Part shown: positions 1 to 64,000 of the stretch, piece by piece
How positions within the stretch are numbered: the first letter of the stretch is position 1
Layout of the letters: the number at the start of each line of letters is the position of its first letter
NCBI RefSeq assembly: GCF_003334335.1
Contig: NZ_QOWQ01000015.1
Reading direction: 5' to 3' (one strand)
DNA: 64,000 nt
Source of the DNA: Escherichia coli
GTDB lineage: Bacteria; Pseudomonadota; Gammaproteobacteria; Enterobacterales; Enterobacteriaceae
Notes under the pieces: generated by a model
Database searches by the model: none
Told to the model about the DNA's origin: nothing
Seen by the model: only the letters and a program-made list of their open reading frames with translations
Program-made: the position numbers and the translations under genes

Positions 1-94
1 CCGCCGGGAGCGGATTTGAACGTTGCGAAGCAACGGCCCGGAGGGTGGCGGGCAGGACGCCCGCCATAAACTGCCAGGCATCAAATTAAGCAGA

Positions 95-121
95 AGGCCA
101 TCCTGACGGATGGCCTTTTTG
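95..121 (+). terminator. rRNA-operon distal (T2-like) rho-independent terminator; window begins just 3' of an rrn operon
   Basis: GC-rich hairpin aaggccatcc/ggatggcctt followed by TTTTT; the preceding 1-90 (ccgccgggagcggatttgaacgttgcgaagcaacggcccggagggtggcgggcaggacgcccgccataaactgccaggcat) matches from recall the well-known rrn T1-T2 spacer/T2 region used in cloning vectors. Confidence 0.6.
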
Positions 122-182
122 CATTGGCGCAGAAAAAAATGCCGGATGCGACGCTGGCGCGTCTTATCCAGCCTACTCTTGC

Positions 183-710
183 TTATCCGTTCTGCTTTTG
201 CATCCACTCCACCACAAAATCAGCCAGCCCCTCAACATCATTAATATCCAGTAATGCGACATCAAGATTAAGCGGCACATCACTGGCTACAGCAATAACA
301 TGCCTGTCTATCACTAATTCTTCAGGTCGATGTCCGGCTCCATCGCGAAACAGCACAATCTTTGCGATCTCTTCATGCTTAAACCCTTCGACCAGAATCA
401 AATCCAGCTTTGAGGTATCCATTCGACTTGCGAGAAACTGTAGATCCAGCTCTTCTTCGTCTGGTGTTTCCGTCATCAAGGCCCATCGTTGCTGGCTGGC
501 AACGATGGTTTGTGCCGCGCCAGCCTTGCGCAGCTCATAGCTATCTTTGCCTGGCTTATCAACATCCATATCATGGTGCGTATGCTTAATCAGCCCTGGA
601 CGGATCCCTCTGGCGCATAATGCCGGGATCAGTTTTTTCAAAAGCGTAGTTTTTCCGGTACCACTCCACGCGGCAAAGGCGAGTAACGGTATCATCGTTT
701 TTCCTGCCAT
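183..710 (-). CDS. mobB: Molybdopterin-guanine dinucleotide biosynthesis adapter protein MobB
   Basis: 175-aa ORF; P-loop GTGKTT near N-terminus; sequence recognised by recall; 5' end overlaps mobA 3' end by 19 bp. Confidence 0.93.
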
Positions 711-1276
711 CGGGCAAGCTCCTCTGGCGTATTCACGTTAACAAATGCATCTTTATGATCGCTGAAATCAACCGCATGACCGCCAGCCAGACGCATAAAT
801 ACCATTACCCGGCGTTCTCCTGCTTGCAGATATTCCAGTAATAAAGGCTCAATAGCGCGGTTTACCAGAGCAATAGTCGGGTGATCGCGTTCACCGTCAT
901 GGACCCACACGACAGGCGCATCTTTGCGCTGATGATTAAGCCTGGCTGCTAAATCAGGGGGAATGTAAGGCGTATCGCACGGGCAAAACAAAAACCACTC
1001 ACCAGCTTCCTGCTGCATTACTGAAAGCATTCCTGCCAGAGGGCCTGGGTAATCCGCCAGTGAATCTTCAATCACTTTCAGACCGCTTGCCTGATAGATT
1101 TCCTGATGACGATTAGCATTAACCACGACGTGAGAGAGCTGCGTCATAAGCGCGTCAGCGACATGTTGCCATAATGGTTTGCCGTTTAATTCAAGCAATC
1201 CTTTATCTACGCCGCCCATTCGTCTGGCTTTACCGCCTGCCAGCACAACGCCTGTTATCGTCGTCATCAGATTCAC
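692..1276 (-). CDS. mobA: Molybdenum cofactor guanylyltransferase MobA
   Basis: 194-aa ORF; N-terminal nucleotidyltransferase motif [13 protein letters not shown]; recognised by recall. Confidence 0.93.
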
Positions 1277-1345
1277 CGATATCGCCTCTTTTATTGTGGG
1301 ATTGACCCTGCTAACGTGTCTGTCTCAAGAGTAAGGAGCATCACT

Positions 1346-1615
1346 ATGAAATGTAAACGTCTGAATGAAGTTATTGAACTCCTCCAGCCAGCCTGGCAAA
1401 AAGAGCCAGACCTTAACCTGCTGCAATTTTTGCAGAAACTGGCGAAAGAGTCAGGTTTTGACGGCGAACTGGCGGATTTGACGGATGACATTCTGATCTA
1501 TCACCTGAAAATGCGTGATTCCGCGAAAGATGCGGTGATCCCGGGTTTGCAGAAAGATTATGAAGAAGACTTCAAAACGGCGCTGTTACGCGCTCGCGGC
1601 GTAATTAAAGAGTAA
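1346..1615 (+). CDS. yihD: Conserved small protein YihD (DUF1040)
   Basis: ORF track starts at 1316, but AGGAGC Shine-Dalgarno at 1333-1338 places the start at ATG 1346 (MKCKRLNEV..., 89 aa); recognised by recall. Confidence 0.85.
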
Positions 1616-1691
1616 AAGCTTGTAAGCGGCGCCACCAAAATCATCGTGAAATGATATCCTTCGTCATTCGTAATGTTTTCCGGATGATGGG

Positions 1692-2678
1692 ATGAATAAC
1701 AGCGCTTTTACTTTCCAGACACTACACCCGGATACCATCATGGACGCTCTGTTTGAGCATGGGATCCGGGTGGATTCCGGTCTTACCCCGCTTAACAGCT
1801 ATGAAAACCGTGTCTATCAATTTCAGGACGAAGATCGTCGACGTTTTGTCGTCAAATTTTATCGCCCTGAACGTTGGACAGCCGATCAAATCCTCGAAGA
1901 ACATCAATTTGCGTTGCAGCTGGTAAATGATGAAGTTCCGGTCGCAGCACCTGTGGCCTTTAACGGTCAGACTTTATTGAATCATCAGGGATTTTATTTC
2001 GCTGTTTTTCCAAGCGTCGGTGGTCGCCAGTTCGAAGCTGATAATATCGATCAGATGGAAGCGGTTGGGCGTTATTTAGGGCGTATGCACCAGACGGGGC
2101 GCAAACAGCTTTTTATCCATCGCCCGACCATCGGTTTGAACGAATATCTCATTGAGCCACGCAAGCTGTTTGAGGACGCTACACTGATACCTTCCGGGTT
2201 GAAAGCGGCATTCCTGAAAGCGACAGATGAGCTGATTGCCGCCGTTACAGCACACTGGCGGGAAGATTTCACCGTTCTGCGGCTACATGGAGACTGCCAC
2301 GCCGGGAATATTCTCTGGCGCGATGGTCCAATGTTTGTTGATCTGGATGATGCACGTAATGGTCCAGCCGTTCAGGATTTGTGGATGTTGCTCAATGGCG
2401 ATAAAGCCGAGCAGCGGATGCAACTGGAAACTATTATTGAAGCTTATGAAGAATTTAGCGAGTTCGACACCGCTGAAATCGGACTGATTGAACCTTTACG
2501 CGCCATGCGTTTGGTTTATTATCTTGCCTGGCTAATGCGGCGTTGGGCTGATCCCGCGTTCCCGAAAAATTTCCCGTGGTTAACCGGGGAAGATTACTGG
2601 CTGCGACAGACGGCGACTTTTATAGAACAGGCAAAAGTTCTACAAGAACCCCCTTTGCAATTAACACCTATGTATTAA
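1692..2678 (+). CDS. srkA: Stress response Ser/Thr protein kinase SrkA (RdoA/YihE)
   Basis: 328-aa ORF; kinase catalytic motif HGDCHAGNILW and DLDD; recognised by recall. Confidence 0.93.
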   Translation: MNNSAFTFQTLHPDTIMDALFEHGIRVDSGLTPLNSYENRVYQFQDEDRRRFVVKFYRPERWTADQILEEHQFALQLVNDEVPVAAPVAFNGQTLLNHQGFYFAVFPSVGGRQFEADNIDQMEAVGRYLGRMHQTGRKQLFIHRPTIGLNEYLIEPRKLFEDATLIPSGLKAAFLKATDELIAAVTAHWREDFTVLRLHGDCHAGNILWRDGPMFVDLDDARNGPAVQDLWMLLNGDKAEQRMQLETIIEAYEEFSEFDTAEIGLIEPLRAMRLVYYLAWLMRRWADPAFPKNFPWLTGEDYWLRQTATFIEQAKVLQEPPLQLTPMY

Positions 2679-2694
2679 TCGGAGAGAGTAGATC

Positions 2695-3321
2695 ATGAAA
2701 AAGATTTGGCTGGCGCTGGCTGGTTTAGTTTTAGCGTTTAGCGCATCGGCGGCGCAGTATGAAGATGGTAAACAGTACACTACCCTGGAAAAACCGGTAG
2801 CTGGCGCGCCGCAAGTGCTGGAGTTTTTCTCTTTCTTCTGCCCGCACTGCTATCAGTTTGAAGAAGTTCTGCATATTTCTGATAATGTGAAGAAAAAACT
2901 GCCGGAAGGCGTGAAGATGACTAAATACCACGTCAACTTCATGGGTGGTGACCTGGGCAAAGATCTGACTCAGGCATGGGCTGTGGCGATGGCGCTGGGC
3001 GTGGAAGACAAAGTGACTGTTCCGCTGTTTGAAGGCGTACAGAAAACCCAGACCATTCGTTCTGCTTCTGATATCCGCGATGTATTTATCAACGCAGGTA
3101 TTAAAGGTGAAGAGTACGACGCGGCGTGGAACAGCTTCGTGGTGAAATCTCTGGTCGCTCAGCAGGAAAAAGCTGCAGCTGACGTGCAATTGCGTGGCGT
3201 TCCGGCGATGTTTGTTAACGGTAAATATCAGCTGAATCCGCAGGGTATGGATACCAGCAATATGGATGTTTTTGTTCAGCAGTATGCTGATACAGTGAAA
3301 TATCTGTCCGAGAAAAAATAA
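2695..3321 (+). CDS. dsbA: Periplasmic thiol:disulfide oxidoreductase DsbA
   Basis: 208-aa ORF; signal peptide [19 protein letters not shown]; thioredoxin-fold active site CPHC; recognised by recall. Confidence 0.97.
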
Positions 3322-3338
3322 TTCAATGTAAATTACAT

Positions 3339-3368
3339 AAAGCCCGTGAATATTCACGGGCTTTTTTT
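3339..3368 (+). terminator. Rho-independent terminator after dsbA
   Basis: Hairpin aaagcccgtgaatattcacgggc followed by a run of T. Confidence 0.8.
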
Positions 3369-3475
3369 ATTATTTAATAAATATAAATACATTCTGATAA
3401 TGCATCCTGCCGCTGGACATTATTTCAGCATAAGTGGATATTCAAAGTTTTGCTGTTTTATCAGGGAATATTTAT

Positions 3476-4906
3476 ATGATACGTAAGTCAGCTACAGGTG
3501 TTATTGTTGCGTTAGCCGTAATCTGGGGTGGTGGCACATGGTACACAGGTACGCAAATTCAGCCTGGTATCGAAAAATTTATTAAAGATTTTAACGATGC
3601 TAAAAAGAAAGGTGAACATGCCTACGATATGACGTTAAGTTATCAAAATTTTGACAAAGGCTTTTTTAATTCCCGTTTTCAAATGCAAATGACATTCGAT
3701 AACGGTGCACCCGATCTCAATATCAAGCCAGGCCAGAAAGTTGTATTTGATGTGGATGTTGAGCACGGTCCGTTGCCCATCACAATGTTAATGCATGGTA
3801 ATGTCATCCCAGCACTGGCAGCGGCAAAAGTGAACTTAGTGAATAATGAACTGACACAACCGCTATTTATCGCCGCGAAAAATAAATCGCCCGTGGAAGC
3901 GACATTGCGATTCGCGTTTGGTGGCTCATTCTCTACGACATTAGATGTTGCCCCTGCAGAGTATGGAAAGTTTTCTTTTGGTGAGGGCCAGTTTACTTTT
4001 AATGGTGATGGTAGTTCATTGTCTAACCTGGATATTGAAGGCAAAGTCGAAGATATTGTTCTGCAATTATCACCAATGAACAAAGTAACGGCAAAAAGTT
4101 TTACCATTGATTCTCTGGCGCGATTAGAAGAAAAGAAATTTCCGGTTGGTGAAAGCGAGTCGAAATTTAATCAGATTAACATTATCAATCACGGGGAAGA
4201 CGTTGCCCAAATCGATGCTTTCGTTGCAAAAACCAGGCTGGATCGCGTTAAAGACAAAGATTATATCAATGTCAATCTCACCTACGAACTTGATAAGTTA
4301 ACAAAAGGGAATCAGCAACTCGGTAGTGGTGAGTGGTCATTGATTGCTGAATCTATTGATCCCTCAGCAGTGCGCCAATTTATCATCCAGTATAACATTG
4401 CGATGCAGAAGCAGCTTGCTGCACACCCTGAGTTAGCAAACGATGAAGTTGCTCTGCAAGAAGTGAATGCTGCATTGTTCAAAGAGTATTTACCGTTATT
4501 ACAAAAAAGTGAGCCGACCATTAAACAACCGGTAAGATGGAAGAACGCACTCGGCGAACTAAATGCCAATCTGGATATCAGTATTGCCGACCCAGCCAAA
4601 TCTTCATCATCCACAAACAAAGATATCAAATCGCTCAATTTTGATGTGAAGTTACCGCTTAATGTCGTCACAGAAACCGCAAAACAGCTTAATTTATCTG
4701 AAGGAATGGATGCGGAAAAAGCGCAAAAGCAGGCTGATAAACAAATCAGCGGGATGATGACATTAGGTCAGATGTTTCAGTTAATCACGATTGACAACAA
4801 TACCGCCTCGCTGCAGCTGCGTTATACACCGGGTAAAGTTGTTTTTAACGGACAGGAGATGAGCGAAGAAGAATTTATGTCTCGTGCCGGACGTTTTGTT
4901 CATTAA
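3476..4906 (+). CDS. yihF: DUF945-family putative GTP-binding/outer-membrane-associated protein YihF
   Basis: Long ORF; start placed at ATG 3476 (MIRKSATGVIV..., 476 aa) rather than ORF-track 3434; N-terminal hydrophobic segment; recognised by recall. Confidence 0.85.
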   Translation: MIRKSATGVIVALAVIWGGGTWYTGTQIQPGIEKFIKDFNDAKKKGEHAYDMTLSYQNFDKGFFNSRFQMQMTFDNGAPDLNIKPGQKVVFDVDVEHGPLPITMLMHGNVIPALAAAKVNLVNNELTQPLFIAAKNKSPVEATLRFAFGGSFSTTLDVAPAEYGKFSFGEGQFTFNGDGSSLSNLDIEGKVEDIVLQLSPMNKVTAKSFTIDSLARLEEKKFPVGESESKFNQINIINHGEDVAQIDAFVAKTRLDRVKDKDYINVNLTYELDKLTKGNQQLGSGEWSLIAESIDPSAVRQFIIQYNIAMQKQLAAHPELANDEVALQEVNAALFKEYLPLLQKSEPTIKQPVRWKNALGELNANLDISIADPAKSSSSTNKDIKSLNFDVKLPLNVVTETAKQLNLSEGMDAEKAQKQADKQISGMMTLGQMFQLITIDNNTASLQLRYTPGKVVFNGQEMSEEEFMSRAGRFVH

Positions 4907-4912
4907 AATACT

Positions 4913-4941
4913 CACTCGCCTCTGCTCATTCAGAGGCGAGT
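4913..4941. terminator. Bidirectional terminator hairpin between convergent yihF and yihG
   Basis: Inverted repeat actcgcctctg / cagaggcgagt with 7-nt loop located between two convergent stop codons. Confidence 0.6.
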
Positions 4942-4946
4942 AAAAC

Positions 4947-5879
4947 TTACTTATTCTGACGCTGTGATGACATGAGAGACGTCAGAAGCCGGTCTTTTTC
5001 CTGCCACAATGAGTTCAGCCATTGCTGAAAATGGCGCTTAAAGCTTTTGTCATTGATGTAGTCGCCATGTAACTCATCGGCAATAGGCTGTAAATCCACA
5101 TGTACGACAATCCGCGTCAGTTTACCGCTTAACATATCGAAGAACGGCTGACGGTTATTGTCCGGATAACACAGCGTAACATTAAGCAGTTTATCGAATT
5201 GTTTACCCAGTACATTTAGCGCCATCGCAATGCCTGCCGCCTTTGGTGGCAACAAGTTTTGAAAAGTGGAGTGGGTTTGCTGATGTTTTTCTTGCGTGAA
5301 ACGGGAGCCTTCAACGAAATTGACAATGGTGGTGGGATGCAGGCGAAACTTTTCACAAGAACGCCGAGTGGTTTCAACATCTTTACCACGTCGCTCCGGA
5401 TGACGTAATAAATAAGCGCGGGAATAACGCTTCATAAACGGCATATCCAGCGACCAGCACGCCAGGCCAAGAAATGGCACCCAGGCCAGCTGTTGCTTGA
5501 GGAAATATTTATTCATCGGAATGTGCTTACGAAACAGCACGCACAGTACGACAATATCTGCCCAACTACGGTGGTTACAAATAAGCAGATACCAGTTCTT
5601 CTTACTTAACCCTTCCAGCCCGTGAACTTCCCATTGAAGGTGTGGGTTCAGATGCAGTAATACCGCCAGACCTTCACACCAGCAATACATCATAAAATCA
5701 CAAAAACGCGAAACCTTTCGCCAAATGACTGGCACAGGTAGCAATAGTTTTACAATCCCGGCAATGATGATCGGGACGGAACAAAAAATAGTGACCAAAA
5801 TGGTCAATACGATACTCAGCAAAAGGGTTATCGCAGCGAGTATTCTCGTCATAATGAATTTATTCAAAAGGTTAGCCAT
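4947..5879 (-). CDS. yihG: PlsC-family acyltransferase YihG (1-acyl-sn-glycerol-3-phosphate acyltransferase homolog)
   Basis: ORF 4947..5903; start placed at internal ATG 5879 ([10 protein letters not shown]..., 310 aa) by recall of annotated length; N-terminal TM segment; acyltransferase NHRSWAD (HX4D) motif. Confidence 0.85.
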
Positions 5880-6109
5880 AGACAGTGCGCTAAAGAAGCG
5901 CAAGGCGCAGATTTTAGCAGAAAACGACCCAAATAACGGATGATCCTTAAGGAGAAAAATAATTCATATCTATCCACATTAGAAAAAATCCCATTATCTC
6001 AATTATTAGGGATGGATTTATTTTTAACTGCATGAAAAACAAAGACAAACATCATGCTGTAAAAAGCATGATAATAAATTAAAAGCGATGTAAATAATTT
6101 ATGCACAAA

Positions 6110-6118
6110 GTTATCCAC
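6110..6118 (+). promoter_or_regulatory. Consensus DnaA box (TTATCCACA) in polA promoter region
   Basis: Exact 9-mer TTATCCACA at 6110-6118; a second 8/9 match (cTATCCACA) at 5970-5978; DnaA control of polA is established knowledge. Confidence 0.6.
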
Positions 6119-6242
6119 ATGACGATTTGCGAGCGATCCAGAAGATCTACAAAAGATTTTCACGAAAAGCGGTGAAAAACTCATGTTTTCATCCTGTCTG
6201 TGGCATCCTTTACCCATAATCTGATAAACAGGCACGGACATT

Positions 6243-9029
6243 ATGGTTCAGATCCCCCAAAATCCACTTATCCTTGTAGATGGTTCATCTTATCTTTATC
6301 GCGCATATCACGCGTTTCCCCCGCTGACTAACAGCGCAGGCGAGCCGACCGGTGCGATGTATGGTGTCCTCAACATGCTGCGCAGTCTGATCATGCAATA
6401 TAAACCGACGCATGCAGCGGTGGTCTTTGACGCCAAGGGAAAAACCTTTCGTGATGAACTGTTTGAACATTACAAATCACATCGCCCGCCAATGCCGGAC
6501 GATCTGCGTGCACAAATCGAACCCTTGCACGCGATGGTTAAAGCGATGGGACTGCCGCTGCTGGCGGTTTCTGGCGTAGAAGCGGACGACGTTATCGGTA
6601 CTCTGGCGCGCGAAGCCGAAAAAGCCGGGCGTCCGGTGCTGATCAGCACTGGCGATAAAGATATGGCGCAGCTGGTGACGCCAAATATTACGCTTATCAA
6701 TACCATGACGAATACCATCCTCGGACCGGAAGAGGTGGTGAATAAGTACGGCGTGCCGCCAGAACTGATCATCGATTTCCTGGCGCTGATGGGTGACTCC
6801 TCTGATAACATTCCTGGCGTACCGGGCGTCGGTGAAAAAACCGCGCAGGCATTGCTGCAAGGTCTTGGCGGACTGGATACGCTGTATGCCGAGCCAGAAA
6901 AAATTGCTGGGTTGAGCTTCCGTGGCGCGAAAACAATGGCAGCGAAGCTCGAGCAAAACAAAGAAGTTGCTTATCTCTCATACCAGCTGGCGACGATTAA
7001 AACCGACGTTGAACTGGAGCTGACCTGTGAACAACTGGAAGTGCAGCAACCGGCAGCGGAAGAGTTGTTGGGGCTGTTCAAAAAGTATGAGTTCAAACGC
7101 TGGACTGCTGATGTCGAAGCGGGCAAATGGTTACAGGCCAAAGGGGCAAAACCAGCCGCGAAGCCACAGGAAACCAGTGTTGCAGACGAAGCACCAGAAG
7201 TGACGGCAACGGTGATTTCTTATGACAACTACGTCACCATCCTTGATGAAGAAACACTGAAAGCGTGGATTGCGAAGCTGGAAAAAGCGCCGGTATTTGC
7301 ATTTGATACCGAAACCGACAGCCTTGATAACATCTCTGCTAACCTGGTCGGGCTTTCTTTTGCTATCGAGCCAGGCGTAGCGGCATATATTCCGGTTGCT
7401 CATGATTATCTTGATGCGCCCGATCAAATCTCTCGCGAGCGTGCACTCGAGTTGCTAAAACCGCTGCTGGAAGATGAAAAGGCGCTGAAGGTCGGGCAAA
7501 ACCTGAAATACGATCGCGGTATTCTGGCGAACTACGGCATTGAACTGCGTGGGATTGCGTTTGATACCATGCTGGAGTCCTACATTCTCAATAGCGTTGC
7601 CGGGCGTCACGATATGGACAGCCTCGCGGAACGTTGGTTGAAGCACAAAACCATCACTTTTGAAGAGATTGCTGGTAAAGGCAAAAATCAACTGACCTTT
7701 AACCAGATTGCCCTCGAAGAAGCCGGACGTTACGCCGCCGAAGATGCAGATGTCACCTTGCAGTTGCATCTGAAAATGTGGCCGGATCTGCAAAAACACA
7801 AAGGGCCGTTGAACGTCTTCGAGAATATCGAAATGCCGCTGGTGCCGGTGCTTTCACGCATTGAACGTAACGGTGTGAAGATCGATCCGAAAGTGCTGCA
7901 CAATCATTCTGAAGAGCTCACCCTTCGTCTGGCTGAGCTGGAAAAGAAAGCGCATGAAATTGCAGGTGAGGAATTTAACCTTTCTTCCACCAAGCAGTTA
8001 CAAACCATTCTCTTTGAAAAACAGGGCATTAAACCGCTGAAGAAAACGCCGGGTGGCGCGCCGTCAACGTCGGAAGAGGTACTGGAAGAACTGGCGCTGG
8101 ACTATCCGTTGCCAAAAGTGATTCTGGAGTATCGTGGTCTGGCGAAGCTGAAATCGACCTACACCGACAAGCTGCCGCTGATGATCAACCCGAAAACCGG
8201 GCGTGTGCATACCTCTTATCACCAGGCAGTAACTGCAACGGGACGTTTATCGTCAACCGATCCTAACCTGCAAAACATTCCGGTGCGTAACGAAGAAGGT
8301 CGTCGTATCCGCCAGGCGTTTATTGCGCCAGAGGATTATGTGATTGTCTCAGCGGACTACTCGCAGATTGAACTGCGCATTATGGCGCATCTTTCGCGTG
8401 ACAAAGGCTTGCTGACCGCATTCGCGGAAGGAAAAGATATCCACCGGGCAACGGCGGCAGAAGTGTTTGGTTTGCCACTGGAAACCGTCACCAGCGAGCA
8501 ACGCCGTAGCGCGAAAGCGATCAACTTTGGTCTGATTTATGGCATGAGTGCTTTCGGTCTGGCGCGGCAATTGAACATTCCACGTAAAGAAGCGCAGAAG
8601 TACATGGACCTTTACTTCGAACGCTACCCTGGCGTGCTGGAGTATATGGAACGCACCCGTGCTCAGGCGAAAGAGCAGGGCTACGTTGAAACGCTGGACG
8701 GACGCCGTCTGTATCTGCCGGATATCAAATCCAGCAATGGTGCTCGTCGTGCAGCGGCTGAACGTGCAGCCATTAACGCGCCAATGCAGGGAACCGCCGC
8801 CGACATTATCAAACGGGCGATGATTGCCGTTGATGCGTGGTTACAGGCTGAGCAACCGCGTGTACGTATGATCATGCAGGTACACGATGAACTGGTATTT
8901 GAAGTTCATAAAGATGATGTTGATGCCGTCGCGAAGCAGATTCATCAACTGATGGAAAACTGTACCCGTCTGGATGTGCCGTTGCTGGTGGAAGTGGGGA
9001 GTGGCGAAAACTGGGATCAGGCGCACTAA
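6243..9029 (+). CDS. polA: DNA polymerase I
   Basis: 928-aa ORF; 5'-3' exonuclease N-terminal domain, 3'-5' exonuclease (FDTETDSL), polymerase motifs [27 protein letters not shown]; recognised by recall. Confidence 0.98.
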
Positions 9030-9175
9030 GATTCGCCTGAACATGCCTTTTTTCGTAAGTAAGCAACATAAGCTGTCACGTTTTGTGATGGCTATTAGAA
9101 ATTCCTATGCAACAACTGAAAAAAAATTACAAAAAGTGCTTTCTGAACTGAACAAAAAAGAGTAAAGTTAGTCGC

Positions 9176-9284
9176 GTAGGGTACAGAGGTAAGATGTTCT
9201 ATCTTTCAGACCTTTTACTTCACGTAATCGGATTTGGCTGAATATTTTAGCCGCCCCAGTCAGTAATGACTGGGGCGTTTTTTA
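9176..9284 (+). ncRNA. spf: Spot 42 small regulatory RNA
   Basis: Sequence GTAGGGTACAGAGGTAAGATGTTCTATCTTTCAGACC...GCCGCCCCAGTCAGTAATGACTGGGGCGTTTTTTA matches Spot 42 from recall; ends in an intrinsic terminator. Confidence 0.92.
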
Positions 9285-9409
9285 TTGGGCGAAAGAAAAG
9301 ATCCGTAATGCCTGATGCGCTATGTTTATCAGGCCAACGGTAGAATTGTAATCTATTGAATTTACGGGCCGGATACGCCACATCCGGCACAAGCATTAAG
9401 GCAAGAAAA

Positions 9410-10042
9410 TTATTCGCCGTCCTGCGTTTCTTCTACAGGCTGCATCTCGCTAAACCAGGTATCCAGTTTCTGCCGCAGCTTGTCCACGCCTTGTTTCTTC
9501 AACGAAGAAAACGTTTCAACCTGCACATCACCGTTAAACGCCAGTACAGCTTCACGCACCATATTCAATTGCGCTTTACGTGCGCCGCTTGCCAGTTTGT
9601 CCGCTTTGGTCAGCAGCACCAGAACGGCGATATTGCTGTCTACCGCCCACTCAATCATCTGCTGATCCAAATCTTTCAGCGGATGGCGAATATCCATTAG
9701 CACCACCAGACCTTGCAGGCTCTGACGTTTTTCGAGGTATTCGCCGAGCGCACGCTGCCATTTGCGCTTCATCTCTTCCGGGACTTCCGCATAACCGTAC
9801 CCAGGCAAGTCAACCAGACGCTTGCCGTCAGCCACTTCAAACAGGTTGATAAGCTGGGTGCGCCCTGGGGTTTTTGAGGTACGAGCCAGGCTTTTCTGGT
9901 TAGTCAGCGTGTTCAGCGCGCTGGATTTACCTGCGTTGGAACGGCCTGCAAAAGCCACTTCAATTCCGGTATCGGAAGGTAGGTGGCGAATATCAGGCGC
10001 ACTCATCACAAAATGCGTCTGTTGATAATTCAAATTAGTCAA
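9410..10042 (-). CDS. engB: Ribosome biogenesis GTP-binding protein EngB (YihA)
   Basis: 210-aa ORF; G1 motif [15 protein letters not shown] switch region; recognised by recall. Confidence 0.95.
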
Positions 10043-10312
10043 AGCGGTCGTCTCCGTCAGTCAAAGCTTTGTGGCGATTATACCTGAACCATAATAAAAG
10101 GCGGATTTTTCGGCGTGAGCGTTGTAAGTAAAAGCCATACGCTTTGTGAGACATTGCCGATAGTCTTTATGCGAAATAGCAGAGAAAATTCTGCGATGCA
10201 TGTCAAATAAGCTATATAAATCAGTGAATTGCTTTTATATAAAACTCTGAAAATGTGCAAATACTGATGGCGGTTGATTGTTTGTTTAAAGCAAAGGCGT
10301 AAAGTAGCACCC

Positions 10313-10556
10313 ATAGAGCGAGGACGCTAACAGGAACAATGACTCAGGATGAGGGTCAGGAGCGCCAGGAGGCGAAGACAGAGGATTGTCAGGAAGACAA
10401 ACGTCCGGAGACGTAATTAAACGGAAATGGAATCAACACGGATTGTTCCGGCTAAAGGAAAAACAGGGTGTGTTGGCGGCCTGCAAGGATTGTAAGACCC
10501 GTTAAGGGTTATGAGTCAGGAAAAAAGGCGACAGAGTAATCTGTCGCCTTTTTTCT
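10313..10556 (+). ncRNA. csrC: CsrC, CsrA-sequestering small RNA
   Basis: About 245 nt with at least 13 GGA/AGGA motifs on the + strand and a 3' hairpin aggcgacagagtaatctgtcgcct plus T-run (10525-10554); matches CsrC by recall; ends are approximate. Confidence 0.85.
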
Positions 10557-10623
10557 TTGCTTGCTTTCTGTTAGATTCCGCCGCAAATCTATACTGAATA
10601 AAACGGCTAAAAGACGAACCATT

Positions 10624-11133
10624 ATGAAACCATCATCTTCAAACTCACGCAGCAAAGGTCATGCAAAAGCGCGTCGAAAAACACGCGAGGAGCTGGATCA
10701 GGAAGCTCGTGATCGCAAGCGTCAGAAAAAACGTCGTGGTCATGCGCCGGGCAGCCGCGCAGCGGGCGGAAACACCACGTCAGGCAGCAAAGGCCAGAAC
10801 GCACCAAAAGATCCACGTATTGGCAGTAAAACCCCTATTCCATTGGGCGTGACTGAAAAAGTCACCAAACAGCACAAACCGAAGAGTGAGAAACCTATGC
10901 TTTCACCGCAGGCGGAGTTGGAATTACTGGAAACGGATGAGCGTCTGGATGCGCTGCTGGAACGTCTGGAAGCAGGCGAAACCCTGAGTGCCGAAGAGCA
11001 ATCCTGGGTGGATGCTAAACTGGATCGTATTGATGAGTTGATGCAGAAACTCGGCCTCTCTTATGACGATGACGAAGAAGAGGAAGAAGACGAGAAGCAA
11101 GAAGACATGATGCGTCTGCTGCGGGGCAACTAA
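10624..11133 (+). CDS. yihI: Der GTPase-activating protein YihI
   Basis: Start placed at ATG 10624 ([19 protein letters not shown]..., 169 aa), not ORF-track 10561 which runs into the CsrC terminator; basic N-terminus, acidic C-terminus [10 protein letters not shown]. Confidence 0.9.
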
Positions 11134-11321
11134 CGGATTGCCGCCGTGGGCCTTCCCGTTCTGCTGATAACCCTTCCGGTTATATGTTATCTGGTGTGGT
11201 TATTCGTTAAACTACAGCGGTTGTCGCGGCGACAAAAGTGGCTGCGCAACCGGCTGATGACCCGAAACGGGCATCCGCCGGTACGCCGTAGCCGCCAGAG
11301 ACGCCATCGGAAGGAGTGAGC

Positions 11322-12695
11322 ATGTCTGTACAGCAAATCGACTGGGATCTGGCCCTGATCCAGAAATATAACTATTCCGGGCCACGATACACCTCGTACC
11401 CGACCGCGCTGGAGTTTTCAGAAGACTTCGGCGAACAGGCGTTTTTACAAGCCGTGGCGCGCTATCCTGAGCGTCCATTATCTCTCTACGTACATATCCC
11501 GTTCTGCCATAAGCTTTGTTACTTCTGCGGTTGCAATAAGATTGTTACTCGCCAGCAGCACAAGGCCGATCAGTATCTGGACGCGCTGGAGCAAGAAATC
11601 GTCCATCGTGCACCGCTGTTCGCCGGGCGTCACGTCAGCCAATTGCACTGGGGCGGCGGAACGCCGACGTATCTGAATAAAGCGCAAATCAGCCGCCTGA
11701 TGAAGCTGCTGCGCGAAAACTTCCAGTTCAATGCCGATGCGGAGATTTCGATCGAAGTCGATCCGCGGGAAATCGAACTGGATGTACTCGATCATTTACG
11801 CGCCGAAGGCTTTAATCGCCTGAGCATGGGCGTGCAGGACTTCAACAAAGAAGTGCAACGTCTGGTTAACCGCGAGCAGGATGAAGAGTTCATCTTTGCA
11901 CTGCTTAACCATGCGCGTGAGATTGGTTTTACCTCCACCAACATCGACCTGATTTACGGCCTGCCGAAACAGACGCCGGAGAGTTTCGCCTTTACCCTGA
12001 AACGTGTGGCGGAGCTGAACCCCGATCGTCTGAGTGTCTTTAACTACGCGCATCTGCCGACCATTTTTGCTGCTCAGCGCAAAATCAAAGATGCTGACCT
12101 GCCGAGTCCGCAGCAAAAACTCGATATCCTGCAGGAAACCATCGCCTTCCTGACGCAATCGGGCTATCAGTTTATCGGTATGGATCACTTTGCCCGTCCG
12201 GATGACGAGCTGGCGGTGGCCCAGCGTGAAGGCGTGCTGCATCGTAACTTCCAGGGCTACACCACTCAGGGCGATACCGATCTGCTGGGGATGGGCGTTT
12301 CCGCCATCAGCATGATTGGCGACTGCTACGCGCAGAACCAGAAAGAGTTGAAGCAGTACTATCAGCAAGTGGATGAACAAGGCAATGCGCTGTGGCGTGG
12401 TATTGCGCTAACGCGTGATGACTGTATTCGCCGCGATGTGATTAAGTCGCTCATCTGCAACTTCCGTCTGGATTACGCCCCTATTGAGAAACAGTGGGAT
12501 TTGCACTTCGCTGATTACTTTGCGGAAGATCTCAAGCTGCTCGCCCCGTTAGCAAAAGATGGGCTGGTGGATGTGGATGAGAAGGGAATACAGGTGACGG
12601 CGAAAGGTCGCTTGCTGATCCGCAACATTTGCATGTGCTTTGATACCTATCTGCGCCAGAAAGCGCGGATGCAGCAGTTCTCTCGGGTGATTTAA
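11322..12695 (+). CDS. hemN: Oxygen-independent coproporphyrinogen III oxidase (radical SAM) HemN
   Basis: ATG at 11322 with AAGGAG Shine-Dalgarno at 11311-11316; radical-SAM CxxxCxxC motif CHKLCYFCGC; 457 aa; recognised by recall. Confidence 0.96.
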   Translation: MSVQQIDWDLALIQKYNYSGPRYTSYPTALEFSEDFGEQAFLQAVARYPERPLSLYVHIPFCHKLCYFCGCNKIVTRQQHKADQYLDALEQEIVHRAPLFAGRHVSQLHWGGGTPTYLNKAQISRLMKLLRENFQFNADAEISIEVDPREIELDVLDHLRAEGFNRLSMGVQDFNKEVQRLVNREQDEEFIFALLNHAREIGFTSTNIDLIYGLPKQTPESFAFTLKRVAELNPDRLSVFNYAHLPTIFAAQRKIKDADLPSPQQKLDILQETIAFLTQSGYQFIGMDHFARPDDELAVAQREGVLHRNFQGYTTQGDTDLLGMGVSAISMIGDCYAQNQKELKQYYQQVDEQGNALWRGIALTRDDCIRRDVIKSLICNFRLDYAPIEKQWDLHFADYFAEDLKLLAPLAKDGLVDVDEKGIQVTAKGRLLIRNICMCFDTYLRQKARMQQFSRVI

Positions 12696-12702
12696 ATAGT
12701 GA

Positions 12703-12741
12703 ATGGCGCTTCGTTTACAAAGTAGAAAACGAAAGCGCCAT
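12703..12741. terminator. Terminator hairpin after hemN
   Basis: Inverted repeat aatggcgcttcgttt ... aaacgaaagcgccat. Confidence 0.6.
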
Positions 12742-12805
12742 CAATGTGCTGAGAACAAGATTGCCTGATGCGCTGGGCAACAAAACCTGTTGAAATTATT
12801 GCTTT

Positions 12806-12890
12806 TGTAGGCCGGATAAGGCGTTTACGCCGCATCAGGCATCTGAGCATGATGCCTGATGCGGCGCTGGTCGCGTCTTATCAGGCCTAC
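12806..12890. repeat. REP/BIME element pair
   Basis: Canonical REP motifs gtaggccggataaggcgtttacgccgcatcaggc and gcctgatgcggcgctggtcgcgtcttatcaggcctac in inverted orientation. Confidence 0.9.
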
Positions 12891-12923
12891 GACTTTCTCC
12901 GCATCCGGCATAAACAACGAGCT

Positions 12924-13034
12924 TCAGCTAAACAGCCCAATCATTGCGGCACACAGCACGGCAGCAACGGCAGTTTGCGGTGTGTGGCTGTCAACTGCGC
13001 CACTCGATACCAGATTAATTATTGATTCCAGCAT
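12924..13034 (-). CDS. yshB: Small hydrophobic protein YshB (36 aa)
   Basis: Manually translated minus-strand ORF MLESIINLVSSGAVDSHTPQTAVAAVLCAAMIGLFS*; below the ORF-track length cutoff; matches the small gene recalled between hemN and glnG. Confidence 0.55.
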   Translation of the reverse strand: MLESIINLVSSGAVDSHTPQTAVAAVLCAAMIGLFS

Positions 13035-13145
13035 AATGACTCTCCCCGTTTTCCGGGCAAGATCATACTGAACTTATCGGAACAGTAAAGCGTAAAATAC
13101 CAGCAATTTGCGCTCAATAATCAATCTTTACACACAAGCTGTGAA

Positions 13146-14555
13146 TCACTCCATCCCCAGCTCTTTTAACTTACGCGTCAGGGTGTTGCGGCCCCAGCCG
13201 AGTAGCCGCGCCGCTTCCTGTTTATGCCCCTGCGTATGTCGCAACGCGGTCGTCAGTAACGTCCGCTCCAGCTCTGGCTGCGCTTCGGAAAGCAGATTTT
13301 GATGACCGGAACGCAGCGCTCTGTCTGCCCACTGCGCAAGAAGCGTCGCCCAGCTGTCCGGTTGCATTTGCGAAGTACTCTCCGCAACCGTTGATTCAAA
13401 CAGTTCGCCGGGCAAATCCTGAATCAACACTTCCTGCCCGGCGGCCATCACCGTTAGCCAGCGGCAGGTGTTTTCCAGCTGGCGCACGTTGCCTGGCCAC
13501 GCCAGACGCGTCAGAGCAGCTTCGGTTTCCGGATGCAGTAACTTCGCTTCTACGCCCAGTTCGCGCGCGGCAACCTGTAAAAAATGGCGCGCCAGACGGG
13601 GAATATCTTCCCGACGTTCGCGCAGCGGCGGCAGATGAACGCGGATAACGTTCAGGCGGTGGAACAGATCCTCACGGAACTTACCTTCCTGCACTCGCTG
13701 TTCGAGATTCTGGTGAGTGGCAGCGATAATCCGCACATCCACTTTCACCGGCGCATAGCCGCCAACGCGGTAAAACTGACCGTCTGCCAGCACGCGCAGC
13801 AAACGCGTCTGCACATCCAGCGGCATATCACCAATTTCGTCGAGGAATAATGTACCGCCATCGGCCTGTTCAAAACGCCCCTGACGAATGGTATTCGCGC
13901 CAGTAAACGCGCCTTTCTCGTGGCCAAACAGTTCTGATTCGATCAAATCTTTTGGGATAGCTGCCATATTCAGCGCGATAAACGGCGCTTTGGCGCGCGG
14001 ACTGTGGCGATGCAGGGCATGAGCGACCAGTTCTTTACCGGTGCCGGATTCGCCGTTAATCAGCACGCTAATAGAAGAACGCGAAAGCCGACCGATAATA
14101 CGGAACACGTCCTGCATGGCTGGCGCTTCGCCGATGATATCGGTCGTTGGGCCGTTAAGCTGAACATTACGCGGCTGCTGCTGTTCCTGGTAATGACTGA
14201 TAGCGCGCTCAACCAGCGCCACTGCTTCGTCGATATCAAACGGTTTGGGCAGATAATCAAACGCCCCTTGTTGATAGGCGCTGACGGCAGCATCCAGATC
14301 GGAATGTGCGGTCATAATGATGACCGGAAGCATTGGATGGCGCTGTTTAATCTGCTTGAGCAGCGCCAGCCCGTCCATTCCCGGCATACGGATATCTGAA
14401 AGCAGCACATCCGGCGTTTTGCTCGCCAGCGCCTCCAGCACTTCTGCGCCGTTCTCAAACGTCGTACAGGTTAAACCTGCCCCAGCGAGCGCACGTTCAA
14501 GCACCCAACGGATGGAACTATCGTCATCGACTACCCAGACTATCCCTCGTTGCAT
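13146..14555 (-). CDS. glnG: Nitrogen regulation protein NR(I), NtrC, sigma-54-dependent response regulator
   Basis: Start placed at ATG 14555 ([12 protein letters not shown]..., 469 aa); receiver domain, AAA+ sigma-54 interaction motifs GESGTGKE and GAFTGA, C-terminal HTH. Confidence 0.96.
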
Positions 14556-14566
14556 AAACGTCACCT

Positions 14567-15616
14567 TTATTTCCTGATAGGCAGGTAAACCGAGAACTCG
14601 GTATGCCCTGGCCAACTGGTAAATTCAATTTTGCCTGAATGCTGATCAATCAAATTACGAGCGATGGATAAGCCAAGCCCGGTGCCACCTTCGCGGCCGC
14701 TGACCATCGGGTAAAACAGCGTATCCTGCAAATGAGGCGGAATGCCCGGCCCGTTATCTTCCACATCAATCCGCGCCGCCAGCCGGTAGCGCTCGCCGTG
14801 TAAGGTCAGTTGAAACGCGGTGCGGGTACGCAGAATGATTTCACCGCCTTCCGGCCCCAGCGCCTGTAGCGCATTGCGCACAATATTCAGCAAGACCTGT
14901 TCAATTTGATCCGGGTCGTGCGCCAGTTCCGGTAGGCTGGGATCGTAATCACGAATCAACCGCACGTTGTCCGGCAGTTCCATCGACACCAGCGTTACCA
15001 CGCGTTCAGCCACTTTGTGAATACTTTCGGTAACGCGCGTACCGGGCAGCTGCGGCCCCAACAGACGGTCGACCAGATTTCGCAGCCGGTCCGCCTGTTC
15101 GATAATCACTTTGGTATATTCGAGTAGTGATGGGTCAGGTAACGCTTTGCTGAGCAGCTGCGCCGCGCCACGTAAACCGCCAAGCGGATTTTTAATCTCA
15201 TGTGCCAGGCCGCGCACTAAATCACGGGCAGCAACCTGCTGGGCGTGCTGTAGCTGTTCCTGACTTAAGCGGCGCTGGTTATCCATCGGAGCCATCTCCA
15301 GCAGGATCATGCCGTCCGGCATACGCTGGGCCGTCACAGAAAGGATATGCGAGCGCCCGTCGATGACCAGCGTCACTTCGTTATCGGTAAAACCTTGCCC
15401 CGCCTCCAGACTTTCTTGCATCAGCTCGATATTTAATGAGAAGTAGCTCAACAGTTCCGGTAACGGTGTACCAAACAATTTGCGGGAGCTTTGGGCGAGC
15501 AGTTGTTGCGCGGCAGGGTTGGCGTAATGGATCGCCAGGTTGTCATCGATTAACAAAATACTGTTAATCAGCGAGTTGAGGATCTGCCCAGCATCGGGCT
15601 GCGTGCCTGTTGCCAT
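14567..15616 (-). CDS. glnL: Nitrogen regulation sensor histidine kinase NR(II), NtrB
   Basis: 349-aa ORF; H-box HEIKNPL, G-box GTGLGL; recognised by recall. Confidence 0.96.
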
Positions 15617-15769
15617 AAAGCAGTCTCCTGAACAGGTTGCACCATTTTAGTGCATTATAGCTTTTTACGGATAAAAAGCGCGAAGCATCAGAGAATTGAC
15701 GGAGAAAAAAGCCCATGCAGAGATGGGCTACAGATAGCTGACAAACTTCACGTTGGAGAGCGACTCACC

Positions 15770-15835
15770 TGCTCCGGCCTACCACATCATCACCGTGTAG
15801 GCCGGATAAGACGCATTTGCGTCGCATCCGGCGTG
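15770..15835. repeat. REP/BIME element(s) in glnL-glnA intergenic region
   Basis: REP motif gtaggccggataagacgcatttgcgtcgcatccggc. Confidence 0.85.
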
Positions 15836-15901
15836 ATGTGCTTGCCACCGATCCCAGGCCTGCCAGAGACAGGCGAAAAGTTTCCACGGCAACTAAAACA
15901 C

Positions 15902-17311
15902 TTAGACGCTGTAGTACAGCTCAAACTCTACCGGATGCGGAGTCATACGCACGCGGTCATCTTCTTCGCGACGCAGAGCGATGTACGCATCAATTGCTTC
16001 GTCAGTGAACACGCCACCGGCTTTCAGGAACTCGCGGTCCAGATCCAGTTCGTTCAGTGCTTCTTCCAGAGAGCCTGCAACCTGTGGGATCTCTTTCGCT
16101 TCTTCTGGCGGCAGGTCATACAGGTTTTTGTCCATGGCTTCGCCCGGATGGATCTTGTTCTTGATACCATCAAGACCGGCCATCAGCAGGGCAGCAAAGC
16201 ACAGGTACGGGTTAGCTGCCGGATCCGGGAAACGTACTTCGATACGACGTGCTTTCGGAGAAGAAACCACCGGAATACGGATAGACGCAGAACGGTTACG
16301 CGCAGAGTAAGCCAGCATTACCGGTGCTTCATAGCCCGGGACCAGACGCTTATAAGAGTTGGTGGTCGGGTTTGCCAGGGCGTTAATCGCTTTAGCGTGT
16401 TTGATTACGCCGCCAATGTAGTACAGCGCCTGCTCAGACAGACCTGCGTATTTGTCGCCTGCGAACAGGTTAACGCCGTTTTTAGACAGAGACATGTGGC
16501 AGTGCATACCGGAGCCGTTATCACCGAACATCGGTTTTGGCATAAAGGTCGCGGTTTTACCGAAGCGGTGCGCTACGTTGTGCACAACATATTTGTAGAT
16601 CTGAATTTCGTCAGCTTTTTTGGTCATGGTATTGAAGCGGGTAGCCACTTCGTTCTGACCAGCAGTCGCTACTTCGTGGTGATGGGCTTCAACCACCAGA
16701 CCCATCTGTTCCATCACCAGACACATTTCAGAACGAATATCCTGAGCCGAGTCTACCGGTGGAACCGGGAAGTAACCGCCTTTCACTGCCGGACGGTGAC
16801 CTTTGTTACCACCTTCGTATTGGGTGGAGGAGTTCCATGCGCCTTCGATATCGTCGATAGCAACGTGGGAACCGGAGATAGATGATCCGAAACGGATGTC
16901 ATCGAACAGGAAGAATTCAGGTTCTGGCCCGAACAGTACGGTGTCGGCAATGCCAGTGGAACGCAGGTAATCTTCGGCGCGCTTCGCAATGGAGCGCGGG
17001 TCACGGTCATAGCCTTGCAGGGTGCCAGGTTCAAGGATGTCGCAACGGATAATCAGGGTGGAGTCGGCGAAGAACGGGTCAATCACTGCGGTGGATGCGT
17101 CTGGCATCAGCACCATGTCGGACTCGTTAATGCCTTTCCAGCCGCCAATCGAGGAGCCGTCAAACATTTTGCCTTCTTCGAAGAATTCAGCATTCACCTG
17201 ATGAGCAGGGATAGTGACGTGCTGTTCTTTACCTTTAGTATCGGTGAAGCGCAAATCAACAAACTTCACTTCGTGCTCGTTCAGCATCGTCAGTACGTGT
17301 TCAGCGGACAT
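15902..17311 (-). CDS. glnA: Glutamine synthetase
   Basis: 469-aa ORF; recognised by recall ([24 protein letters not shown]...); adenylylation-site region NLYDLPPEE present. Confidence 0.98.
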
Positions 17312-17390
17312 ACTTTAACTCTCCTGGATTGGTCATGGTCGTCGTGGTAACGAAATCTGCAATTATTTTGGCCGTGTCGCCGTAAAAAAG

Positions 17391-17411
17391 ATAAAGCGAA
17401 ATCTGTGCCAA
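17391..17411 (-). promoter_or_regulatory. glnAp2 sigma-54 promoter (-24/-12 elements)
   Basis: Reverse complement reads TTGGCACAGATTTCGCTTTAT, fitting the TGGCAC-N5-TTGCW consensus and matching glnAp2 from recall. Confidence 0.85.
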
Positions 17412-17443
17412 CTTTTAAATTGCCCCTAAAAGGCGTTATCATG

Positions 17444-17532
17444 CGCACCATCGTGCAAAAGGGCTGCACCACGATGTGAATGTTGCACCAATATAGTGCT
17501 TCAATGGAAACATTAAGCACCATGTTGGTGCA
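17444..17532 (-). promoter_or_regulatory. NtrC (NR-I) enhancer binding sites upstream of glnAp2
   Basis: Palindromes GCACCATGTTGGTGCA (17517-17532), TGCACCAATATAGTGCT (17484-17500) and GCACCATCGTGC (17444-17455), centred about -140, -108 and lower relative to the sigma-54 promoter. Confidence 0.75.
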
Positions 17533-17683
17533 ATGACCTTTGGATAACCCTTTTTATGCTCCGTGAAAGCGATCACAAAGGGACTCTGCAATACTTGTTT
17601 GCGGAGGATGTTTGTGATCCTGTTTTGTAGTGCGATTAATCCGTGTACAATAACGCGCTATTTCTAATGCCTGAGGCAAAGTT

Positions 17684-19507
17684 GTGATCGAAAAATTGCG
17701 TAATATCGCCATCATCGCGCACGTAGACCATGGTAAAACCACCCTGGTAGACAAGCTGCTCCAACAATCCGGTACGTTCGACTCTCGTGCCGAAACCCAA
17801 GAGCGCGTGATGGACTCCAACGATTTGGAGAAAGAGCGTGGGATTACCATCCTCGCGAAAAACACCGCTATCAAATGGAATGATTACCGTATCAACATCG
17901 TTGATACCCCGGGGCACGCCGACTTCGGTGGTGAAGTTGAACGTGTAATGTCCATGGTAGACTCAGTGCTGCTGGTGGTTGACGCATTTGACGGCCCGAT
18001 GCCGCAAACGCGCTTCGTAACCAAAAAAGCGTTTGCTTACGGCCTGAAGCCGATTGTTGTTATCAACAAAGTTGACCGCCCTGGCGCGCGTCCTGATTGG
18101 GTTGTGGATCAGGTATTCGATCTGTTCGTTAACCTCGACGCGACCGACGAGCAGCTGGACTTCCCGATCGTTTACGCTTCTGCGCTGAACGGTATCGCGG
18201 GTCTGGACCACGAAGATATGGCGGAAGACATGACCCCGCTGTACCAGGCGATTGTTGACCACGTTCCTGCGCCGGACGTTGACCTTGACGGTCCGTTCCA
18301 GATGCAGATTTCTCAGCTCGATTACAACAGCTATGTTGGCGTTATCGGCATTGGCCGCATCAAGCGCGGTAAAGTGAAGCCGAACCAGCAGGTCACTATC
18401 ATCGATAGCGAAGGCAAAACCCGCAACGCGAAAGTCGGTAAAGTGCTGGGCCACCTCGGTCTGGAACGTATCGAAACCGATCTGGCGGAAGCTGGCGATA
18501 TCGTTGCGATCACGGGCCTTGGCGAACTGAACATTTCTGACACCGTTTGCGACACGCAAAACGTTGAAGCGCTGCCGGCACTCTCCGTTGATGAGCCGAC
18601 CGTTTCTATGTTCTTCTGCGTTAACACCTCGCCGTTCTGCGGTAAAGAAGGTAAGTTCGTAACGTCTCGTCAGATCCTGGATCGTCTGAACAAAGAACTG
18701 GTACACAACGTTGCGCTGCGCGTAGAAGAAACCGAAGACGCCGATGCGTTCCGCGTTTCTGGTCGTGGCGAACTGCACCTGTCTGTTCTGATCGAAAACA
18801 TGCGTCGTGAAGGTTTCGAACTGGCGGTATCCCGTCCGAAAGTTATCTTCCGTGAAATCGACGGTCGTAAACAAGAGCCGTATGAAAACGTGACTCTGGA
18901 CGTTGAAGAACAGCATCAGGGTTCTGTAATGCAGGCGCTGGGCGAACGTAAAGGCGACCTGAAAAACATGAATCCAGACGGTAAAGGCCGCGTACGTCTC
19001 GACTACGTGATCCCAAGCCGTGGTCTGATTGGCTTCCGTTCTGAGTTCATGACCATGACTTCCGGTACTGGTCTGCTGTACTCCACCTTCAGCCACTACG
19101 ACGACGTACGTCCGGGTGAAGTGGGTCAGCGTCAGAACGGCGTACTGATCTCTAACGGTCAGGGTAAAGCGGTCGCGTTCGCGCTGTTCGGTCTGCAGGA
19201 TCGCGGTAAGCTGTTCCTCGGTCACGGTGCAGAAGTTTACGAAGGTCAGATTATCGGTATTCATAGCCGCTCTAACGACCTGACTGTAAACTGCCTGACC
19301 GGTAAGAAACTGACCAACATGCGTGCTTCCGGTACTGACGAAGCCGTTGTTCTGGTTCCGCCTATCCGCATGACTCTGGAACAAGCTCTGGAGTTCATCG
19401 ATGATGACGAACTGGTAGAAGTGACTCCGACCTCTATCCGTATTCGTAAACGTCACCTGACGGAAAACGATCGTCGCCGCGCCAACCGCGCACCGAAAGA
19501 CGATTAA
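17684..19507 (+). CDS. typA: Ribosome-dependent translational GTPase TypA/BipA
   Basis: 607-aa ORF with GTG start at 17684 and GAGG Shine-Dalgarno at 17672-17675; G motifs [18 protein letters not shown]; recognised by recall. Confidence 0.95.
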
Positions 19508-19524
19508 TTTCGTTTTTTAGTCAT

Positions 19525-19557
19525 AAAAAACCTGCCAGCGATGGCAGGTTTTTTTTT
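19525..19557 (+). terminator. Rho-independent terminator after typA
   Basis: Hairpin cctgccagcgatggcagg flanked by A-run and followed by T9. Confidence 0.85.
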
Positions 19558-19723
19558 GCCTGTCGTGAGCGCACACCAATGCGAGTATCTCCCTTATAAG
19601 TCTGTGGTTACGTCAATAGAGAGCTTTGTCACAATTATCTGCAAAGTCATACGCCGTTAATTGCTTTCTTTTTTGGCGTAAGCGTAAGATGCTTCATCTG
19701 GTTTAAACCAAAAGGATTAAACA

Positions 19724-20434
19724 ATGGCGGAGAATCAATCCACCGTAGAAAATGCAAAAGAGAAACTGGATCGGTGGTTGAAAGATGGCATCACCACGCC
19801 GGGTGGAAAACTCCCTTCAGAAAGAGAGCTGGGAGAACTGCTGGGCATTAAACGTATGACGCTGCGCCAGGCGTTGTTGAACCTCGAGGCAGAATCCAAA
19901 ATCTTCCGTAAGGATCGTAAGGGGTGGTTCGTGACCCAGCCGCGATTTAATTACAGTCCGGAGCTGTCGGCGAGCTTTCAGCGGGCCGCAATTGAGCAAG
20001 GGCGAGAGCCTTCCTGGGGGTTTACCGAGAAAAACCGTACCAGCGATATTCCCGAGACGCTCGCGCCACTGATTGCAGTGACGCCATCAACTGAACTCTA
20101 TCGCATCACCGGCTGGGGGGCGCTGGAAGGACATAAAGTTTTCTATCACGAAACATATATTAATCCTGAAGTTGCTCCGGGCTTTATTGAACAACTTGAA
20201 AACCACTCATTTTCTGCAGTCTGGGAAAAGTGCTACCAAAAAGAGACGGTAGTAAAAAAATTGATTTTCAAACCCGTCAGAATGCCGGGCGATATCAGCA
20301 AGTATCTTGGCGGTTCTGCGGGTATGCCAGCGATCTTAATTGAAAAGCATCGCGCCGACCAGCAAGGCAATATTGTCCAAATAGATATTGAATATTGGCG
20401 ATTTGAGGCCGTAGACCTCATCATTAATCTGTAG
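19724..20434 (+). CDS. yihL: GntR-family transcriptional regulator YihL
   Basis: 236-aa ORF; N-terminal winged-HTH region (LPSERELGELLGIKRMTLRQAL); recognised by recall. Confidence 0.88.
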   Translation: MAENQSTVENAKEKLDRWLKDGITTPGGKLPSERELGELLGIKRMTLRQALLNLEAESKIFRKDRKGWFVTQPRFNYSPELSASFQRAAIEQGREPSWGFTEKNRTSDIPETLAPLIAVTPSTELYRITGWGALEGHKVFYHETYINPEVAPGFIEQLENHSFSAVWEKCYQKETVVKKLIFKPVRMPGDISKYLGGSAGMPAILIEKHRADQQGNIVQIDIEYWRFEAVDLIINL

Positions 20435-20441
20435 GTGTTTT

Positions 20442-21422
20442 ATGGTGACAATAAATAACGCAAGAAAGATTCTACAACGTGTCGACACTCTTCCTCTTTA
20501 TTTACATGCTTATGCCTTTCATTTAAATATGCGGCTGGAAAGAGTGTTGCCTGCTGATTTACTTGATATCGCAAGTGAAAATAATCTACGTGGCGTCAAA
20601 ATCCATGTTCTCGATGGCGAGCGTTTTTCTCTTGGTAATATGGACGATAAAGAACTCTCTGCCTTTGGGGATAAAGCCCGCCGTCTGAACCTTGATATTC
20701 ATATTGAAACCAGCGCCTCAGATAAGGCATCTATTGACGAAGCCGTCGCCATCGCGTTGAAAACTGGGGCATCGTCCGTACGTTTTTATCCACGTTATGA
20801 AGGTAATTTGCGCGACGTATTATCGATTATCGCTAACGACATTGCCTATGTACGGGAAACGTATCAGGACAGCGGCCTGACTTTTACGATCGAGCAGCAT
20901 GAAGATTTAAAAAGTCATGAGCTGGTGTCGCTGGTCAAAGAAAGTGAGATGGAATCTCTTTCCTTACTGTTTGATTTTGCGAACATGATCAATGCAAATG
21001 AGCATCCCATCGACGCTTTAAAAACGATGGCACCGCATATTACCCAGGTCCATATCAAAGATGCCTTGATCGTTAAAGAACCGGGTGGCCTGGGTCATAA
21101 AGCCTGTATTTCAGGTCAGGGTGATATGCCGTTCAAAGCGTTATTAACGCACCTTATCTGCCTGGGTGATGATGAGCCGCAGGTGACGGCATATGGCCTG
21201 GAAGAAGAGGTTGATTACTATGCACCGGCGTTCCGCTTTGAAGACGAAGATGATAATCCGTGGATCCCTTATCGCCAGATGAGTGAAACACCATTGCCAG
21301 AAAATCATTTACTGGATGCGCGGTTACGTAAAGAAAAAGAAGATGCAATTAATCAGATAAATCATGTGCGTAACGTACTACAACAAATCAAACAAGAGGC
21401 AAACCATCTTCTGAACCACTAA
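20442..21422 (+). CDS. yihM: Putative sugar-phosphate isomerase/epimerase (xylose isomerase-like TIM barrel) YihM
   Basis: 326-aa ORF 8 bp after yihL, likely co-transcribed; identified by recall; function uncharacterised. Confidence 0.85.
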   Translation: MVTINNARKILQRVDTLPLYLHAYAFHLNMRLERVLPADLLDIASENNLRGVKIHVLDGERFSLGNMDDKELSAFGDKARRLNLDIHIETSASDKASIDEAVAIALKTGASSVRFYPRYEGNLRDVLSIIANDIAYVRETYQDSGLTFTIEQHEDLKSHELVSLVKESEMESLSLLFDFANMINANEHPIDALKTMAPHITQVHIKDALIVKEPGGLGHKACISGQGDMPFKALLTHLICLGDDEPQVTAYGLEEEVDYYAPAFRFEDEDDNPWIPYRQMSETPLPENHLLDARLRKEKEDAINQINHVRNVLQQIKQEANHLLNH

Positions 21423-21523
21423 TAAGTTTTAACTCATACGCAGTTAATAAAACCATTCCATATGAATGGTCGGTATCTTATTGCCTTTAAAACAGTGATT
21501 TTAAAAATCGCTTAGGGGATGTT

Positions 21524-22789
21524 ATGCTCACGAAAAAGAAATGGGCGTTATTTAGTCTATTAACACTGTGTGGCGGTACAATTTATAAATTACCGTCGCT
21601 GAAAGATGCGTTTTATATCCCGATGCAGGAATATTTCCATTTGACCAATGGTCAAATTGGTAATGCTATGTCGGTAAACTCATTTGTCACCACAGTGGGC
21701 TTTTTTCTGTCTATTTATTTTGCCGATAAACTACCGCGCAGATACACCATGTCATTCTCACTCATTGCGACAGGATTACTGGGTGTTTATTTGACGACAA
21801 TGCCGGGGTATTGGGGCATCCTCTTTGTCTGGGCGCTATTTGGCGTTACTTGCGACATGATGAACTGGCCGGTCTTGCTCAAGTCGGTAAGTCGATTGGG
21901 CAATAGCGAACAACAAGGTCGGTTGTTTGGCTTCTTCGAAACAGGGCGTGGCATTGTCGATACCGTGGTGGCATTTTCTGCGTTGGCAGTATTTACCTGG
22001 TTTGGCAGTGGCTTATTAGGTTTTAAAGCAGGCATCTGGTTCTATTCCCTTATTGTGATTGCCGTAGGCATTATTATTTTCTTTGTCCTGAATGACAAAG
22101 AAGAGGCACCGTCCGTTGAGGTGAAAAAAGAAGACGGAGCATCGAAAAACACCAGTATGACCTCGGTGCTGAAAGACAAAACTATCTGGCTTATCGCTTT
22201 TAACGTCTTCTTCGTTTACGCGGTTTACTGTGGCCTGACATTCTTCATTCCATTCCTGAAAAACATCTATCTATTGCCCGTTGCGCTGGTGGGGGCTTAC
22301 GGCATCATTAACCAATACTGTCTGAAAATGATTGGTGGACCGATTGGTGGCATGATTTCAGATAAGATCCTGAAATCGCCAAGTAAATATCTATGCTACA
22401 CCTTTATCATTAGTACCGCTGCGCTCGTACTGTTGATTATGCTGCCGCACGAAAGTATGCCGGTCTATTTAGGGATGGCATGTACGCTGGGCTTTGGCGC
22501 GATAGTCTTTACACAGCGAGCCGTATTTTTTGCACCTATCGGCGAAGCAAAAATTGCTGAAAATAAAACAGGTGCGGCGATGGCGTTGGGTAGCTTTATT
22601 GGTTACGCTCCGGCGATGTTCTGCTTCAGTCTGTATGGCTACATTCTGGATTTAAATCCGGGGATTATTGGCTACAAAATCGTGTTTGGCATTATGGCCT
22701 GCTTCGCATTCAGTGGTGCGGTGGTTTCCGTAATGCTGGTTAAGCGTATTAGCCAACGTAAGAAAGAGATGCTGGCGGCTGAAGCTTAA
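21524..22789 (+). CDS. yihN: Putative MFS transporter YihN
   Basis: 421-aa ORF, highly hydrophobic with multiple predicted TM segments; recognised by recall. Confidence 0.88.
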   Translation: MLTKKKWALFSLLTLCGGTIYKLPSLKDAFYIPMQEYFHLTNGQIGNAMSVNSFVTTVGFFLSIYFADKLPRRYTMSFSLIATGLLGVYLTTMPGYWGILFVWALFGVTCDMMNWPVLLKSVSRLGNSEQQGRLFGFFETGRGIVDTVVAFSALAVFTWFGSGLLGFKAGIWFYSLIVIAVGIIIFFVLNDKEEAPSVEVKKEDGASKNTSMTSVLKDKTIWLIAFNVFFVYAVYCGLTFFIPFLKNIYLLPVALVGAYGIINQYCLKMIGGPIGGMISDKILKSPSKYLCYTFIISTAALVLLIMLPHESMPVYLGMACTLGFGAIVFTQRAVFFAPIGEAKIAENKTGAAMALGSFIGYAPAMFCFSLYGYILDLNPGIIGYKIVFGIMACFAFSGAVVSVMLVKRISQRKKEMLAAEA

Positions 22790-22794
22790 TTAAT

Positions 22795-22872
<78 letters not shown>

Positions 22873-22879
22873 TTTCACA

Positions 22880-23572
22880 TCAGAAGAAATACTTCGTCCC
22901 GATACGGATCTGGTTTTGCTCGCGGTGGTACGGTTCGACGTTGCGGTCTAACCAGCGCAATTCGAAATAAGGGAGCCAGTGTTCATTAATACGGTAACGG
23001 AAGGTGTTAGTGATTTCCCAATGATGATCTTTCCCGTTGCTACTATTAAAGTCATTCACTCGCATGAAGTAATGTGGCTCAAATGTATAGGAAAATTTAT
23101 CGGTGATTTTAAAATTCCAGTAGGTGCCAATTTCATAGGTGTCATTATTATCCAGTTCCCCGCTCAAATCTGTTGAACTATAGTTATTATGGTTATAGCG
23201 ATTTCGTACTGTCAGATTAAACCATGGTACAAATTTATAGTTGACGTCCAGATACACTGCACCACCCGAACCGATACTCTTATCATTAATTAAGCCACCG
23301 GGCTGGATGGTTAATTTATCGGTTGGTTTAAATAACGGATACCAGCCTTCAATTTCGTTATATCCATGTTTTAGTTCATCTTCTCGCTGAAAGTTGTAGG
23401 TATTGGTTAACATAATACCCGCGCCCATATCGAAGTTATAACCCACACGTAGCATAACCTCGCCCTGATCGGAGGCAAGATTATATGCCTCCCTGTTTTC
23501 GACGTATGCGCCAGCAAATACCGAGGCAGAGGTCAGAGAAGATAATAAAATTATTGCATTAATCTTTTTCAT
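22880..23572 (-). CDS. ompL: Outer membrane porin OmpL
   Basis: Start placed at ATG 23572 (MKKINAIILLSSLTSASVFA signal peptide, 230 aa); C-terminal aromatic residues (...GTKYFF) typical of beta-barrel OMPs. Confidence 0.9.
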   Translation of the reverse strand: MKKINAIILLSSLTSASVFAGAYVENREAYNLASDQGEVMLRVGYNFDMGAGIMLTNTYNFQREDELKHGYNEIEGWYPLFKPTDKLTIQPGGLINDKSIGSGGAVYLDVNYKFVPWFNLTVRNRYNHNNYSSTDLSGELDNNDTYEIGTYWNFKITDKFSYTFEPHYFMRVNDFNSSNGKDHHWEITNTFRYRINEHWLPYFELRWLDRNVEPYHREQNQIRIGTKYFF

Positions 23573-23639
23573 AATAAGTCCATTTTTTAAACGTAGGGAG
23601 GCCGCCACCCACCAGGATGGAAATAGCGGCTATTGACAT

Positions 23640-25043
23640 TTATAACGTTACGGAAGCCGTTTTTTCTTCTGTCGCCATCTCTTTATTTTTGCGTTGGTTG
23701 ATTTCCTCAATAATCAATGCAAACCGTTTTTCATTGAGTGTGTAAAAGAATCCCATCGTCAATGCAGCAATAATTGCCAGTGCACAAGGCCAGATAAAAA
23801 TGAGCTGACGCAAACCCTGTAATGTCGCATCGCTTTGCGCGATGTTGGGAACATAACCAATTTGCGTCAGCATAATGCCTGGCAAGAAGCCAGCAAGTGC
23901 GGCAGAAATTTTACGAAAGAAGGTATAACCGGTATAAACAGAACCTTCGGCACGAATACCGGTTTTCCATTCACCGTAATCTACGGTATCTGGTACCAGT
24001 GCCCAGTTCAGGCTGTTTACAAAGGCCGTGCCAAAAAAGGCGACACAAGAGAACATGACGAAAGTGAAAGAGTTACTTCCCCAGAAATAATTCAGTATAT
24101 CACCCACCGCCCACAGCACCATGCCAGCCAGATAAACCTGTTTTTTACCAAAACATTTTACAGTTAATGGCACCAGTAATACGCCGATGAGGATGCATCC
24201 CATACTGAAGAATCCCATCCACGACAATAAATTAATATCATTCAGCACATACTGGGTGTAATAGACCTGAATCGCCAGTTTGATATTAAATGCCGCCAGG
24301 GTACACAAGTTAGCAATGCATAAAACCAGCAATGGCGGATTCCGAAATATCGCGCAAAATGATTTGAGAATACTGGCTTTATGTCCGGTTGGCGTTGTGT
24401 CCACATAATGCTCTTTGACGCCTCTGTAGCACAGCATCATAAAAATAAAGCCGCCAATGGAGAACATAAGTGCCGCACAGGCATAACCGACGGTTGAGTC
24501 AGAAAAAAGCGACTGCAACGGAATAAACGCCACGGTACAAATCAATAGCCCTATGGTTGCACCACCCTGGCGGTAAGCCGCGAGCTGCGCGCGCTCATTC
24601 GGGTTTTTGGTAATTGCCGGGATCATCGCACCATACGAGCAGTTCATCAGACTGTATGAAAGTCCAAACATCATAAACAGCGCGGTGGCAATCGTCGTTT
24701 TAACCGGCAAACAAAAGGTGGTGGCGATAAACTGGAGCGTTGCAATTAACGCCGCCGGAACCGCTGCATATAAAATAAAGGGACGAAATTTGCCTTTAGG
24801 CCCAATATTTTTCCGCGAGTCGAGTAAAAATCCGGTGAGCATATCGGTAAACGCGGTAAAAAACTTCGCCACCAGAAAGATAATCCCGCCATAGTAAGCA
24901 GGCATCCCTAATTCATCGGTATAAAATTTGAGGAGATACAGAGTACCGATGCAGAGCATTAAATTCGAACCGACGTCGCCCATACCATAGGCGATTTTTT
25001 CCCGCAGATTCAGTTTTAATGTCAGTGGATTATGGTCAGACAT
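23640..25043 (-). CDS. yihO: GPH-family sulfoquinovose/glycoside:cation symporter YihO
   Basis: Start placed at ATG 25043 (MSDHNPL..., 467 aa) with AAGGAG Shine-Dalgarno; polytopic membrane protein; strong paralogy to adjacent yihP. Confidence 0.9.
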   Translation of the reverse strand: MSDHNPLTLKLNLREKIAYGMGDVGSNLMLCIGTLYLLKFYTDELGMPAYYGGIIFLVAKFFTAFTDMLTGFLLDSRKNIGPKGKFRPFILYAAVPAALIATLQFIATTFCLPVKTTIATALFMMFGLSYSLMNCSYGAMIPAITKNPNERAQLAAYRQGGATIGLLICTVAFIPLQSLFSDSTVGYACAALMFSIGGFIFMMLCYRGVKEHYVDTTPTGHKASILKSFCAIFRNPPLLVLCIANLCTLAAFNIKLAIQVYYTQYVLNDINLLSWMGFFSMGCILIGVLLVPLTVKCFGKKQVYLAGMVLWAVGDILNYFWGSNSFTFVMFSCVAFFGTAFVNSLNWALVPDTVDYGEWKTGIRAEGSVYTGYTFFRKISAALAGFLPGIMLTQIGYVPNIAQSDATLQGLRQLIFIWPCALAIIAALTMGFFYTLNEKRFALIIEEINQRKNKEMATEEKTASVTL

Positions 25044-25085
25044 AATCACTCCTTATAACGCCCCGCAGGGCGTCGTTTATTATTA

Positions 25086-26471
25086 TTACGCCGTGCGTTT
25101 ACGGGCTTCTATCTCTTCCACAATGCGGACATACATCTTCTCGTTCAGGCTGTAGAAGCAACCCATCGCCACAATGGTGACTACCGCCAGTGCGCTTGGG
25201 TAGATGAAGATCAACTGGCGTAACCCTTCAATGGTGTGGTCAGCCTGTGCGACGTTCGGCACATAGCCAATTTGTGTCAGCATCCAGCCGGGGAAGAAAC
25301 CAGCCAGCGCCTGAGACACTTTGCGAAAGAAGGTAAAACCGGTGTAGACCGTTCCTTCCGAACGCACGCCGGTGCGCCACTCGCCGTACTCGACGGTGTC
25401 GGAAACCAGCGCCCAGTTCAGGCTGTTAACAAACGCTGAGCCAAAGAACGCCAGGCAGGAGAACGCCACGAAGCTGACCGAACCGCCGCCGAAGAAATAG
25501 TTGAGCAGATCGCCCAGCACCCAAATCAGCAGGCCGCCGATATAAACTTTCTTCTTGCCAAAACGTCTGACTGAGGCAGGCATCAGGAATACGCCGATGA
25601 AAATACAGCCCATGCTGAAAAATCCCATATACGACAACAGGATGGGATCGTTAAGCACGTACTGGGTGTAATAGACCTGGATGGCGAGCTTGACGTTAAA
25701 CGCCCCTAAAGTGCAGAGGTTGGCAATGCACAGAATGAACAGCGGGCGGTTACCCGCAATTGCGCGGAAAGATTGCAGCAGGCCCGGCTTTTGCGCCGGA
25801 TTAGCAGGCTGGGTTTCGACATAACGCTCTTTCACGCCCGAGTAGCAGATCCACATAAACAGCAGGCCAAACAGTGAAAACAGCGTGGCGGCGAAGATAT
25901 AGCCAAGTTGCTGATTACCTTCGATAAGATTCATAACTGGCACGAATCCCACCGTGCACAGCAGCAGGCCCAGCGTAGCGCCGCCCTGACGCCATGCCGC
26001 CAGTGAGGCGCGTTCGTTGGGGTTTTTGGTGATAGCGGGAACCATTGCGCCGTAGGAGCAGTTCATCATGCTGAAAAACAGTCCGTAAAGCATAAACAGA
26101 ATAGTGGCCATCACCGTTTTACCGGTGACATCAAACGGTGTGCCGACAAAGTTGGCGATCGCCAGTAAGGTGACCGGGAATGACGCATACAGAATAAAAG
26201 GACGGAACTTACCTTTTGGACCGATCTTGCGTCGGGAATCCAACATAATGCCGGTACCCATATCGGTAAACGCAGTAAAGAATTTTGAAATCAAAAAGAT
26301 AATGCCGCCATAGGTGCCTGGCAGCCCCAGAACGTCGGTATAAAACTTCAAAAGATAAAGCGTACCGATATCCAGCAGGATGTTAGAGGCCAGGTCGCCA
26401 ATACCGTAAGAGAGTTTCTCTTTAAAGGGCAGGCGTAAAGTTGCTGGATCTTCCGTTGTGATGTGACTCAT
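25086..26471 (-). CDS. yihP: GPH-family transporter YihP (putative sulfonate/glycoside transporter)
   Basis: Start placed at ATG 26471 (MSHITTEDP..., 461 aa), preceded by AGGGAG Shine-Dalgarno; alternative upstream starts at 26492 (ATG, 468 aa) and 26504 (GTG); paralog of yihO. Confidence 0.85.
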   Translation of the reverse strand: MSHITTEDPATLRLPFKEKLSYGIGDLASNILLDIGTLYLLKFYTDVLGLPGTYGGIIFLISKFFTAFTDMGTGIMLDSRRKIGPKGKFRPFILYASFPVTLLAIANFVGTPFDVTGKTVMATILFMLYGLFFSMMNCSYGAMVPAITKNPNERASLAAWRQGGATLGLLLCTVGFVPVMNLIEGNQQLGYIFAATLFSLFGLLFMWICYSGVKERYVETQPANPAQKPGLLQSFRAIAGNRPLFILCIANLCTLGAFNVKLAIQVYYTQYVLNDPILLSYMGFFSMGCIFIGVFLMPASVRRFGKKKVYIGGLLIWVLGDLLNYFFGGGSVSFVAFSCLAFFGSAFVNSLNWALVSDTVEYGEWRTGVRSEGTVYTGFTFFRKVSQALAGFFPGWMLTQIGYVPNVAQADHTIEGLRQLIFIYPSALAVVTIVAMGCFYSLNEKMYVRIVEEIEARKRTA

Positions 26472-26516
26472 CGATGTTCTCCCTTTGCCCATGAGTTTCC
26501 CCACGGGCGGATGTGA

Positions 26517-28553
26517 TTAGATGCTTTTTAACGACGCGAACAGTGCCGCCCATTCGCTATCGGCGCGATAAAAGACCGGCGGCTTGCCGATGGGCGCATT
26601 AACGGTAACTTCCCCGCCCCGGAACGCTTCACCCGTCCAGGCGTGGACCCAGTTATCCTCCGGCAGATAGAGCGTCCAGTCGCTACGGCCTTCTTCATGC
26701 ACCGGAGCGACCAGAATGTCGCGACCTAACAGGTACTGATATTTCAGGGTGTAAGTGTGCGCATCGTCTTCGTAATGCAGGAACAGCGGGCGCATAACCG
26801 GCAGGCCGGACTTCGCATTCAGCGCGACGGCCTCTTTCAGGTAAGGTTTCAGGGTGGTGAAGACGGTGGTCATACGGGCGAAATGGGCGATGGTTTCTGC
26901 GTCGCCGTCAAACTGCCAGTTGTCGCCAGGACGGTTACCTTCGTGGGTGCGCATCATCGGCGTGAAGGCGCTGAAATCGCACCAGCGCAGCAGCAGCTCT
27001 TTGCTGCGCTTCATCTCAAACAGGGTGGTGTAACCGCCAATGTCGCTGTGGTGCAGGCCATGTCCGGTCATTGCCAGCGACAGCGCCGCCGGGACAACCG
27101 ACGCCAGGCCATCGTCGAGACTCCAGTCGACGTTCTGGTCGCCCGCCCACATCATGGTGGAGTATTTCTGGCTACCGGTAGAACCGGCGCGCATAAAGAA
27201 AAGGATCTCGCCGAGCTTGCCCGTTTCTTCAAGGGCTTCGTAGTTACACTTCGCCCACAGCGCAGGCCAGGCGTTATGCATAATTTCGGCACTGACGCCG
27301 TTATGCAGGTACGTGTCGGTGGGCAGATACTCGCCGAAGTCAGCCATCCAGCCGCCGCAGCCGAGTTCAATCATGTTCTTTTTGATCACTTCCTTGAACC
27401 AGGCGTAGGCTTCTGGATTAGTGAGATCGACAACGCCGCCGTAAAACTCGCCAAACTCCACCAGATAGTCACCGCCAGAGGCATCTTTTGCCAGATAGCC
27501 GTGTTGTGCCGCTTCTTCGCAGAGATCTTTATCGCTGGCAACATACGGGTTGATATAGGCCAGGAACTGCACGCCCTCCTGATTCCACTGCTTAATGCGT
27601 GAATCCAGTTGCGGGTAGTTTTCGCTGTTCCACTTCCAGTTCCACATCACGCGTTTGCCAAAAGAGGTCATACGAATACCGGACCAGTCCTGCGCCCAGA
27701 TGCCGTTGACCTTCACGCCCGCGTTACGCATGGTGTCCAGTTTCTTCTGGCACACTTCCGTCCCGCCCTGAATGCCGAGCGTTACTCCGTCATAAATCCA
27801 GTCGGGCAGTTCTGGCTGGCGTCCCAGCAGGGCGGTTAATTTTTCCAGCAGGGAAATGTATGTGTCAGCACATTCAAAACGCAGCGTTGCTTTGTCTTCC
27901 CACAGCGCCAGTTCATGGTATTCCGGGGCACTAAAGTCGAAGTTCATATAGCAACTGTTATCAACATGGCAGTAATACTTCTGCGTGCTGACAAACGTAG
28001 GCTGTGGGAAGAAAGTCCAGTAATAGTCGCCGCCCGCATTTTCTTTGCAGTCGGCCTGCCAGGTGACATAGGTTTGTTTGTTGCGACCAACGCCTTGTTC
28101 ACTGGTCCATAGCGGGAACGGTTTGCCACGCAGATCGAAGTAGGAAAACTGTTCGCCGCAGCCGTAGATATGGTCCTCTGGTTGAGCGGCAAGGCGCAGC
28201 CAGATACGGTTGTGGTTAAGGTTGTCGTTTTGTAGTTCCAGCAATAAACGCCCCTGATCGTCGGCAGAGATATTCAGCGTGGCGCTAATGTCAGAACCAC
28301 GGCTGAAATGAATTAACCAACCATCCGGTGACTGGCTGACGATGGCGTCGGTAAGCGCAATTTTCTCCTGTAGTTTATCTTTAATGCTGAAATTACCGCG
28401 GAACATATCGATATCCGCTATACCTGAGCCAATCCATAAACAAGGATTATCTTTGCTATGGGTTAAAATAAGACGTTGTTGAAAATGTAGGGTAAAACTG
28501 TCGTTATTCTGATGAAATTGAAAATCTAATAACTGTGGACGTGGCGTATCCAT
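26517..28553 (-). CDS. yihQ: Sulfoquinovosidase (glycoside hydrolase family 31) YihQ
   Basis: 678-aa ORF; GH31 catalytic-region sequence (WQDWSG... GGWMADFGE); recognised by recall. Confidence 0.93.
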   Translation of the reverse strand: MDTPRPQLLDFQFHQNNDSFTLHFQQRLILTHSKDNPCLWIGSGIADIDMFRGNFSIKDKLQEKIALTDAIVSQSPDGWLIHFSRGSDISATLNISADDQGRLLLELQNDNLNHNRIWLRLAAQPEDHIYGCGEQFSYFDLRGKPFPLWTSEQGVGRNKQTYVTWQADCKENAGGDYYWTFFPQPTFVSTQKYYCHVDNSCYMNFDFSAPEYHELALWEDKATLRFECADTYISLLEKLTALLGRQPELPDWIYDGVTLGIQGGTEVCQKKLDTMRNAGVKVNGIWAQDWSGIRMTSFGKRVMWNWKWNSENYPQLDSRIKQWNQEGVQFLAYINPYVASDKDLCEEAAQHGYLAKDASGGDYLVEFGEFYGGVVDLTNPEAYAWFKEVIKKNMIELGCGGWMADFGEYLPTDTYLHNGVSAEIMHNAWPALWAKCNYEALEETGKLGEILFFMRAGSTGSQKYSTMMWAGDQNVDWSLDDGLASVVPAALSLAMTGHGLHHSDIGGYTTLFEMKRSKELLLRWCDFSAFTPMMRTHEGNRPGDNWQFDGDAETIAHFARMTTVFTTLKPYLKEAVALNAKSGLPVMRPLFLHYEDDAHTYTLKYQYLLGRDILVAPVHEEGRSDWTLYLPEDNWVHAWTGEAFRGGEVTVNAPIGKPPVFYRADSEWAALFASLKSI

Positions 28554-28751
28554 AACTAATCTCCATAGAGTTGAGAACGAGATTGTTGCCTTCCTGTTAT
28601 TACAGGCTTATGTAAAATGATTCTCATAAAACTGATATATAAAAACTTTACAGAAGCTGAGCTGTTTTTAACTTAATAAATTGAAGATACATAATGTTGC
28701 CTTTAGCGAGTGAAATGTTCTTCAATGATTTTGACTGCTAATCAATACAAG

Positions 28752-29678
28752 TTATTTTCTCTGTCCGTAAATATTAAAAAACAGGCGGTGCGGTTTTCCT
28801 GATTCCAGTAATAATAAGTCGATACCTGAATTAAAGGCGTTAGGCGGGCAACTCATAGGTTCAACTGCCAGTCCCTGACGCTGTAATTTTTCACCGCTAT
28901 AAACCTGCACCCAGAGTTGATCGGAACAAAGGCTTACCGAAAGCGCCTGCTGTGGATGGGTAATGGTCATTTCCCACAAATCATTAGCGGTTTTAAAGGT
29001 GTGGTCGATTTTTGTCGCGGCTATTTTTTTCGCCTGCGTGAAATTTAAATCCAGCTCATCAACGTGGTGAAGCGTTGTCGGATTCGCGTGCTCATCGACG
29101 GCATAAACCTGGTTTGCCGGAAGCTGGAACAGATATTCATCAACAGATGTTAAGTTGCAGGTTAAATAAGGATGAATACCCACGCCATAAGGCGCTGCGA
29201 CAGTGCCGATATTCTGGCTTGCGATCTCAACGGAAAGACCCGTGTGTGCGTTGAGCGAATAAACAACTTGTGAAGCCAGCATAAACGGATAGCCGTAACT
29301 GGGCGGCAGAAAAGCTGTCAGGGTAACGCTGGTGGCGGTTAATTCACTAATTTGCCAGTCTCGCCAGGCAAGCAGCCCGTGAATAGCGGCTTTTGAACTA
29401 TGTTCATTAATGGGTAACTGATATTCCTGCCCCTGATAGCGGTAACAGCCGTTGGCGATCCGGTTCGGCCACGGAATAAGCACTTTACCCAGATGCGCCA
29501 GCGGCATCTCTTCGGGTTTGTGCGGGATGACTAAATGACAACCCTGAAAGGTTAATTCAGCCAGACCAGCACCGACGGTCACAATGGTCGCGTGATAATC
29601 CCCCGCGGCAAGTGAAACGGTCTGTCCACTGCAATGCATATTGGTGATTTGCATACAAGGCACCTTAATTAACGACAT
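28752..29678 (-). CDS. yihR: Aldose-1-epimerase family protein YihR (sulfoquinovose mutarotase)
   Basis: 308-aa ORF; recognised by recall. Confidence 0.9.
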   Translation of the reverse strand: MSLIKVPCMQITNMHCSGQTVSLAAGDYHATIVTVGAGLAELTFQGCHLVIPHKPEEMPLAHLGKVLIPWPNRIANGCYRYQGQEYQLPINEHSSKAAIHGLLAWRDWQISELTATSVTLTAFLPPSYGYPFMLASQVVYSLNAHTGLSVEIASQNIGTVAAPYGVGIHPYLTCNLTSVDEYLFQLPANQVYAVDEHANPTTLHHVDELDLNFTQAKKIAATKIDHTFKTANDLWEMTITHPQQALSVSLCSDQLWVQVYSGEKLQRQGLAVEPMSCPPNAFNSGIDLLLLESGKPHRLFFNIYGQRK

Positions 29679-29713
29679 ACAGCCTCCCGTGAGGCTGATG
29701 TCAAACCCAAAAA

Positions 29714-29780
29714 CTGCACCGGACGGTCCCCTCGCCCCTTTGGGGAGAGGGTTAGGGAGAGGGGAAAACCCGCACCCTAT
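29714..29780. repeat. GC-rich intergenic repeat (Box C-like)
   Basis: Sequence cccctcgcccctttggggagagggttagggagaggggaaaacccgcaccc with internal inverted symmetry resembles Box C family repeats from recall; family assignment uncertain. Confidence 0.45.
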
Positions 29781-29791
29781 TTTCAGATCAG

Positions 29792-31033
29792 TTATTTCGC
29801 ATTAATATCCAGCAGACCCGCTGCAACCGCTGGAGCCATGCCGGGCGCTAACGGGATACGCGGGATCACCAGGCAATGCAGCAGGTGATAAATATCCTGT
29901 TTGCCGTCCCAGACTTTGGTGGTGACCTTATTGTCCGCATCCAGCTCCTGCCACCAGGAACCATTTTCATAGTCCATCAGGTACTTAATGCAGTACTCCC
30001 ACCATGTTTGATACCAGGTTTCATACTGGCGATCGCCAGTGACGGTGTAGAGCGCGTAGGCCGTACCCATTGCTTCGACGATAGGCCAACGTACACGTTC
30101 GCGGACCACCGGTTTTCCTTCCCAGTCAACGGTATAAACAATCCCGTCCGCGCCATCGGGTGCCCAGGCATCGCGCACGGTGGCGTTAAACAGACCTTTG
30201 GCATCTTCTAGCAGCCATGCTGGTGGTTGTTCGCAACGGGCTTCCAGGGCAGCATGGATGTGCAGCATTAAACGGCCCCATTCGATCCAGTGGCCTGGTG
30301 TACCTCCGAACGCGCGGAAGCGATGCGCCGGGTTATCTTTGTTGTAATCCGGCAGCGGATTCCACTGGGTATCGAAGTGTTCGTTAACGCGATAATGATT
30401 ATTTCTGGCGACGTCGTGGATAATCACGGAAGCCACGCGAATCGCGCGATCCAGCCATTTTTTGTCGTGAGTGACGTCATAAACAATCAAGAAAGCTTCC
30501 ACCGCGTGCATATTGGCATTGCCGCCGCGGTACTCTTCGGTTTTGCTGAAGGCTTCGTCCCAGGATTCCAGGCACATCTGCTCTTCTTCGCTCCAGAAAT
30601 ATTTCTCGATAATTTCAATGGTGTAATCGAGCAGCTTGCGCGCTTCCGGGTGACCCGTTGTGACGGCGCTGGCGGCACCCAGCAGAGCAAAGAAGTGTTG
30701 ATAGCCCTGTTTGGAGGCATCCACCACGCCCTCGTCATTCACGCAGGCATACCAGCCGCCATATTTTTTATCACGCAGTGCGCCGTTCATGGCTTTGATA
30801 CCGTGATCAACCAACGAGTAAGCGCCAGGTCGACCCATCGCCGCAGCAACGGAATAAACGTGCAACATACGAGCGGTGATCCACAGATGGGTGCCCATCT
30901 CTTCTTTGATTTGCCCTTTATTGCCTAACCAGCCAAAACCAGTCGGCACTACGGAATTTTTACCAAAATCAAAGATGCGGTCGGTTTCCTGTTCCAGCCA
31001 ACGGTTGTGGCTTAGGGTGTTAAACCATTTCAT
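29792..31033 (-). CDS. yihS: Sulfoquinovose isomerase YihS (N-acylglucosamine 2-epimerase superfamily)
   Basis: Start placed at ATG 31033 ([15 protein letters not shown]..., 413 aa) rather than ORF-track 31048; recognised by recall. Confidence 0.9.
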
Positions 31034-31049
31034 TCCTTTTATCCTCATC

Positions 31050-31928
31050 TTAGCGGCGTTTAGCCATCATTTCGTCGACGATATCGCCAAGTTGTTGTAA
31101 TTTCGGTGCGCAAACGTCACGCAGCATCAGCTCGTTGTCTGGTAAACCGACGACCGATGCCCAGACTGCACGGCCTGCCAGGAATCCCGATGCGCCCGCC
31201 GTCATTGCCACGCGTACGGCACGCGGGAACAGTTTTTCGTCGACACCGGAAGAGAGGATCACCCATGGCATATTGATATGGTCATTCAGACGTTGTGAAG
31301 CACAGAGAAGCTCTTGTTGCGGACCTTTGCCATAAAGCGGCATTTCAACTTTGTAGAGGTCAGCGCCACTGTCGCCCAGCTCTTTGGCGGCATCGATGAT
31401 CGCTTGTTCGCGATCGAATTTATCGCCACGACGCGGTGGGCGGACGACTGGCTCAATGATGCTTACCAGACCGTGTGAGTGGCACAGTTCGTTGAACTCT
31501 TTCACCATATCCAGACGTTGCTGCGCATCTTCATCACTACGCCACAGCACCAGCAGTTTTAAGGCTTTGCCACCGTCTTGTTTGATCTGTAGCGGATTGA
31601 TTTTGCGGTCAATAACCACGCTATCGACCGGAATACCGTTGCCAGGAATGAACTCATCGGCGGCGACAATCATGGCGCAACTTTTGGCAATCGCGTTTTG
31701 CTCAACCACCTGGCGGTAGCAGAATTGTTGATCTACCAGAATCGCCGAGGCATAAGGCGAGAGGGCCTTTGCAGCGTTAACTTTGAAATCAGTTAAAACG
31801 CTATCGGCTACCGGAGCGGGTGCCCCAGCCGCGGCAAACATCATGCGCATGGCTTCGCGCTGATCGACCGCCAGCATGGCAAAACCGCCCGATGCGCGCG
31901 TAATGTCGTTGATGGTGTACTTATTCAT
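31050..31928 (-). CDS. yihT: 6-deoxy-6-sulfofructose-1-phosphate aldolase YihT
   Basis: 292-aa ORF; class I aldolase-like; recognised by recall. Confidence 0.92.
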
Positions 31929-31951
31929 TCATTTATTCCTTTATCCAGTCG

Positions 31952-42048: not shown

Positions 42049-45000
42049 TTACACCTTTTCCACATTCACAAGGAAGGACTTAAACTCCGGCGTCTGCGTG
42101 TTCGCATCACCAACGAATGGCGTTAAAGTATTGGCAATAAAGCCTTTTTTAGCTACGCCTTCATAGCCCCAGTGAATCGGAATACCGATGGTATCGATAT
42201 CTTTGCCGTTCGCTTTCAGCGTGCGAATACGTTTGGTCACCACCGCTTTGGCTTTGATATAGCCACGGTTGGAGGAGACTTTCACGGTATCGCCCTGGGC
42301 AATGCCAAGTTTATTCGCCAGCGACTCCCCGATTTCCACAAACTGCTCTGGCTGCAAAATCGCGTTCAACAGCGCGTGTTTGGTCCAGTAGTGGAAGTGC
42401 TCGGTCAGACGATAGGTGGTTCCGACATACGGGAACTTATCGGCTTTACCCAATGCTTCGGCGTCGTCTTTAAAGATACGTGCAGCCGGGTTCGAGATAA
42501 CGTTTGGATGCAGCGGGTTAGTTCCCAGCGGCGTTTCAAACGGCTCGTAGTGTTCCGGGAACGGACCTTCCGCCATCTTATCGAGGGCAAACAGACGCCC
42601 CATGCCTTCCTGCTGCATGATAAACGGCCCGACGCCGCTACCCGGAGGCGCTGCGCTGTAGTCCGGAATATCCCAGCCGGTCCACTTAGTGCCGTCCCAT
42701 TTCAGCAACTGACGCTTCGGATCCCACGGGTTACCCTGCGGATCTGCGGAGGCGCGGTTATACAGAATGCGGCGGTTAAGCGGCCATGCCCATGCCCAGC
42801 CCAGCGTGTTACCGAGGCCAGACGGATCGGCGTTATCACGGCGTGCCATCTGGTTGCCTTCCGGCGTCCAGCTACCGGCGAAAATCCAGCAGCCACAGGA
42901 GGTTGTACCGTCATCGCGCAATTGGGCGAACGAACTAAGTTGTTGGCCTTTCTTGACGATAACCGCACCGGTTGCCGGATCGGTAATATCGGCCAGCGCC
43001 TTACCGTTGCTCTCCATCGCCACTTCTTCTGAAGATGGCTCATGCGGAATGGCGTAGTTCCATGTCATGTTCAGCACCTGGTCCGGGTTCGCGCCACCCT
43101 GTTCGGCATACATCTTGCGCAAGCGCAGGAAGATACCGGAGAGGATCTCGCCGTCAGTCAGCGCAATCCCCGGGGCGTCCGCACCTTTCCAGTGCCACTG
43201 TAACCAGCGACCTGAGTTAACGATAGAACCGTTCTCTTCCGCGAAGCAGGTCGATGGCAGACGGAACACTTCGGTCTGGATCTTCGACGAGTCAACTTCG
43301 TTCAGCTCACCGTGGTTCTGCCAGAAGTTAGAGGTTTCAGTGTTCAGTGGGTCGATGGTGACGAGGAACTTCAGTTTCGACAGACAACCGATCACTTTGT
43401 TTTTGTTCGGGAATGAGGCAACAGGGTTAAAGCCCTGGCAGATATAGCCATTGACCTTGCCCTCTTTCATCATCTCGAAGTATTGCAGGACGTCGTAGCC
43501 TTTATCCCACTTCGGCAACCAGTCAAAGCCCCAGCTATTTTCCGCCGTCGCTTTATCACCAAAGAAGGCCTTCATCATAGAGACGAAGAATTTCGGGTAG
43601 TTGCCCCAGTAGTTTACCTGGCCTTCCAGCAGCGGTTTTGGCGTGTTGGCGGTAAGGTAGGTTTGCAGATCGGTCTGCTTCTCGCTTGGCAGCGTCATGT
43701 AACCTGGCAGGCTCTGCGACAGCAGCCCCAGGTCCGTCAGCCCCTGAATATTGGAGTGACCGCGCAGGGCGTTAACGCCGCCGCCTGCCATCCCCATATT
43801 GCCGAGCAGCAGCTGGATCATCGCCATCGTACGAATGTTTTGCGCACCAACGGAGTGTTGCGTCCAGCCGAGGGCATACAGGAACGAGGCAGTTTTATCG
43901 TGAGCACTGGTTTCTGCGATGTATTCGCAGACTTTCAGGAACGCGTCTTTTGGCGTACCACAGATGTTTTCAACCACATCTGGCGTGTAGCGGGAAACGT
44001 GCTGTTTCAGCAAGTTCCACACGCAGCGCGGATGTTGCAGCGTGGTATCGCGTTTGGCGAAGCCGTTTTCGTCCAGTTCATAAGTCCAGGAGGATTTATC
44101 GTACTTGCGTTTTTCCGCGTCGTAGCCGGTGAACAGGCCATCTTCAAAGCCGTAATCCTCACGCACGATCAGGCTGGCGTTGGTATAGGCTTCGGTGTAT
44201 TCGCGGTTGAATTTTTCATTGTTCAGCAGGTACAGCAATACGCCTGACAGGAAAGCAATGTCAGTACCGGAACGAATAGGGGCATAGTAGTCAGCTACCG
44301 CCGCCGTACGCGTAAAGCGAGGATCGATCACAATCAGCTTCGCGCCGTTGTGAATTTTGGCTTCCATCGCCCAGCGGAACCCGACCGGGTGAGCTTCAGC
44401 GGCGTTACCGCCCATCACCACGACGAGGTTGGCGTTCTTGATGTCGACCCAGTGGTTGGTCATCGCACCGCGACCAAATGTTGGAGCAAGACTTGCTACC
44501 GTTGGTCCGTGTCAGACACGCGCCTGGTTGTCGACCGCGAGCATACCCAGCGCGCGGGAGAATTTTTGCGTTAAATAGCCGGTTTCGTTACTCGACGCGG
44601 AAGCACACAGCATCCCGGTGGAGAGCCAGCGGTTAACAGTCACGCCTTCGGCGTTTTGCGCAATGTAGTTAGCATCGCGGTCTTCTTTCATCAGTTTGGC
44701 GATGCGATCAAACGCCTCTTCCCAACTGATTTGCTGCCATTTATCAGAACCTGGCGCACGGTATTCCGGAAACTTCAGACGGCTTTCGGAGTGGATGAAA
44801 TCCACCAGGCCAGCGCCTTTCGGACAAAGTGCACCGCGGTTGACCGGGTGATCCGGATCGCCTTCGATATGGAAGATAGATGCTTTGGCGTTTTTTGCTC
44901 CGTCACCGAGGCTGTACATCAACAGCCCACAGCCTACGGAACAATAGGTGCAGGTATTACGGGTTTCGCGGGTGCGCAGCAGTTTATACTGCCGGGTTTC

Positions 45001-45099
45001 CGCGAGTGCTACGCTGGGTGCAAAACCCAGTGCCGCTGCCGTGGTGCCTGCCATACCGCCAGCGCAGATCTTAAAGAACTGCCTTCTGCTGACCTGCAT
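42049..45099 (-). CDS. fdoG: Formate dehydrogenase-O catalytic subunit, selenocysteine-containing (in-frame TGA at 44512-44514 read as Sec)
   Basis: ORF-track fragments 44512..45099 and 42049..44463 are in the same frame, separated only by TGA; the joined 1016-aa product reads ...VDNQARV-U-HGPTVASLAPTFGRGAMTNHW...; N-terminal Tat signal MQVSRRQFFKICAGG... Confidence 0.95.
44467..44514 (-). promoter_or_regulatory. Selenocysteine recoding site (UGA) with downstream SECIS-like hairpin in fdoG mRNA
   Basis: TGA codon (+ strand tca, 44512-44514) followed on the mRNA by CACGGACCAACGGUAGCAAGUCUUGCUCCAACAUUUGGUCG, which can form a stem-loop; position matches bacterial SECIS placement. Confidence 0.8.
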
Positions 45100-45292
45100 G
45101 GATTGCTCCTTGTTTCGACATTGTCACGTCCCATTTACATTCGCTTGCTGCGTGTGCAGGGAGTGGGAGTTATTTTTCTTTGCGGAAGGGGCCGCAAAGG
45201 TCCAGAATTGGCTCAATTTCCCTCCATCCAGGAAGGGTTTGTAACAGAATACCATAATGTTGGTGTGTGTGTTCTTATCTGGTTAAGAGAAA

Positions 45293-46126
45293 GTGAAAAA
45301 AACACAGCGAAAAGAAATCGAAAATGTGACAAATATCACAGGTGTTCGTCAAATTGAGTTATGGCGGCGTGATGATTTACAACACCCACGGTTAGATGAG
45401 GTCGCGGAAGAAGTTCCCGTTGCGCTGGTCTACAACGGCATTTCGCATGTGGTGATGATGGCGTCGCCCAAAGACCTTGAGTACTTTGCGCTCGGTTTTT
45501 CGCTTTCCGAGGGGATTATCGAAAGTCCGCGCGATATCTTCGGCATGGATGTCGTTCCTTCCTGTAATGGTCTTGAAGTACAAATTGAGCTTTCCAGCCG
45601 CCGCTTTATGGGGTTGAAGGAGCGCCGCCGGGCGCTGGCGGGACGTACGGGCTGTGGCGTATGCGGCGTGGAGCAACTTAATGACATCGGAAAACCGGTG
45701 CAGCCGCTACCGTTCACCCAGACGTTTGATCTCAACAAACTGGATGATGCATTACGTCATCTCAACGATTTTCAGCCAGTGGGGCAACTGACTGGTTGTA
45801 CTCACGCCGCTGCCTGGATGTTGCCATCTGGCGAACTGGTCGGCGGGCATGAAGACGTGGGTCGCCATGTGGCGCTGGACAAACTGTTAGGCCGCCGGTC
45901 ACAAGAAGGGGAAAGCTGGCAGCAAGGTGCGGTACTGGTTTCCAGTCGTGCCAGTTATGAAATGGTGCAAAAGTCGGCGATGTGCGGCGTAGAGATTTTG
46001 TTTGCGGTGTCTGCCGCGACCACGCTTGCTGTAGAAGTGGCTGAGCGCTGTAATCTGACACTGGTAGGTTTTTGTAAACCGGGTCGGGCAACGGTTTATA
46101 CCCATCCGCAGCGTTTGAGCAATTAA
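45293..46126 (+). CDS. fdhD: Sulfurtransferase FdhD (formate dehydrogenase maturation)
   Basis: 277-aa ORF with GTG start at 45293; conserved GCGVCG motif; divergent from fdoG. Confidence 0.93.
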
Positions 46127-46129
46127 TTA

Positions 46130-46168
46130 AAATAAGTCCTGCGAAATATATTAAATTGCAGGACTTAT
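46130..46168 (+). terminator. Terminator hairpin after fdhD
   Basis: Inverted repeat aataagtcctgc ... gcaggacttatt followed by a T-rich stretch. Confidence 0.65.
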
Positions 46169-46278
46169 TCATTTCGTGAATTTTATTATTTTATTTATAA
46201 ACAAAATGCGTGTAGTGGCGTTTTCTTTTTTCATTTATTATGTTCACTCTCTTATCTATATATTTATAAGGCAATTAA

Positions 46279-47334
46279 ATGAAAAGGAATTTATTATCTT
46301 CCGCTATTATAGTCGCCATCATGTCCCTCGGTCTGACGGGTTGTGATGATAAAAAAGCCGAAACAGAAACGCTCCCGCCTGCCAATAGTCAACCTGCCGC
46401 ACCAGCTCCTGAAGCGAAACCTACTGAAGCTCCCGTTGCAAAAGCAGAAGCTAAACCTGAAACACCTGCGCAACCGGTGGTCGATGAACAAGCGGTTTTC
46501 GACGAAAAAATGGATGTCTATATCAAGTGCTACAACAAGTTACAGATCCCGGTACAGCGCAGTCTGGCGCGTTATGCTGACTGGCTGAAAGATTTTAAAC
46601 AGGGGCCTACCGGTGAAGAGCGTACTGTTTATGGCATCTACGGCATTAGTGAATCCAACCTCGCTGAGTGTGAAAAAGGCGTAAAAAGTGCTGTGGCGTT
46701 AACGCCTGCGCTGCAACCAATTGATGGCGTGGCGGTGAGTTATATCGATGCTGCCGTGGCGTTGGGTAATACCATTAACGAAATGGATAAATATTACACC
46801 CAGGAAAATTATAAAGACGATGCGTTTGCGAAAGGGAAAACGCTGCACCAGACATTCTTAAAAAATCTGGAAGCCTTTGAACCTGTAGCCGAATCTTATC
46901 ATGCGGCGATTCAGGAAATTAATGATAAGCGTCAGCTTGCGGAACTGAAAAATATTGAAGAAAGAGAAGGGAAAACATTCCACTACTACTCTCTGGCAGT
47001 CATGATTTCAGCGAAACAAATTAATAACCTGATATCGCAAGATAAGTTTGATGCAGAAGCGGCAATGAAGAAAGTGTCTGAACTGGAAACGCTAGTGGCG
47101 CAGGCCAAAGAAGCGGATAAAGGCGGCATGAATTTCTCGTTTATTAATTCGGCAGGCCAGTATCAACTCGAGGCTAAAAAATACGTTCGCCGCATCAGAG
47201 ATAAAGTCCCGTACTCTGACTGGGATAAAGAGCAACTTCAGGACGCAAACTCAAGCTGGATGGTCGAAGACTCTTTCCCGAGAGCATTACGCGAGTACAA
47301 CGAAATGGTTGATGACTATAATAGCCTGCGTTAA
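46279..47334 (+). CDS. yiiG: DUF3829 lipoprotein YiiG
   Basis: 351-aa ORF; lipoprotein signal with lipobox LTGC (MKRNLLSSAIIVAIMSLGLTGCDD); Pro/Ala-rich linker. Confidence 0.9.
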   Translation: MKRNLLSSAIIVAIMSLGLTGCDDKKAETETLPPANSQPAAPAPEAKPTEAPVAKAEAKPETPAQPVVDEQAVFDEKMDVYIKCYNKLQIPVQRSLARYADWLKDFKQGPTGEERTVYGIYGISESNLAECEKGVKSAVALTPALQPIDGVAVSYIDAAVALGNTINEMDKYYTQENYKDDAFAKGKTLHQTFLKNLEAFEPVAESYHAAIQEINDKRQLAELKNIEEREGKTFHYYSLAVMISAKQINNLISQDKFDAEAAMKKVSELETLVAQAKEADKGGMNFSFINSAGQYQLEAKKYVRRIRDKVPYSDWDKEQLQDANSSWMVEDSFPRALREYNEMVDDYNSLR

Positions 47335-47354
47335 ACGTTTTTGATGATAAATGC

Positions 47355-47380
47355 AGTGTCGGATGCGGCGCATCCGACAC
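47355..47380. terminator. Bidirectional terminator hairpin between convergent yiiG and frvR
   Basis: Inverted repeat gtgtcggatgcg gcg catccgacac. Confidence 0.6.
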
Positions 47381-47383
47381 AGT

Positions 47384-49132
47384 TCACCCCTTGTGAAGTA
47401 ACTCCATAAATGCCTCATATCCTGTTAACCCGGCAATAATCTCCGCCGGATGCTGACACAATATGCTTGCCAGATAGCTAAATATTTTTAGCTCATGACG
47501 CGCATCGGCGGCGGCGCAGGCGATCAAGACATGGTTAATGACTTCGTTATTCACCTCAACTGGTTGGGCGAGGGTAATAAAAAATCCACGAAAACGTCGC
47601 TCCTGTTCGCTCCAGCAATGTGGGATGGCGAGGCGATTAACAATCAGGTTTTCACCTTCGCCTTCGCGGGCGATGATGCGTTGTGCTTCATCGGCGGTAA
47701 TATGGTGTTGTGCGACTAATTGCGCACAAATTTGCCGGGTAATATGTTGCCAGCTTTCACCGCGTACATTCGAATAATGAAAACTTCCGGGGGCAGAGAA
47801 AAAACGCTCCGGCTGTTGGCGAATAAATGCCGTCGCCAGAAAATGTTTTATTTGTTCGATACCGGCAGCCGTAATGATATTTTTTACGGTGATGTAATTA
47901 TTTACCGCGTCATCCAGTAAATAATGGCTGTTGTTAATGATCAATAACGGCTCAATCTCTTCGCGAATGGCAACAAGTTCGCTTAAGCTACGGGCAATAA
48001 TTACCCGACAATTTAAAACATCGCGCTCAATGGCGAGCTGATTAATAGTGGCAATCGCGTTCTGGTCCGAGAGCAAAATGATCGGCTGGCGTTCGTTTTG
48101 ATGCCGCTCCAGCGCACAGGCAAAATACAAACCGATCAGATCGCTGTCGAAAAGGGGAATATCGAGCTGTTCACGCAGTAGCGTAATAAAGTGCAGACTC
48201 ATATCAAAGGCCGCAGGCCAGGCGGCTTTCAGGTTATTCATGCTGCTCTGGCGGTGCTCAGCAATCCACACTGGTGCGGCAAGGCAACGTAATAAATGCC
48301 CGGTAATATTCTCAACCAGCTGCGCATCAATAATATTCAATGACGCGATGCCCGGCACCCTTTGCAGCAACCCCTGCACATTATCGGCTGAAATTACCTG
48401 CGCTTGCTGATGCTGTTTCTCTATCAAACCCGTCAGGGTTCTTACAGCGTTATCACCAAGAAACAGACCGCTATGTTCAACGATTTGTTTTATCTCGTCA
48501 CCGGGATATTGCGGCCACTCATCGGTCAGTTGATTACGCAGGGCGTAAATCGCCAGAATCAGGCTGGAGAGATAATCACCCTGCATGAGCGGCCAGCGGT
48601 GTTGGTTGTCGCAGGCCGTGGATAAATGCTGAAGGTTGTCTCGTGTTATGCCCGCCAGCGGAATTAAAAACGGATCTTTGCGCAGCAAGTTCGCCAGCAA
48701 GATAACGCGTTTCTCTTCTGTCTCATCAATGAAATGGCCCAAACCAGGGCGGCTGGCCAGGCAACAAGTGCGTTCATAACGCTGTTTTAACCGGGGCAGA
48801 CGCTCTGCTACCCACGTTTCTGGCAAATTAAGCGCCGAGGCGAGTTGCGCACGGGGAGTGAAAGTATTCAGTAATAACAGCGCCAGCAGCCGATCGTCGT
48901 TATCGTGCTTTTGCAGCAACTGAAAAAAGCTGCGGCGCTCGAAGATTTCCAGCTGATAGCCCGCACTGCCACTGGCGAAAATGCGGGCTTTGCCGTTAAG
49001 GGTGAAGTTGAGATAGTCAATATCACGCAGGATGGTCCTGCCTGAAACGCCAGTCTGTTGCGCCAGCTCGCCAGGCGTGCGCGGCTGTTGCTCCAGCAGA
49101 TCGACAATCTTTAACTGGCGTTCGTTTAGCAT
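47384..49132 (-). CDS. frvR: Putative frv operon regulator FrvR (HTH + PRD/PTS-regulatory-like domains)
   Basis: 582-aa ORF; N-terminal HTH region (GRTILRDIDYLN); recognised by recall; start codon overlaps frvX stop by 1 nt. Confidence 0.9.
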   Translation of the reverse strand: MLNERQLKIVDLLEQQPRTPGELAQQTGVSGRTILRDIDYLNFTLNGKARIFASGSAGYQLEIFERRSFFQLLQKHDNDDRLLALLLLNTFTPRAQLASALNLPETWVAERLPRLKQRYERTCCLASRPGLGHFIDETEEKRVILLANLLRKDPFLIPLAGITRDNLQHLSTACDNQHRWPLMQGDYLSSLILAIYALRNQLTDEWPQYPGDEIKQIVEHSGLFLGDNAVRTLTGLIEKQHQQAQVISADNVQGLLQRVPGIASLNIIDAQLVENITGHLLRCLAAPVWIAEHRQSSMNNLKAAWPAAFDMSLHFITLLREQLDIPLFDSDLIGLYFACALERHQNERQPIILLSDQNAIATINQLAIERDVLNCRVIIARSLSELVAIREEIEPLLIINNSHYLLDDAVNNYITVKNIITAAGIEQIKHFLATAFIRQQPERFFSAPGSFHYSNVRGESWQHITRQICAQLVAQHHITADEAQRIIAREGEGENLIVNRLAIPHCWSEQERRFRGFFITLAQPVEVNNEVINHVLIACAAADARHELKIFSYLASILCQHPAEIIAGLTGYEAFMELLHKG

Positions 49133-50202
49133 TAATCCACCTGACGGAACTGGCTAAACGCGTTGACTTTCTCCGCAGTTAAGGTCGTCAGAAAACCCCG
49201 TATCAGCGTGAGCAGAGCTTCGTAATCGGCTTTTGAAATCATACCGCTGTTGGCGTGCAGATAACGAGTTGGCAGACACAGCGCGACAACCGGACGCCCG
49301 CCGCCCATCACGTTGTAGCGCCCGCCATCCGTCGCACCGGTTTTCATGGTGGAAAATTGCAGCGGTAAATCGTTATGTGCGGCACAGCTTTTTAACGCTG
49401 CTACCAGTTTCTGGTTGGGGAAGTAGCGCTTGTCAAACAGCATCAGCCCCGGCCCCTGGCCCAGTTTCAGCGGGTATTTAATGTTATCAATGCCCGGAAC
49501 ATCGCCCGCTACGGCGGTATCCAACACGATCACGACGTCCGGTTTAATGTGTTCCGCCGAGGTTTGCGCCCCGCGTAGCCCAACTTCTTCTTCCACACTG
49601 CCAACGCCATACAGCGTAATTTCGGGATTATTCACCGTCTGCAATAGTTCAGCCATCATTGCGCAGCCGATGCGGTTATCCAACGCCTTGCCGACCACTT
49701 TATCTTCGCCCCAGCAAGCAAAATTGGCTTCCGGGCTAATAAAATTACCAATTTCCACGCCGCGCTTTTCCACCTCTTCGCGACTGTTCGCGCCAATATC
49801 AATGAACATCTCATCAAATGACAGCGGTTGTTGCTTTTGCTTTTCCGTTAACGCATGAGGCGCGACGGAACCAATCACACCAGGGATTTTCACTCCCTTG
49901 TGTGTGCGTATGGTTACCCGGTGGTTGAGCATCGACTGATTCCACCAGCCGCCAATGGTGGTAAAACGCAGAAAACCGCTCTCGTCGATGTGGGTGACCA
50001 TAAAGCCGACTTCATCCATATGTCCGACAACGGCAACTTTTGGACCTTTATTCCCCTTACGGGCAACAAAGCTGCCCAGACCATCGAAGGTGATTTCATT
50101 CACGCAAGGTTCCAGCGTGTTTATCAGAATGTCGCGAACTTCCTGTTCATCGCCGCTGACGGCGCTGGCTTCGCACAACTGTTGCAGTAACTCAATGTTC
50201 AT
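49132..50202 (-). CDS. frvX: M42-family metallopeptidase-like protein FrvX
   Basis: Start placed at ATG 50202 (MNIELLQQ..., 356 aa), 7 nt after AGGAG; ORF-track start is an upstream TTG; recognised by recall. Confidence 0.9.
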   Translation of the reverse strand: MNIELLQQLCEASAVSGDEQEVRDILINTLEPCVNEITFDGLGSFVARKGNKGPKVAVVGHMDEVGFMVTHIDESGFLRFTTIGGWWNQSMLNHRVTIRTHKGVKIPGVIGSVAPHALTEKQKQQPLSFDEMFIDIGANSREEVEKRGVEIGNFISPEANFACWGEDKVVGKALDNRIGCAMMAELLQTVNNPEITLYGVGSVEEEVGLRGAQTSAEHIKPDVVIVLDTAVAGDVPGIDNIKYPLKLGQGPGLMLFDKRYFPNQKLVAALKSCAAHNDLPLQFSTMKTGATDGGRYNVMGGGRPVVALCLPTRYLHANSGMISKADYEALLTLIRGFLTTLTAEKVNAFSQFRQVD

Positions 50203-51643
50203 GGACAAGCTCCTGTTGCGCGGCTTTCGCTTTGCGGCGTAACCACAATCCTTTCAGGACGATAATGAATGAAATGTTCAGCGCGAGGCCAATCGCCAGC
50301 ACCAGATAAAACGAACCCACCGGCGACATCAGGCCGATCAGCGGGTCAAAGATACCCAAACCAGGTGCCAGACGTTTGATTCCGAAAGCGATCACCAGCA
50401 CGCCGGTAATGCCGCCCGCCAGCGTATTGGCGGTAATCATCGGCAACGGAGCTGCCAGAGCGTAAGGAATAGCCGGTTCGGTTGCGACTGTGGCACCGAC
50501 CACAATGGCACTACTGGCAGCCTCTTTTTCCTGTCGGGTAAACAGTTTGGGCGCAATGAACGTCGCAAGACCCGCCGCGACGGGCGGCATCAGCGCGACA
50601 ACGCCGACGATGGCGTACCAGTCATAAATGTGTTTTTCCAGCAGTGAGAAGCAGAAGAACCAGGCGGTTTTATTGATGGGGCCGCCCATATCGAACGCCA
50701 GCATCGCACCGACCAGAAACGCTGCCGCAAACTTCATTGATGGAGGAATGGTATTCAGGAAGTGGAGCAGCCCGCCCATGAGGTCGGACATCACCGGCCC
50801 GATAACGTAGTAAGTGAGCACGCCGAAAACCAGCAGAGTAACGAACGGGATCAGCATTGAACCGAGCAGCGGTTGTAATGCTTTGCCAAGGCGCACTTTG
50901 CGGAACCAGAAGACGAAATAGCCAATCGCCAGCCCCAGCACCACCGCGCCGAGGAATCCCGCACCCGACTGGGTGCCGAGCAGCGCTTTGTCGTTCGCCA
51001 GATAGCAAACCAGAAACGCCGGAGCGAAAGCCGGTTTATCGGCAATCGACGAGGCAATATAAGCGCCCATGATGGGGATCATAAAGGTGAAGCCAAGGTA
51101 ACCGATGGATTCAACTACCCAGGTAAACGACGGCGCGCCTTTCGACATATCGGTATACGGCAAACCGAACTGCACCAGCATGTTGGCAAGCGCCACCAGG
51201 ATACCACCGCCGATGACAAACGGCAGCGCCGCAGAGACGCCCGCCATCAGGTGGCTCATCACGCTACCGCTTTGCACTTCCTGTTTGCCAAGCTTCACGC
51301 CGCTATCTGCGGCAAAAAGCTGCGAGTTTGTCGGTAATTCGCTGAAAATCTGGTCGATATTTTTCAACGCCTGGGAGATGGCAATCTCATAAACTTTCTT
51401 CCCGGCAAACCGCGCGCGATCATCACCGCTCAGGCCACGCCCGGTAGCGAGAATGACGTAATCGGCAGCGGCAATCTCTTCGCTGGATAAGCGGTTTTCA
51501 ACGCCACTGGACCCTTGAGTTTCCACTTTTATGGTATGACCGAGAGAACGGGCTTTCTGTTCCAGGGCTTCCGCCACCATGTAGGTGTGAGCGATCCCGG
51601 CGGGGCAGTTGGTGATCGCGACAATACGTAAGGATGACTCCAT
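50192..51643 (-). CDS. frvB: PTS fructose-like enzyme IIBC component FrvB
   Basis: Start placed at ATG 51643 (MESSLRIVAITNCPAG..., 483 aa); IIB active-site Cys in NCPAG context followed by polytopic IIC domain. Confidence 0.9.
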   Translation of the reverse strand: MESSLRIVAITNCPAGIAHTYMVAEALEQKARSLGHTIKVETQGSSGVENRLSSEEIAAADYVILATGRGLSGDDRARFAGKKVYEIAISQALKNIDQIFSELPTNSQLFAADSGVKLGKQEVQSGSVMSHLMAGVSAALPFVIGGGILVALANMLVQFGLPYTDMSKGAPSFTWVVESIGYLGFTFMIPIMGAYIASSIADKPAFAPAFLVCYLANDKALLGTQSGAGFLGAVVLGLAIGYFVFWFRKVRLGKALQPLLGSMLIPFVTLLVFGVLTYYVIGPVMSDLMGGLLHFLNTIPPSMKFAAAFLVGAMLAFDMGGPINKTAWFFCFSLLEKHIYDWYAIVGVVALMPPVAAGLATFIAPKLFTRQEKEAASSAIVVGATVATEPAIPYALAAPLPMITANTLAGGITGVLVIAFGIKRLAPGLGIFDPLIGLMSPVGSFYLVLAIGLALNISFIIVLKGLWLRRKAKAAQQELVHEH

Positions 51644-51653
51644 CGCCACTTCC

Positions 51654-52100
51654 TTATGAGCTGAGGGTTTGATTTAACAAGGCAAGCACCTGGTCGGTAT
51701 CGCCCTGTTGCAGTTGATGAATAAATTCCTTGTGAATAATTTTGCGACACAGTGTGCCGATGATTTTGACCTGATCCTCTTCGCCGCTTTGCGGCACGCC
51801 GAGGCAGATCCAGCAATTGACGTCTTCGCCATCGCTGGCTTTCCAGTCAATAGCCTGCGCTTTGCGGGCGAATAATACGAACGGTTGTTTAACGCAGGCG
51901 CTTTTACCGTGCGGCACGGCGACACCGGAACCAAATCCAGTAGAGTGCATTTTTTCGCGCAGCAGCAGGGTTTGCAGGAACTGGTGTGAGTCGGTGATAA
52001 AACCGTTTTGTAACGCTATTGTCGCCAACTGCTTCAGAACGGAATAAGCGCCATTGCCCTGAATATTCAGGTCAATACAGCTTGCAGTAAGAGCTGCCAT
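51654..52100 (-). CDS. frvA: PTS fructose-like enzyme IIA component FrvA
   Basis: 148-aa ORF; EIIA(Fru/Mtl) family with conserved His (GVAVPHG); recognised by recall. Confidence 0.92.
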   Translation of the reverse strand: MAALTASCIDLNIQGNGAYSVLKQLATIALQNGFITDSHQFLQTLLLREKMHSTGFGSGVAVPHGKSACVKQPFVLFARKAQAIDWKASDGEDVNCWICLGVPQSGEEDQVKIIGTLCRKIIHKEFIHQLQQGDTDQVLALLNQTLSS

Positions 52101-52400
52101 TAATCGGACTCCATAAAATATATTTTAATCAATTGTAATGGTGGAGCGATTAAGTGATGAGAGGCGATATGTCGGTAAACAATGACAATTTGAGACAGAG
52201 TGAAAGGTCAGATTTGCGGAGTAATGCACATAATGGTTATTTAAATAAACCACATGAATCATTAATGGGTTATTCATTATTTTTGTGATTTACTCACAAT
52301 GTATCAGGGAAATATAACTTACCGGGAGATGTAATATGTTTAATTTTTCAAATCGAAATTTAAAATATTGTGCCGGAGGCATCTCTGGCACATTGGGCAA

Positions 52401-52715
52401 TTACGGCAGGTAAAACACTTCTTGCAGCTCGCTACTCACCGGGCTGTTATCCGGGTTAGCGGGCATAACATCGGTCATATATTTCCACCAACGTTGGCAA
52501 ACATCAGTGCTGGCAACCGCATTCCAGCGTTCTTCAGATTCAATCTCTACCATGGCAAACAGCAGATTACGCGCTTTGTCGAGATAGATGGCGTAGTTAT
52601 GCGCACCGTGAGATTTCAGCACTGCTTCCAGTTCTGGCCAGATGGGATTATGCCGACGCTGATACTCTTCGTGGGCGTCGGGGTTTACCTGCATGACAAA
52701 GGCTTTGCGGATCAT
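52401..52715 (-). CDS. rhaM: L-rhamnose mutarotase
   Basis: 104-aa ORF; recognised by recall ([30 protein letters not shown]...). Confidence 0.95.
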
Positions 52716-52724
52716 GTTTGCTCC

Positions 52725-64000: not shown

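Follow-up and report, generated by a model that had tools for sequence, protein, structure and literature searches.

What lies at the start of a 64,000-nucleotide stretch of Escherichia coli DNA (contig NZ_QOWQ01000015.1 of assembly GCF_003334335.1; this whole stretch is referred to here as the window), ahead of the gene mobB? An initial annotation, made from the letters alone, had read positions 1-121 as the T1-T2 spacer and T2 hairpin of an enterobacterial rrn operon and had used this to explain a gene-free start. The locus therefore raises two questions, namely which of the rrn operons ends here, and whether the interval between the two terminators is indeed empty. We conclude with high confidence that the E. 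coli K-12 rrnA operon ends in window 1-122 and that this tail includes part of the small RNA gene rrA, for which a model of T1 read-through applies. This is an already described and ordinary feature.

Identity of the operon at the window start

Position 1 of the window corresponds to NC_000913.3 4,040,724 in E. coli K-12 MG1655, 87 nt past the annotated 3′ end of the 5S gene rrfA, which has the same orientation. Window 1-200 was identical to the K-12 rrnA end at 200 of 200 positions, and window 1-3000 showed 100% identity to MG1655 and to many other strains. Annotated upstream is a complete rrnA operon, rrsA-ileT-alaT-rrlA-rrfA (16S, tRNA-Ile, tRNA-Ala, 23S, 5S), and the Rfam 5S model detected the K-12 rrnA upstream 5S with 90.5 bits (locus L003, 120-235). 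Downstream of the window start come a REP element, the oppositely oriented genes mobB and mobA, and after these yihD, srkA and dsbA. The 5S gene that the initial annotation had placed just upstream, within a limit of 500 bp, is thus present. Its claim that mobB converges on the rrn end also held, mobB being the minus-strand ORF at 183-710 (stop codon 183-185) in both the ORF list and the RefSeq annotation.

A search of E. coli genomes with window 1-121 returned rrn distal regions at 100% identity (E = 6e-56), with matches at 14,759 places in 4,363 E. coli genomes and a median of three per genome. All seven K-12 rrn ends were then compared with the window. The rrnB end agreed at 124 of 125 positions over 1-125, with the sole mismatch at 123, so that 1-122 are identical; this exact alignment upheld the reading of 1-121 as T1-T2 interval plus T2 hairpin. 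The rrnD end (after rrfF) was 93.6% identical, and the rrnG end matched window 69-167 only, at 95% identity, because the rrnG 5S gene runs directly into a T2-like hairpin. The rrnC, rrnE and rrnH ends matched the window in the 5S 3′ end only, and their terminators differ. From position 123 the window continues with rrnA sequence (A-run, REP, mobB) and not with rrnB or vector sequence (GCGTTTCTAC, then murB). The divergence from position 123, with mobB and not murB as the next gene, identifies the operon at the window start as rrnA rather than rrnB.

The remark that this sequence is familiar from expression vectors was likewise correct, since pMQ, a 9-kb ColE1-type plasmid, carries a 5S-T1-rrB-T2 segment identical to rrnB. 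We nevertheless give practically no credence to the idea that the match represents cloning-vector contamination or an rrnB-derived insert, for although small ColE1-type plasmids contain these 121 nt as well, as do 28 plasmid places within E. coli assemblies, the sequence follows rrnA past window 123 and not GCGTTTCTAC, the same junction is found in 1171 genomes, and the unbroken run into REP-mobB-mobA-yihD-srkA-dsbA at 100% identity to MG1655 already refutes such an origin through its contiguity with mobB.

Anatomy, terminators and proposed processing of rrA

The intervals of rrnA, rrnB and rrnD have been described as the genes rrA, rrB and rrF (Stenum et al., 2021; PMC8144298). The rrA gene begins 3 nt past rrfA, at a point about 83 nt before the window, and the window holds the 3′ 89 nt of about 173. 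This 3′ portion, part of a tRNA-linked repeat (TLR) that encodes the small RNA RrA, occupies 1-89 on the plus strand and is cut by the window edge; its end coordinate of 89 was computed from the published length of 173 nt (PMC8144298) and is hence approximate. The location between T1 and T2 given in the initial annotation was therefore right, but the interval is no empty spacer, being the 3′ part of an sRNA gene, and the window does not have a gene-free start, since it begins inside that gene.

Within this portion, hairpin H1 (1-18, plus strand) has the last 4 nt of its 5′ strand at 1-4, the loop CGGGA, with a GGA motif, at 5-9 and its 3′ strand GCGGATTTG at 10-18; the other bases of that 5′ strand, CAAAT, precede the window. 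Hairpin H2 (21-35, plus strand; CGTTGC-GAA-GCAACG) and the small hairpin H2b (36-46, plus strand; GCCC-GGA-GGGT, with GGA as its loop) are RNAalifold-predicted and lie in the TLR core. Hairpin H3 (46-66, plus strand; TGGCGGGC-AGGAC-GCCCGCCA) carries GGA in its loop and is a CsrA-type site. It is followed at 69-86 (plus strand) by the 18-bp direct repeat AACTGCCAGGCATCAAAT, a copy of the last 13 nt of 5S rRNA and 5 nt of trailer. In a local alignment of the repeat region with 5S plus trailer, the first 18 positions were identical, 26 of 30 positions agreed overall, and none of 500 shuffles reached the score. The repeat has been proposed as an RNase E processing signal (PMC8144298).

Other genes were also considered for the interval. 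A second 5S gene or pseudogene was rejected, as the Rfam 5S model gave no match there at E ≤ 10 and only 30 nt at the 3′ end resemble 5S. ARAGORN found no tRNA or tRNA-like gene (0 genes in L003). Two short ORFs seen by eye over the interval, one of 31 codons with a GTG start on the plus strand and one of 36 codons with an ATG start on the minus strand, were rejected as coding because the few differences between genera showed no third-position bias and the core was without any synonymous variation.

The terminator T2 of rrnA lies at 90-122 on the plus strand. Its stem spans 94-117, with 96-103/108-115 as the G+C core, its loop is TGAC (104-107), and its T-run occupies 116-120. Its predicted fold (window 88-125) has a dG of -22.8 kcal/mol and a z of -6.1, and none of 200 shuffles folded as well. 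T1, just upstream of the window, has a predicted fold of -32.6 kcal/mol (z = -10), and the stems of both terminators show compensatory changes in Salmonella, Klebsiella and Citrobacter. Judged by these predicted folds, the rrnA end contains two intrinsic terminators, each a G+C-rich hairpin with a T-run. A simple terminator scan of the window did not list T2, because extension of its stem through A-U and G-U pairs consumes the T-run. In published work T1 terminates approximately 87% of transcripts, as cited in PMC8144298, and T2 approximately 100% (Orosz, 1991, as cited in PMC8144298).

What is known of the RNA comes from the same source. RrA-type RNAs are described as products of T1 read-through; the 5′ end of RrA maps 3 nt after 5S, at a known RNase E site, and its 3′ end 3 nt after the 18-bp repeat, with plasmid over-expression used for the mapping. 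[quoted passage not shown] RrA binds Hfq in vitro, and RrB binds CsrA in vitro in a manner that requires the GGA motifs and loops. Deletion and over-expression produced modest CsrA-related phenotypes only, with the same direction of effect (Stenum et al., 2021; PMC8144298). The processing sites and the protein binding of RrA thus rest on one paper.

Put together as a model, RNA polymerase passes 16S, tRNA-Ile, tRNA-Ala, 23S and 5S and reaches T1, where most transcripts end. The fraction that reads through transcribes rrA (window ~-83 to 89) and stops, essentially completely, at T2 (94-120). As the authors of PMC8144298 propose, RNase E would cut 3 nt past 5S and again past the repeat and so free the 173-nt RNA, and RrA would signal the rate of rRNA transcription to the Csr network. 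We would add that T2 may also shield the convergent mobAB operon, and that, conversely, transcription of mobAB plausibly ends at the REP hairpin, which on the minus strand is followed by seven T.

This latter suggestion concerns the gap between T2 and mobB, in which we read from the sequence an A-run at 133-139 (seven A, hence a T7 on the minus strand; no strand assigned), common to rrnG and to rrnA of O157. A single REP element (141-176, no strand assigned) stands between T2 and the mobB stop codon, and at rrnG, too, the terminator is followed by this A-run and REP. The element fits the imperfect-palindrome consensus of REP, GCC(G/T)GATGCG...CGTCTTATC(C/A)GGCCTAC, and the REP tail GCGTCTTATCCRGCCTAC has 12 copies in the window against 0 expected; the element gave a sub-threshold naRNA4 match of 31.7 bits. 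Its minus-strand fold has a z of -3.6, and TTTTTTT follows the hairpin on that strand (window 176 down to 133). The predicted fold and T-run may therefore constitute a putative mobAB terminator standing back to back with T2. Elsewhere in the window, other Rfam matches comprised REP-derived naRNA4 clusters, ES222, STnc370 and a minus-strand SECIS element (12810-12887, 53596-53758, 62603-62680, 17495-17602, 19492-19560 and 44459-44517). The CsrA-sequestering RNA CsrC (10313-10566) and Spot 42 (9166-9284) lie about 10 kb downstream of rrA; that two CsrA-binding RNAs, rrA and CsrC, should be so close is probably a coincidence.

Conservation, pairing and distribution of rrA

To assess conservation, rrn ends of Escherichia, Salmonella, Klebsiella and Citrobacter, both orthologous and paralogous, were aligned. 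The approximately 90 nt between T1 and T2 were nearly invariant in these genera and about as conserved as 5S, whereas T1 and T2 drifted across the same genera. In H2, the variants CGTCGC/GCGACG are compensatory and the middle base of the loop is A, C or G between genera; the invariance of H2b was partly forced by the search patterns used. When all unit types were aligned with MAFFT, RNAalifold recovered H2 and H2b and no others, as the register of H1 and H3 shifts from one unit type to another, and these two stems were scored sequence by sequence instead of by alignment. Among 61 units from genomes and metagenomes, H1 was found in 29 distinct stem versions, mostly paired over the full length (e.g., CAAATCCGC/GCGGATTTG, CAAAAGC/GCTTTTG and AAAAATCGC/GCGATTTTT), and H3 in 27, again mostly paired throughout (e.g., TGAATCAC/GTGATTCA and TGTGCGCC/GGCGCACA); a few of the 61 units were degenerate or deleted. 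The invariance of the interval, taken with pairing of H1 and H3 that is kept through different sequences, suggests that rrA is under constraint. A pattern scan of genome contigs yielded 16 loci, all in Enterobacteriaceae. Conservation had been reported for 31 species in 12 genera of Enterobacterales, and our independent conservation and covariation results match that study (Stenum et al., 2021; PMC8144298).

Two variant loci were observed alongside these units. At the rrn-mobB locus of Salmonella Infantis, the orthologous rrA (L028 780-870) has lost H1 by a deletion of approximately 37 nt and has kept H2, H2b, H3, the repeat and T2. A second type of rrn-linked TLR, here called type B, lies in an rrnH-like operon of E. 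coli TUM18781 (L029 721-860) between 5S and aspU, without T1. Its H1 (AAAAGC-GAAA-GCTTTT) and H3 (GAATCAC-GAA-GTGATTC) are wholly unlike those of rrA in sequence and keep the pairing, and the loops of both are without GGA; from these loops, type B may not bind CsrA. Type B copies with at least 80% coverage were present in 574 of 5426 E. coli genomes, and those inspected (L029 and similar metagenome loci) lay between 5S and a tRNA gene, without T1.

The occurrence of rrA at rrnA itself varies within E. coli. Window 1-250 in one piece, i.e., the K-12 form with T1 and rrA at rrnA, was present in 1171 of 5426 complete E. coli genomes; rrA is absent from rrnA in about 78% of them, and the rrnA copy is therefore dispensable. 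In rows sampled from the remaining genomes, the match nearly always started at window 69, overlapping the 5S annotation. In an O157:H7 example (L075 292-430), 5S leads directly into T2-REP-mobB, as in rrnG. The K-12 form and the short rrnA form differ by a 168-bp block (T1 plus rrA) that is bounded by the 18-bp direct repeat.

This dispensability is one of the points that could be held in favor of reading the T1-T2 interval as a neutral spacer, or as the decayed leftover of a duplicated 5S, so that only the two hairpins matter, a view not far from how the initial annotation had put it. The 18-bp copy of the 5S 3′ end and a GAGTAGG motif upstream of it do resemble remnants of a second 5S, rrnD truly has two 5S genes, and the published phenotypes are weak (PMC8144298). 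We nonetheless regard this reading as very improbable, given that between genera the flanking terminators vary far more than the interval does, that H1 and H3 covary, that the Rfam 5S model is silent there, and that discrete CsrA- and Hfq-binding RNAs have been reported (PMC8144298). A constrained RNA gene, rrA, remains our reading of the interval.

Relatives of the TLR module and comparison with known systems

Several features place rrA among the TLRs: it lies downstream of a stable-RNA gene in an rRNA operon, carries 18 bp that repeat the 5S 3′ end and its trailer, has a core in common with the TLRs of tyrT and of the lysT operon, and shows covarying H1 and H3 stems. The family is reportedly that of Egan and Landy in 1978 and of Rudd in 1999. 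In K-12, 22 TLR copies are distributed over ten loci, and every copy closes with an 18-19-bp stretch that exactly repeats how the upstream tRNA or rRNA gene ends at its 3′ side (PMC8144298).

The related Rfam family RtT (RF00391) matched the rrn element with 17 bits (E = 1.2) over model positions 42-89 only, below the gathering threshold of 45 bits; the rrn element is a relative of RtT and not a member as Rfam defines that family. An above-threshold RtT instance with the exact rrA core was found in a tRNA operon (L066), the K-12 tyrT repeats contain GAACGTTGCCACAGGCAACGGCCCGAAGGGTG, and the H2 stem also occurs in the tyrT TLRs, where it is one C-G pair longer. In tRNA operons, the TLR core was observed inside a partial tRNA copy, at the T-loop (K-12 tyrT-tyrV-rttR, L074 minus strand; L066 1990-2390). 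The layout at K-12 tyrT, with tRNA-Tyr as the host fragment, is AAGGTTCGA[core]AATAATCCTTCCCCCACCACCA, and that in L066 is GCAGGTTCG[core]GAATCATCCTGCACGACCCACCA, the 3′ part of which we read as a tRNA-Lys 3′ end. The layout of rrA runs parallel, with partial 5S 3′ end sequence flanking the core as GAGTAGGAC[core]AAACTGCCAGGCAT.

A metagenome scan with the TLR core gave 39 loci, about half of which were rrn ends. At the remaining loci, the TLR unit was single or in tandem arrays with a period of 75 nt, mostly with no tRNA gene nearby. Arrays were located on environmental contigs at L051 5700-6050, L048 5150-5350, L034 700-940 and L041 10200-10400, and in L044 and L072. The array units have the H1-H2-H2b-H3 layout, often with GGA in the loops; no Rfam match to them was found, and a plasmid search with the array as query returned rrn TLRs only. 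One set of arrays lies between a gene for a PHA-granule-associated protein and phaI-phaF, adjoining ubiE-ubiJ-ubiB, a gene order that we take to be Pseudomonas-like; here the units are antisense to both neighboring genes. Another set lies between aguA and cmk-rpsA on a high-G+C contig, which we assume is probably from Xanthomonadales. Intergenic length differs between related array contigs, which suggests variation in array copy number.

That the rrA/TLR module is one member of a wider Gammaproteobacteria repeat family, not tied to stable-RNA operons, is a possibility that we hold only tentatively and lean against. If transcribed, the arrays could be multi-site CsrA/RsmA sponges, or they could be an amplifying element, and either, if true, would change how the enterobacterial TLRs are read. 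TLR-like arrays in other Gammaproteobacteria, and the presence of rrA at rrnA in only about one fifth of E. coli genomes, are cheap leads into TLR function and not conclusions.

The same observations bear on a further reading, in which the TLR module would chiefly be a repeat that is selfish or spread by recombination, that inserts into or beside the 3′ ends of stable-RNA genes and that can amplify in tandem, its binding of CsrA and Hfq being incidental. Such a repeat could account for a module that sits inside partial tRNA copies in tRNA operons and inside a partial 5S 3′-end copy in rrn operons, for a presence/absence polymorphism with the 18-bp direct repeat at its bounds, for a second type at other operons in 574 genomes, and for related units in 75-nt tandem arrays away from any tRNA gene. 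We consider it unlikely, because a sequence that hardly varies between genera at orthologous sites points to a function at those sites, the module is not accompanied by a transposase or other mobility gene, and the polymorphism can be accounted for by gene conversion among rrn operons, with no need for mobility. The preferred reading is still that of an rrnA tail from which RrA is produced by T1 read-through, and this can be set beside several known systems.

Like CsrB and CsrC, RrA-type RNA has GGA motifs in hairpin loops and GGA-dependent binding of CsrA in vitro (PMC8144298). It is unlike them in that it has far fewer sites, competes approximately ten-fold less strongly than CsrB, lacks a promoter of its own and is short-lived, and there is no sequence homology between them. 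The RtT units (rttR, the tyrT operon repeats) share with rrA the core GAACGTTGC...GCAACGGCCCGNAGGGTG, a terminal segment that repeats the 3′ end of the gene upstream, and co-transcription with a stable RNA; they differ in the flanking hairpins and in having tRNA-Tyr or tRNA-Lys, and not 5S, as the host fragment. The rrnG-type single-terminator end, found at K-12 rrnG and at rrnA of O157:H7, Nissle and most other strains, has the 5S 3′ end, T2-like hairpin, A-run and REP in common with K-12 rrnA and is without T1 and TLR, so that K-12 rrnA equals an rrnG-type end plus the 168-bp block.

The rrnB T1-rrB-T2 segment, known as a vector cassette, has the order 5S, T1, TLR, 18-bp repeat and T2 in common with rrnA; from window 123, rrnB leads into co-directional murB and rrnA into convergent mobB. 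The ‘rrnB T1T2’ cassette of many expression plasmids accordingly contains a complete copy of this CsrA- and Hfq-binding RNA, a point made by Stenum et al. (2021; PMC8144298). With respect to RrA, RrB and RrF and the TLR family, the sequence at the window start shows no difference for K-12, since it is rrA itself, with the 18-bp copy, the stem-loops and the GGA motifs, and the window is to be annotated as beginning inside rrA of the rrnA operon and not in empty terminator DNA.

Follow-up and report, generated by a model that had tools for sequence, protein, structure and literature searches.

Sites of DnaA binding on the E. coli chromosome have been mapped by ChIP-seq, and the map published in 2024 contains 16 bound regions, one of which is designated polA (PMC11317965). 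The polA peak is placed at 4,046,831, reaches 123-fold over control and is printed with the double box tTTATGCACAaagTTATCCACAt; the coverage of 123x at polA compares with 124x at purH and with 174–218x at oriC, datA and DARS2 (PMC11317965). In the same work only 13 of the 32 exact DnaA boxes in the genome were found to be ChIP-bound, and at purH the mutation of either box, or the addition of 1 bp to the 2–3 bp spacer, was found to abolish DnaA binding (PMC11317965). The mechanism of DnaA activation was termed “poorly understood” by these authors (PMC11317965). Stimulation of polA by DnaA is credited to Quinones et al. (1997, Mol Microbiol 23:1193) in papers that cite this study (three in all), with activation in stationary phase specified by a 2021 review; the size and conditions of the effect of DnaA on polA transcription rest on that 1997 work, taken here in the form in which it is cited. 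A 2025 proteome study, in which the DnaA-ATP level or titration was varied, reported that deletion of datA, DARS1 and DARS2 left most proteins of the DnaA regulon at wild-type levels, and did not single out polA. A 2025 paper on titration holds that the promoter boxes of regulated genes may serve titration too.

The polA site falls within the 64,000-nucleotide stretch of E. coli DNA analyzed here (the window). Window positions 4777–6577 are the same as positions 4045500–4047300 of the MG1655 chromosome (NC_000913.3) at 1801 of 1801 bases, covering the region from yihG to polA, so that an NC_000913.3 coordinate equals the window position plus 4,040,723. With this conversion, tTTATGCACAaagTTATCCACAt is identical to window positions 6098–6120, and the ChIP-seq peak at 4,046,831 corresponds to window position 6108, between the two boxes of the pair described below. 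Table 1 of the ChIP-seq study states NC_000913.2; its oriC peaks (3,925,806 and 3,925,943) fall in the oriC of NC_000913.3 (3,925,744–3,925,975), and because both the oriC and the polA values fit the latter version, the table is taken to be in NC_000913.3 coordinates (PMC11317965). Conversion from the stated NC_000913.2 would misplace the peaks by ~2 kb.

A segment of 451 bases around the site was matched in all 5426 complete E. coli genomes, with the flanks annotated as yihG and polA. The gene under regulation, polA (DNA polymerase I), is encoded on the + strand at 6243–9029, with its ATG at 6243, and the divergent neighbor yihG (acyltransferase) on the − strand at 4947–5879 (NC_000913.3 4045670–4046602), with its start codon at 5879. 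The spacer between them (5880–6242, 363 bp) has a G+C content of 35%, falling to 27% over 5940–6125, compared with 51% for the window; this bears out the original prediction, made from the DNA letters, that the boxes lie in an AT-rich region upstream of polA. The site is ~121 kb from oriC. A search against Rfam gave no RNA family in the yihG-polA spacer. Elsewhere in the window the search identified Spot 42 RNA at 9166–9284 (122.8 bits), shortly after polA, and the beginning of CsrC at 10313–10500 (184.4 bits), both as expected for the E. coli chromosome here.

Two DnaA boxes lie side by side on the + strand of the spacer. The exact consensus box, TTATCCACA, occupies 6111–6119, and a weaker left box, TTATGCACA, occupies 6099–6107, 3 bp upstream of the exact box. 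With respect to the R-type definition (TTATNCACA or TTWTNCACA), the 6111–6119 box is an exact match and the 6099–6107 box fits TTWTNCACA. Together, with the spacer AAG and both members on the + strand, they form a double box as defined in the 2024 ChIP-seq study, i.e. two boxes in the same orientation separated by 2 or 3 bp. The original prediction was right on the presence of the exact box, which it placed one base too early, at 6110–6118, and it did not include the partner box TTATGCACA, which is what makes the site significant. Taken alone, the exact 9-mer is within chance, with 0.54 copies expected per window and at least one copy in 38 of 100 shuffles. The composite TTWTNCACA-N3-TTWTNCACA, however, matches the window only at this pair, with 0 mismatches, and gains no second match at a tolerance of 2 mismatches (0.18 expected). 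Sequences differing from TTATCCACA at no more than one position number 26 in the window (16 on the + strand and 10 on the − strand), a twofold excess over the 12.4 ± 3.5 expected, with none of the 100 shuffles reaching 26. DnaA boxes are reported to be enriched around the origin (2025 paper), and the window-wide excess of near-consensus boxes may reflect this origin-proximal enrichment.

Conservation was assessed over 80 gammaproteobacterial polA loci (of more than 594 found), one genome per species, chosen as coding for close relatives of the PolA N-terminus. Three alignments of the DNA upstream of polA, comprising 23 Enterobacteriaceae, the Enterobacterales, and a set with Vibrionaceae (70 distinct loci in total), reveal conserved islands in otherwise unalignable DNA: the upstream box, a TAA-N5-TGA-WW motif, the double box, and the element TGGCATNCT near the start codon. 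The boxes are invariant islands in all three alignments. In 64 of the 80 loci the exact box precedes polA in the same orientation as the gene, mostly 100–190 bp from the ATG, and it is found in Vibrionaceae, in several Alteromonas-like marine genera, and in all sampled Enterobacterales families apart from individual exceptions, i.e. Budvicia (which has TTATCAACA), a Pantoea insect symbiont, and one Enterobacterales MAG, the latter two being divergent genomes. It is absent upstream of polA in all 11 of the Pasteurellaceae loci. Within the Enterobacteriaceae, the left box always ends in CACA and is always followed by the spacer AAG or AAC, and its first five positions differ between species, so that the conserved form of the pair is five variable bases followed by CACA-AAG/C-TTATCCACA. 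The spacer length of the pair is kept in every locus with an exact box. Of the 5426 complete E. coli genomes, 5385 retain the 50 bp around the pair at an identity of 99% or more. An inverted DnaA-box-like sequence, TTATTTACA (2 mismatches), abuts the left box on the − strand at 6089–6097 in a head-to-head arrangement found in E. coli only; as a DARS-like core box it was rejected, since it is not conserved among Enterobacteriaceae.

These data bear directly on whether the matches are functionless chance occurrences in AT-rich intergenic DNA, a reading to which we give practically no credence. Although a lone exact 9-mer is readily produced by shuffling, one-mismatch matches are common, and most exact boxes in the genome (all but 13 of 32) are not ChIP-bound, the pair is unique in the window at up to 2 mismatches, the boxes stand unchanged in unalignable DNA, both among 23 Enterobacteriaceae and between orders, and DnaA occupancy in vivo is strong; conservation and the published ChIP-seq data already refute chance.

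A further box, CTATCCACA, lies at 5970–5978 on the + strand, exactly where an eight-of-nine match had been predicted. It agrees with TTATCCACA at 8 of 9 positions and fails TTWTNCACA at position 1. Its TATCCACA is invariant in the 23 Enterobacteriaceae and nearly so across Enterobacterales (as [A/C]TATCCACA), with TTTTCCACA or TTGTCCACA at the same place in Vibrionaceae, and the 50 bp around it are at least 99% identical in 5142 of the 5426 complete E. coli genomes. The distance from the upstream box to the exact box is 141–143 bp in 57 of 66 loci, and 145–148 bp in the Alteromonas-like group. Where the distance is exactly 142 bp, as in 27 genera, the intervening 121 bp are 31.8% identical in register between genera, compared with 29.0% when shuffled; as judged from these alignments, the inter-box DNA is constrained in length and not in sequence. 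The 5970–5978 box, ~140 bp from the exact box, is not its partner but a third, auxiliary site. It probably contributes as a sub-consensus box; the resolution of the DnaA ChIP-seq data is unable to separate it from the pair.

The upstream box is only 91 bp from the start codon of yihG, which begins at 5879 on the opposite strand, raising the question of whether the boxes, or at least this one, regulate yihG instead of or besides polA. YihG has been linked to replication control: according to a 2020 paper citing Babu et al. (2017), YihG overproduction suppresses hyperinitiation, presumably via DnaA-ATP levels, which would make a feedback loop conceivable in E. coli. Separately, the DnaA boxes of the shared spacer, if carried on the yihG clones that suppress hyperinitiation, could themselves titrate DnaA. 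The comparative data make yihG a very unlikely target, however. The boxes remain with polA despite changes of neighbor (a YihG-like gene in Serratia, and different genes in Photobacterium and Arsukibacterium), which argues against yihG as the main target. The upstream box and its spacing persist without a yihG neighbor in the latter two genera and also in several Erwiniaceae and Yersiniaceae, in which the box is preceded by a terminator-like hairpin belonging to a co-directional gene. The center of the ChIP peak is on the polA-proximal pair.

Between the upstream and double boxes, 55–56 bp from the former, is a predicted architectural-protein site with an IHF-like core, TAACTGCATGAAA (6025–6037), which matches 7 of 9 positions of YAANNNNTTGATW, the reverse complement of WATCAANNNNTTR. 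Its conserved positions are TAA-N5-TGA-WW, and the DNA flanking it is A/T-rich. The mean score of the core by genus at the 55/56 bp offset is 7.55 out of 9, compared with 4.22 ± 0.40 (maximum 5.21) at other offsets. The core reaches 9/9 at the same offset in 9 of 38 genera, with Dickeya, Photorhabdus, Providencia, Moellerella, Edwardsiella, Aliivibrio, and Photobacterium among the genera with a perfect core, and 7/9 in E. coli; in the family logo, two positions of the consensus are no more specific than W. Three genome-wide IHF studies and their accessible supplements make no mention of IHF occupancy at polA or yihG, and we infer from the core that IHF would be the protein bound at 6025–6037. 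Between the core and the double box there is also a terminator-like hairpin on the − strand (6050–6073), consisting of a 9-bp stem followed by a T-rich run, with an RNA fold of −10.1 kcal/mol (z = −4.2). The hairpin is probably not part of the conserved module, as its stem is already broken in E. albertii.

The double box is directly followed by two GATC (Dam) sites, at 6135–6138 and 6144–6147, which are 9 bp apart. Across 47 genera, the 40 bp after the exact box contain 56 GATC sites, compared with 6.0 expected, typically in pairs 9–11 bp apart; in Vibrionaceae, 3–5 GATC sites instead occupy the interval from the upstream box to the double box. In E. coli, the second site of the pair lies inside AGATCT (6143–6148), the published ATP-DnaA hexamer; AGATCT was rejected as a conserved feature, because GATC alone is kept across genera. 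In sequence terms, the sites at 6135 and 6144 have the form of a SeqA target, with at least two GATC approximately one helical turn apart, and the GATC pattern suggests Dam/SeqA control of the region after replication.

A scan for sigma-70 consensus promoters returned no promoter in 5850–6300, so that any polA promoter here would be non-canonical and its assignment rests on conservation. The element TGGCATCCT (6201–6209, + strand), an instance of the motif TGGCATNCT, is predicted to be an extended −10 of the form TG-n-CATCCT. The motif fits an extended −10 in having TG, one base, and then CATNCT with the key A and the final T. The 46 genera retained were chosen for having the motif, and all show T-G-G-C-A-T-n-C-T; of the 70 distinct aligned loci, 4 do not have it. 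The A-tract AAAA (6176–6179) and a weak −35-like TCATGT (6181–6186), 17 bp upstream of the −10-like hexamer, both on the + strand, are candidate parts of the same promoter; counted from TGGCAT, A predominates at positions −25 to −22, and 40 of 46 genera have T at position −20. Transcription is predicted to start near 6215–6218, placing the boxes at about −101, −113, and −242. A literature search found no mapped polA transcription start, the promoters of a Photorhabdus study being predicted only. A second −10 candidate, CATAAT (6215–6220), lies beside TGGCATCCT and is conserved within Enterobacteriaceae only, whereas TGGCATCCT is conserved across orders. A sigma-54 promoter (TGGCAC-N5-TTGCW) was considered for TGGCAT and rejected: positions 12–15 after TGG carry 0.26–0.51 bits over 46 genera, and E. 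coli has ACCCA at the place of the sigma-54 −12 element.

The Pasteurellaceae provide a natural comparison. Their 11 polA loci (L051, L052, L055, L058, L064–L066, L068, L073, L075, and L080) have neither the boxes nor TGGCATNCT, and have a canonical −10, CGCTATAATGC (TATAAT), ~60 bp upstream of polA. By this comparison of upstream sequences the whole polA regulatory module is replaced in Pasteurellaceae, and the boxes and the weak promoter have been lost together, as expected if the boxes serve the promoter. The gap between the exact box and TGGCAT falls into classes of 81–83, 70–74, 62–63, 49, and 38 bp, and shortenings of ~10 bp recur in six separate lineages (Siccibacter, Pectobacteriaceae, Rahnella, Rosenbergiella, Moellerella, and Edwardsiella). 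These gap classes suggest that the helical face of the boxes relative to the promoter matters. A Rayleigh analysis at 10.5 bp gives p = 0.013 on distinct gap values, but loses significance (p = 0.15) on nine class representatives, with shared ancestry taken out, so that dependence on the helical face is suggestive only; the p-values for helical phase over all loci are set aside because they are inflated by shared ancestry.

What lies upstream of polA here is the high-affinity DnaA site already known from E. coli, and that DnaA binds it in vivo can be held with very high confidence. The binding of DnaA to this fragment and the DnaA-dependent control of polA expression, both put forward in the original prediction, are supported, the former by the ChIP-seq peak at window position 6108 (123x; PMC11317965) and the latter by Quinones et al. 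(1997) as cited; since the peak and the stimulation of polA are published, the prediction is correct and was already known. The DnaA boxes upstream of polA thus serve as a positive control for the ability of a sequence scan to pick out genuine regulatory sites.

Activation of polA by DnaA is, in our judgment, likely to be the main function of the site. DnaA binds the double box at 6099–6119, where the exact box would act as anchor and the weaker left box would be filled cooperatively, and the sub-consensus box at 5970–5978 would probably add to the complex. The bound DnaA would stimulate the weak, non-canonical polA promoter, with its TGGCATCCT element and poor −35, and the supply of DNA polymerase I would thereby be tied to the state of the replication initiator. 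IHF may bend the DNA at 6025–6037, and SeqA may transiently occupy the GATC pair after fork passage. Against activation stands the position of the boxes: with centers ~101 and ~113 bp ahead of the predicted start, they are more distant than would be usual for an activator working by simple contact. The empty consensus promoter scan and the largely unchanged DnaA regulon in the 2025 proteome study, where polA was not singled out, also count against it. The locus combines a strongly occupied site with a spacer constrained in length, a candidate site of bending, and a weak promoter of the extended −10-like type, and so offers handles on DnaA activation. Because it lies ~121 kb from oriC and binds DnaA strongly, the site necessarily also counts among the origin-proximal boxes that titrate DnaA.

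An alternative is that the region serves first of all for DnaA handling, in the manner of datA, the left half of oriC, or DARS2. A bend at 6025–6037, probably made by IHF, would join the DnaA molecules on the upstream box and the double box into one higher-order complex, with titration or a change of nucleotide state being primary and the effect on polA secondary. In its favor, occupancy at polA is in the range of that at purH and about half of that at oriC, datA, and DARS2; the spacing of the boxes is held at 141–143 bp in 57 of 66 loci despite a near-random intervening sequence; the IHF-like core is at a fixed offset; and datA has the same parts, i.e. a double box, an IHF site, and further boxes. 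A contact between R1-DnaA and R5-DnaA across the IHF bend has been published for oriC, and the 2025 titration paper allows for titration by the promoter boxes of regulated genes. We nevertheless consider this alternative unlikely. The core of E. coli K-12 matches at only 7/9 and the genome-wide IHF studies yielded no record of IHF at polA, the order of the parts is unlike that of datA, all three good boxes are on the + strand, and the accessible literature contains no report of DnaA-ATP hydrolysis or nucleotide exchange by the polA locus, nor of a shift in initiation timing on its deletion. The boxes also co-vary with the type of polA promoter and keep an apparently quantized distance to it, which points to transcription.

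We also advance tentatively a more elaborate architecture, which we regard as possible rather than probable. In this proposal, the DNA upstream of polA is more than a promoter with DnaA boxes and constitutes a conserved three-part module, consisting of a sub-consensus box, an IHF-type bend site at +55 bp, and a double box at 141–143 bp, together with GATC sites, and would form a bent DnaA-IHF-DnaA complex as at oriC and datA, giving cell-cycle-coupled polA expression and possibly a previously unrecognized form of DnaA handling (titration or nucleotide state). The length of the module is fixed across Enterobacterales and Vibrionaceae while the intervening sequence is randomized. By analogy with datA and oriC, a bent complex of this type at polA is possible; were it true, the co-assembly of IHF and DnaA seen at oriC, datA, and DARS2 would extend to polA. 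In the accessible literature we found no description of the 5970–5978 box, the ~142 bp spacing, the IHF-like core, the GATC pair, or the TGGCATNCT element, nor of the joint loss of boxes and promoter. What may be new is the layout itself, with several parts held at a rigid spacing in many related bacteria.

With respect to the published polA site (Quinones et al., 1997, as cited; PMC11317965), the pair described here is the same locus and the same bases, without any difference. The purH, nrdA, mioC, and nrdD sites resemble polA in having two same-strand boxes 2–3 bp apart, the weaker one 5′ of a consensus or near-consensus box, bound in vivo. In MG1655, purH differs from polA in having no extra box within one mismatch in 1 kb and no IHF consensus of at least 8/9 near the pair, whereas polA has both an extra box and a core at fixed distances. 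Neither purH nor nrdD shows the box-core-box layout of polA, and at datA the order of the parts is different.

The datA site is like polA in carrying a double box, TTGTAAACAgagTTATCCACA, an IHF site, TAACCTATTGATA, in the same orientation as the putative one of polA, and further boxes, with boxes flanking the actual or putative bend site at 55–100 bp in both. At datA, TAACCTATTGATA is 65 bp from the double box and the further boxes are ~97 bp beyond. Both sites are non-coding, in the origin half of the chromosome and strongly ChIP-bound. The order of parts is single box, core, and double box at polA, compared with double box, IHF site, and a pair that includes an inverted box at datA. The polA site also differs from datA in its position just ahead of a predicted promoter, at an apparently phased distance. 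Of the features that characterize datA and the DARS sites, boxes flanking an IHF site may be represented at polA, where the IHF site is putative and the order unlike that of datA. Oppositely oriented core boxes are not: the three good boxes of polA are all on the + strand and the only inverted match is TTATTTACA, whereas datA has an oppositely oriented box (box 4). The DARS core likewise contains an inverted DnaA box.

The left half of oriC (R1, IHF site, R5M) is similar to polA with respect to a high-affinity and a weaker box placed across an IHF bend, which is putative at polA, and to the presence of GATC clusters. The GATC clusters of oriC are subject to SeqA sequestration. The polA site is unlike oriC in having no unwinding element and no oppositely oriented arrays, in its longer distances, and in its output, which is presumably transcription and not unwinding. 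The dnaA promoter region, which is sequestered by SeqA after replication, resembles polA in that a replication gene is preceded by DnaA boxes with a tight cluster of GATC sites next to them. At dnaA, DnaA acts as a repressor through boxes that lie between the two promoters of the gene, whereas at polA it is reported, in the papers citing the original work, to activate from ~100 bp upstream.

Follow-up and report, generated by a model that had tools for sequence, protein, structure and literature searches.

Few bacterial small RNAs were described as early, or have been studied as well, as Spot 42, the product of the spf gene. In the literature it is 109 nt long (PMC8916003) and Hfq-dependent (PMC8916003, PMC5991649), and it is abundant in glucose because cAMP-CRP represses spf transcription (PMC8916003, PMC5991649, PMC7591399). 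Two papers (PMC8916003; PMC8577784) describe Hfq-assisted pairing at the galK start, which leads to discoordinate expression of the gal operon, and repression by pairing of many other mRNAs that serve the use of non-preferred carbon sources; together with CRP, this makes up a feed-forward loop. The RNA also has a coding function. Aoyama et al. 2022 found that a small protein, SpfP, is translated from it, binds CRP and blocks activation at promoters such as galE P1. Its start codon lies within stem-loop 1, His10 is critical for its function, and it acts more strongly at 42 degrees C, as the stem hiding the ribosome-binding site opens (PMC8916003). The gene order polA-spf-yihA was described by Hansen et al. 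(PMC3295665).

CyaR, the dual-function SgrS/SgrT and Vibrio cholerae VcdRP are other CRP-controlled, Hfq-dependent small RNAs of carbon metabolism (PMC8916003; PMC8672173). Like Spot 42, they are tied to a global regulator through a feed-forward loop, and some come with a small protein of the same pathway. However, the sequences and loci of CyaR, SgrS and VcdRP are unrelated to spf, CyaR is activated by CRP whereas Spot 42 is repressed by it, and none of the three gave an Rfam match in this region.

The locus described here lies in a 64,000-nt stretch of Escherichia coli DNA (contig NZ_QOWQ01000015.1), the whole of which is called the window and numbered from its first letter. It has the same sequence, coordinates, structure, neighbours and promoter elements as Spot 42 RNA (RF00021; EcoGene b3864), the sole difference being a RefSeq 3' end placed 2 nt further. 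It also encodes the same 15 residues as SpfP (b4837, WP_071892919.1), with His10 and a start codon in stem-loop 1. The gene and its neighbours are as follows.

6243..9029, + strand: polA (DNA polymerase I), 928 codons, upstream neighbour (ORF, RefSeq annotation)
9176..9284, + strand: spf, Spot 42 RNA, 109 nt (Rfam 122.8 bits, RefSeq annotation, conservation in E. coli)
9194..9241, + strand: spfP, 15 codons and stop, MFYLSDLLLHVIGFG (translation; RefSeq b4837, WP_071892919.1)
9410..10042, - strand: yihA/engB, convergent downstream neighbour (ORF, RefSeq annotation)
10313-10566, + strand: CsrC small RNA, 1.1 kb downstream of spf, beyond yihA (Rfam 278.7 bits; RefSeq csrC b4457 at 10313-10558)

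Identification of spf

The whole window was scanned against Rfam 15. The Spot_42 model RF00021, whose gathering score is 80 bits, matched positions 9166-9284 (+) over its full length (model 1-115) at 122.8 bits (E = 3.6e-24). The 10 extra nucleotides at the 5' end of this match are promoter-proximal bases included in the Rfam seed and lie outside the RNA. The RNA itself begins with GTAGGGTACAGAGG and ends with GGGGCGTTTTTTA; GTAGGG starts with the G at 9176, and the A that follows the U-run stands at 9284. The 551 nt around the gene (8900-9450) are 100% identical to E. coli K-12 MG1655. In the record of that strain, NC_000913.3, the ncRNA spf (b3864) is annotated at 4049899-4050009, equivalent to 9176-9286 of the window, with a start identical to 9176; that this feature has 111 nt, and the RNA of the literature 109, comes down to where the U-rich 3' end is placed and is trivial. 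The features annotated here in NC_000913.3 are polA (b3863), spf (b3864), spfP (b4837), yihA (b3865) and csrC (b4457). In many PGAP-annotated E. coli records spf is without any feature, and spfP is present in some only.

A first-pass annotation made from the sequence had recognised Spot 42 in these 109 nt, immediately downstream of polA, and had named the Rfam covariance model as the way to check it. The score against the threshold, the identity to MG1655 and the RefSeq feature b3864 bear out the identification, the Rfam match and the sequence confirm the span, and the 928-codon polA ORF with its RefSeq annotation confirms the location. The one point on which that description was incomplete is the SpfP coding function, which it omitted. 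Nothing was found at odds with Spot 42, and we regard it as virtually certain that the spf gene of E. coli K-12 occupies 9176-9284 (+), with both the Spot 42 RNA and the SpfP functions. It is thus a textbook gene, already known, and the type member of Spot 42 itself.

Conservation and synteny

The region 8900-9450 occurs in one copy in each of 5426 complete E. coli genomes. The 109 nt of spf are at least 99% identical in 5425 of the 5426; variation is greater in the 146-nt promoter region, from the polA stop at 9029 to the spf start, where 1576 genomes fall into the 95-99% identity band. Plasmid-labelled records account for two of the 5426 copies of the polA-spf-yihA region; these may be mislabelled replicons.

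The single complete E. coli genome without spf is that of ST2747 (NZ_CP007394.1 15529-15626; locus L129), where polA, flagged as frameshifted, abuts a yihA without its C-terminus and the entire intergenic region is gone. Since yihA/engB is regarded as essential, this loss is more suggestive of a faulty assembly than of a natural deletion.

When 100,044 species genomes were scanned with a 25-nt seed from stem-loop 1 (spf nt 13-37), at least 120 loci were found. Those among the matches listed belong to the Enterobacterales, Vibrionales, Aeromonadales and Alteromonadales. Among these matches, a coding sequence for the PolA C-terminus precedes spf on the same strand in 106 of 120 species, and one for YihA follows it on the opposite strand in about 100 of 120, the flanking DNA of most remaining loci being too short to judge.

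Bowmanella denitrificans (L092, 993-1076, - strand) carries a truncated Spot 42-like gene of about 73 nt between polA and yihA. What remains is stem-loop 1, seed included, and a terminator immediately after it; region III, stem-loop 2 and the SpfP frame are absent. Its Rfam score of 52.9 bits falls short of the threshold of 80, and its fold has a z of -3.66.

RNA structure and terminator

The minimum free energy (MFE) structure predicted for the 109-nt RNA has three hairpins and a free energy of -40.6 kcal/mol. Shuffled versions average -23.1 +/- 3.4 kcal/mol (z = -5.08), and none of 200 was as stable. The elements of the structure are as follows.

9176..9223, + strand: stem-loop 1, nt 1-48, 19 pairs (MFE fold)
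9224..9235, + strand: single-stranded linker, nt 49-60, putative extent of targeting region III as judged from the fold (unpaired in MFE and centroid structures)
9236..9252, + strand: stem-loop 2, nt 61-77 (fold)
9252..9283, + strand: intrinsic terminator, stem 9252-9277 and U-run 9278-9283 (scan, inverted repeat, covariation)

Targeting region III of Spot 42 has been described previously (PMC5991649). The terminator stem is a perfect inverted repeat of 11 pairs, 8 of them G-C, followed by TTTTTT, and the terminator scan of 8900-9500 gave no other terminator-like site.

Covariation was counted by placing the MFE structure of the window's RNA on 32 distinct aligned sequences from the listed seed loci, which span the Enterobacterales, Vibrionales, Aeromonadales and Alteromonadales. 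Standard pairs occupy 99.1% of the cells, against 39-52% when the 3' partner is slid by 1-3 columns, and none of 500 shuffles reached any of the five measures taken. Nine pairs are changed on both sides, eight in the terminator and one in stem-loop 2. The terminator shows compensatory changes across genera at 8 of 10 pairs; in stem-loop 2, G61-C77 becomes A-U in 5 of the 32 sequences. That the gene has a terminator of its own, as first proposed, is thus borne out both by the scan and by the compensatory changes.

Stem-loop 1 keeps all 19 pairs in the 32 sequences and shows no compensatory change; 17 pairs never vary and two change on one side to G-U. Covariation is uninformative for this hairpin because divergent homologues without the exact 25-nt seed fall outside the sample, and the invariance of nt 13-37 is likewise uninformative because the search seed fixes it. 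Nucleotides 1-12 and 38-41 lie outside the seed and are also invariant in the 32 sequences, which fits a role in targeting and not just in structure.

Pairing with galK

Duplexes were computed between the window's RNA and the galT-galK junction of MG1655. The full-length duplex with galK has -60.4 kcal/mol, and the start regions of the window's 58 long ORFs all give weaker ones; this calculation ignores intramolecular structure and gives an unrealistically long duplex, and it was repeated with nt 1-62. Paired with galK from -19 to +40, nt 1-62 gave -44.7 kcal/mol, whereas 1000 shuffled galK targets averaged -21.3 +/- 4.1 kcal/mol and none was as good. The core of the interaction is a perfect 9-mer, CUUUCAGAC/GUCUGAAAG, over galK codons 2-5. 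This complementarity agrees with the established model of Spot 42.

The small protein SpfP

Nucleotides 19-66 of the RNA (9194-9241) read ATG TTC TAT ... GGC TGA and encode an intact 15-residue peptide with His at residue 10. As 15 residues are too short for protein-family tools, its identity as SpfP rests on the exact RefSeq match. In the MFE fold, the GAGG and the AUG of spfP are predicted to lie inside the paired nt 10-21, consistent with a hidden ribosome-binding site. Among the matches listed, 114 of 120 species loci have the ORF at its full 15 codons. The others are the following.

Neiella (L090, L112), 2 of 120 listed loci: 13 codons, version MFYLSDLLVHVIE, His10 kept
Vibrio ruber (L034), 1 of 120 listed loci: stop lost (TGA to TGT), His10 kept
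Bowmanella, 1 of 120 listed loci: frame lost in the truncated RNA
Two of 120 listed loci: ORF incomplete at the end of the sequence

The V. ruber ORF, without its stop, reads on through the terminator. Except in the truncated Bowmanella variant, His10 is invariant in every listed locus with a readable codon 10. This conservation cannot be assigned to coding alone, because the ORF overlaps the base-pairing regions.

It could be argued that the locus is only a tiny SpfP mRNA, its nucleotide conservation reflecting mere coding constraint. SpfP translation and function are published (PMC8916003), the ORF and its His10 are kept as widely as the list above indicates, and three changes inside the ORF (TTA>TTG, GTA>GTT and ATC>ATT) are synonymous. 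However, conservation extends beyond the ORF to the invariant nt 1-12, outside the seed, the 5' half of the RNA is strongly complementary to galK to a degree that no shuffled target matched, and the Bowmanella variant keeps stem-loop 1 and the terminator when the SpfP frame is gone. Moreover, base pairing has been separated genetically from coding, and Spot 42-STOP, an spfP stop mutant, is reported still to repress galK (PMC8916003). We therefore consider a purely coding locus extremely improbable and retain Spot 42 as an RNA with both functions.

Promoter and CRP site

The consensus sigma-70 scan of 8900-9500 gave no promoter scoring 9/12 or better, because the -35 element of spf is poor, and the promoter was placed via the literature and conservation. 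The following elements were recognised upstream of the RNA, together with a conserved block and an open reading frame that are discussed below.

8974..9165, + strand: 63-codon ORF with ATG start, not a gene (ORF track, translation)
9054..9070, strand not assigned: conserved block GTAAGTAAGCAACATAA, 17 nt, -122..-106 (alignment of 29 upstream sequences)
9081..9102, + strand: published CRP-binding site TTTTGTGATGGCTATTAGAAAT (PMC3295665, citing Polayes 1988)
9117..9136, + strand: A-rich block TGAAAAAAAATTACAAAAAG, putatively UP-element-like (conservation)
9140..9145, + strand: putative weak -35-like TTTCTG, 17 bp before the -10 (sequence)
9163..9168, + strand: -10 hexamer TAAAGT (sequence, conservation)

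The -10 hexamer occupies positions -13 to -8. It is strongly conserved in 29 Enterobacteriaceae upstream sequences, and 75 of 118 loci among the matches listed have TA[AG]AGT at the fixed position -13. The A-rich block is also strongly conserved in the 29 sequences; among the matches listed, an ACAAAAA-type motif at -47/-46 is present in 88 of 118 loci and a GAAAAAA-type motif at -58/-57 in 58 of 118. From its position upstream of the -35 we infer that this block is UP-element-like.

The 22-bp sequence given as the E. coli CRP site is present in the window with its centre at -84.5, and by this match it is the predicted operator of the locus. Its core 16-mer (9084-9099) has two mismatches to TGTGAN6TCACA, and the TGTGA half, TTTTGTGA, is invariant in the 29 Enterobacteriaceae upstream sequences from the listed loci. 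With up to three mismatches allowed, the TGTGAN6TCACA scan is uninformative genome-wide because it found 196 matches in the window against 218 expected. At that setting the core 16-mer is the only match inside the spf promoter; it lies outside the core promoter, and the scan gave no second CRP-like box overlapping the core promoter.

In three Enterobacter loci (L007, L028 and L120), inverted repeats of 8-9 bp, e.g. CAGCGGGCT...AGCCCGCTG, were seen by eye to flank a conserved GCAACATA block, and next comes the TTTTGTGA of the CRP box. These repeats could be a polA terminator. No such hairpin was seen by eye upstream of spf in K-12.

Another reading would make Spot 42 a processed fragment of the polA mRNA 3'-UTR, with no gene of its own. 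Between the polA stop and spf no intrinsic terminator was found, and polA read-through could end at the spf terminator; since no other terminator was detected in 8900-9500, we infer that polA transcripts may indeed extend that far. Against this reading as an account of the RNA itself, the -10 stands at a fixed distance from +1 in the many loci noted above and the A-rich blocks upstream of it are conserved too. In Providencia, Photorhabdus and Morganella (L004, L005, L018, L058, L086 and L113), moreover, polA ends 1-3.3 kb upstream and spf is intact; in Aeromonas, spf is present with no polA found upstream; and 5' RACE in A. salmonicida placed the 5' end where it is in E. coli (PMC3295665). An origin of Spot 42 solely by processing of polA mRNA thus deserves hardly any credence, and an independent spf gene remains our reading.

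The 63-codon ORF upstream of spf

The ORF at 8974-9165 starts within the final 56 nt of polA, out of frame with it, and then spans the whole intergenic region. It was judged in the first-pass annotation to lie in the promoter region and to be unlikely to be coding. In O157:H7 and FDAARGOS_1304, an extra C in the GCC run at 9045-9047 (CATGCC to CATGCCC) cuts it to 29 codons. It is broken as well in relatives, with 17 codons in E. albertii and 19 in C. youngae, and also in most Enterobacter, and it is not preserved in other genera; the frameshift within E. coli and the breakage in relatives both support that judgement. From the conserved block through the RNA start, O157:H7 is identical to K-12; one base differs in FDAARGOS_1304. 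The C-run polymorphism, just 3' of the polA stop, sets K-12 apart from O157:H7 and from further E. coli strains.

That a real 63-residue protein is encoded across the polA end and the spf promoter has next to no likelihood: the frame is open and ATG-initiated in K-12 and its 25-codon C-terminal tail recurs in some Citrobacter, Salmonella and Pluralibacter loci, but the frame is interrupted as described, no CDS is annotated at 8974-9165 in any record inspected, and the recurring tail coincides with conserved promoter DNA, an internal ATG (9088) lying within TGTGATG of the CRP box and the TAA stop being the first three bases of the -10 hexamer.

The conserved block at 9054-9070 and other features of the window

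The block at 9054-9070, which can be written GTAAGTAAGCAACATAA or GTAAnTAAGCAACATAA, is strongly conserved in the 29 Enterobacteriaceae sequences. Among the matches listed, its core GCAACAT stands at a fixed distance in 29 of 118 loci, and the block is found in Enterobacteriaceae only; the Vibrionales, Aeromonadales and most other Enterobacterales lack it. It opens with a hexamer that resembles a UvrY/SirA half-site, CGTAAG in K-12 and also TGTAAG. The 18-bp UvrY consensus is TGTAAGN6CTTACA, and a strong ChIP-exo signal of UvrY/SirA at spf is on record for both E. coli and Salmonella (PMC4682653); in Salmonella, SirA was not seen to affect spf expression (PMC7591399). The block was rejected as a canonical UvrY site, for only the first half of the consensus is present and the second is missing. 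We consider it doubtful, if conceivable, that GTAAnTAAGCAACATAA is an uncharacterised operator that could account for the ChIP-exo signal at spf.

In Salmonella, Spot 42 has been reported to raise the levels of CsrC (PMC7591399). In PGAP records csrC is overlapped by a frameshifted 'hypothetical protein' pseudogene at about 10277-10505, probably an artefact of the annotation.

Two REP-like imperfect palindromes, GCCTGATGCG...TATCAGGC at 9310-9334 and GCCGGATACGCCACATCCGGC at 9368-9388, are located between the terminator of spf and the stop of the convergent yihA; their 7-bp arms are under the minimum length of the repeat finder. Elsewhere in the window, further matches above Rfam gathering scores were to the ES222 small RNA, STnc370, SECIS_3 (minus strand) and four copies of naRNA4, which is REP-derived; the ranges of these matches are 17495-17602, 19492-19560, 44459-44517 (-), 12810-12887, 53596-53758 and 62603-62680 (-).

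Proposed mechanism and implications

In the mechanism that we propose, transcription from a sigma-70 promoter of its own to the intrinsic terminator would give the 109-nt Spot 42 RNA. As the literature has it, cAMP-CRP would repress this transcription. With Hfq, the conserved 5' half of the RNA would pair with mRNAs that serve the use of non-preferred carbon sources, above all galK, at the regions where their translation starts; on published grounds, this pairing would lower expression of the targets and form a feed-forward loop with CRP. The same transcript would also act as an mRNA, nt 19-66 encoding the 15-residue SpfP.

For the reading of E. coli genomes, the spurious 63-codon ORF is dropped from consideration, and an annotation-free gap at the polA-yihA site in PGAP records should not count as empty. 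If the conserved block were indeed an operator, it would link spf transcription to the BarA-UvrY/Csr system, whose small RNA CsrC sits 1.1 kb away.

Follow-up and report, generated by a model that had tools for sequence, protein, structure and literature searches.

The window analyzed here (the whole stretch of E. coli DNA, 64,000 nucleotides) matches K-12 MG1655 from 4,040,724 onward in its genes and their coordinates over the first 50 kb, with the order of polA, spf, yihA (engB), yihI and hemN shared between the two. The divergent yihA and yihI genes are separated by an intergenic spacer of 581 bp, and the stretch of this spacer that ends 65 nt upstream of the yihI start is csrC (b4457), the gene for the known E. 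coli small RNA CsrC; nothing new is described at this position. Coordinates of the genes, of the elements of CsrC and of its control region are collected in the table.

Features of the csrC locus in the window (positions are those of the 64,000-nucleotide stretch)
Feature	Position	Strand	Basis or remark
polA	6243-9029		Gene order shared with K-12
yihA (engB)	9410-10042	-	Upstream neighbor of csrC, divergent
TGTAAG half-site	10123-10128	+	Read from the sequence, 16 bp upstream of the inverted repeat; described in PMC4682653
UvrY-P binding inverted repeat TGTGAGACATTGCCGATA, 18 nt	10145-10162	+	Exact match; centered about -160 from +1
Putative -35 element, TTGTTT	10278-10283	+	Sequence inference
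Putative -10 element, TAAAGT	10300-10305	+	16-nt spacer from the -35 element; 7 nt before +1 at 10313
CsrC small RNA (csrC, b4457)	10313-10558	+	K-12 ncRNA annotation, 246 nt
Five short 5' hairpins	10317-10328, 10340-10358, 10363-10374, 10377-10390, 10401-10414	+	Rfam consensus; GGA in each loop
Single-stranded linker with two GGA motifs (10423, 10429)	10423-10431	+	Unpaired in Rfam consensus
Central longer stem-loop	10434-10475	+	Rfam consensus; GGA 10440 in internal loop, GGA 10457 in stem
Small hairpin with GGA 10487 in its loop	10483-10493	+	Rfam consensus
Small hairpin	10497-10509	+	Rfam consensus
Intrinsic terminator	10518-10557	+	Terminator scan; G+C-rich stem extended by A6/U6 pairing, then T-run
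GGA sites in hairpin loops (6 of 14)	10322, 10347, 10368, 10383, 10407, 10487	+	Rfam consensus
GGA sites in unpaired linkers (5 of 14)	10333, 10359, 10392, 10423, 10429	+	Rfam consensus
Remaining GGA sites	10440, 10457, 10519	+	Internal loop, stem and terminator base, respectively
yihI	10624-11133	+	Downstream neighbor of csrC, co-oriented
hemN	11322-12695		Gene order shared with K-12

By covariance-model search, the Rfam model of CsrC (RF00084) was found to match over its full length (model positions 1-255 of 255, corresponding to 10313-10566 on the + strand of the window) with a score of 278.7 bits compared to a gathering score of 61 (E = 6.4e-88). A segment of 658 nt around the gene (10043-10700) was 100% identical to K-12 MG1655, in which positions 4051036-4051281 of NC_000913.3 are annotated as 'small regulatory RNA CsrC' and correspond to 10313-10558 of the window. 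The sequence-only reading, which had named the Rfam search as a check, had placed CsrC in the engB-yihI intergenic region at 10313-10556 (~245 nt). Both the identity of the RNA and its location between these two flanking genes were confirmed, and the interval proved right to 2 nt as judged by the K-12 annotation, with an exact 5' end and a 3' end that fell 2 nt short, in the U-tail of the terminator. The K-12 gene (RF00084; Weilbacher et al. 2003, cited in PMC7652899) has the same sequence, coordinates, flanking genes, UvrY site and terminator; no difference was found and the two are the same gene. A CsrC length of 242 nt is given in the literature (PMC9808575).

When complete E. coli genomes were searched, csrC was detected at 95% identity or more in 5425 of 5426. 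The one other genome gave no megablast match to csrC. A few complete genomes had two copies, and two matches were on records labelled as plasmids.

On the + strand of 10313-10556, 14 GGA motifs were counted, of which ten are AGGA and six are CAGGA, together with only two TCC; the earlier count of at least 13 GGA/AGGA motifs was accurate. Windows of 244 nt over the 64 kb had a mean of 3.1 GGA (sd 1.9) on the + strand and 2.9 on the - strand, and the 14 motifs at csrC were the highest count of any 244-nt stretch on either strand. The csrC segment is 64% A+G, and dinucleotide-preserving shuffles of this segment averaged 8.9 GGA, with 48 of 5000 (~1%) reaching 14. Much of the GGA excess is thus due to purine-rich composition, itself a product of the motif, and the raw count alone is only moderately significant, since about 1% of composition-matched shuffles reach it. 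Published numbers of CsrA sites in CsrC differ, with 9 (PMC9808575, citing Weilbacher 2003) versus 14 (PMC8151843); in our analysis the bare GGA count was 14, and 11 of these motifs were exposed in the Rfam consensus structure.

The anatomy of the RNA was derived by mapping the Rfam consensus structure onto the window sequence, and exposure of the motifs was judged by this structure in preference to the single-sequence minimum free energy (MFE) fold. The fold of CsrC had an energy of -86 kcal/mol (z = -6.9), and none of 200 shuffles was as good. In the thermodynamic ensemble calculated from the E. coli sequence alone, the GGA motifs of the 5'-hairpin region were mostly unpaired (probability of 0.6-1.0), with the exception of 10322. 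The MFE fold of the single sequence included a long-range helix (about 10318-10332 with 10470-10485) that is absent from the Rfam consensus, and buried the motifs at 10322, 10423, 10487 and 10519; it agreed with the consensus on GGA exposure for 10347-10407 and not for all sites. On the question raised earlier of whether the GGA motifs fall in hairpin loops, the consensus places six in loops and a further five in linkers, whereas the MFE fold buries some of these. The strong intrinsic terminator that had been read from the sequence was recovered by the terminator scan as a stem of 18 pairs (7 G-C) with a 4-nt loop followed by a T-run, with the last GGA (10519) at the base of the stem.

Homologs were sampled with an exact 17-mer (GAGCGCCAGGAGGCGAA) that is part of the most conserved hairpin and was scanned against a single genome of each species. 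By this approach, at least 120 loci were detected, about three quarters of which were chance matches in unrelated high-G+C genomes. Among the matches listed, the 32 loci with a BLASTN match to CsrC were kept for comparison, a sample without, for example, Klebsiella and Yersinia. All 32 were from Enterobacteriaceae, and the CsrC homologs were 70-99% identical among the matches listed; the genera include Citrobacter, Salmonella, Enterobacter, Pluralibacter, Kosakonia, Phytobacter, Pseudescherichia, Superficieibacter, Pseudocitrobacter and Silvania. These sequences and that of E. coli (33 in total) were aligned with MAFFT, blind to structure.

Every homolog in this alignment had 12-15 GGA motifs. 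With overall identity down to ~70%, 13 of the 14 E. coli GGA sites had a counterpart no more than 3 columns away in 30 or more of the 33 species, including the two motifs of the single-stranded linker (10423 and 10429, kept within 3 columns in 33/33) and that at 10487 (invariant in 33/33); the only variable site was 10519 at the terminator base, kept in 17 of 33. This positional conservation of 13 of the 14 sites is stronger evidence against chance than the number of motifs. The base pairs were likewise maintained. In the consensus structure, 86% of cells were paired compared to 39-49% when the 3' partners were slid by 1-3 columns, and none of 500 shuffles reached the observed pairing or covariation score. 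Helix 1 had compensatory changes from G-C to A-U in 12 species and helix 5 from U-A to C-G in 7 species, and such changes were also detected in helix 6; helices 6 and 7 were 70-71% paired, with one pair carrying compensatory changes. Across the 33 species, helices 3 and 5 were 100% paired, helices 8 and 9 were 94-99% paired, and 98% of cells were paired in the terminator stem. The gene order was conserved as well, with yihA in divergent orientation followed by csrC and yihI in the same orientation in every related locus with enough flanking sequence; the yihA start was ~260-275 nt upstream and yihI ~300-340 nt from +1. Kulkarni et al. (PMC1488887) described csrC in this context.

Upstream of csrC, the inverted repeat TGTGAGACATTGCCGATA has its single exact occurrence in the 64-kb window. 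ChIP-exo and DNase I footprinting have identified this repeat as a binding site of phosphorylated UvrY at E. coli csrC (Zere et al., PMC4682653). The left half of the repeat (as TGTGAGA, TGTAAGA or TGTAGGA) was conserved in 31 species, and the half-site further upstream was conserved as TGTA-AG in most species. From distance to +1 and cross-species conservation, we infer the position of the csrC core promoter: GTAAAGT (10299-10305) was near-invariant and cTTGT of the -35 region was conserved at fixed spacing in 31 species. A sigma-70 promoter scan of 10000-10700 called no promoter, since only ~7 of 12 consensus positions are matched at csrC; this poor match to the consensus fits with activator dependence. 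Between the UvrY repeat and the promoter, two further blocks on the + strand, AAATCA (10218-10223) and TCTGAAAA (10246-10253), were conserved in ~30 species and may be putative sites for further regulators such as CRP.

The csrC locus has the features by which CsrA-sequestering small RNAs have been recognized (Kulkarni et al. 2006, PMC1488887). It is intergenic, dense in GGA and equipped with a Rho-independent terminator, its GGA motifs are in loops or unpaired regions, and a conserved UvrY/GacA site is upstream; its place between yihA and yihI, co-oriented with yihI, is that of the CsrC family in the same study. As we read the locus, csrC would be transcribed from its own weak promoter in dependence on the activator UvrY-P, and the transcript would end at the strong intrinsic terminator before yihI, with roughly twelve GGA motifs displayed in short-hairpin loops and the single-stranded linkers that separate them. 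According to the literature, a CsrA dimer can grip two GGA motifs, so that one CsrC molecule would tie up several dimers; CsrA would thereby be held off lower-affinity mRNA leaders, and the translational repression or activation that it mediates would be relieved. CsrC would act alongside the larger CsrB, with its level set, again from the literature, by transcription (BarA-UvrY, ppGpp/DksA and CRP) and by CsrD-dependent decay through RNase E. A discrete CsrC of ~245 nt, its high-affinity binding to CsrA and effects of csrC deletion on CsrA-regulated reporters (glgC, pgaA) in a csrB-null background are on record, and published work on CsrC includes Northern blots, primer extension, CsrA gel shifts, phenotypes of csrB csrC double mutants and UvrY footprinting. 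The sequestration of CsrA by CsrB and CsrC, activation by BarA-UvrY and CsrD/RNase E decay have been reviewed (PMC7652899), BarA-UvrY, ppGpp/DksA and further inputs stimulate transcription of both RNAs (PMC7652899, PMC4682653), and SEC-seq has resolved CsrA-CsrC as a distinct complex in vivo (PMC9808575).

E. coli CsrB (Rfam clan CL00106, CsrB/RsmB-type CsrA antagonists) shares with CsrC the CsrA-sequestering array of GGA hairpins, as well as activation by BarA-UvrY through an upstream inverted repeat and turnover by CsrD/RNase E (PMC4682653, PMC7652899). By contrast, CsrB is longer (369 nt versus ~245 nt) with 18-22 GGA motifs versus 14 (PMC7652899, PMC9808575), and its gene adjoins syd, whereas csrC adjoins yihA/yihI (PMC1488887). 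Activation of csrB needs IHF and that of csrC does not, and the UvrY inverted repeat of csrB is the better palindrome (PMC4682653). Neither RNA is retrievable from the other by sequence similarity. The Pseudomonas RNAs RsmY, RsmZ and RsmX are similar to CsrC in sequestering a protein, in their loop GGA motifs and in activation by the UvrY orthologue GacA, but differ in that they are shorter, unrelated in sequence, and set in a different genomic context with a different upstream activating sequence.

Several other readings of the region were weighed against that of csrC with a weak UvrY-P-dependent promoter, an intrinsic terminator before yihI and a GGA array that sequesters CsrA, a joint explanation that we regard as nearly certain. 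If the region were a purine-rich intergenic stretch that arose by chance and has no function, the high GGA count of its shuffled versions (a mean of 8.9, with 1% reaching 14) would be as expected; the covariance match (E = 6e-88) and the positional conservation of motifs, helices, promoter and synteny across 33 species are against it. This reading was refuted by the covariance match and by conservation of the GGA sites and helices, and we give it no credence. The region could also be viewed as mainly a cis-acting leader (5' UTR) of yihI instead of an independent trans-acting RNA, in line with its orientation and its distance of only 65 nt from the yihI start, and some yihI transcription could come from terminator read-through. 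However, in all 33 species the near-invariant 18-pair terminator and its U-tract stop the RNA short of yihI, annotation and literature alike give CsrC as a discrete RNA of ~242-246 nt, and the conserved features are GGA hairpins of the CsrA type and not a structure at the yihI ribosome-binding site; that the region is mainly a leader is thus extremely improbable.

A protein-coding reading has its origin in the annotation. In the one RefSeq record inspected, PGAP placed a 'hypothetical protein' pseudogene CDS (frameshifted, with an internal stop) at 10339-10505 on the + strand and no ncRNA, and of 40 RefSeq E. coli genomes drawn at even intervals from the ranking, all 40 had a 'hypothetical protein' CDS as the only feature under csrC; a csrC ncRNA feature was seen only in the curated K-12 record. 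The statement that protein-only annotation would miss this RNA held in all 40 genomes. In addition to the pseudogene, E. coli has an ATG-initiated ORF of 25 codons (MTQDEGQERQEAKTEDCQEDKRPET) at 10339-10416, with AGGA 3 nt upstream, that could be translated. By contrast, just 4 of the 33 species had the ATG of this ORF, with ACG in its place in Citrobacter and Salmonella; the stop was not conserved, and the longest ORF within csrC varied between species in frame, start and length. What is conserved in csrC are the GGA motifs and base pairs, not a reading frame, and the acidic, Gln-rich 'peptide' is what repeated CAGGA/GAGGA spells in that frame; two recent reviews of dual-function sRNAs make no mention of CsrC. 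With no coding signal across the 33 species, the coding reading of csrC, either as a gene or pseudogene or as the translated 25-codon ORF, was rejected and is scarcely credible. The PGAP pseudogene probably stems from its resemblance to spurious ORFs called in other genera, in which the GGA-rich frame is open by chance (over 46-63 aa in Superficieibacter and in a metagenome-assembled genome, MAG). CsrC could conceivably be dual-function like its neighbor Spot 42/SpfP, sequestering CsrA and also encoding the highly acidic, lineage-restricted 25-aa peptide (10339-10416), which we consider very unlikely; among the 33 species compared, the start codon at 10339 (K-12 4051062) was present only in Escherichia and Superficieibacter, so at most the peptide would have been added recently.

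The identification of csrC as a CsrA-sequestering RNA adds nothing to its biology, as characterization of CsrC dates back to 2003 and the K-12 reference carries its annotation. Its practical value is that of a positive control: a reader without tools recognized a protein-sequestering sRNA in raw sequence and placed it to within 2 nt. A weakness of annotation is exposed as well, in that the sampled, automatically annotated RefSeq E. coli genomes are without csrC and have a spurious CDS in its place.

The start of yihI was also considered. A mechanical ORF call at 10561-11133 begins with TTG and encodes 190 aa, compared to the annotated yihI start at ATG 10624. The suggestion that the 10561 start wrongly extends yihI into CsrC was correct in its first part, as this start over-extends yihI by 21 codons into the spacer; it does not run into CsrC, since 10561 is 3 nt beyond the CsrC 3' end, and the overlap of the ORF with the Rfam model is confined to the final 6 nt of the model's trailing flank.

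Further downstream, in the spacer between yihI and hemN, an ORF of 57 codons with a GTG start was observed at 11146-11319 (+), corresponding to K-12 4051869-4052042 and beginning 12 nt after the yihI stop. No annotation of this ORF was found in K-12 or in any of 30 sampled RefSeq E. coli genomes, and public databases held only sporadic 'hypothetical protein' entries of 57-60 aa. Of 30 enterobacterial species, 29 had the ORF uninterrupted; one MAG had two in-frame stops, and no frame-breaking indel was detected among the 30 species, the single gap being of 3 nt. Variation at codon positions 1, 2 and 3 was 0.089, 0.123 and 0.189, and was thus highest at the third position. The start was retained, either as GTG/ATG in place or as TTG three codons upstream, and the TGA stop overlaps the Shine-Dalgarno sequence and start of hemN (GGAG-TGA-GC-ATG; GGAGTGAGCATG). 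The product has a nearly invariant hydrophobic segment (LLITLPVICYLVWLFV) followed by an Arg-rich tail. In family scans of the 57-aa product, Pfam gave no match and NCBIfam only a sub-threshold match to FliO (E = 0.13), and a literature search for yihI, hemN and 'small protein' found no paper. By its sequence features, this ORF is a candidate for a real, unnamed small membrane protein or for a uORF translationally coupled to hemN.

Other RNA elements were detected in the window by Rfam search. The Spot 42 sRNA, a known dual-function RNA, was matched with 122.8 bits at 9166-9284 (+), one gene from csrC; K-12 spf is at 9176-9286, and the 15-aa SpfP ORF of the K-12 annotation is inside it at 9194-9241. 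ES222 (135 bits) was found at 17495-17602 (+) in the spacer between glnA and bipA, close upstream of the latter, and STnc370 at 19492-19560 (+) at the 3' end of bipA, where its 55.6 bits only just exceeded the gathering score (54); neither is annotated in K-12 RefSeq. A match to SECIS_3 (84 bits) at 44459-44517 (-) was inside fdoG, where the selenocysteine UGA codon is expected, and represents known biology. Four matches to naRNA4 (75-79 bits) were observed, one of them between hemN and yshB at 12810-12887 (+) and the others at 53596-53666 (+), 53688-53758 (+) and 62603-62680 (-); we take these to be REP-type repeats.

Follow-up and report, generated by a model that had tools for sequence, protein, structure and literature searches.

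yshB, a 36-codon gene between glnG and hemN of Escherichia coli, is a conserved enterobacterial gene for a small, probably membrane-inserted protein

A 36-codon open reading frame (ORF) lies between hemN and glnG in a 64,000-nt stretch of Escherichia coli DNA, referred to here as the window. This ORF is yshB, a known gene that is annotated as a matter of routine, and we are nearly certain that it is a real coding gene. The best explanation of the evidence as a whole, which we regard as very probable, is that yshB is independently transcribed and translated into a 36-residue protein that is found only in the Enterobacteriaceae and the Erwiniaceae. Its reading frame is under strong purifying selection, and the promoter-like hexamers, the Shine-Dalgarno sequence, the ATG start codon and the position after glnG are conserved. 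The gene and its neighbours are arranged in the window as follows.

12924..13034, minus strand: yshB coding sequence, 36 codons plus a TGA stop, identified by translation, RefSeq, NF033841, dN/dS and the open frame
13146-14555, minus strand: glnG (ntrC), the upstream neighbour on the same strand, from the ORF list and the K-12 annotation
about 11322-12695, plus strand: hemN, convergent with yshB, from the ORF list and the K-12 annotation
12806..12917, unstranded: REP/BIME cluster on the 3' side of yshB, where yshB and hemN converge, with the nested inverted repeats I1-I5 (12803-12917)

Translation of the minus strand from 12924 to 13034 gives MLESIINLVSSGAVDSHTPQTAVAAVLCAAMIGLFS followed by the stop, which reproduces exactly the peptide in the original prediction, an earlier reading of this DNA. 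The ORF listing contains the same ATG-initiated ORF of 36 aa, and the preceding stop is reached without an earlier in-frame start. Both neighbours named in that prediction were confirmed by the ORF list and the K-12 annotation, and the REP pair that it mentioned is real: the cluster consists of imperfect palindromic units arranged as nested inverted repeats, and the REP-derived Rfam family naRNA4 matches 12810-12887 with 75.2 bits, above its gathering score of 59.5. The placement of the ORF downstream of the REP pair and upstream of glnG holds in plus-strand coordinates only and is reversed in the gene's own orientation, where glnA-glnL-glnG-yshB-REP comes first and the convergent hemN after it.

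The name yshB, which the prediction had also supplied, is confirmed by RefSeq and NCBIfam. In RefSeq the ORF is yshB, encoding a "YshB family small membrane protein", in K-12 MG1655 and in every listed match. The NCBIfam equivalog NF033841 (small_YshB) recognizes the protein with 72.1 bits against a curated cut-off of 34 (E 2.4e-20), aligning residues 1-36 with profile positions 1-40 of 40, and the 90%-identity cluster to which YshB belongs carries the UniProt name YSHB_ECOLI. Pfam PF28018:YshB is precomputed on every orthologue, while our own Pfam-A profile scan of YshB returned no match at E <= 10; this discrepancy most likely reflects different Pfam releases. Over a 501-base query the window is identical in nucleotides to MG1655, with the same position and the same annotation, so that there is no difference between the window gene and that of K-12 YshB (YSHB_ECOLI; NF033841; PF28018): they are the same gene. 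Because current pipelines annotate yshB routinely, it is not the hidden ORF that it had been taken for. Its first report is said to be that of Hemm et al. in 2008, and the gene has reportedly been catalogued since the small-protein surveys of that year.

Promoter and ORF together are single-copy in all 5426 of 5426 complete E. coli genomes at an identity of at least 95%. Two of these 5426 places are on plasmid-labelled records, which are probably mislabelled replicons or chromosomal segments. Beyond the species, the family is narrow. A phmmer search run exhaustively over 1.84 billion representatives matched only 15 sequences, all of them YshB variants. We also ran the family HMM on six-frame translations of 94 loci, made up of 80 listed glnG-anchored loci drawn Proteobacteria-wide (mostly from distant Proteobacteria among the matches listed, with two Enterobacterales loci) and the loci fetched with YshB. 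It recognized loci of the Enterobacteriaceae and Erwiniaceae and no others (E 1e-20 to 1e-25), the next best match having an E of 0.92, and none of the 79 listed loci outside these two families had yshB within 3 kb of glnG. Within the family, the order glnA-glnL-glnG-yshB is invariant in every locus examined, and yshB follows glnG on the same strand in the window, K-12, Citrobacter, the Erwiniaceae, Salmonella, Enterobacter and E. marmotae. The Salmonella orthologue occupies the same locus and differs at 3 of 36 residues (V23L, M31L and I32V). Two variations of the neighbourhood were seen: in Photorhabdus caribbeanensis (L003) a transposase gene directly follows glnG and yshB is absent there, and in Erwinia tracheiphila (L084-L088) an extra gene for an SBP_bac_5 solute-binding protein lies between yshB and hemN.

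Several deposited relatives depart from the 36-residue product. On an ENA metagenome contig (L092 1501-1656) the yshB stop reads TAT, giving a product of 51 aa; since glnG is split into two fragments there, this is probably an assembly error and not natural read-through. The deposited call in Enterobacter asburiae (L091 1501-1683; P0001, P0016) has 60 aa and starts 24 codons upstream, inside the promoter region; it is a mis-called start, the conserved ATG lying 24 codons downstream. Four further proteins (P0002, P0006, P0007 and P0008) agree with E. coli YshB over their first 26-30 residues before running into unrelated C-termini; frameshifts, artefacts of contig ends or rearrangements associated with REP elements at the 3' end of yshB may be the cause.

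A doubtful annotation was seen elsewhere in the window. Positions 10339-10505 on the plus strand (L001 5696-5862) correspond to a RefSeq K-12 pseudogene described as "hypothetical protein, frameshifted; internal stop". This pseudo-CDS is probably spurious because it lies inside the gene of the CsrC sRNA. The RNA features of the whole window, judged by the Rfam gathering score, are these.

10313-10566: CsrC sRNA (Rfam RF00084, 278.7 bits)
9166-9284, plus strand: Spot 42 (Rfam)
17495-17602, plus strand: ES222 (Rfam)
19492-19560, plus strand: STnc370 (Rfam)
44459-44517, minus strand: selenocysteine insertion element SECIS_3 (Rfam)
53596-53666, 53688-53758 and 62603-62680: further matches of the REP-derived naRNA4 (Rfam)

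Across its six frames the window has 306 ORFs that begin with ATG and reach 36 aa or more, and the length of yshB alone is not beyond chance. What lifts yshB above chance is its conservation across species. We compared orthologous DNA from E. marmotae, Salmonella, Citrobacter werkmanii, Enterobacter asburiae, a Klebsiella-like metagenome contig, two Erwiniaceae and E. tracheiphila. The yshB frame is the only one of the six that is free of stops in 9/9 lineages of the Enterobacteriaceae and Erwiniaceae, and the sole indel, in E. tracheiphila, is one whole codon (3 nt). At codon positions 1, 2 and 3, respectively, 24, 10 and 32 of 35 sites are variable. Between E. coli and Salmonella we counted 16.5 synonymous and 3.5 nonsynonymous differences, corresponding to a dN/dS of about 0.04, and the other comparisons of E. 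coli to Enterobacteriaceae genera gave 0.06-0.13. Purifying selection on the frame and indels in multiples of three are what is expected of a protein-coding sequence. The comparison of E. marmotae with E. coli gave a dN/dS of 0.32, a value derived from 8 differences only. The original prediction had proposed conservation across Enterobacteriaceae as a check, and a lost frame in close relatives or a missing translation signal as grounds for giving the ORF up. The frame turned out to be conserved in close and distant relatives alike, the sequence carries translation signals, and YshB has been reported in published work by ribosome profiling and by mass spectrometry.

The region between glnG and yshB carries the following elements.

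13042..13047, minus strand: Shine-Dalgarno sequence GGGGAG, read from the sequence, with the GGAG core 7 nt before the ATG
13062..13089, minus strand: putative sigma-70-like yshB promoter, with a -35 element TTTACT (13089-13084), a 16-nt spacer and a -10 element TATGAT (13067-13062)
13089..13114, minus strand: inverted repeat AGCGCAAA...TTTACGCT, separating the stop codon of glnG from the -35 element of yshB

A G-rich block is kept at the Shine-Dalgarno position in 9/9 lineages. The putative promoter, found in a consensus scan, has 9/12 consensus matches, and its hexamers are kept as TTTAC and GTAT.AT from E. coli through Erwinia. The inverted repeat that abuts it follows the pattern AGCGCAAA...TTT(G/A)CGCT across relatives. 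In E. marmotae, Salmonella, Citrobacter and Enterobacter it forms a hairpin of 9-10 bp with a folding energy of -11 to -12 kcal/mol; in the window one mismatch reduces this to -4.5 kcal/mol, not better than shuffled sequences, and the repeat is absent in the Erwiniaceae. It may mark the end of the glnALG transcript, or it may be a palindrome bound by a regulator or another protein next to the promoter. A second, shorter hairpin, CCCG-GAAAA-CGGG at 13044-13057 on the minus strand, is located where the yshB mRNA is predicted to begin, and its CCC is kept in 8/9 lineages. We considered it as a regulatory element of the 5' UTR and dropped it because the fold is no better than that of shuffled sequence (z = -0.30) and its 3' (G) arm overlaps the G-run of the Shine-Dalgarno sequence. 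A role of yshB as a leader peptide was likewise rejected, since the next gene, hemN, is convergent and no gene follows yshB on its own strand.

The protein has the core of the YshB family, about 36 residues with the pattern H-T-P-Q-T-A...A..C-A. Across 8 sequences from 7 lineages the residues M1, E3, H17, P19, Q20, T21, A22, A25, C28, A29 and F35 are invariant, and T18 is altered only in E. marmotae (T18A, giving HAPQT; locus L093 1501-1611). The most conserved element of YshB is the polar hinge H-T-P-Q-T and not the hydrophobic tail. An AlphaFold2 model built on the 8-sequence alignment has a helix at residues 2-14, a break at 15-18 and a second helix at 19-34, with a moderate mean pLDDT of 71.5. 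The N-terminal helix is amphipathic (hydrophobic moment 1.3-1.9) and the C-terminal helix uniformly apolar. Residues 21-36 form an unbroken apolar run at the extreme C terminus with a best Kyte-Doolittle mean of 2.37 over 15 residues, which bears out the strongly hydrophobic C-terminal half described in the original prediction. The run has 16 residues and the modelled helix spans 19-34, where about 18-20 residues are needed to span a membrane, and the best mean over 19 residues is 1.53, just under the classical threshold of 1.6. All five family members analysed contain zero Lys or Arg, so that there is no positive-inside flank and the orientation of YshB is not given by the positive-inside rule; such an absence is unusual for a protein named a membrane protein. 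Searches of the PDB by sequence and by profile found no solved structure that contains YshB. Judged from these sequence features, a full membrane span is plausible but marginal.

The membrane status of YshB therefore leans mainly on published cleavage of its tagged forms. Yokoyama et al. (PMC10470546) identified YshB as a class I substrate of the intramembrane protease RseP, positive in four assays that include the chromosomal enzyme level in vivo and the purified enzyme in vitro, and they observed a further, RseP-independent periplasmic cleavage. The constructs were N-terminally tagged, and the authors themselves warn of a possible effect of the tags on topology; they state that each of their candidates has one span predicted by TMHMM or TOPCONS. 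Other reports concern its detection. A 2025 proteomics study (PMC12529367) detected YshB, which is without tryptic sites, by top-down mass spectrometry and lists "the small protein YshB" apart from "small membrane proteins". Steinberg et al. (PMC7549839) quote the ribosome profiling of Li et al. 2014, which as quoted there amounts to more than 11,000 copies per cell, and found that C-terminally His-tagged YshB expressed from a plasmid was not detectable in vivo.

Integral insertion of YshB into the membrane is, in our judgement, likely. The single-pass membrane protein of the original prediction is supported by the RseP cleavage and the published topology predictions, and it is weakened by the short apolar run, the low 19-residue mean and the missing Lys and Arg. 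The main competitor to insertion is a real YshB that is soluble or peripheral, for example a helical hairpin in the membrane interface. The same short C-terminal run, the uncharged family and the amphipathic N-terminal helix would suit such a protein, as would the helix-break-helix model and the separate mention of YshB in PMC12529367. Set against this, RseP cuts tagged YshB both in vivo and in vitro, one span is predicted by TMHMM or TOPCONS, and the NCBI curators named the family "small membrane protein"; we consider the soluble or peripheral form unlikely.

For a membrane-inserted YshB, a mechanism can be proposed. The N-terminal amphipathic helix (2-14) would lie at the cytoplasmic interface and the C-terminal apolar helix (19-34), with the invariant Cys28, would insert in the inner membrane, probably in the N-in/C-out orientation of RseP substrates. 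This would place the hinge H17-T-P19-Q20-T21 at the membrane interface, where hinge and Cys28 could form a contact surface. Through its C-terminal helix YshB would bind a larger inner-membrane protein and modulate that partner, and the yshB promoter together with turnover by RseP would determine how much YshB is present. The idea draws on MgrB, MgtS, AcrZ and CydX, which act on PhoQ, MgtA, AcrB and cytochrome bd, respectively, and which are like YshB in size, in having one hydrophobic helix and in having promoters of their own; several small inner-membrane modulators are also candidate RseP substrates. The analogy is functional only. YshB is not related to these modulators in sequence, its apolar segment is shorter and has no cationic flank, and the PDB searches placed it in no solved complex. 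It is not known to have a molecular partner or activity, and EcoCyc-derived tables list it as uncharacterised. By this analogy a partner-modulator role is conceivable, if somewhat short of probable. More speculative is a specific version, in which hinge and Cys28 of the uncharged-flank YshB would dock one inner-membrane protein, a transporter or sensor, under RseP control, and the strict linkage to glnALG would mark a so far unrecognised, post-transcriptional connection to nitrogen or amino-acid physiology; we regard this version as doubtful.

The linkage to glnALG could also be explained if YshB were an accessory of NtrBC nitrogen regulation. The invariant gene order speaks for such a role. 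Against it, yshB has its own conserved putative promoter, in line with the literature, which assigns the gene a promoter of its own and reports no induction under nitrogen limitation. Most glnG-bearing Proteobacteria are without yshB, as the listed loci outside the two families illustrate, and in several genera a hairpin parts yshB from glnG. We therefore find a role as an NtrBC accessory very unlikely.

YshB further resembles type I toxins of the Hok, Ldr, Ibs and TisB kind, and could be a membrane-damaging peptide that is normally repressed. These toxins are short hydrophobic peptides like YshB, and its status as an RseP substrate is shared by HokB and HokE. A consensus scan of the opposite strand over 12600-13300 found no promoter-like site, and the Rfam search at the locus matched only REP-derived RNA, so that neither gave an antisense RNA gene for yshB such as type I systems have. 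The toxin reading is a poor fit because thousands of copies of YshB per cell have been reported. In addition, YshB lacks cationic residues and has no reported toxicity, its gene is single-copy, syntenic in every E. coli genome and strictly conserved at one locus, purifying selection is strong across two families, and there is no PADLOC match. A toxin is thus still less probable than an accessory of NtrBC.

The weakest alternative, a chance frame in a non-coding transcript (the 3' UTR of glnG or an sRNA like NrsZ, which according to the literature lies at the corresponding position downstream of ntrC in Pseudomonas), has in its favour the many ORFs of this length in the window, and it is refuted as the sole explanation, and practically without credit, by the concentration of substitutions at the third position of codons and the detection of YshB itself in PMC12529367, to which are added a dN/dS of 0.04-0.13 within the Enterobacteriaceae, the sole open frame with its in-frame indel, the conserved Shine-Dalgarno sequence and ATG, and a 5' region without significant RNA structure (z = -0.30). 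In principle yshB could still give a dual-function RNA, with a coding and an RNA role.

For genome annotation the value of the ORF is small, since yshB is covered by curated models in both NCBIfam and Pfam, and automatic annotation calls it in every E. coli genome. The value lies in the conservation map, in which the invariant H17, P19, Q20, T21 and C28, together with the absence of Lys and Arg, offer concrete targets for mutagenesis. As cited in later work, Bomjan et al. 2019 (J Bacteriol 201:e00314-19) reported that in Salmonella YshB promotes replication inside host cells as well as virulence; the Salmonella protein differs in this respect from that of E. coli, which is not known to have a phenotype. 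YshB is a protein that is reported to be abundant, is conserved in two enterobacterial families, is degraded by RseP and is reported to be needed in intracellular Salmonella. If the proposed docking of YshB to one inner-membrane protein is true, that single interaction would explain why YshB is needed during the replication of Salmonella in macrophages.

Follow-up and report, generated by a model that had tools for sequence, protein, structure and literature searches.

The window analysed here is a stretch of 64,000 nucleotides from Escherichia coli, in which the genes around the locus of interest stand in the order yihL / typA / glnA-glnL-glnG / yshB / hemN, the same as in K-12. Window positions 14777-18777 (glnL-glnZ-glnA / typA) match positions 4055500-4059500 of K-12 MG1655 (NC_000913.3) with 0 mismatches over 4001 bp. 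This 100% identity, which includes the DNA directly upstream of glnA, bears out the wording 'intact glnA control region' of the first-pass annotation. An NC_000913.3 coordinate equals the window coordinate plus 4,040,723, and one in U00096.2, the older numbering that several papers use, equals the window coordinate plus 4,038,746. A 501-bp query around the control region occurs in one copy in each complete E. coli genome (5426/5426), always in the typA–glnA spacer. The ATG of glnA lies at 17311 on the minus strand, and the non-coding stretch upstream of it, 372 bp long, is bounded by a divergent plus-strand gene that starts at 17684. The cognate activator is present as well, since glnL (NtrB) and glnG (NtrC) are encoded immediately 3' of glnA. 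The elements of the locus are:

13146..14555, minus strand: glnG (NtrC), open reading frame downstream of glnA
14567..15616, minus strand: glnL (NtrB), open reading frame downstream of glnA
15638..15654, minus strand: NtrC operator TGCACTAAAATGGTGCA (plus strand TGCACCATTTTAGTGCA), 1 mismatch, in the glnA-glnL spacer
15902..17311, minus strand: glnA coding sequence, glutamine synthetase, 469 aa, from the open reading frame and the RefSeq annotation of identical DNA
17384, minus strand: +1 of glnAp2, placed from the GC at -12 and the literature; leader 17384..17312, 73 nt
17411..17395, minus strand: glnAp2 sigma-54 core TTGGCACAGATTTCGCT, from the sequence and a published sigma-54 ChIP-seq motif
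17421..17437, minus strand: low-affinity NtrC site V AACGCCTTTTAGGGGCA, centre -45, position from PMC5159524, 4/12 mismatches
17442..17458, minus strand: low-affinity NtrC site IV, centre -66, position from PMC5159524
17465..17481, minus strand: low-affinity NtrC site III ATTCACATCGTGGTGCA, centre -89, position from PMC5159524
17484..17500, minus strand: high-affinity NtrC site II AGCACTATATTGGTGCA, centre 17492 = -108, a dyad match at the published position
17499, minus strand: approximate start of the sigma-70 promoter glnAp1, calculated as 17384 + 115 from its literature distance to glnAp2
17516..17532, minus strand: high-affinity NtrC site I TGCACCAACATGGTGCT, centre 17524 = -140, a dyad match at the published position
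17562..17577, minus strand: CRP consensus site TGTGATCGCTTTCACG, about -70.5 relative to glnAp1, by sequence match

The DNA is identical to the K-12 glnALG control region, with no detectable difference, and the window contains that locus. Both have the -24/-12 17-mer, the 73-nt leader, the -140/-108 sites and the weak -89/-66/-45 sites, with glnAp1 lying 115 bp upstream, with a CRP site, and with glnL and glnG downstream. The K-12 locus goes back to work from 1987 and to Atkinson et al. 2002, which we draw on as relayed in PMC3870243, PMC5159524, PMC4591121 and PMC8743547. Sequence identity, element positions, the uniqueness of the arrangement and its conservation come from the present analysis; what is said below on protein binding, on where transcription starts, on NtrC dependence, on looping and on the governor effect comes from published experiments on the identical sequence.

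The first-pass annotation had read a minus-strand -24/-12 sigma-54 promoter here, with three NtrC palindromes at enhancer-like distances upstream, and all four strings that it quoted occur where it placed them. In the promoter, the GG doublet (17409/17408, -25/-24) and the GC doublet (17397/17396, -13/-12) lie exactly 10 bp apart on the same strand as glnA and are oriented toward it. Within the 17-mer, TGGCACAGATTTCGCT at 17410..17395 deviates from TGGCAC-N5-TTGCW by a single mismatch (TCGC for TTGC). A sigma-54 ChIP-seq study assigned exactly TTGGCACAGATTTCGCT to glnA, at a distance of 73 and marked as previously confirmed (PMC4591121). The correct doublet spacing and this published motif identify the promoter that had been read from the sequence as glnAp2. 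In line with this, Table 1 of PMC2831329 counts glnAp2 among the known sigma-54 promoters and gives an 11.4-fold drop for it in its rpoN deletion column, an RpoN genomic SELEX peak is reported at glnA (PMC8743547), and the promoter is described as IHF-independent (PMC2709558). Placing +1 at 17384 puts the dyad centres at exactly -140 and -108 and gives a leader of 73 nt, all matching published values.

Two of the three palindromes are the strong NtrC sites. GCACCATGTTGGTGCA lies on the plus strand at 17517..17532, within site I, and TGCACCAATATAGTGCT on the plus strand at 17484..17500, which is site II; the two sites differ from TGCACC-N5-GGTGCA by 1 and 2 mismatches, respectively. They are 32 bp apart (~3 helical turns) and share one helical face, at about 100-150 bp upstream of the promoter. 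The enhancer-like distances inferred from the sequence are those of the published enhancers for phosphorylated NtrC (NtrC-P), with site I centred at -140 and site II at -108 (PMC1865078; PMC5159524). A genomic SELEX experiment with NtrC placed a peak of 97% intensity at 4,056,244 (U00096.2), that is window position 17498, between sites I and II (PMC8743547), and deletion of glnG abolishes glnAp2 transcription (PMC3870243).

The third palindrome did not hold up as an enhancer element. GCACCATCGTGC, on the plus strand at 17445..17456 (minus strand GCACGATGGTGC), is a GCAC-N4-GTGC inverted repeat with 4+4 arms and a 4-nt gap, whereas the NtrC consensus has 7 nt between GCAC and GTGC. This arm spacing, together with 6/12 mismatches to the NtrC consensus at the published centre of site IV, rules it out as an NtrC enhancer dyad; rather, the string marks the documented weak site IV in which it lies. 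Low-affinity sites III and V, which the first-pass annotation did not mention, are present too. Site III retains only a perfect right half-site (5/12 mismatches to the dyad), and this GGTGCA half-site is nearly invariant in Enterobacterales. Sites III and IV have been proposed to act as a 'governor' that limits transcription at high NtrC-P (PMC3870243), and one kinetic model has the weak sites additionally increasing output when NtrC is low (PMC5159524).

The control region also contains the promoter glnAp1 and a CRP site, both of which were missing from the first-pass annotation. The sigma-70 promoter glnAp1, 115 bp upstream of glnAp2, is stimulated by CRP, and NtrC-P blocks it (PMC1865078; PMC5159524; PMC3870243). 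Its calculated start falls inside site II, and site I covers about -17..-33 relative to it, an overlap that would account for the reported repression by NtrC (PMC1865078). The CRP site upstream of glnAp1 has been called classical and needed for glnAp1 activation (PMC1865078), and one preprint describes the CRP sites here as being without experimental mapping. Our sigma-70 consensus scan did not pick up glnAp1, a weak promoter; its output was a single chance-level plus-strand match at 17414-17442. The scan also gave three terminator-like hairpins, one of which is NtrC site I itself. Of all NtrC-like matches in the window, the best is a further dyad at 15638..15654. With the glnL start codon 22 nt downstream, it overlaps the TATAAT of the internal promoter glnLp, which NtrC represses (PMC3870243), and it is the known NtrC operator for negative autoregulation.

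These overlaps raise the question of whether the -140/-108 dyads might be operators that repress glnAp1 only and do not serve glnAp2 as an enhancer. Such a role would agree with their position over the glnAp1 start and its -17..-33 region, with the block that NtrC-P imposes on glnAp1 (PMC1865078), and with the analogous glnLp dyad, which is a pure operator. It conflicts, however, with the finding that the sites in this same sequence are needed for glnAp2 activation at low NtrC-P (PMC1865078). It also conflicts with the -140/-108 distance to the sigma-54 core, which is kept in enterics, as would be expected if spacing to glnAp2 matters. Looping studies, in the form in which PMC5159524 and PMC2709558 cite them, further report that glnAp2 output at limiting NtrC falls when the dyads are deleted or shifted by half a helical turn. 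We therefore regard a purely repressive role as very improbable. Repression and activation coexist at these sites, and the repression of glnAp1 belongs within the enhancer explanation.

We next consider how far the motif matches could have arisen by chance, with no regulatory role. In the 64-kb window, TGGCAC-N5-TTGCW with at most 1 mismatch was found 3 times against 3.46 expected from shuffles, and the NtrC dyad with at most 2 mismatches 4 times against 3.38. Each motif alone therefore occurs at chance frequency, and a sequence match by itself is no proof of function, which is the one point in favour of the chance reading. The arrangement behaves differently. Exactly one place in the window, directly upstream of glnA, combines a sigma-54 match with two or more same-strand NtrC-like dyads 60-200 bp farther upstream, and the combination appeared in 0/300 simulated 64-kb windows (first-order Markov). 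Scanning for the sigma-54 and NtrC motifs, which the first-pass annotation had suggested as a check, thus gave a split result: the single motifs were at chance, and the combined arrangement was unique in the window. The three best NtrC-like matches in the 64 kb, namely site I, site II and the dyad in the glnA-glnL spacer, all lie in glnALG control DNA. Chance would also have to account for a geometry that equals the published one exactly, for published sigma-54 ChIP-seq and NtrC SELEX peaks on these coordinates, and for positions that, among the matches listed, are fixed across Enterobacterales and clade-specific across Gamma- and Betaproteobacteria. Taken together, these results leave the chance reading a practically negligible probability.

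Elsewhere in the window, there is a sigma-54-like match at 24018-24033; we did not find it in the sigma-54 ChIP-seq paper's main text and therefore treat it as chance. Among the peaks of a genomic SELEX study is one for RpoN holoenzyme at 4,083,972 (U00096.2), which corresponds to window position ~45226 in the fdoG/fdhD spacer. Near it we observed only weak sigma-54-like matches with 3 mismatches, at 44937-44952 (plus strand) and 45811-45826 (minus strand), and the main text of the ChIP-seq paper yielded no mention of fdoG or of coordinates near 45226.

The conservation of the arrangement was followed in glnA loci chosen by a degenerate coding-sequence pattern alone (15 residues), independent of the promoter. 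This gave at least 120 loci from Gamma- and Betaproteobacteria, with 108 among the matches listed having 450 nt or more of upstream sequence. Of these 108 loci among the matches listed, 95 have a sigma-54-like core within 200 nt of the ATG (GG/GC fixed, at most 3 mismatches), and 91 of the 95 core-bearing loci among them carry at least one NtrC-like dyad at -200..-60, counted from transcription starts that were set by the motif. In the 108 loci among the matches listed we counted 223 dyads, compared with 13.6 +/- 3.0 in shuffled upstream regions. Dyads at -140/-108, within 2 bp, occur in more than 20 species of Enterobacterales, which include E. albertii and members of Citrobacter, Enterobacter, Klebsiella, Cedecea, Pluralibacter, Shimwellia, Siccibacter, Superficieibacter, Yersinia, Pectobacterium, Serratia, Edwardsiella, Erwinia and Pantoea. 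The layout recurs in other Gamma- and Betaproteobacteria (91 of the 95 core-bearing loci among the matches listed): the sigma-54-like core stands 27-150 nt ahead of the glnA ATG, with one to three NtrC-like dyads farther upstream. Dyad positions there depend on the clade: Vibrio has about -118/-97 (plus -147), many other (marine) Gammaproteobacteria have -128/-97 or -119/-98, and Betaproteobacteria have -128/-98 or about -190/-220. Across clades, neighbouring dyads are ~21 or 30-32 bp apart, that is 2 or 3 helical turns. This spacing suggests that helical phasing is conserved despite the clade-specific distances.

An alignment of 24 Enterobacterales allowed us to derive a footprint profile, expressed as mean identity to the window. 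The sigma-54 core scored highest among the elements profiled (0.93), followed by NtrC site II (0.86), NtrC site I (0.84) and the CRP site (0.82). Sites III-V reached 0.65-0.69, and the spacers between the CRP site and site I and between sites I and II fell to 0.48-0.50.

This profile bears on another explanation, which ascribes the conservation of 17495-17602 not to protein-binding sites for glnA control but to the typA leader or to an opposite-strand RNA gene, Rfam ES222, a barely characterised sRNA candidate. On the plus strand, RF02755 (ES222) scores 135 bits over 17495..17602, compared with a gathering score of 62, and at 17584-17606 this strand carries a hairpin with a weak T-run behind it. 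The predicted fold of ES222 is, however, unexceptional (z = -1.37; 16/200 shuffles fold equally well), and conservation is highest precisely at the dyad half-sites and the CRP TGTGA/TCACG, dropping to the spacer level between them, which is the pattern of a protein footprint and not of an RNA helix. An RNA on the other strand could, moreover, coexist with the enhancer. An RNA or leader origin of the conservation is thus highly improbable, and since conservation tracks the protein half-sites, ES222 does not compete with the enhancer explanation.

The ES222 match, on the typA-sense strand, takes in NtrC site I and the CRP site as well as part of site II, and its end falls at the hairpin just described. 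It agrees with the family consensus at nearly all positions, and as independent evidence it counts for little if, as we assume, the E. coli locus served to seed the family. The ES families reportedly stem from an E. coli RNA-seq screen by Raghavan, Groisman and Ochman in 2011. We found no description of ES222 in the literature searched; the match may be a fragment of the typA leader. Further Rfam matches over the dyads (MIR1511, mir-624 and rliD; E 0.04-0.5, far below gathering scores) were dismissed as artefacts of the inverted repeats.

In the glnA 5' UTR, just 5' of the Shine-Dalgarno sequence, lies a 25-nt block, TTACCACGACGACCATGACCAATCC, at 17326..17350 on the minus strand. Across Enterobacterales it is conserved as strongly as the sigma-54 core, and its distance to the ATG is fixed in Escherichia, Citrobacter, Enterobacter, Erwinia, Yersinia and Serratia. 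Folding of the glnAp2 leader (85 nt, z = +0.50) and of the glnAp1 leader (203 nt, z = -0.14) gave no RNA structure that would explain the block or hide the ribosome-binding site. A 2023 preprint describes unexplained translational control of glnA.

Downstream of glnA, its 3' UTR (15705..15898, minus strand) is annotated in K-12 as the sRNA GlnZ. This region contains a REP-like palindromic insert at ~15790-15835, its end is formed by a terminator hairpin with a T-run at ~15700-15725, and Rfam 15 reported no family for 15705..15898. Other RNA features that Rfam returned in the window are the following, the first four at gathering level:

9166..9284, plus strand: Spot 42
10313..10566, plus strand: CsrC
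19492..19560, plus strand: STnc370, at the typA 3' end
44459..44517, minus strand: SECIS_3 selenocysteine insertion element, presumably in fdoG
12810..12887 (plus strand), 53596..53666 (plus strand), 53688..53758 (plus strand) and 62603..62680 (minus strand): naRNA4 (CssrE), four matches

We take the naRNA4 (CssrE) matches to be intergenic repeats of the REP/BIME type.

With these alternatives weighed and none of our results speaking against it, we hold it to be virtually certain that the region is the native E. coli glnA (glnALG) control region, identical to that of K-12, and that it comprises a sigma-54 promoter and its NtrC enhancer. The published experiments on this sequence point at the following order of events. 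RNA polymerase with sigma-54 would occupy the -24/-12 element at 17411..17395 as a closed complex that is unable to open the DNA alone. Under nitrogen limitation NtrB would phosphorylate NtrC, and NtrC-P dimers on the -140/-108 dyads (17532..17516 and 17500..17484) would assemble into an ATPase hexamer. The hexamer is expected to reach the promoter-bound holoenzyme via a loop of ~100 bp, without IHF, and to drive formation of the open complex, so that transcription would begin at about 17384. Because sites I and II overlap the weak, CRP-activated sigma-70 promoter glnAp1 (~17499), the same binding events would shut glnAp1 while activating glnAp2. The weak sites at -89, -66 and -45 would tune the output, with III and IV capping it at high NtrC-P. 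The position of glnL and glnG downstream of glnA implies positive autoregulation of the circuit, in agreement with the operon logic by which both genes are co-transcribed from glnAp2 (PMC3870243).

The glnHp2, glnK and nac promoters share with glnAp2 a -24/-12 core of the TGGCAC-N5-TTGCA type and NtrC dyads upstream, and glnH also has the tandem design of a sigma-70 p1 and a sigma-54 p2 seen at glnA. By contrast, glnAp2 carries TCGCT in place of TTGCA at -12 and, unlike the other three, also bears the weak-site governor. It is presumably the most NtrC-sensitive promoter of this comparison set. glnHp2 uses IHF, whereas glnAp2 has no need of it.

A more speculative reading, drawn from co-location and conservation, concerns the two RNA observations. 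If ES222 is real, as a divergent transcript or typA (bipA) leader, occupancy of the shared DNA by NtrC and CRP might gate transcription of the ribosome-associated GTPase gene typA and would then link nitrogen status to typA; separately, 17350..17326 might be a cis element of the translational control of glnA. We consider this a long shot.

The control region itself is already known in full detail, and there is nothing new about it. An intact locus marks the window as ordinary E. coli chromosome and raises no new question. In practice it is useful as a positive control, in which a reader of raw sequence placed a validated sigma-54/NtrC module to the base pair. The locus is the founding example of enhancer-like, looping-dependent activation of bacterial transcription, and it still serves as a model and as a part in synthetic biology.

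Follow-up and report, generated by a model that had tools for sequence, protein, structure and literature searches.

The yihLMN genes of Escherichia coli: an autonomous cassette of a probable repressor, enzyme and importer adjoining the sulfoquinovose genes

The genes yihL, yihM and yihN of Escherichia coli form an autonomous cassette composed of a probable repressor, a single enzyme and a putative importer, and its link with the neighbouring sulfoquinovose (SQ) genes is one of adjacency only, with no functional tie. It is a legitimate but ordinary orphan operon. The explanation that we favour, to which a probability of roughly 0.45 is assigned, is that the cassette is repressed by YihL, depends on CRP, operates independently of SQ, and imports and converts an amine-bearing organophosph(on)ate in one step.

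Gene layout, distribution and the sulfoquinovose neighbourhood

The cassette was analysed within a window of 64,000 nucleotides (the whole stretch of DNA considered here), in which the yihLMN stretch has 100% identity with E. coli K-12 MG1655; in the annotation of that strain yihL appears as a GntR family regulator, yihM as a member of the sugar phosphate isomerase/epimerase family and yihN as an MFS transporter. The features of the region are as follows.

19492..19560, plus strand: intrinsic terminator/3'-end element of typA (bipA), a hairpin and T run forming the upstream cassette boundary
19618..19633, plus strand: CRP-like site AGAGAGCTTTGTCACA (TGNGA-N6-TCACA type), a computational match whose centre lies about 71.5 nt ahead of the predicted transcript start
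19661..19690, plus strand: inferred weak sigma-70 promoter, TTGCTT (19661-19666), 18-nt spacer, TAAGAT (19685-19690)
19699..19710, plus strand: YihL operator, the 12-bp perfect palindrome TGGTTTAAACCA, from conservation and a ChIP-exo peak
19724-20434, plus strand: yihL, open reading frame of 236 aa
20442-21422, plus strand: yihM, open reading frame of 326 aa, xylose-isomerase-like TIM barrel
21452..21470, plus strand: small hairpin ACCATTC-CATAT-GAATGGT in the yihM-yihN spacer, seen in the sequence
21524-22789, plus strand: yihN, open reading frame of 421 aa, divergent MFS transporter
22793..22876 (approximate), no strand assigned: REP elements, read from the sequence, forming the downstream cassette boundary
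22880-23572, minus strand: ompL, open reading frame, followed by the SQ genes, also on the minus strand

The reading frames, the hairpin with its T run and the REP reading all agree with the initial annotation, in which a strong terminator upstream and REP elements downstream bound the three genes. The terminator consists of a 13-bp perfect hairpin (19525-19537/19542-19554) followed by the T run and matches the Rfam family STnc370 just above its gathering score (55.6 bits against 54), while the REP region gives sub-threshold matches on both strands to the REP-derived Rfam family naRNA4. The yihL stop and the yihM start are separated by 7 nt, the start codon beginning 8 nt past the stop as first described, and this spacing suggests translational coupling of the two genes; in paralogous cassettes their counterparts overlap by 4 nt. 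The stem of the small hairpin between yihM and yihN is kept in Citrobacter with a different loop, and beyond this stem neither a conserved element across genera nor an Rfam family was found in the spacer; no T run follows the stem, and terminator prediction called no terminator there. Full-text searches of the literature by gene name, b-number and operon spelling yielded no function for yihL, yihM or yihN, in accord with the earlier statement that no substrate has been assigned; the deletion of yihL in one study was used merely as a linked marker (PMC4759930). Searches on Art22, on PDB 5T1P and on a TIM barrel with RidA, MocR or aminoethylphosphonate likewise returned no functional assignment.

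The L-M-N gene order recurs among unrelated neighbours in Enterobacterales, Aeromonas, Photobacterium, Acinetobacter and Neisseriaceae, with further hosts in Morganella, Obesumbacterium, Serratia, Buttiauxella and Edwardsiella, and a second, paralogous cassette is present within the same genomes. Among about 76 YihM loci (called with a GC3-aware open reading frame rule), YihN is a companion in 63 and YihL in 54. All three genes are under strong purifying selection, with dN/dS values of 0.02-0.07 (0.06-0.07 for yihL, about 0.02 for yihN) that hold for E. coli against E. whittamii as well. The view of yihLMN as a compact, catabolic-looking unit is thus borne out by the conserved gene order, the yihL-yihM spacing, the operator, the CRP-like site and the selection acting on the three genes.

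The position of the cassette beside ompL and the SQ genes, which had been considered meaningful, does not withstand the same comparison. An accessory role in the SQ (yihO-W) or another sulfonate pathway would fit the direct adjacency that E. coli shares with a few Citrobacter, and the likeness of regulators and importers points to an aminophosphonate, of which an aminosulfonate would be an isostere. Such a role is nevertheless largely refuted and in our judgement very improbable. The SQ genes flank the cassette in only four of the approximately 76 loci, all in Escherichia or those few Citrobacter, and co-occurrence with yihO-W fails even within E. coli, where the two vary independently (of 5426 genomes, 4423 have yihLMN and 3917 have yihQ) and where strain WB61 carries a clean natural deletion of yihLMN with the SQ cluster intact. 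Published YihL ChIP-exo data contain no site inside the SQ cluster, which already has CsqR as its own regulator, and yihLMN thus shows neither the co-occurrence nor the co-regulation expected of a member of the sulfo-EMP cluster (yihO-W/csqR). Least probable of all the readings is that yihLMN is a silent evolutionary relic, functionless in present-day E. coli. It would fit the lack of a known phenotype or inducer and the fact that about 18% of complete E. coli genomes lack the cassette, while in some strains IS elements interrupt it, but it is contradicted by the low dN/dS values, by the conserved operator, by the expression and in vivo DNA binding of YihL, and by the lower uptake of many dyes reported for a yihN knockout (PMC8131027).

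Probable regulation by YihL and a CRP-like site

YihL is a regulator of the GntR/HutC subfamily with a winged helix-turn-helix and a UTRA domain: its orthologues carry PF00392 and PF07702, it matches NCBIfam HutC-type models over its full length, and its best solved relatives are YvoA/NagR and DasR. The highest-scoring NCBIfam model is PhnR, at 183 bits against an equivalog cutoff of 297 (296.75; TIGR03337), and identity with annotated PhnR proteins is about 34%. YihL was therefore rejected as PhnR proper, since the score lies below the cutoff and the cassette has no phnW or phnX; PhnR is its closest named family only.

A short palindrome with a GT...AC core, the kind of operator expected of the HutC subfamily, lies near the regulator's own promoter. 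This palindrome, TGGTTTAAACCA, lies within a conserved block (ATCTGGTTTAAACCAAA, 19696-19712) immediately ahead of the yihL ribosome-binding site, remains invariant within an otherwise diverged upstream alignment, and recurs with no more than one mismatch in 50 of the 54 YihL-bearing loci, in both paralog types. Published ChIP-exo data demonstrate in vivo binding of YihL to the region directly upstream of yihL, and the dominant peak (S/N 60.46; NC_000913.2 4058436-4058459, equivalent to window positions 19690-19713) contains the palindrome. Because the palindrome sits within this dominant peak, YihL is most likely a repressor of its own operon.

The promoter hexamers TTGCTT and TAAGAT, as read from the sequence, would form a weak sigma-70 promoter; they match the consensus at 7 of 12 positions, for which reason a consensus scan did not list them. 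Selection with the RpoD holoenzyme (SELEX) placed a promoter within the typA>yihL spacer, entered as 'yihLM', and since that list names the unit without yihN, the latter may have a promoter of its own (PMC3946193). Upstream, the CRP-like site is weak in E. coli, with 8 of 10 core positions in a computational match, and its position is shared by many loci: when the 130 nt preceding the operator were scanned in each of the 54 loci, the best CRP-core match lay 72-76 nt from the operator in about 47 of them, 38 with at least 8/10. The motif occurs in CRP-containing taxa only, the loci of Neisseriaceae and Acinetobacter lacking it. Expression of YihL clusters with that of AraC, MelR, RhaR, FucR, SrlR and similar regulators, which is consistent with membership of the CRP regulon.

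The enzyme YihM and the transporter YihN

By its sequence, YihM is a putative metal-dependent, xylose-isomerase-like TIM-barrel enzyme of an uncharacterised PF01261 subfamily, with the (beta/alpha)8 barrel that defines this family (xylose isomerase-like TIM barrel/AP endonuclease 2). Loss of the catalytic residues would have spoken against an enzymatic role, but the metal-binding residues of the superfamily are in place: E151, D178 and H204 are invariant among 26 sequences, and E254 is kept in 22, with Gln in the four most distant. In alignments these predicted metal ligands fall on the corresponding motifs of Art22, AsbF and 3tva. The label 'sugar-phosphate isomerase/epimerase-like' holds at the level of the superfamily and not at that of the family, because no specific model is reached. 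YihM scores 17.2 bits against IolE (cutoff 290) and 15.2 bits against L-Ru5P 3-epimerase (cutoff 200), its sequence match to D-tagatose 3-epimerase has E=0.43, and it has no close characterised relative. The best matches of the family profile are an isomerase and a dehydratase, AsbF being the second-best PDB match (E=9e-15).

The 3-dehydroshikimate dehydratases AsbF and QuiC, together with IolE, share the fold of YihM and align with it in the E-x-H, D-x-x-(H/N) and H-x-K-(D/N) motifs; their mechanism, in which a metal-stabilised enolate is formed and a beta-substituent is then lost, is the chemistry proposed for YihM. Art22 (PDB 8z1i), an isomerase of the aurantinin pathway, is 20% identical to YihM, and has E-N-Y where YihM has E-Q-H. 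Its polyketide-biosynthesis context is unlike that of YihM, and the literature searches yielded no paper on its substrate.

YihN is an MFS protein, as judged from PF07690 in its orthologues and from full-length matches to MFS subfamily models, with no sequence relative in the PDB. Its family shows high conservation, many charged residues being invariant. The top NCBIfam match is the OPA/PgtP subfamily at 72.5 bits, against a cutoff of 408 (407.75). In a pairwise reading confined to the TM1 and TM7 blocks (a '--keeplength' alignment distorted later GlpT positions), the phosphate-binding R45 of GlpT (TM1) corresponds to an invariant K27 in YihN, and R269 (TM7) to an invariant Y235. Membership of the OPA family (GlpT/UhpT/PgtP) was accordingly rejected, the score lying far under the cutoff and the arginine pair of GlpT and UhpT being absent, and for the same two reasons a phosphate ester is not established as the substrate of the MFS version of the cassette. 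We infer that YihN is the importer of the cassette's substrate, a role with which the lower dye uptake of the yihN knockout accords. Beside close YihM orthologues in Pseudogulbenkiania (63% identity), Rhizobiaceae and a metagenomic lineage, binding-protein-dependent ABC importers stand in place of the MFS protein.

Partner genes and the probable substrate

The partner genes of YihM in other bacteria suggest an amine-bearing organophosph(on)ate and not a plain sugar or sulfosugar, with the proviso that this evidence comes partly from homologues of 35-47% identity, which may differ in function. On the amine side, RidA has been recruited in two differing gene orders, in Photobacterium and in Proteus (whose cassette also has a YheO-like regulator), and MocR-type regulators stand beside YihM at 12 loci in four lineages; an aminotransferase, a DAO and a ureohydrolase are neighbours at single loci. 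Because the MocR regulators have a PdxR-like score, vitamin-B6-related and aminoacetone-phosphate substrates were considered as well, but they lacked support and were dropped. On the phosph(on)ate side, YihL and its distant counterparts score best with PhnR (183, 155 and 267 bits; cutoff 297), the YihM-linked ABC system resembles PhnS/T/U (PhnT2 434 bits against a cutoff of 458), two non-homologous phosphatases (a HisN-type IMPase and a HAD protein) immediately follow YihM homologues, and a Na/Pi-PhoU protein adjoins others in two lineages. A distant YihM member shares its operon with a kinase, a G3P-oxidase-like protein and a class II aldolase. In E. coli the cassette has no gene for RidA or for a phosphatase. 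In Morganella eut genes adjoin the cassette, and betA/betB-like genes lie near YihM in Rhizobiaceae, a Rhodobacterales MAG and Marinobacterium; these adjacencies are not relied on, as they are possibly inherited synteny.

Some known systems come close to this arrangement. In the 2-aminoethylphosphonate locus of Salmonella and Klebsiella (phnR, phnSTUV, phnWX), PhnR is the best named relative of YihL over its full length, effector domain included, and in Pseudogulbenkiania a near-PhnR regulator (the one at 267 bits) and a PhnS/T/U-like importer stand beside the 63%-identical YihM, where phnWX would sit. In contrast to the phn locus, no regulator reaches the PhnR cutoff, neither the PhnW transaminase nor the PhnX phosphonatase is present, the YihM barrel is without known C-P chemistry, and E. 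coli has an MFS protein instead of an ABC system. The frlABCDR genes of E. coli comprise a HutC-type GntR repressor, the PF01261 TIM-barrel epimerase FrlC, a dedicated transporter and an amine-bearing substrate, fructoselysine, an architecture which is that of yihLMN; however, frl additionally depends on a kinase and a deglycase, where yihLMN has a single enzyme, the transporter families differ, and YihM is not close to FrlC, no specific family model being reached. Deaminating isomerases of the NagB type, with imine hydrolysis by RidA, would have the outcome proposed here, an amino-carbonyl phosphate passing through an imine to a keto product and ammonium in one step and entering central metabolism. 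Their fold is unrelated, and this would be a functional analogy only, drawn from the RidA, MocR and phosphate-related partners.

Other substrates and reactions have to be weighed against this one. If yihLMN were a plain carbohydrate cassette, with YihM a keto-sugar or sugar-phosphate isomerase or 3-epimerase, YihN an importer of a rare sugar, sugar acid or sugar phosphate, and nitrogen irrelevant, then the twofold recruitment of RidA, the amine-sensing MocR regulators, the PhnR-like regulators and the PhnS/T/U-like importers would go unexplained; several hosts (Morganella, Proteus, Neisseriaceae, Acinetobacter) use few sugars, and all specific sugar-enzyme models, IolE and L-Ru5P 3-epimerase included, score near zero, so that we regard this reading as unlikely. 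Doubtful to a slightly greater degree is a phosphodiesterase cassette, in which YihM would hydrolyse a small amine-bearing phosphodiester, e.g. of the glycerophospho-ethanolamine or -choline type, and a phosphatase would finish the reaction where encoded. The two unrelated phosphatases, the Na/Pi-PhoU protein and the aminoethyl-phosph(on)ate-like regulators and importers would all suit such an enzyme, as would the eut and bet adjacencies were they not open to explanation by inherited synteny, and YihM would then have endonuclease IV and CbiR as its counterparts within PF01261. Endonuclease IV has D-x-x-H and a His-rich trinuclear ligand set, whereas YihM has D-x-x-N and lacks that set; the profile matches of YihM are headed by an isomerase and a dehydratase, and RidA would again be left over. 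Proven phosphodiesterases of PF01261 include one that acts on a small molecule, CbiR (bioRxiv 10.1101/2020.09.02.280537). A dehydratase like AsbF or QuiC, whose substrate (3-dehydroshikimate or a similar cyclic keto acid) YihN would import, draws on the AsbF match, on the E-x-H motif common to both enzymes and on one 45%-identical homologue that adjoins a shikimate-dehydrogenase-like gene and a TAXI binding protein. We consider it quite improbable, as this shikimate context is one of about 90 and the RidA, MocR, PhnR-like and phosphatase partners do not fit; no dehydroshikimate-accumulating E. coli is known to make protocatechuate without a foreign dehydratase.

In the preferred reading, that of an imported amine-bearing organophosph(on)ate, the palindrome would overlap the transcript start of a weak, CRP-dependent promoter, and YihL would keep the operon nearly off until a small-molecule inducer occupies its UTRA domain and glucose is absent. 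The substrate would enter through YihN, and YihM, with a divalent metal on E151, D178, H204 and E254 and with H153 as the likely base, would take a proton adjacent to a carbonyl, leading by isomerisation or beta-elimination to a product usable by general metabolism. Judging from the partner genes elsewhere, the substrate may be a small, anionic, amine-bearing organophosphate or phosphonate-like compound that belongs with the amino-sugar or amino-alcohol phosphates. Its conversion could pass through an imine or enamine hydrolysed to a keto product and ammonium, with the assistance of RidA where it is encoded and with downstream release of phosphate in some lineages. For the YihM fold, 2-aminoethylphosphonate, phosphoethanolamine and taurine are chemically unlikely as direct substrates, because no carbonyl adjoins the reacting carbon, as known enzymes of the superfamily need. 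A bolder proposal, which we hold to be improbable, is that the YihM family represent a new activity among the xylose-isomerase-like TIM barrels, as PLP-independent, metal-dependent deaminating isomerases or eliminases that turn an imported amino-organophosphate, or its phosphonate analogue, into a central metabolite and ammonium in one step.

The genes yihL, yihM and yihN are among those of E. coli K-12 without a function, and the analysis makes the problem testable: with a defined operator and a likely dependence on CRP, deletion of yihL in the absence of glucose should turn the operon on, the candidate substrates are narrowed from 'some sugar' to small amine-bearing compounds of the phosph(on)ate type, and the misleading link to SQ is removed. 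Should the substrate prove to be an ordinary rare sugar, the result would be a routine annotation. If the bolder proposal is true, yihLMN and its ABC-type counterparts would constitute a widespread, previously unseen scavenging route for such compounds in gut, soil and marine bacteria; and if YihM deaminates or cleaves a compound of this kind without PLP, this would be a new type of reaction for a well-studied superfamily and would explain the presence of the cassette across Enterobacterales, Vibrionaceae, Aeromonas, Rhizobiaceae and others.

Organization and control of the cassette

The yihL-yihM-yihN cassette is best read, with a probability of roughly 0.85, as an autonomous, YihL-autoregulated unit for uptake and a single enzymatic step, independent of the sulfoquinovose (SQ) genes. 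The 4.5 kb around it show 100% identity to E. coli K-12 MG1655 by sequence comparison, and the order in the MG1655 record is typA, yihL, yihM, yihN, ompL, then the SQ genes yihO-yihV and csqR. All that the initial annotation had described of gene order, reading frames, terminator and REP elements was borne out by the ORFs, the annotation and the sequence. The features, in window positions, are as follows:

19492-19560, + strand: Rfam STnc370 match over the typA/bipA 3' end and terminator (55.6 bits against a gathering score of 54)
19525-19554, + strand: typA terminator, 5' of the cassette; perfect 13-bp hairpin, then a T run
19618-19633: E. coli CRP-like motif, AGAGAGCTTTGTCACA
19661-19690: putative weak promoter read from the sequence; TTGCTT, 18-nt spacer, TAAGAT
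19699-19710: perfect palindrome, TGGTTTAAACCA, core of a 17-nt block
19724-20434, + strand: yihL, ORF annotated as a GntR family regulator
20442-21422, + strand: yihM, ORF annotated as a sugar phosphate isomerase/epimerase family protein
21452-21470, + strand: yihM-yihN spacer hairpin ACCATTC-CATAT-GAATGGT, 7-bp stem with no T run after it
21524-22789, + strand: yihN, ORF annotated as an MFS transporter
~22793-22876: REP elements 3' of the cassette (sequence and Rfam)

Judging by the STnc370 match, typA may end in a small RNA derived from its 3' UTR. The stem of the spacer hairpin is kept in Citrobacter with another loop and is absent from other genera; a conserved element, an Rfam match and a predicted terminator were all sought in the yihM-yihN spacer, and none was found. 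A published promoter list gives the transcription unit as 'yihLM' (PMC3946193), and from this naming yihN might be separately expressed.

The upstream regions of E. coli, Aeromonas, Morganella and Obesumbacterium have diverged overall, but the 17-nt block ATCTGGTTTAAACCAAA is invariant in their alignment. Its palindromic core occurs with no or one mismatch in 50 of the 54 YihL-bearing loci, including both paralog types described below, and always ends about 13 nt 5' of the start codon; it is absent from the Proteus loci, whose regulator differs. In glucose minimal medium, ChIP-exo of myc-tagged YihL yielded three sites, of which one was dominant (S/N of 60.46, NC_000913.2 4058436-4058459, the other two being near 5; Gao et al. 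2021, PMC8464067, supplementary file 5). The reads had been mapped to genome version 2, in which the bipA/typA start is 4056430 (4058407 in version 3; window 17684), and the dominant peak converts to window 19690-19713, enclosing the palindrome; binding of YihL to its own upstream region is thus experimentally shown. There is strong reason to regard the palindrome as the YihL operator and YihL as a repressor. The two weak peaks (S/N ~5), near yqcC and yifB outside the window, were flagged as RNA polymerase-bound too and may be background at highly transcribed sites.

Within 130 nt 5' of the operator, the best match is a CRP-type motif (TGNGA-N6-TCACA) whose spacing from it varies little (72-76 nt), present there at 8/10 or better in 38 loci and in about 47 of the 54 overall; it is missing from Neisseriaceae and Acinetobacter, taxa without CRP. 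Taken with the putative promoter at 19661-19690, the E. coli CRP-like site would be centred near -71.5, and the operator would overlap the transcript start. A promoter in the typA>yihL spacer was detected by SELEX with RpoD holoenzyme (PMC3946193), and the expression profile of YihL groups with those of AraC, MelR, RhaR, FucR, SrlR, MhpR and other catabolic regulators (PMC6055005), both of which agree with this picture of CRP-like site, promoter and operator. CRP-dependent expression of the cassette, and the catabolic role it implies, is somewhat favoured.

Distribution and relation to the sulfoquinovose genes

The search for YihM homologues drew on a 5.8-billion-protein set, 1.84 billion cluster representatives and one genome of each species. 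The same gene order and tight spacing were found in Escherichia, Citrobacter, Raoultella, Serratia, Buttiauxella, Budvicia, Pragia, Edwardsiella, Morganella, Obesumbacterium, Aeromonas, Acinetobacter and Neisseriaceae, while the flanking genes change between genera. In some 76 loci the gene clusters found repeatedly beside YihM are few: YihN (63), YihL (54), an ABC importer (11-15), a MocR-type regulator (12), a HisN-like phosphatase (8) and RidA (4). A second, paralogous cassette, with identities to the first of ~61% for YihM, ~51% for YihN and ~46% for YihL, is present in Citrobacter, Buttiauxella, Shimwellia, Silvania and Photobacterium, some genomes carrying both (paralogous-cassette loci L016/L053 of Citrobacter sp. 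R56, L017/L057, L067/L061 and L037/L058; further L046-L049, L052-L056, L062, L063, L066 and L069). Its operator, ATTGGTTTA[A/T]ACCAGA, is essentially that of the first, so that the YihL-type regulators of both may cross-talk; the two cassettes probably handle related substrates.

Two readings would deny the cassette a role of its own. A silent relic is one, and yihLMN is indeed soft-core in E. coli, with 4423 of 5426 complete genomes having it (4239 of them to at least 80%); on the other hand, yihL, yihM and yihN show dN/dS values of 0.02-0.07 against their orthologues in Escherichia, Citrobacter and Raoultella, which indicates that all three are maintained by selection. The other is an accessory module of the SQ cluster, at which the initial annotation had hinted from adjacency. 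This hint did not hold: ompL and yihO adjoin the cassette in only 4 loci, from Escherichia and two Citrobacter, the others being flanked by typA or unrelated genes; of 5426 E. coli genomes, 3917 have yihQ and 4423 have yihLMN; and strain WB61 carries a clean yihLMN deletion, with the last 66 nt of yihN left and ompL-yihOPQ intact. Furthermore, the SQ cluster has by annotation its own regulator, csqR, and none of the three published YihL ChIP-exo sites lies in it (PMC8464067). That the two units are neighbours is a chance outcome of where insertion took place.

Local variation was also observed. Some strains (E. coli ET12567 and RM10410, genome matches H1 and H2) carry an ISVsa5 (IS4-like) insertion within the yihLMN region, YihM variants of 302 rather than 326 aa occur in some E. 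coli (P0003-P0005), and in a Pseudocitrobacter MAG (L065) yihM is broken into three ORFs, a pseudogene or an assembly error.

Transport, partner genes and the YihM enzyme

In Pseudogulbenkiania, an ABC importer replaces YihN in the operon of YihM (63% identity). The regulator there is PhnR-like (267 bits; cutoff 297) and the binding protein resembles PhnS; permeases, an ATPase and a Na/Pi-PhoU protein are also encoded. Eleven Rhizobiaceae-type loci (YihM 45-47% identical) combine a MocR regulator, PhnS2/T2/U2-like ABC genes (PhnT2-like gene 434 bits against a cutoff of 458), YihM and a HisN-type phosphatase. In a metagenomic lineage (40%), YihM is accompanied by an ABC system of Opp type, a HAD phosphatase and a PhnR-like regulator. 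Because binding-protein-dependent ABC systems work only as importers, import is the most likely role of YihN too. The reduced dye uptake of the Keio yihN deletion is consistent with this: many fluorescent dyes, unrelated and for the most part cationic (among them DiSC3(5), rhodamine 700, thiazole orange and SYBR Green), build up in it to levels 10- to 100-fold lower (PMC8131027). So wide a range of dyes suggests that the effect is indirect, for instance through an altered membrane potential, and not one of direct transport. Membership of YihN in the organophosphate:phosphate antiporter (OPA) family was rejected, as it scores far below the cutoff and the GlpT/UhpT arginine pair is missing (R45 = K27, R269 = Y235); both argue against a phosphate ester, at any rate where the transporter is of the MFS type.

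Three Photobacterium species carry, within the operon (L-M-RidA-N), a gene for a genuine RidA imine/enamine deaminase (160 bits; cutoff 106); the order in Proteus differs (RidA-N-M, with a YheO-like regulator). MocR regulators, which sense amines via PLP, stand beside YihM in Rhizobiaceae, Paracoccus, an actinomycete MAG and one further locus. PhnR is consistently the best-scoring match for YihL and its distant counterparts, and the distant solved relatives of the rhizobial binding protein include AfuA-type proteins, which bind sugar phosphates, a PLP-binding protein (P5PA) and polyamine-binding proteins. The slot directly 3' of YihM is held by two unrelated phosphatases, a Na/Pi-PhoU protein adjoins YihM in two lineages, and a 35%-identical member lies amid glycerol-kinase-like, G3P-oxidase-like and FucA-like aldolase genes. 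An amine on the substrate is possible at slightly under even odds, and a phosphate- or phosphonate-type anion equally so; that it carries both is rather doubtful.

One-off neighbours (shikimate dehydrogenase, hutF, agmatinase, betA/betB-like genes and, in Morganella, the eut operon) point to no single answer. In four Morganella loci (L008, L030, L043, L050) the end of a eut microcompartment operon, with EutQ, EutP, BMC shell, PTA and aldehyde dehydrogenase genes, adjoins the cassette ~200-300 nt 5' of yihL, which may be chance or a hint of an ethanolamine-containing substrate. Choline dehydrogenase or BetA/BetB-like genes are at most a few genes away from a YihM homologue in three lineages (Rhizobiaceae-type loci L074-L076, L080, L083, L089 and L091; L087, a Rhodobacterales MAG; L071, Marinobacterium), the Ensifer choline dehydrogenase being a true BetA by score; this reflects either inherited synteny or a functional link.

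YihM matches Pfam PF01261 weakly (E=2e-8) and none of the specific NCBIfam enzyme models. Its family is small, with 47 clusters (50% identity) at E<1e-30 among 1.84 billion representatives, many of them fragments. An AlphaFold model computed with 26 diverse homologues as input is confident (pLDDT 96.1) and shows a (beta/alpha)8 barrel; to this are added a beta-hairpin (207-222) and, at the C-terminus, some 70 further residues that finish in a long helix. Residues G51, S91, R114, E151, H153, E154, E160, D178, N181, P189, H204, R265, S281 and E298 are invariant, K206 and R278 nearly so, and E254 is Glu in 22 of 26 sequences. Loss of the catalytic residues, named at the outset as what would refute the initial reading, was not seen: E151, D178, H204 and E254 are kept at the strand ends, the metal-binding place of the superfamily, and the E-x-H, D-x-x-N and H-x-K-D motifs have aligned counterparts in Art22 and the dehydratase AsbF. 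The extra invariant arginines hint at an anionic ligand.

Speculatively, YihM would take a proton next to a carbonyl, as do AsbF, IolE and ketose epimerases; an alpha-amino carbonyl substrate would then give an enamine or imine, hydrolysed to a keto product and ammonium in a step that RidA would speed. Competing readings of the enzyme are a plain sugar isomerase or epimerase, an AsbF-like dehydratase, and a small-molecule phosphodiesterase like CbiR or endonuclease IV, for which there is precedent.

Significance

In the literature searched, no function is assigned to yihL, yihM or yihN, which are long-annotated y-genes. This analysis contributes the operator sequence, its placement within the published ChIP-exo peak, and the CRP-like site; the mobile-cassette nature, the paralogous copy and the independence from the SQ genes; and the pattern of amine and phosph(on)ate partners. 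In kind, the cassette is nothing unusual: an operon of repressor, enzyme and transporter, whose enzyme belongs to an uncharacterised subfamily. Not a surprise, yihLMN is a good target for de-orphanisation that is cheap to test.

Follow-up and report, generated by a model that had tools for sequence, protein, structure and literature searches.

The yihP-yihO locus

Two adjacent transporter genes, yihP and yihO, lie head to tail on the minus strand of the window, the 64,000-nucleotide stretch of Escherichia coli DNA that was analyzed, with position 26471 at the ATG of yihP and position 23640 at the stop codon of yihO. The genes and features are as follows:

22880..23572, minus strand: ompL, porin gene, downstream of yihO (annotation; NF007434 OmpL equivalog, 472 bits)
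23640..25043, minus strand: yihO, open reading frame of 467 aa, GPH-family (MFS_2) transporter, annotated yihO in K-12
25057..25074, minus strand: GC-rich stem-loop (fold prediction) in the 42-nt yihP-yihO spacer
25086..26471, minus strand: yihP, open reading frame of 461 aa, GPH-family transporter and yihO paralogue, annotated yihP in K-12
26517..28553, minus strand: yihQ, sulfoquinovosidase (GH31), upstream of yihP (annotation)

An alignment of the window with E. coli K-12 MG1655 shows 100% identity over 4 kb; in that strain the genes carry the annotations yihO and yihP, and the encoded proteins are those of K-12 b3876 and b3877. Open reading frames and annotation place both genes inside the order ompL-yihOPQRSTUVW, so that the pair is a component of the K-12-type sulfo-EMP (yih) sulfoglycolysis cluster. 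Both genes are induced by sulfoquinovose (SQ) (PMC12608037), and their 42-nt spacing is of the kind expected for co-transcription.

This setting bears on an annotation used in Salmonella, which assigns the pair to the assembly or translocation of the O-antigen capsule and not to sulfonate transport. Salmonella yihO deletion mutants are widely used as capsule mutants and show poorer plant attachment and survival (PMC4265070), but use of the head group of the plant sulfolipid could account indirectly for these phenotypes on plants. The enzymes of the cluster, moreover, are assigned biochemically to sulfoglycolysis (annotations; PMC8006165), the genes respond to SQ, yihO is needed for growth on it (PMC6278857), and the nearest relatives of YihO and YihP are encoded in sulfo-TAL and glucuronide-utilization clusters. 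We consider a capsule role very improbable.

An ancient tandem duplication

By sequence criteria, YihO and YihP are members of the GPH:cation symporter family (TC 2.A.2). They score 529 and 537 bits against the TIGR00792 profile (curated cut-off 231.35), their orthologues carry precomputed Pfam MFS_2 (PF13347) matches, and MelB residues 3-438 align with residues 11-439 of YihO (E 8.3e-40). At 467 and 461 aa, both also fall within the length range of the family, about 450-480 aa. Among the GPH members of E. coli the two are the closest pair. The original prediction, which claimed near-identical stretches and a tandem duplication followed by divergence, proposed a pairwise alignment and a phylogeny; both were carried out. 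BLASTP aligns the proteins with 295/456 identities (65%), 81% positives and 3 gaps (623 bits, E = 0), and the four quoted motifs, GTLYLLKFYTD.LG, GGIIFL..KFFTAFTDM.TG, IGPKGKFRPFILYA and NCSYGAM.PAITKNPNERA, stand in register in both. The background of unrelated GPH members, fixed beforehand as the comparison that could overturn the claim, is far lower: MelB, UidB, YicJ and YagG of E. coli share 26-34% identity with YihO or YihP, and the claim survives. YicJ and YagG, the E. coli GPH pair that comes next in similarity, are 44% identical to each other.

In the phylogeny, which consists of neighbor-joining trees only, YihO and YihP are mutual closest relatives (O+P clade 100/100 bootstraps, P clade 95/100, O+P together with SftA-like sequences 98/100); the O copy of an Anaerobiospirillum metagenome-assembled genome forms a long, unstable branch. 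Of 72 loci, 60+ keep the order yihQ-yihP-yihO, among them loci of several Enterobacterales families and of the Anaerobiospirillum genome, and yihP stands directly downstream of yihQ in all species of our locus set. Synonymous sites between yihO and yihP are saturated (pS 0.76; dN 0.26), and therefore the split is old. The predicted tandem duplication with subsequent divergence is thus borne out by the fully supported clade, by head-to-tail order kept in >60 species and by the saturation of silent sites. Both genes evolve under strong purifying selection (dN/dS 0.03-0.05), and the within-genome identity of the two proteins, 57-71% in nine species, indicates that no concerted evolution has taken place. 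The paralogy, its tandem origin and its age, together with the selection and the conserved residues described below, we count as established.

Outside the O+P clade, the sequences nearest to it show 51% and 45-47% identity, and the clade is sister to the lone SftA-type transporter that Firmicutes sulfo-TAL clusters encode; SftA itself is the predicted SQ importer of the sulfo-TAL (sft) cluster of Bacillus aryabhattai SOS1 (PMC7491151). The closest outgroup protein, P0121, is 51% identical to YihO and is the only GPH transporter of its cluster, which follows the B. aryabhattai sft gene order (transaldolase, DUF4867, GH31, isomerase, GntR, aldehyde dehydrogenase and a separate exporter; reference PMC7491151) and whose adjoining GH31 sulfoquinovosidase is 59% identical to YihQ. 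These relationships suggest a model in which one ancient tandem duplication of an SQ-type GPH (MFS_2) gene inside a sulfo-EMP cluster would have produced yihP and yihO, once this lineage had separated from that of the lone SftA-type transporter but before the cluster dispersed across Enterobacterales. From then on, strong purifying selection has maintained both copies, and no gene conversion has occurred between them.

Could the paralogues instead have come from different donor lineages and been juxtaposed by horizontal transfer or recombination? Their GC3 values in the window differ (yihO 0.50, yihP 0.65), frequent recombination of the yih locus has been reported in E. coli (PMC12608037), and a foreign gene has refilled the yihO slot in Chimaeribacter, where yihP is kept and its neighbor is an SftA-type (importer-type) GPH gene whose product is 62% identical to P0121. 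However, the GC3 offset of yihP above yihO recurs in 58/60 species, which ties it to the genes themselves and not to a recent import into E. coli; YihO and YihP are monophyletic in all bootstraps, with the SftA type outside; and order and orientation are the same in all families sampled. The representative library showed no lineage with a single O-like or P-like copy, although its clustering at 50% identity could hide one. Assembly from different donors is accordingly a reading to which we give very little credence.

Conserved residues and the substrate pocket

The residues that couple transport in MelB are retained in both paralogues. The helix II proton-coupling Asp (MelB Asp59) corresponds to D67 in YihO and D70 in YihP, and the helix XI Lys (MelB Lys377) to K378 and K384; these positions, along with N27/N134, do not vary among the 64 O and 66 P sequences compared (residue roles from PMC8329300). 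The equivalents of the MelB sugar and cation sites are the same in O and P except for two Tyr/Phe swaps, Y130/F133 and Y373/F379.

Residues fixed differently in the two clades are few, numbering 5 under a strict definition and 19 under a relaxed one, and 6 of the 19 cluster in the helix XI-equivalent region with modest significance (448/20000 permutations). Comparison with the outgroup gives these clade-specific sites a mixed polarity (one O-like, two P-like). Neofunctionalization of one copy was considered and left no clear sign, given the small number of strict sites and their mixed polarity. Near-identical pockets and so few clade-specific sites would fit similar substrates for YihO and YihP equally well.

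A conserved hairpin in the spacer

The predicted stem-loop in the spacer, GACGCCC UGCG GGGCGUU, lies just upstream of the yihO Shine-Dalgarno sequence AAGGAG and was found in the spacers of ~45/63 species. Its nine pairs are 91% paired, as compared with 39-51% when the partners are slid, and compensatory changes occur at five pairs; the covariation score was reached by 0/500 shuffles. An Rfam scan of the region returned no match at the hairpin, its only hits being sub-threshold, REP-like naRNA4 matches outside the genes. A promoter consensus scan of 22700-28900 found promoter-like sites at chance level (10 vs 8.5), and terminator-like sites from the consensus scan of the same interval, mostly within coding sequence, were set aside as uninterpretable. 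A P::O fusion gene is present in a symbiont.

Transport roles of YihO and YihP

That YihO imports SQ rests on genetic evidence from the literature, in which a ΔyihO strain does not grow on SQ (PMC6278857). A specialization into importer and exporter, mentioned as possible in the original prediction, had been proposed before: the assignment of YihO as importer and YihP as exporter goes back to Denger et al. 2014, as cited in PMC6278857, and appears again in bioRxiv 10.1101/2021.11.10.468170, which describes YihP as "not experimentally characterized". The searchable literature yielded no transport assay for either protein, and no functional study of YihP was found in the literature searched. Both the 65% identity and the importer/exporter reading are already published; the observation on the pair is correct but ordinary, and with the duplication already in the literature it adds nothing to the published record.

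If YihO brings SQ in, YihP would carry the other sulfonate flux of the pathway, the export of 2,3-dihydroxypropanesulfonate (DHPS). For every SQ consumed, the cell has to release one DHPS. Chemically, DHPS is the C4-C6 fragment of SQ, and a nearly unchanged pocket could therefore recognize it. By inference, DHPS and export are the most likely substrate and direction for YihP. Counting against an exporter role, the GPH members known so far work as symporters and bring glycosides into the cell.

High similarity, the co-transcription-like spacing and co-induction would also be expected if the two copies were redundant, adding gene dosage, or formed one unit exchanging SQ inward for DHPS outward. 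This is hard to reconcile with the genetics: loss of yihO alone abolishes growth on SQ (PMC6278857), so that YihP cannot substitute for it, and antibiotic susceptibility in strain EV18 was changed by ΔyihO only, not by ΔyihP (bioRxiv 10.1101/2021.11.10.468170). Retention of both genes at dN/dS about 0.04 across a very old divergence, with clade-specific substitutions, also speaks against it, and we regard redundancy or an exchange unit as highly unlikely.

A more serious alternative is that the proteins are two importers with different preferences, YihO for instance taking up free SQ and YihP taking up SQ glycosides, such as sulfoquinovosyl glycerol, as a supply for the cytoplasmic YihQ encoded next door, with DHPS leaving through a TauE/SafE-family permease or an unlinked carrier. 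The GPH family (TIGR00792) is one of glycoside importers, the sugar- and cation-site equivalents of the two proteins are almost the same, yihP invariably follows yihQ, and the literature speaks of import of "SQ and its glycosides" with the carriers not assigned (PMC8006165). A TauE/SafE-family permease gene is present in the yih cluster of 17/69 species loci and 1297/5426 E. coli genomes, K-12 being among those without it. It lies between yihR and yihQ in about a third of long-cassette E. coli and is missing from the K-12-type cassette, whose yihR-yihQ spacer was searched for a tauE remnant with no convincing result. This exporter-family gene stands alongside intact yihP and yihO in 15 species loci and in 1297 E. 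coli genomes (CFSAN061763 is an example of a natural tauE+ strain), so that TauE and YihP are not simply interchangeable.

Against two importers, 52/69 clusters, K-12 included, contain no other candidate exporter and would then be left without one for a stoichiometric, charged end product. The SftA-type outgroup, furthermore, manages with one GPH transporter beside its sulfoquinovosidase. In favor of the exporter reading, Chimaeribacter keeps yihP while an importer-type gene occupies its yihO slot. Only two intact clusters are without yihP (L052 and L075); both carry the TauE/SafE permease, and they represent no more than one or two losses of yihP alongside TauE. Both also keep yihQ, so that the supply of glycosides there is independent of YihP. 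An interpretation of TauE in the yihP slot of these two clusters as clean non-orthologous displacement was withdrawn, since TauE usually co-occurs with yihP. Taken together, we judge the two-importer arrangement possible but doubtful. With YihP as exporter the comparative evidence is compatible, but not decisive.

The best explanation overall, and in our estimate about an even call, is an ancient in-cluster tandem duplication with YihO as SQ importer and YihP as putative DHPS exporter. A fuller version, offered tentatively and as somewhat short of even, is that YihP may be a GPH-fold duplicate of the SQ importer, physiologically reversed to export DHPS through recognition of the sulfonate-diol end in a near-unchanged pocket; its job would overlap with that of the polymorphic TauE/SafE permease, and the hairpin in the spacer would determine how strongly YihP is expressed relative to YihO. 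DHPS passes on to gut bacteria that produce sulfite and sulfide. The patterns that bear on the carrier roles are the TauE polymorphism in E. coli, the loss of yihP only in the company of TauE, the SftA-type gene in the yihO slot and the two Tyr/Phe pocket swaps.

Comparison with known transport systems

MelB (PDB 4M64, 7L16/7L17) and the glucuronide:H+ symporter UidB/GusB belong to the same family (TIGR00792) as YihO and YihP and align with them end to end, although at only 26-34% identity and with substrates that, unlike those of YihO and YihP, are not sulfonated. Equivalents of MelB Asp59, Lys377, Gly117, Thr121 (as Ser) and Thr373 are conserved. In contrast, the sugar-binding Asp19 and Asp124 are replaced by uncharged Asn, as in UidB, a change that would fit an anionic sulfonated substrate; the sugar ligands Lys18, Trp128 and Arg149 are replaced by Ser, Gly and Gln, and the Na+ ligands Asp55 and Asn58 both by Thr. 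From Thr at the Asp55 position, coupling to H+ is predicted.

SftA-type transporters share with YihO and YihP motifs such as YLLKFYTD, IGPxGKFRPFILY and FVNSLNWALVSD, but retain the Asp equivalent to MelB Asp55 where all O and P sequences have Thr. They further differ in being single-copy, with an unrelated exporter gene alongside. The TauE/SafE proteins (TSUP, PF01925), organosulfonate/sulfite exporters of other sulfoglycolysis clusters, are unrelated to YihP in fold and family, while the job proposed for them there, export of the C3 sulfonate, is the one proposed for YihP (PMC7491151; PMC8873060).

Two adjacent, closely related transporter genes

The sulfoglycolysis cluster ompL-yihOPQRSTU / yihV-csqR includes a pair of transporter genes, flanked by ompL and yihQ and separated by a spacer of 42 nt:

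23640-25043, minus strand: yihO, complete gene, 467 aa
25086-26471, minus strand: yihP, complete gene, 461 aa

The interval singled out in the original prediction ends exactly at the yihO stop and the yihP start, and the 4 kb around the pair matches E. coli K-12 MG1655 at 100% identity; there the genes are annotated yihO and yihP. The long near-identical stretches reported from the translations are borne out by BLASTP (295/456 identities, or 65%; 81% positives; 3 gaps), and every motif quoted for them is present in both proteins, in register. Compared with the remaining four K-12 GPH paralogues, MelB, UidB, YicJ and YagG, which serve as the family background, YihO and YihP are each 26-34% identical, and the second most similar E. 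coli GPH pair, YicJ/YagG, is 44% identical. The likeness is thus real and far above the family background. Both proteins exceed the cut-off of the curated GPH model TIGR00792 (529 bits for YihO and 537 for YihP; cut-off 231), neither matches an equivalog model, and both align end to end with the solved MelB (E 8e-40). Likeness and duplication are already known, the 65% identity being in print (PMC6278857; bioRxiv 10.1101/2021.11.10.468170; PMC8006165; PMC8873060).

Of 5426 complete E. coli genomes, 3907 contain the region at window 23000-27000. It varies to an unusual degree: identity across its 4 kb is only 90-95% in 447 genomes, and YihO protein variants at 87-89% identity occur. Where yihN and ompL converge, at window 22804-22876, each strand has a sub-threshold match to Rfam naRNA4 (40.6 and 23.7 bits, against a gathering score of 59.5); these most likely represent a REP-type palindromic element.

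Age and origin of the duplication

The nucleotide sequences of the two genes are 65% identical overall, a figure that falls to 40% at third codon positions, with saturated synonymous divergence (pS 0.76), a dN of 0.26 (Nei-Gojobori) and a longest common exact word of 20 nt. A scan of one genome per species yielded 72 loci, all from Enterobacterales save one Anaerobiospirillum MAG. By tblastn with the E. coli yih proteins as queries, the order yihQ-yihP-yihO is kept in more than 60 of them, in genera including Escherichia, Salmonella, Citrobacter, Enterobacter, Klebsiella, Kosakonia, Pantoea, Mixta, Rahnella, Yersinia, Serratia, Hafnia, Budvicia, Limnobaculum, Pectobacterium and Anaerobiospirillum. 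Inside any single genome YihO and YihP (O and P) are 57-71% identical, and therefore have not undergone concerted evolution.

A neighbour-joining tree of 147 sequences recovers O and P together as one clade in 100/100 bootstraps and the P clade in 95/100; the 64 O sequences from Enterobacterales group in a single clade, and a long basal branch leads to the Anaerobiospirillum O copy. With the O+P clade and the conserved gene order, the earlier proposal of tandem duplication followed by divergence is sound. When 1.8 billion cluster representatives were searched exhaustively with HMMER, the O+P family proved isolated, the nearest full-length outsider (P0121) being 51% identical, the next 39% and all others at most 36%. 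P0121 is the sole GPH of a cluster whose gene order matches that of the Bacillus aryabhattai sulfo-TAL (sft) cluster (PMC7491151) and which also encodes a separate exporter and a GH31 protein with 59% identity to YihQ; because of this setting it is taken as an SftA-type predicted sulfoquinovose (SQ) importer. P0126, the relative at 39%, belongs to a glucuronide-utilisation cluster. The parsimonious account is one tandem duplication of an SQ-type carrier, before the cluster spread in Enterobacterales.

In Ca. Symbiopectobacterium endolongispinus (L050:10001-11431) the pair is a single yihP::yihO fusion gene, whose first ~150 alignment columns are P-type (96-98% identity to YihP of the sister strain) and whose remaining columns are mostly O-type (91-98% identity to that strain's YihO), as would be expected of unequal crossing-over between tandem copies. 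The yihQ gene of this cluster is likewise split. The yihO frame of Salmonella diarizonae (L009:10001-11413) and both frames of Yersinia aldovae (L076:10001-12878) are interrupted in the assemblies, reflecting either pseudogenes or sequencing errors. Clusters of Yersinia, Serratia, Hafnia and Chimaeribacter encode an SftI-like isomerase (267 bits, under the 700-bit cut-off), a class II ketose-bisphosphate aldolase and a GalM-like epimerase instead of yihS/yihT; yihU, yihV, yihQ, yihP and yihO are kept, and the core pathway is therefore a hybrid:

L049:2913-6278 (Yersinia frederiksenii): yihS/yihT replacement; also in loci L055-L057, L060, L061, L066, L068, L071, L072 and L076

Unequal evolution of the two copies

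Orthologous comparisons give a dN/dS of 0.03-0.05 for both genes, and therefore neither is decaying. yihO evolves faster than yihP: YihP exceeds YihO in identity to the E. coli protein in 54 of 60 genomes (means 88% vs 78%), and E. coli YihO is especially divergent (79% identity to Citrobacter, vs 92% for YihP). GC3 is lower in yihO than in yihP in 58 of 60 species genomes, the gap being widest in E. coli. In the window this forms part of a compositional step between ompL and yihO (22880-25043; GC3 0.46 and 0.50) and yihP and yihQ (25086-28553; 0.65 and 0.64).

The spacer contains a GC-rich stem-loop immediately 5' of the yihO Shine-Dalgarno sequence:

25057-25074, minus strand: spacer hairpin

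About 45 of 63 species have it. Pairing across its nine pairs reaches 91%, vs 39-51% when the partners are slid, and five of the pairs show compensatory changes, with a covariation score reached by none of 500 shuffles. It has no U-tract, and the Rfam scan gave no match. The hairpin may stabilise the mRNA within the operon or, as a partial terminator, set the yihP:yihO-ompL ratio.

Proposed importer and exporter

YihO is considered the SQ importer because growth on SQ is lost in a delta-yihO strain, while YihP is described, with "most likely" or "may", as a putative exporter of 2,3-dihydroxypropanesulfonate (DHPS) (PMC6278857; bioRxiv 10.1101/2021.11.10.468170; PMC8006165; PMC8873060). SQ induces both genes (PMC12608037). 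The clusters of Lelliottia nimipressuralis and of one Enterobacter MAG lack yihP and have a TauE/SafE permease gene (PF01925, E 3e-34) between yihQ and yihO. TauE is a common accessory gene, unmentioned in a 2025 survey of yih cassette variants and present at two alternative positions in 17 of 69 species loci:

L085:7065-7940: TauE/SafE gene
L006:5504-6376: TauE/SafE gene

In 1297 of 5426 complete E. coli genomes it lies between yihR and yihQ, alongside intact yihP and yihO. K-12 and the window are without it, and their yihR-yihQ spacer (window 28554-28751) contains no clear remnant. That yihP is absent only where TauE exists (one or two events) lends slight support to an exporter role for YihP. 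In Chimaeribacter yihP is kept and a different GPH occupies the yihO slot (L066:11386-12819; matching genes in L071 and L072); its identity is 62% to P0121, the SftA-type protein, and 45-47% to O and P. We give an even chance to the model where YihO brings SQ in and YihP takes DHPS out. That both are importers, of SQ and of SQ glycosides, is a more doubtful proposal, kept alive by the frequent co-occurrence of TauE, yihP and yihO (both transporters in 15 of the 17 TauE-bearing loci), but one that would leave 52 of 69 clusters with no gene for exporting an end product that is charged and made one-for-one with SQ.

Comparison with characterised GPH carriers

MelB functional residues (PMC8329300) were mapped onto 64 O and 66 P sequences. 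The proton-site Asp (D67 in YihO, D70 in YihP) and the helix XI Lys are invariant in both clades, and pocket-equivalent positions differ only at Y130 (O) vs F133 (P), where the P state is derived, and Y373 vs F379. Since DHPS is the C4-C6 part of SQ, so similar a pocket is compatible with YihP as exporter; it fits two importers equally well. The MelB Na+ ligands Asp55 and Asn58 are replaced by Thr in every O and P sequence:

about 24846-24857, minus strand: YihO T63/T66
about 26265-26276, minus strand: YihP T66/T69

In contrast, every outgroup (relatives of the SftA and glucuronide types and the other GPH proteins of E. coli) keeps the Asp55-equivalent Asp. Thr at these positions is a derived state common to the O+P clade and suggests coupling to H+ rather than to Na+. 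The sequences, from which the direction of transport is not readable, indicate that YihO and YihP are probably two proton-coupled carriers of anionic, closely related substrates, and at MelB's two sugar-binding Asp positions O and P have Asn, as does the glucuronide carrier UidB.

Follow-up and report, generated by a model that had tools for sequence, protein, structure and literature searches.

The GC-rich repeat between yihS and yihR, two genes of the sulfoquinovose cluster of Escherichia coli, raises the question of what it is, how it came to this spacer and whether it acts there. The stretch of DNA analysed (64,000 nucleotides; the window) corresponds to positions 4,040,724–4,104,723 of E. 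coli K-12 MG1655 (NC_000913.3), a window position being the NC_000913.3 position minus 4,040,723, and the 301 bases around the repeat are 100% identical to K-12 strains. The repeat lies within the 113-bp gap at window 29679–29791, and its neighbours are indeed a same-strand pair of the sulfoquinovose cluster, as the first-pass annotation had it. Both are encoded on the minus strand, and the mRNA thus has the minus-strand sequence, with yihS upstream of yihR:

29792–31033, minus strand: yihS (b3880, sulfoquinovose isomerase), the upstream gene in the NC_000913.3 annotation, with its stop codon at 29794–29792
28752–29678, minus strand: yihR (b3879, sulfoquinovose mutarotase), the downstream gene in the NC_000913.3 annotation

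Identity and anatomy of the repeat

The 36-nt core of the repeat, CCCTCGCCCCTTTGGGGAGAGGGTTAGGGAGAGGGG at window 29729–29764 (plus strand), is identical in sequence and coordinates (4,070,452–4,070,487, sense +) to TMECO no. 21, one of 23 MG1655 copies listed in Table 1 of Holder et al. (2015, NAR 43:10126, PMC4666352), where it is classified as type A with one mismatch. According to the same paper, the motif called TMECO had already appeared in the 1990s as BoxC, and Maher's group described it anew under the name PIT elements (PMC4666352). Its published consensus, CCCTCNCCC-N3-6-GGGNGAGGG-N3-GGGNGAGGG[G/T/C/-] (PMC4666352), is matched exactly at 29729–29763, followed by a G at 29764, and the resemblance to the Box C family that had been suggested from the sequence proved right when the consensus was compared. 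The same copy is catalogued as HPGQ no. 48 of group HPG1, with its midpoint at 4,070,476 between yihR and yihS (Kaplan et al. 2016, NAR 44:9083, PMC5100583). Membership in the BoxC/PIT/TMECO/HPG1 family is essentially certain, and the yihS–yihR copy is already known: it has been published twice under different names, in a family known since the 1990s. The four names BoxC, PIT, TMECO and HPG1 all denote the same repeat. In its original form, the GenBank record of K-12 listed 33 BoxC features of about 56 bp (range 51–59; PMC5172473), and we found no repeat or BoxC feature in the NC_000913.3 annotation of this region; because the current K-12 RefSeq annotation has no feature for this copy, it will go on being found afresh whenever raw sequence is scanned.

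The repeat is also distinct from REP, as had been claimed. The REP-type pattern GCC[GT]GATG[CT]G[AG]CG matches 13 other places in the window (141, 9388, 12840–12854, 15832, 22870, 39297, 53626–53810 and 62636–62650), several of them in close inverted pairs resembling BIMEs, and none in 29679–29791.

The element had been placed at 29714–29780, and the string quoted for it, cccctcgcccctttggggagagggttagggagaggggaaaaccc, does lie inside that interval, at 29728–29771 on the plus strand, but the homology to other copies is longer. With the 14 remaining type-A copies of K-12 as a leave-one-out profile, nhmmer gave a single match in the window, 29698–29783 (68.2 bits, E = 1.4e-20), and a weak minus-strand match at 29792–29755 (E = 0.012) was discarded as merely the internal symmetry of the family. 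A 30-nt piece of the repeat matched the window once, against 0.00 matches expected from 100 shuffles. As judged from the alignments, the repeat unit is about 76–86 bp long including the 36-nt core; that it exceeds the core follows from the conserved flanks of the stacked copies. Its parts, some of which are missing from alleles without the repeat (empty alleles, below), are the following:

29698–29783, plus strand: whole span of homology to the other K-12 type-A BoxC copies (nhmmer)
29704–29728, plus strand: left flank AACCCAAAAACTGCACCGGACGGTC, with the type-A flank consensus A....AAAAA.G.GC.CG.ACGGTC and high posterior in the nhmmer alignment; missing from empty alleles
29729–29764, plus strand: BoxC/TMECO core, 36 nt, type A with one stem mismatch, an exact fit to the consensus (TMECO no. 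21)
29729–29737, plus strand: C-block CCCTCGCCC of the core
29738–29742, plus strand: loop CTTTG of the core
29743–29751, plus strand: first G-block GGGAGAGGG of the core
29752–29754, plus strand: loop TTA (type A) of the core
29755–29763, plus strand: second G-block GGGAGAGGG, the third block of the core
29758, plus strand: T-to-A substitution giving the third block GGGAGAGGG in place of the canonical GGGTGAGGG; A only here among the 23 K-12 copies
29764, plus strand: final base G of the core
29742–29764, plus strand: G-quadruplex motif of four G-runs, GGGGAGAGGGTTAGGGAGAGGGG, on the template strand for yih transcription
29765–29779, plus strand: right flank AAAACCCGCACCCTA, with the flank consensus GAA.AG..CG.C; missing from empty alleles

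The C-block and the first G-block differ from perfect complementarity by one G·A mismatch, which is common to 13 of the 23 K-12 copies. The A at 29758 is a recent, derived point change, as a near-identical E. coli allele (in JAEWTL010000022.1) carries the canonical T. The change turns the two G-blocks into a perfect mirror repeat, and the mirror-symmetric GGGAGAGGG-TTA-GGGAGAGGG, the complementary C-block and the four G-runs give a sequence compatible with a triplex or a G-quadruplex; a search of both strands of the 64-kb window for G3+N1-7 x4 found the motif at 29742–29764 and nowhere else. The contig with the T allele, 2.9 kb long and labelled 'MAG: Bacillota bacterium', is 99–100% identical to E. 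coli yihS–yihR including the BoxC copy, and almost certainly represents E. coli sequence that was binned by mistake into a Bacillota assembly.

Other candidate features at the locus were considered and dropped. The segment CCCGCACCC (29770–29778) pairs weakly with the third G-block and forms a second, weaker hairpin in the folds, and it was examined as a fourth block special to the yih copy; it proved to be the usual right-flank motif, GCCCGCAC, with a chance extension, and its hairpin is weak. A mechanically called open reading frame at 29641–29805 (plus strand, 54 aa) had no supporting evidence. A longer stretch upstream, cTGATGaCAAAnnCnAAAAA (window 29695–29713, plus strand), is common to several type-A copies, in which it often directly follows a GC-rich hairpin. 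The motif CTGATG(A/T)CAAA upstream of several copies might be part of the element, a target preference or microhomology. At yih, a portion of the motif (CTGAT.TGTC) belongs to the ancestral hairpin; at fimH–gntP, the motif is missing from the empty allele.

Distribution of the family and the two haplotypes of the spacer

The genome search for further copies, one of the checks proposed at the outset, showed the repeat to be dispersed rather than unique. With 86 nt of the sequence as a blastn query, 5,414 of 5,426 complete E. coli genomes had matches; the median genome had 14 places, and MG1655 strain records had 16. A regular expression of the consensus applied to the 18 K-12 sites recovered exactly the 23 published copies and nothing else, and all of these strict copies lie between annotated genes. 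Published surveys describe the copies as extremely well conserved, which both catalogues take as a hint of function (PMC4666352, PMC5100583), and report no bias in orientation or in the class of neighbouring genes across the family (PMC4666352). Holder et al. also found sequence variability around TMECO loci to be higher than around controls in 56 strains (PMC4666352).

The repeat is nearly always chromosomal: only 26 of the 70,890 BoxC places in the E. coli genomes were on plasmids. In a plasmid collection the family was present in 118 of 72,556 records, mostly very large or non-mobilizable plasmids or mislabelled chromosomes; several 'plasmid' records of 4.8–4.9 Mb are evidently chromosomes. 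Three of 50,697 phage records had matches, all doubtful. These are MG065686.1 and MG065691.1 (Campylobacter phages A18a and A11a) and OR845188.1, with 91–94% identity over about 50 nt; each of the Campylobacter phage records has three BoxC-like places, and the phage matches may come from contamination or chimeric assembly. A related G-rich motif was seen on replicons of Azospirillum (35 records), Rhizobium (16) and Sinorhizobium (6). These matches suggest that triplex-type repeats exist outside the enterics, as Holder et al. likewise report (PMC4666352); our view of the taxonomic range is based on the literature and the plasmid search.

At the locus itself, the yihR–yihS junction was present in 3,992 of the 5,426 E. 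coli genomes, and those without it largely carry the short yihTUVW cassette (PMC12608037). Among the genomes with the junction, 2,248 had the filled haplotype with the repeat and 1,666 an empty one, in which yihS and yihR are intact and separated by a gap of about 66–68 bp, found once per genome. In the mRNA sense, the empty spacer consists of a hairpin (CGACAUA...UAUGUCG, −19.9 kcal/mol, z = −3.98) set between an A-tract and a U-rich tail. The spacer of E. whittamii has the same A-tract/hairpin/U-tract design, with a 16-bp stem including A5/U5 and without BoxC; the hairpin survives in Citrobacter sp. wls619 and Superficieibacter electus as well, again without BoxC, and in more distant relatives the spacer is only about 18 nt long. 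This older A-tract/hairpin/U-tract was compared at four loci (L003, 376–443, minus strand; L024, 1450–1497, plus strand; L026 and L027), with RNA folds of about −20 to −22 kcal/mol, and it has the look of a terminator, weak or bidirectional, or of a stability element. The filled allele of K-12 has about 76 extra bases (29704–29779), placed between the A-tract and the hairpin, and the insertion thus cuts the older hairpin off from its A-tract. Two features mark this junction:

29674–29702, minus strand: older spacer hairpin, remodelled in K-12 and not part of BoxC, identified by positional homology to the empty alleles, E. whittamii, Citrobacter sp. wls619 and Superficieibacter
29699–29704, minus strand: TTGACA, a perfect −35-like hexamer read from the sequence where the BoxC left flank meets the old hairpin

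In the mRNA sense the older hairpin reads GACAU-CAGCCUC-ACGG-GAGGCUG-U-AUGUC and lies just upstream of yihR. The outgroups lack the repeat and keep the older arrangement, which argues that the filled form is derived; against this polarity stand the small number of outgroup or empty sequences, four, and the frequent recombination of the locus (PMC12608037). An alignment of filled, empty and outgroup alleles showed no target-site duplication at the yih site.

The insertion is old. E. coli TCM3e1 (locus 376–494) carries the filled haplotype in a form about 7–10% diverged, in which the third G-block and the right flank have been deleted (23 nt) and the hairpin kept; in the stem of this copy CCCCTCTCCCC and GGGGAGAGGGG pair perfectly, and it exemplifies the degenerate TMECO class. 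It is this truncated copy, diverged by about 7%, that shows the age of the insertion. The flanking genes of TCM3e1 are as distant from those of K-12 as the genes of E. whittamii are, and the strain may accordingly belong to a cryptic clade of Escherichia. The insertion was probably moved between lineages by recombination, which fits the reported lability of the cassette (PMC12608037).

Among the other K-12 loci, alternative alleles were informative to different degrees:

pstA–pstB (NC_000913.3 3,908,195–3,908,830 compared with strain STEC299): a clean 92-bp indel with an 8-bp direct repeat, AACCGTGT, at both sides
fimH–gntP: 81 nt replaced by 12 nt in the empty or alternative allele
adk–hemH: about 156 nt replaced by unrelated sequence in the alternative allele, which is uninformative for an empty-site comparison
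zntA–tusA: copy almost fixed

The direct repeat at pstA–pstB looks like a target-site duplication in the aligned sequences, and we found no mention of it in the literature searched on the BoxC family. The right flank of this copy contains a third ACCGTGT. The stacked copies had no clear terminal inverted repeats, and the combination of such repeats with a target-site duplication that defines MITEs was not seen at the yihS–yihR site.

Structure, transcription and competing readings

The C-rich strand of the repeat is the strand found in the yih mRNA, and RNA folding, the second of the proposed checks, predicted an interrupted 9-bp core hairpin in it (−16.1 kcal/mol, z = −2.65). In the fold of the whole spacer (−55.6 kcal/mol, z = −2.64), the old A-tract pairs with the U-run of the element and closes a three-way junction. 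An intrinsic (Rho-independent) terminator has a U-run directly after its hairpin, and the yih copy does not: read in the mRNA sense, the sequence after the core hairpin is GACCGUCCGGUGCAG, and no U-tail or terminator-like site was found on either strand of 29300–30200. A scan of the same interval for consensus promoters found none, and promoter and terminator scans of the E. whittamii spacer returned nothing; the empty allele had one terminator-like site, on the strand antisense to the yih genes. A permissive search of 29500–30000 against Rfam 15 gave two matches at chance level (E = 2 and 4.8; 15 bits where 40–55 are needed).

Published expression data bear on whether transcription crosses the element. 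The two genes are the third and fourth of a four-gene operon in RegulonDB, yihS before yihR (PMC5100583), and in K-12 grown on sulfoquinovose yihR is induced together with yihS, with a log2 fold change of at least 5 (PMC12608037), and the known CsqR sites are confined to yihU/V and yihV/W (PMC12608037). The joint induction and the location of the CsqR sites suggest read-through across the element. Sigma-70 RNA polymerase shifts the K-12 yihS/R fragment in vitro, from which the authors inferred independent transcription of yihR, and on lactose and galactose the expression of yihR is uncoupled from that of yihS (PMC5816610). Polymerase binding and uncoupling together indicate that the spacer may not be transcriptionally inert. 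The start of yihR is probably not the annotated ATG at 29678 (308 aa) but a conserved one eight codons downstream, at 29654 (300 aa, MQITNMH...): PGAP calls the shorter, 300-aa form in other strains, in E. whittamii the upstream ATG lies in another reading frame, and protein homology to the outgroups begins near residue 5–14. With this start, the true yihS–yihR gap in K-12 would be 137 nt.

Other members of the family have been studied experimentally. The summary of Hoyne and Maher's work contained in PMC4666352 reports neither promoter nor terminator activity for PIT elements, no effect on RNA polymerase and no block of polymerases in vivo, a block of DNA polymerase being seen in vitro only. 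Oligonucleotides of other copies form a triplex in isolated single strands only (CD and NMR), and turn into duplex when the complement is present (PMC4666352); in vivo DMS footprinting found no protection and no stable triplex (PMC4666352). HPG2 oligonucleotides fold into a quadruplex in K+ and into a hairpin in Mg2+ or Li+, and likewise form duplex with their complement (PMC5100583).

We consider it probable that the element is a passenger repeat with no dedicated role at yihS–yihR, and at most a mild modulator at the RNA level. It is an old BoxC insertion into an A/T-tract, beside the pre-existing hairpin of the spacer, and defines one of two common haplotypes. The C-rich mRNA strand would fold into the interrupted 9-bp hairpin and a weaker second one, closed by pairing of the A-tract with the U-run, and RNA polymerase would read through into yihR, as the element has no U-tail. 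At most, the hairpin might mildly protect the yihS part of the transcript or alter the ratio of yihS to yihR. The G-rich template strand could form a hairpin, triplex or quadruplex when single-stranded in vitro, whose stable formation in vivo has not been found for the family.

A stronger RNA-level role, the one put forward in the first-pass annotation, would have the hairpins of the C-rich strand act in cis within the yihUTSR transcript as REPs do, blocking 3'–5' exonucleases or marking a processing site, so that the upstream yihS segment is stabilised and yihR expression uncoupled. The stable structure on which the idea was built is indeed predicted, for the core hairpin as for the spacer as a whole, and the operon context and the uncoupling of yihR on lactose and galactose agree with it, as does the orientation of the only other intra-operon K-12 copy, at pstA–pstB, which is alike relative to transcription. 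An effect on processing is nevertheless not favoured and seems to us unlikely: no U-tail and no Rfam match were found, PIT elements were without terminator activity or effect on RNA polymerase in the tests that PMC4666352 summarises, yihR is induced together with yihS on sulfoquinovose (PMC12608037), and 1,666 genomes have an intact yihS–yihR pair without BoxC. The family-wide surveys, moreover, see no orientation or gene-class bias (PMC4666352), and retention of the G·A stem mismatch in 13 of 23 K-12 copies is unlike what selection for pairing would give. It is distinctly unlikely, in our judgement, that the element acts through unusual DNA structure, the G-rich plus strand folding as a purine-motif triplex or G-quadruplex when the duplex is opened, stalling polymerases and raising local mutation or rearrangement. 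The sequence fits the triplex consensus and holds the only canonical G4 motif of the 64 kb, family oligonucleotides adopt both folds in vitro, the quadruplex depending on K+ (PMC4666352, PMC5100583), and the locus has filled, empty and truncated alleles in a recombination-prone cassette (PMC12608037); yet duplex wins in vitro once the complement is present, DMS footprinting saw no protection in vivo, the summarised PIT work found no polymerase block there, and the filled haplotype has persisted through about 7% divergence without being lost. The raised variability around TMECO loci, which would suit such structures, may merely reflect gain and loss of the repeats.

The insertion might instead have created an internal promoter for yihR, and this we regard as highly improbable. 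The TTGACA at 29704–29699 (minus strand) precedes the conserved yihR start by about 45 nt and stands at the junction where empty alleles have AAAAAAAACGACAT, and the band-shift of the yihS/R fragment by sigma-70 RNA polymerase (PMC5816610) would accord with a promoter there. No acceptable −10 follows at 16–19 nt, the best candidates matching 3 of 6 bases, and the scan of 29300–30200 was negative; no transcription start was mapped at the site (PMC5816610), PIT elements lacked promoter activity in the part of the record summarised in PMC4666352, and the band-shift could reflect unusual or AT/GC-skewed DNA.

Relation to other repeats and possible meaning of the polymorphism

Within the enterobacterial repeats, the yih copy agrees with the BoxC family of Bachellier, Hofnung and colleagues in being GC-rich, partly palindromic, strictly intergenic and dispersed. 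The core with its near flanks fits the 51–59 bp given for BoxC, whereas the yih unit, at about 76–86 bp, is longer than the nominal 56 bp. Among the PIT elements of Hoyne, Maher and colleagues (2000–2002) and the TMECO copies, it is the only K-12 member with the third block GGGAGAGGG rather than GGGTGAGGG; the variant would put A.A-T for T.A-T in the proposed triplex and is not among the published oligonucleotides. In the HPGQ catalogue, where it is no. 48, only this copy and the one at pstA–pstB lie inside operons (PMC5100583). That paper draws no link to BoxC; the regulatory or terminator role that it proposes is conjectural, and CD was measured there on HPG2, not HPG1 (PMC5100583).

REP and BIME (PU) elements occupy the same niche of short GC-rich imperfect palindromes in spacers, often at the 3' ends of genes or between genes of an operon, but are unrelated to BoxC in sequence; REPs adjoin BoxC copies at pstA–pstB and fimH–gntP. 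REPs have the RAYT transposase as a partner and documented mRNA-stabilising, gyrase-binding and IHF-binding roles. For BoxC we know of no RAYT-like partner and no mRNA-stabilising, gyrase- or IHF-binding role. MITEs, ERIC/IRU and RSA elements are, like BoxC, short, multi-copy, non-coding and polymorphic for presence or absence. BoxC differs from elements of the MITE type in that the yih site is without a target-site duplication, terminal inverted repeats are not clear and copies are very rare on plasmids and in phages; no partner transposase for it is known to us.

There is a slim chance that the yihS–yihR junction was rewired by the insertion, the A-tract being split from the terminator-like hairpin and U-tract and a new TTGACA formed. 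If so, the filled and empty haplotypes would represent a natural cis-regulatory polymorphism of sulfoquinovose catabolism. As a separate matter of equally slim chance, the clean 92-bp indel at pstA–pstB with its 8-bp direct repeat would point to spread of BoxC by a transposition-like, enzyme-driven process. As a common presence/absence polymorphism within an inducible operon, the two haplotypes offer a natural experiment on whether BoxC acts in vivo.
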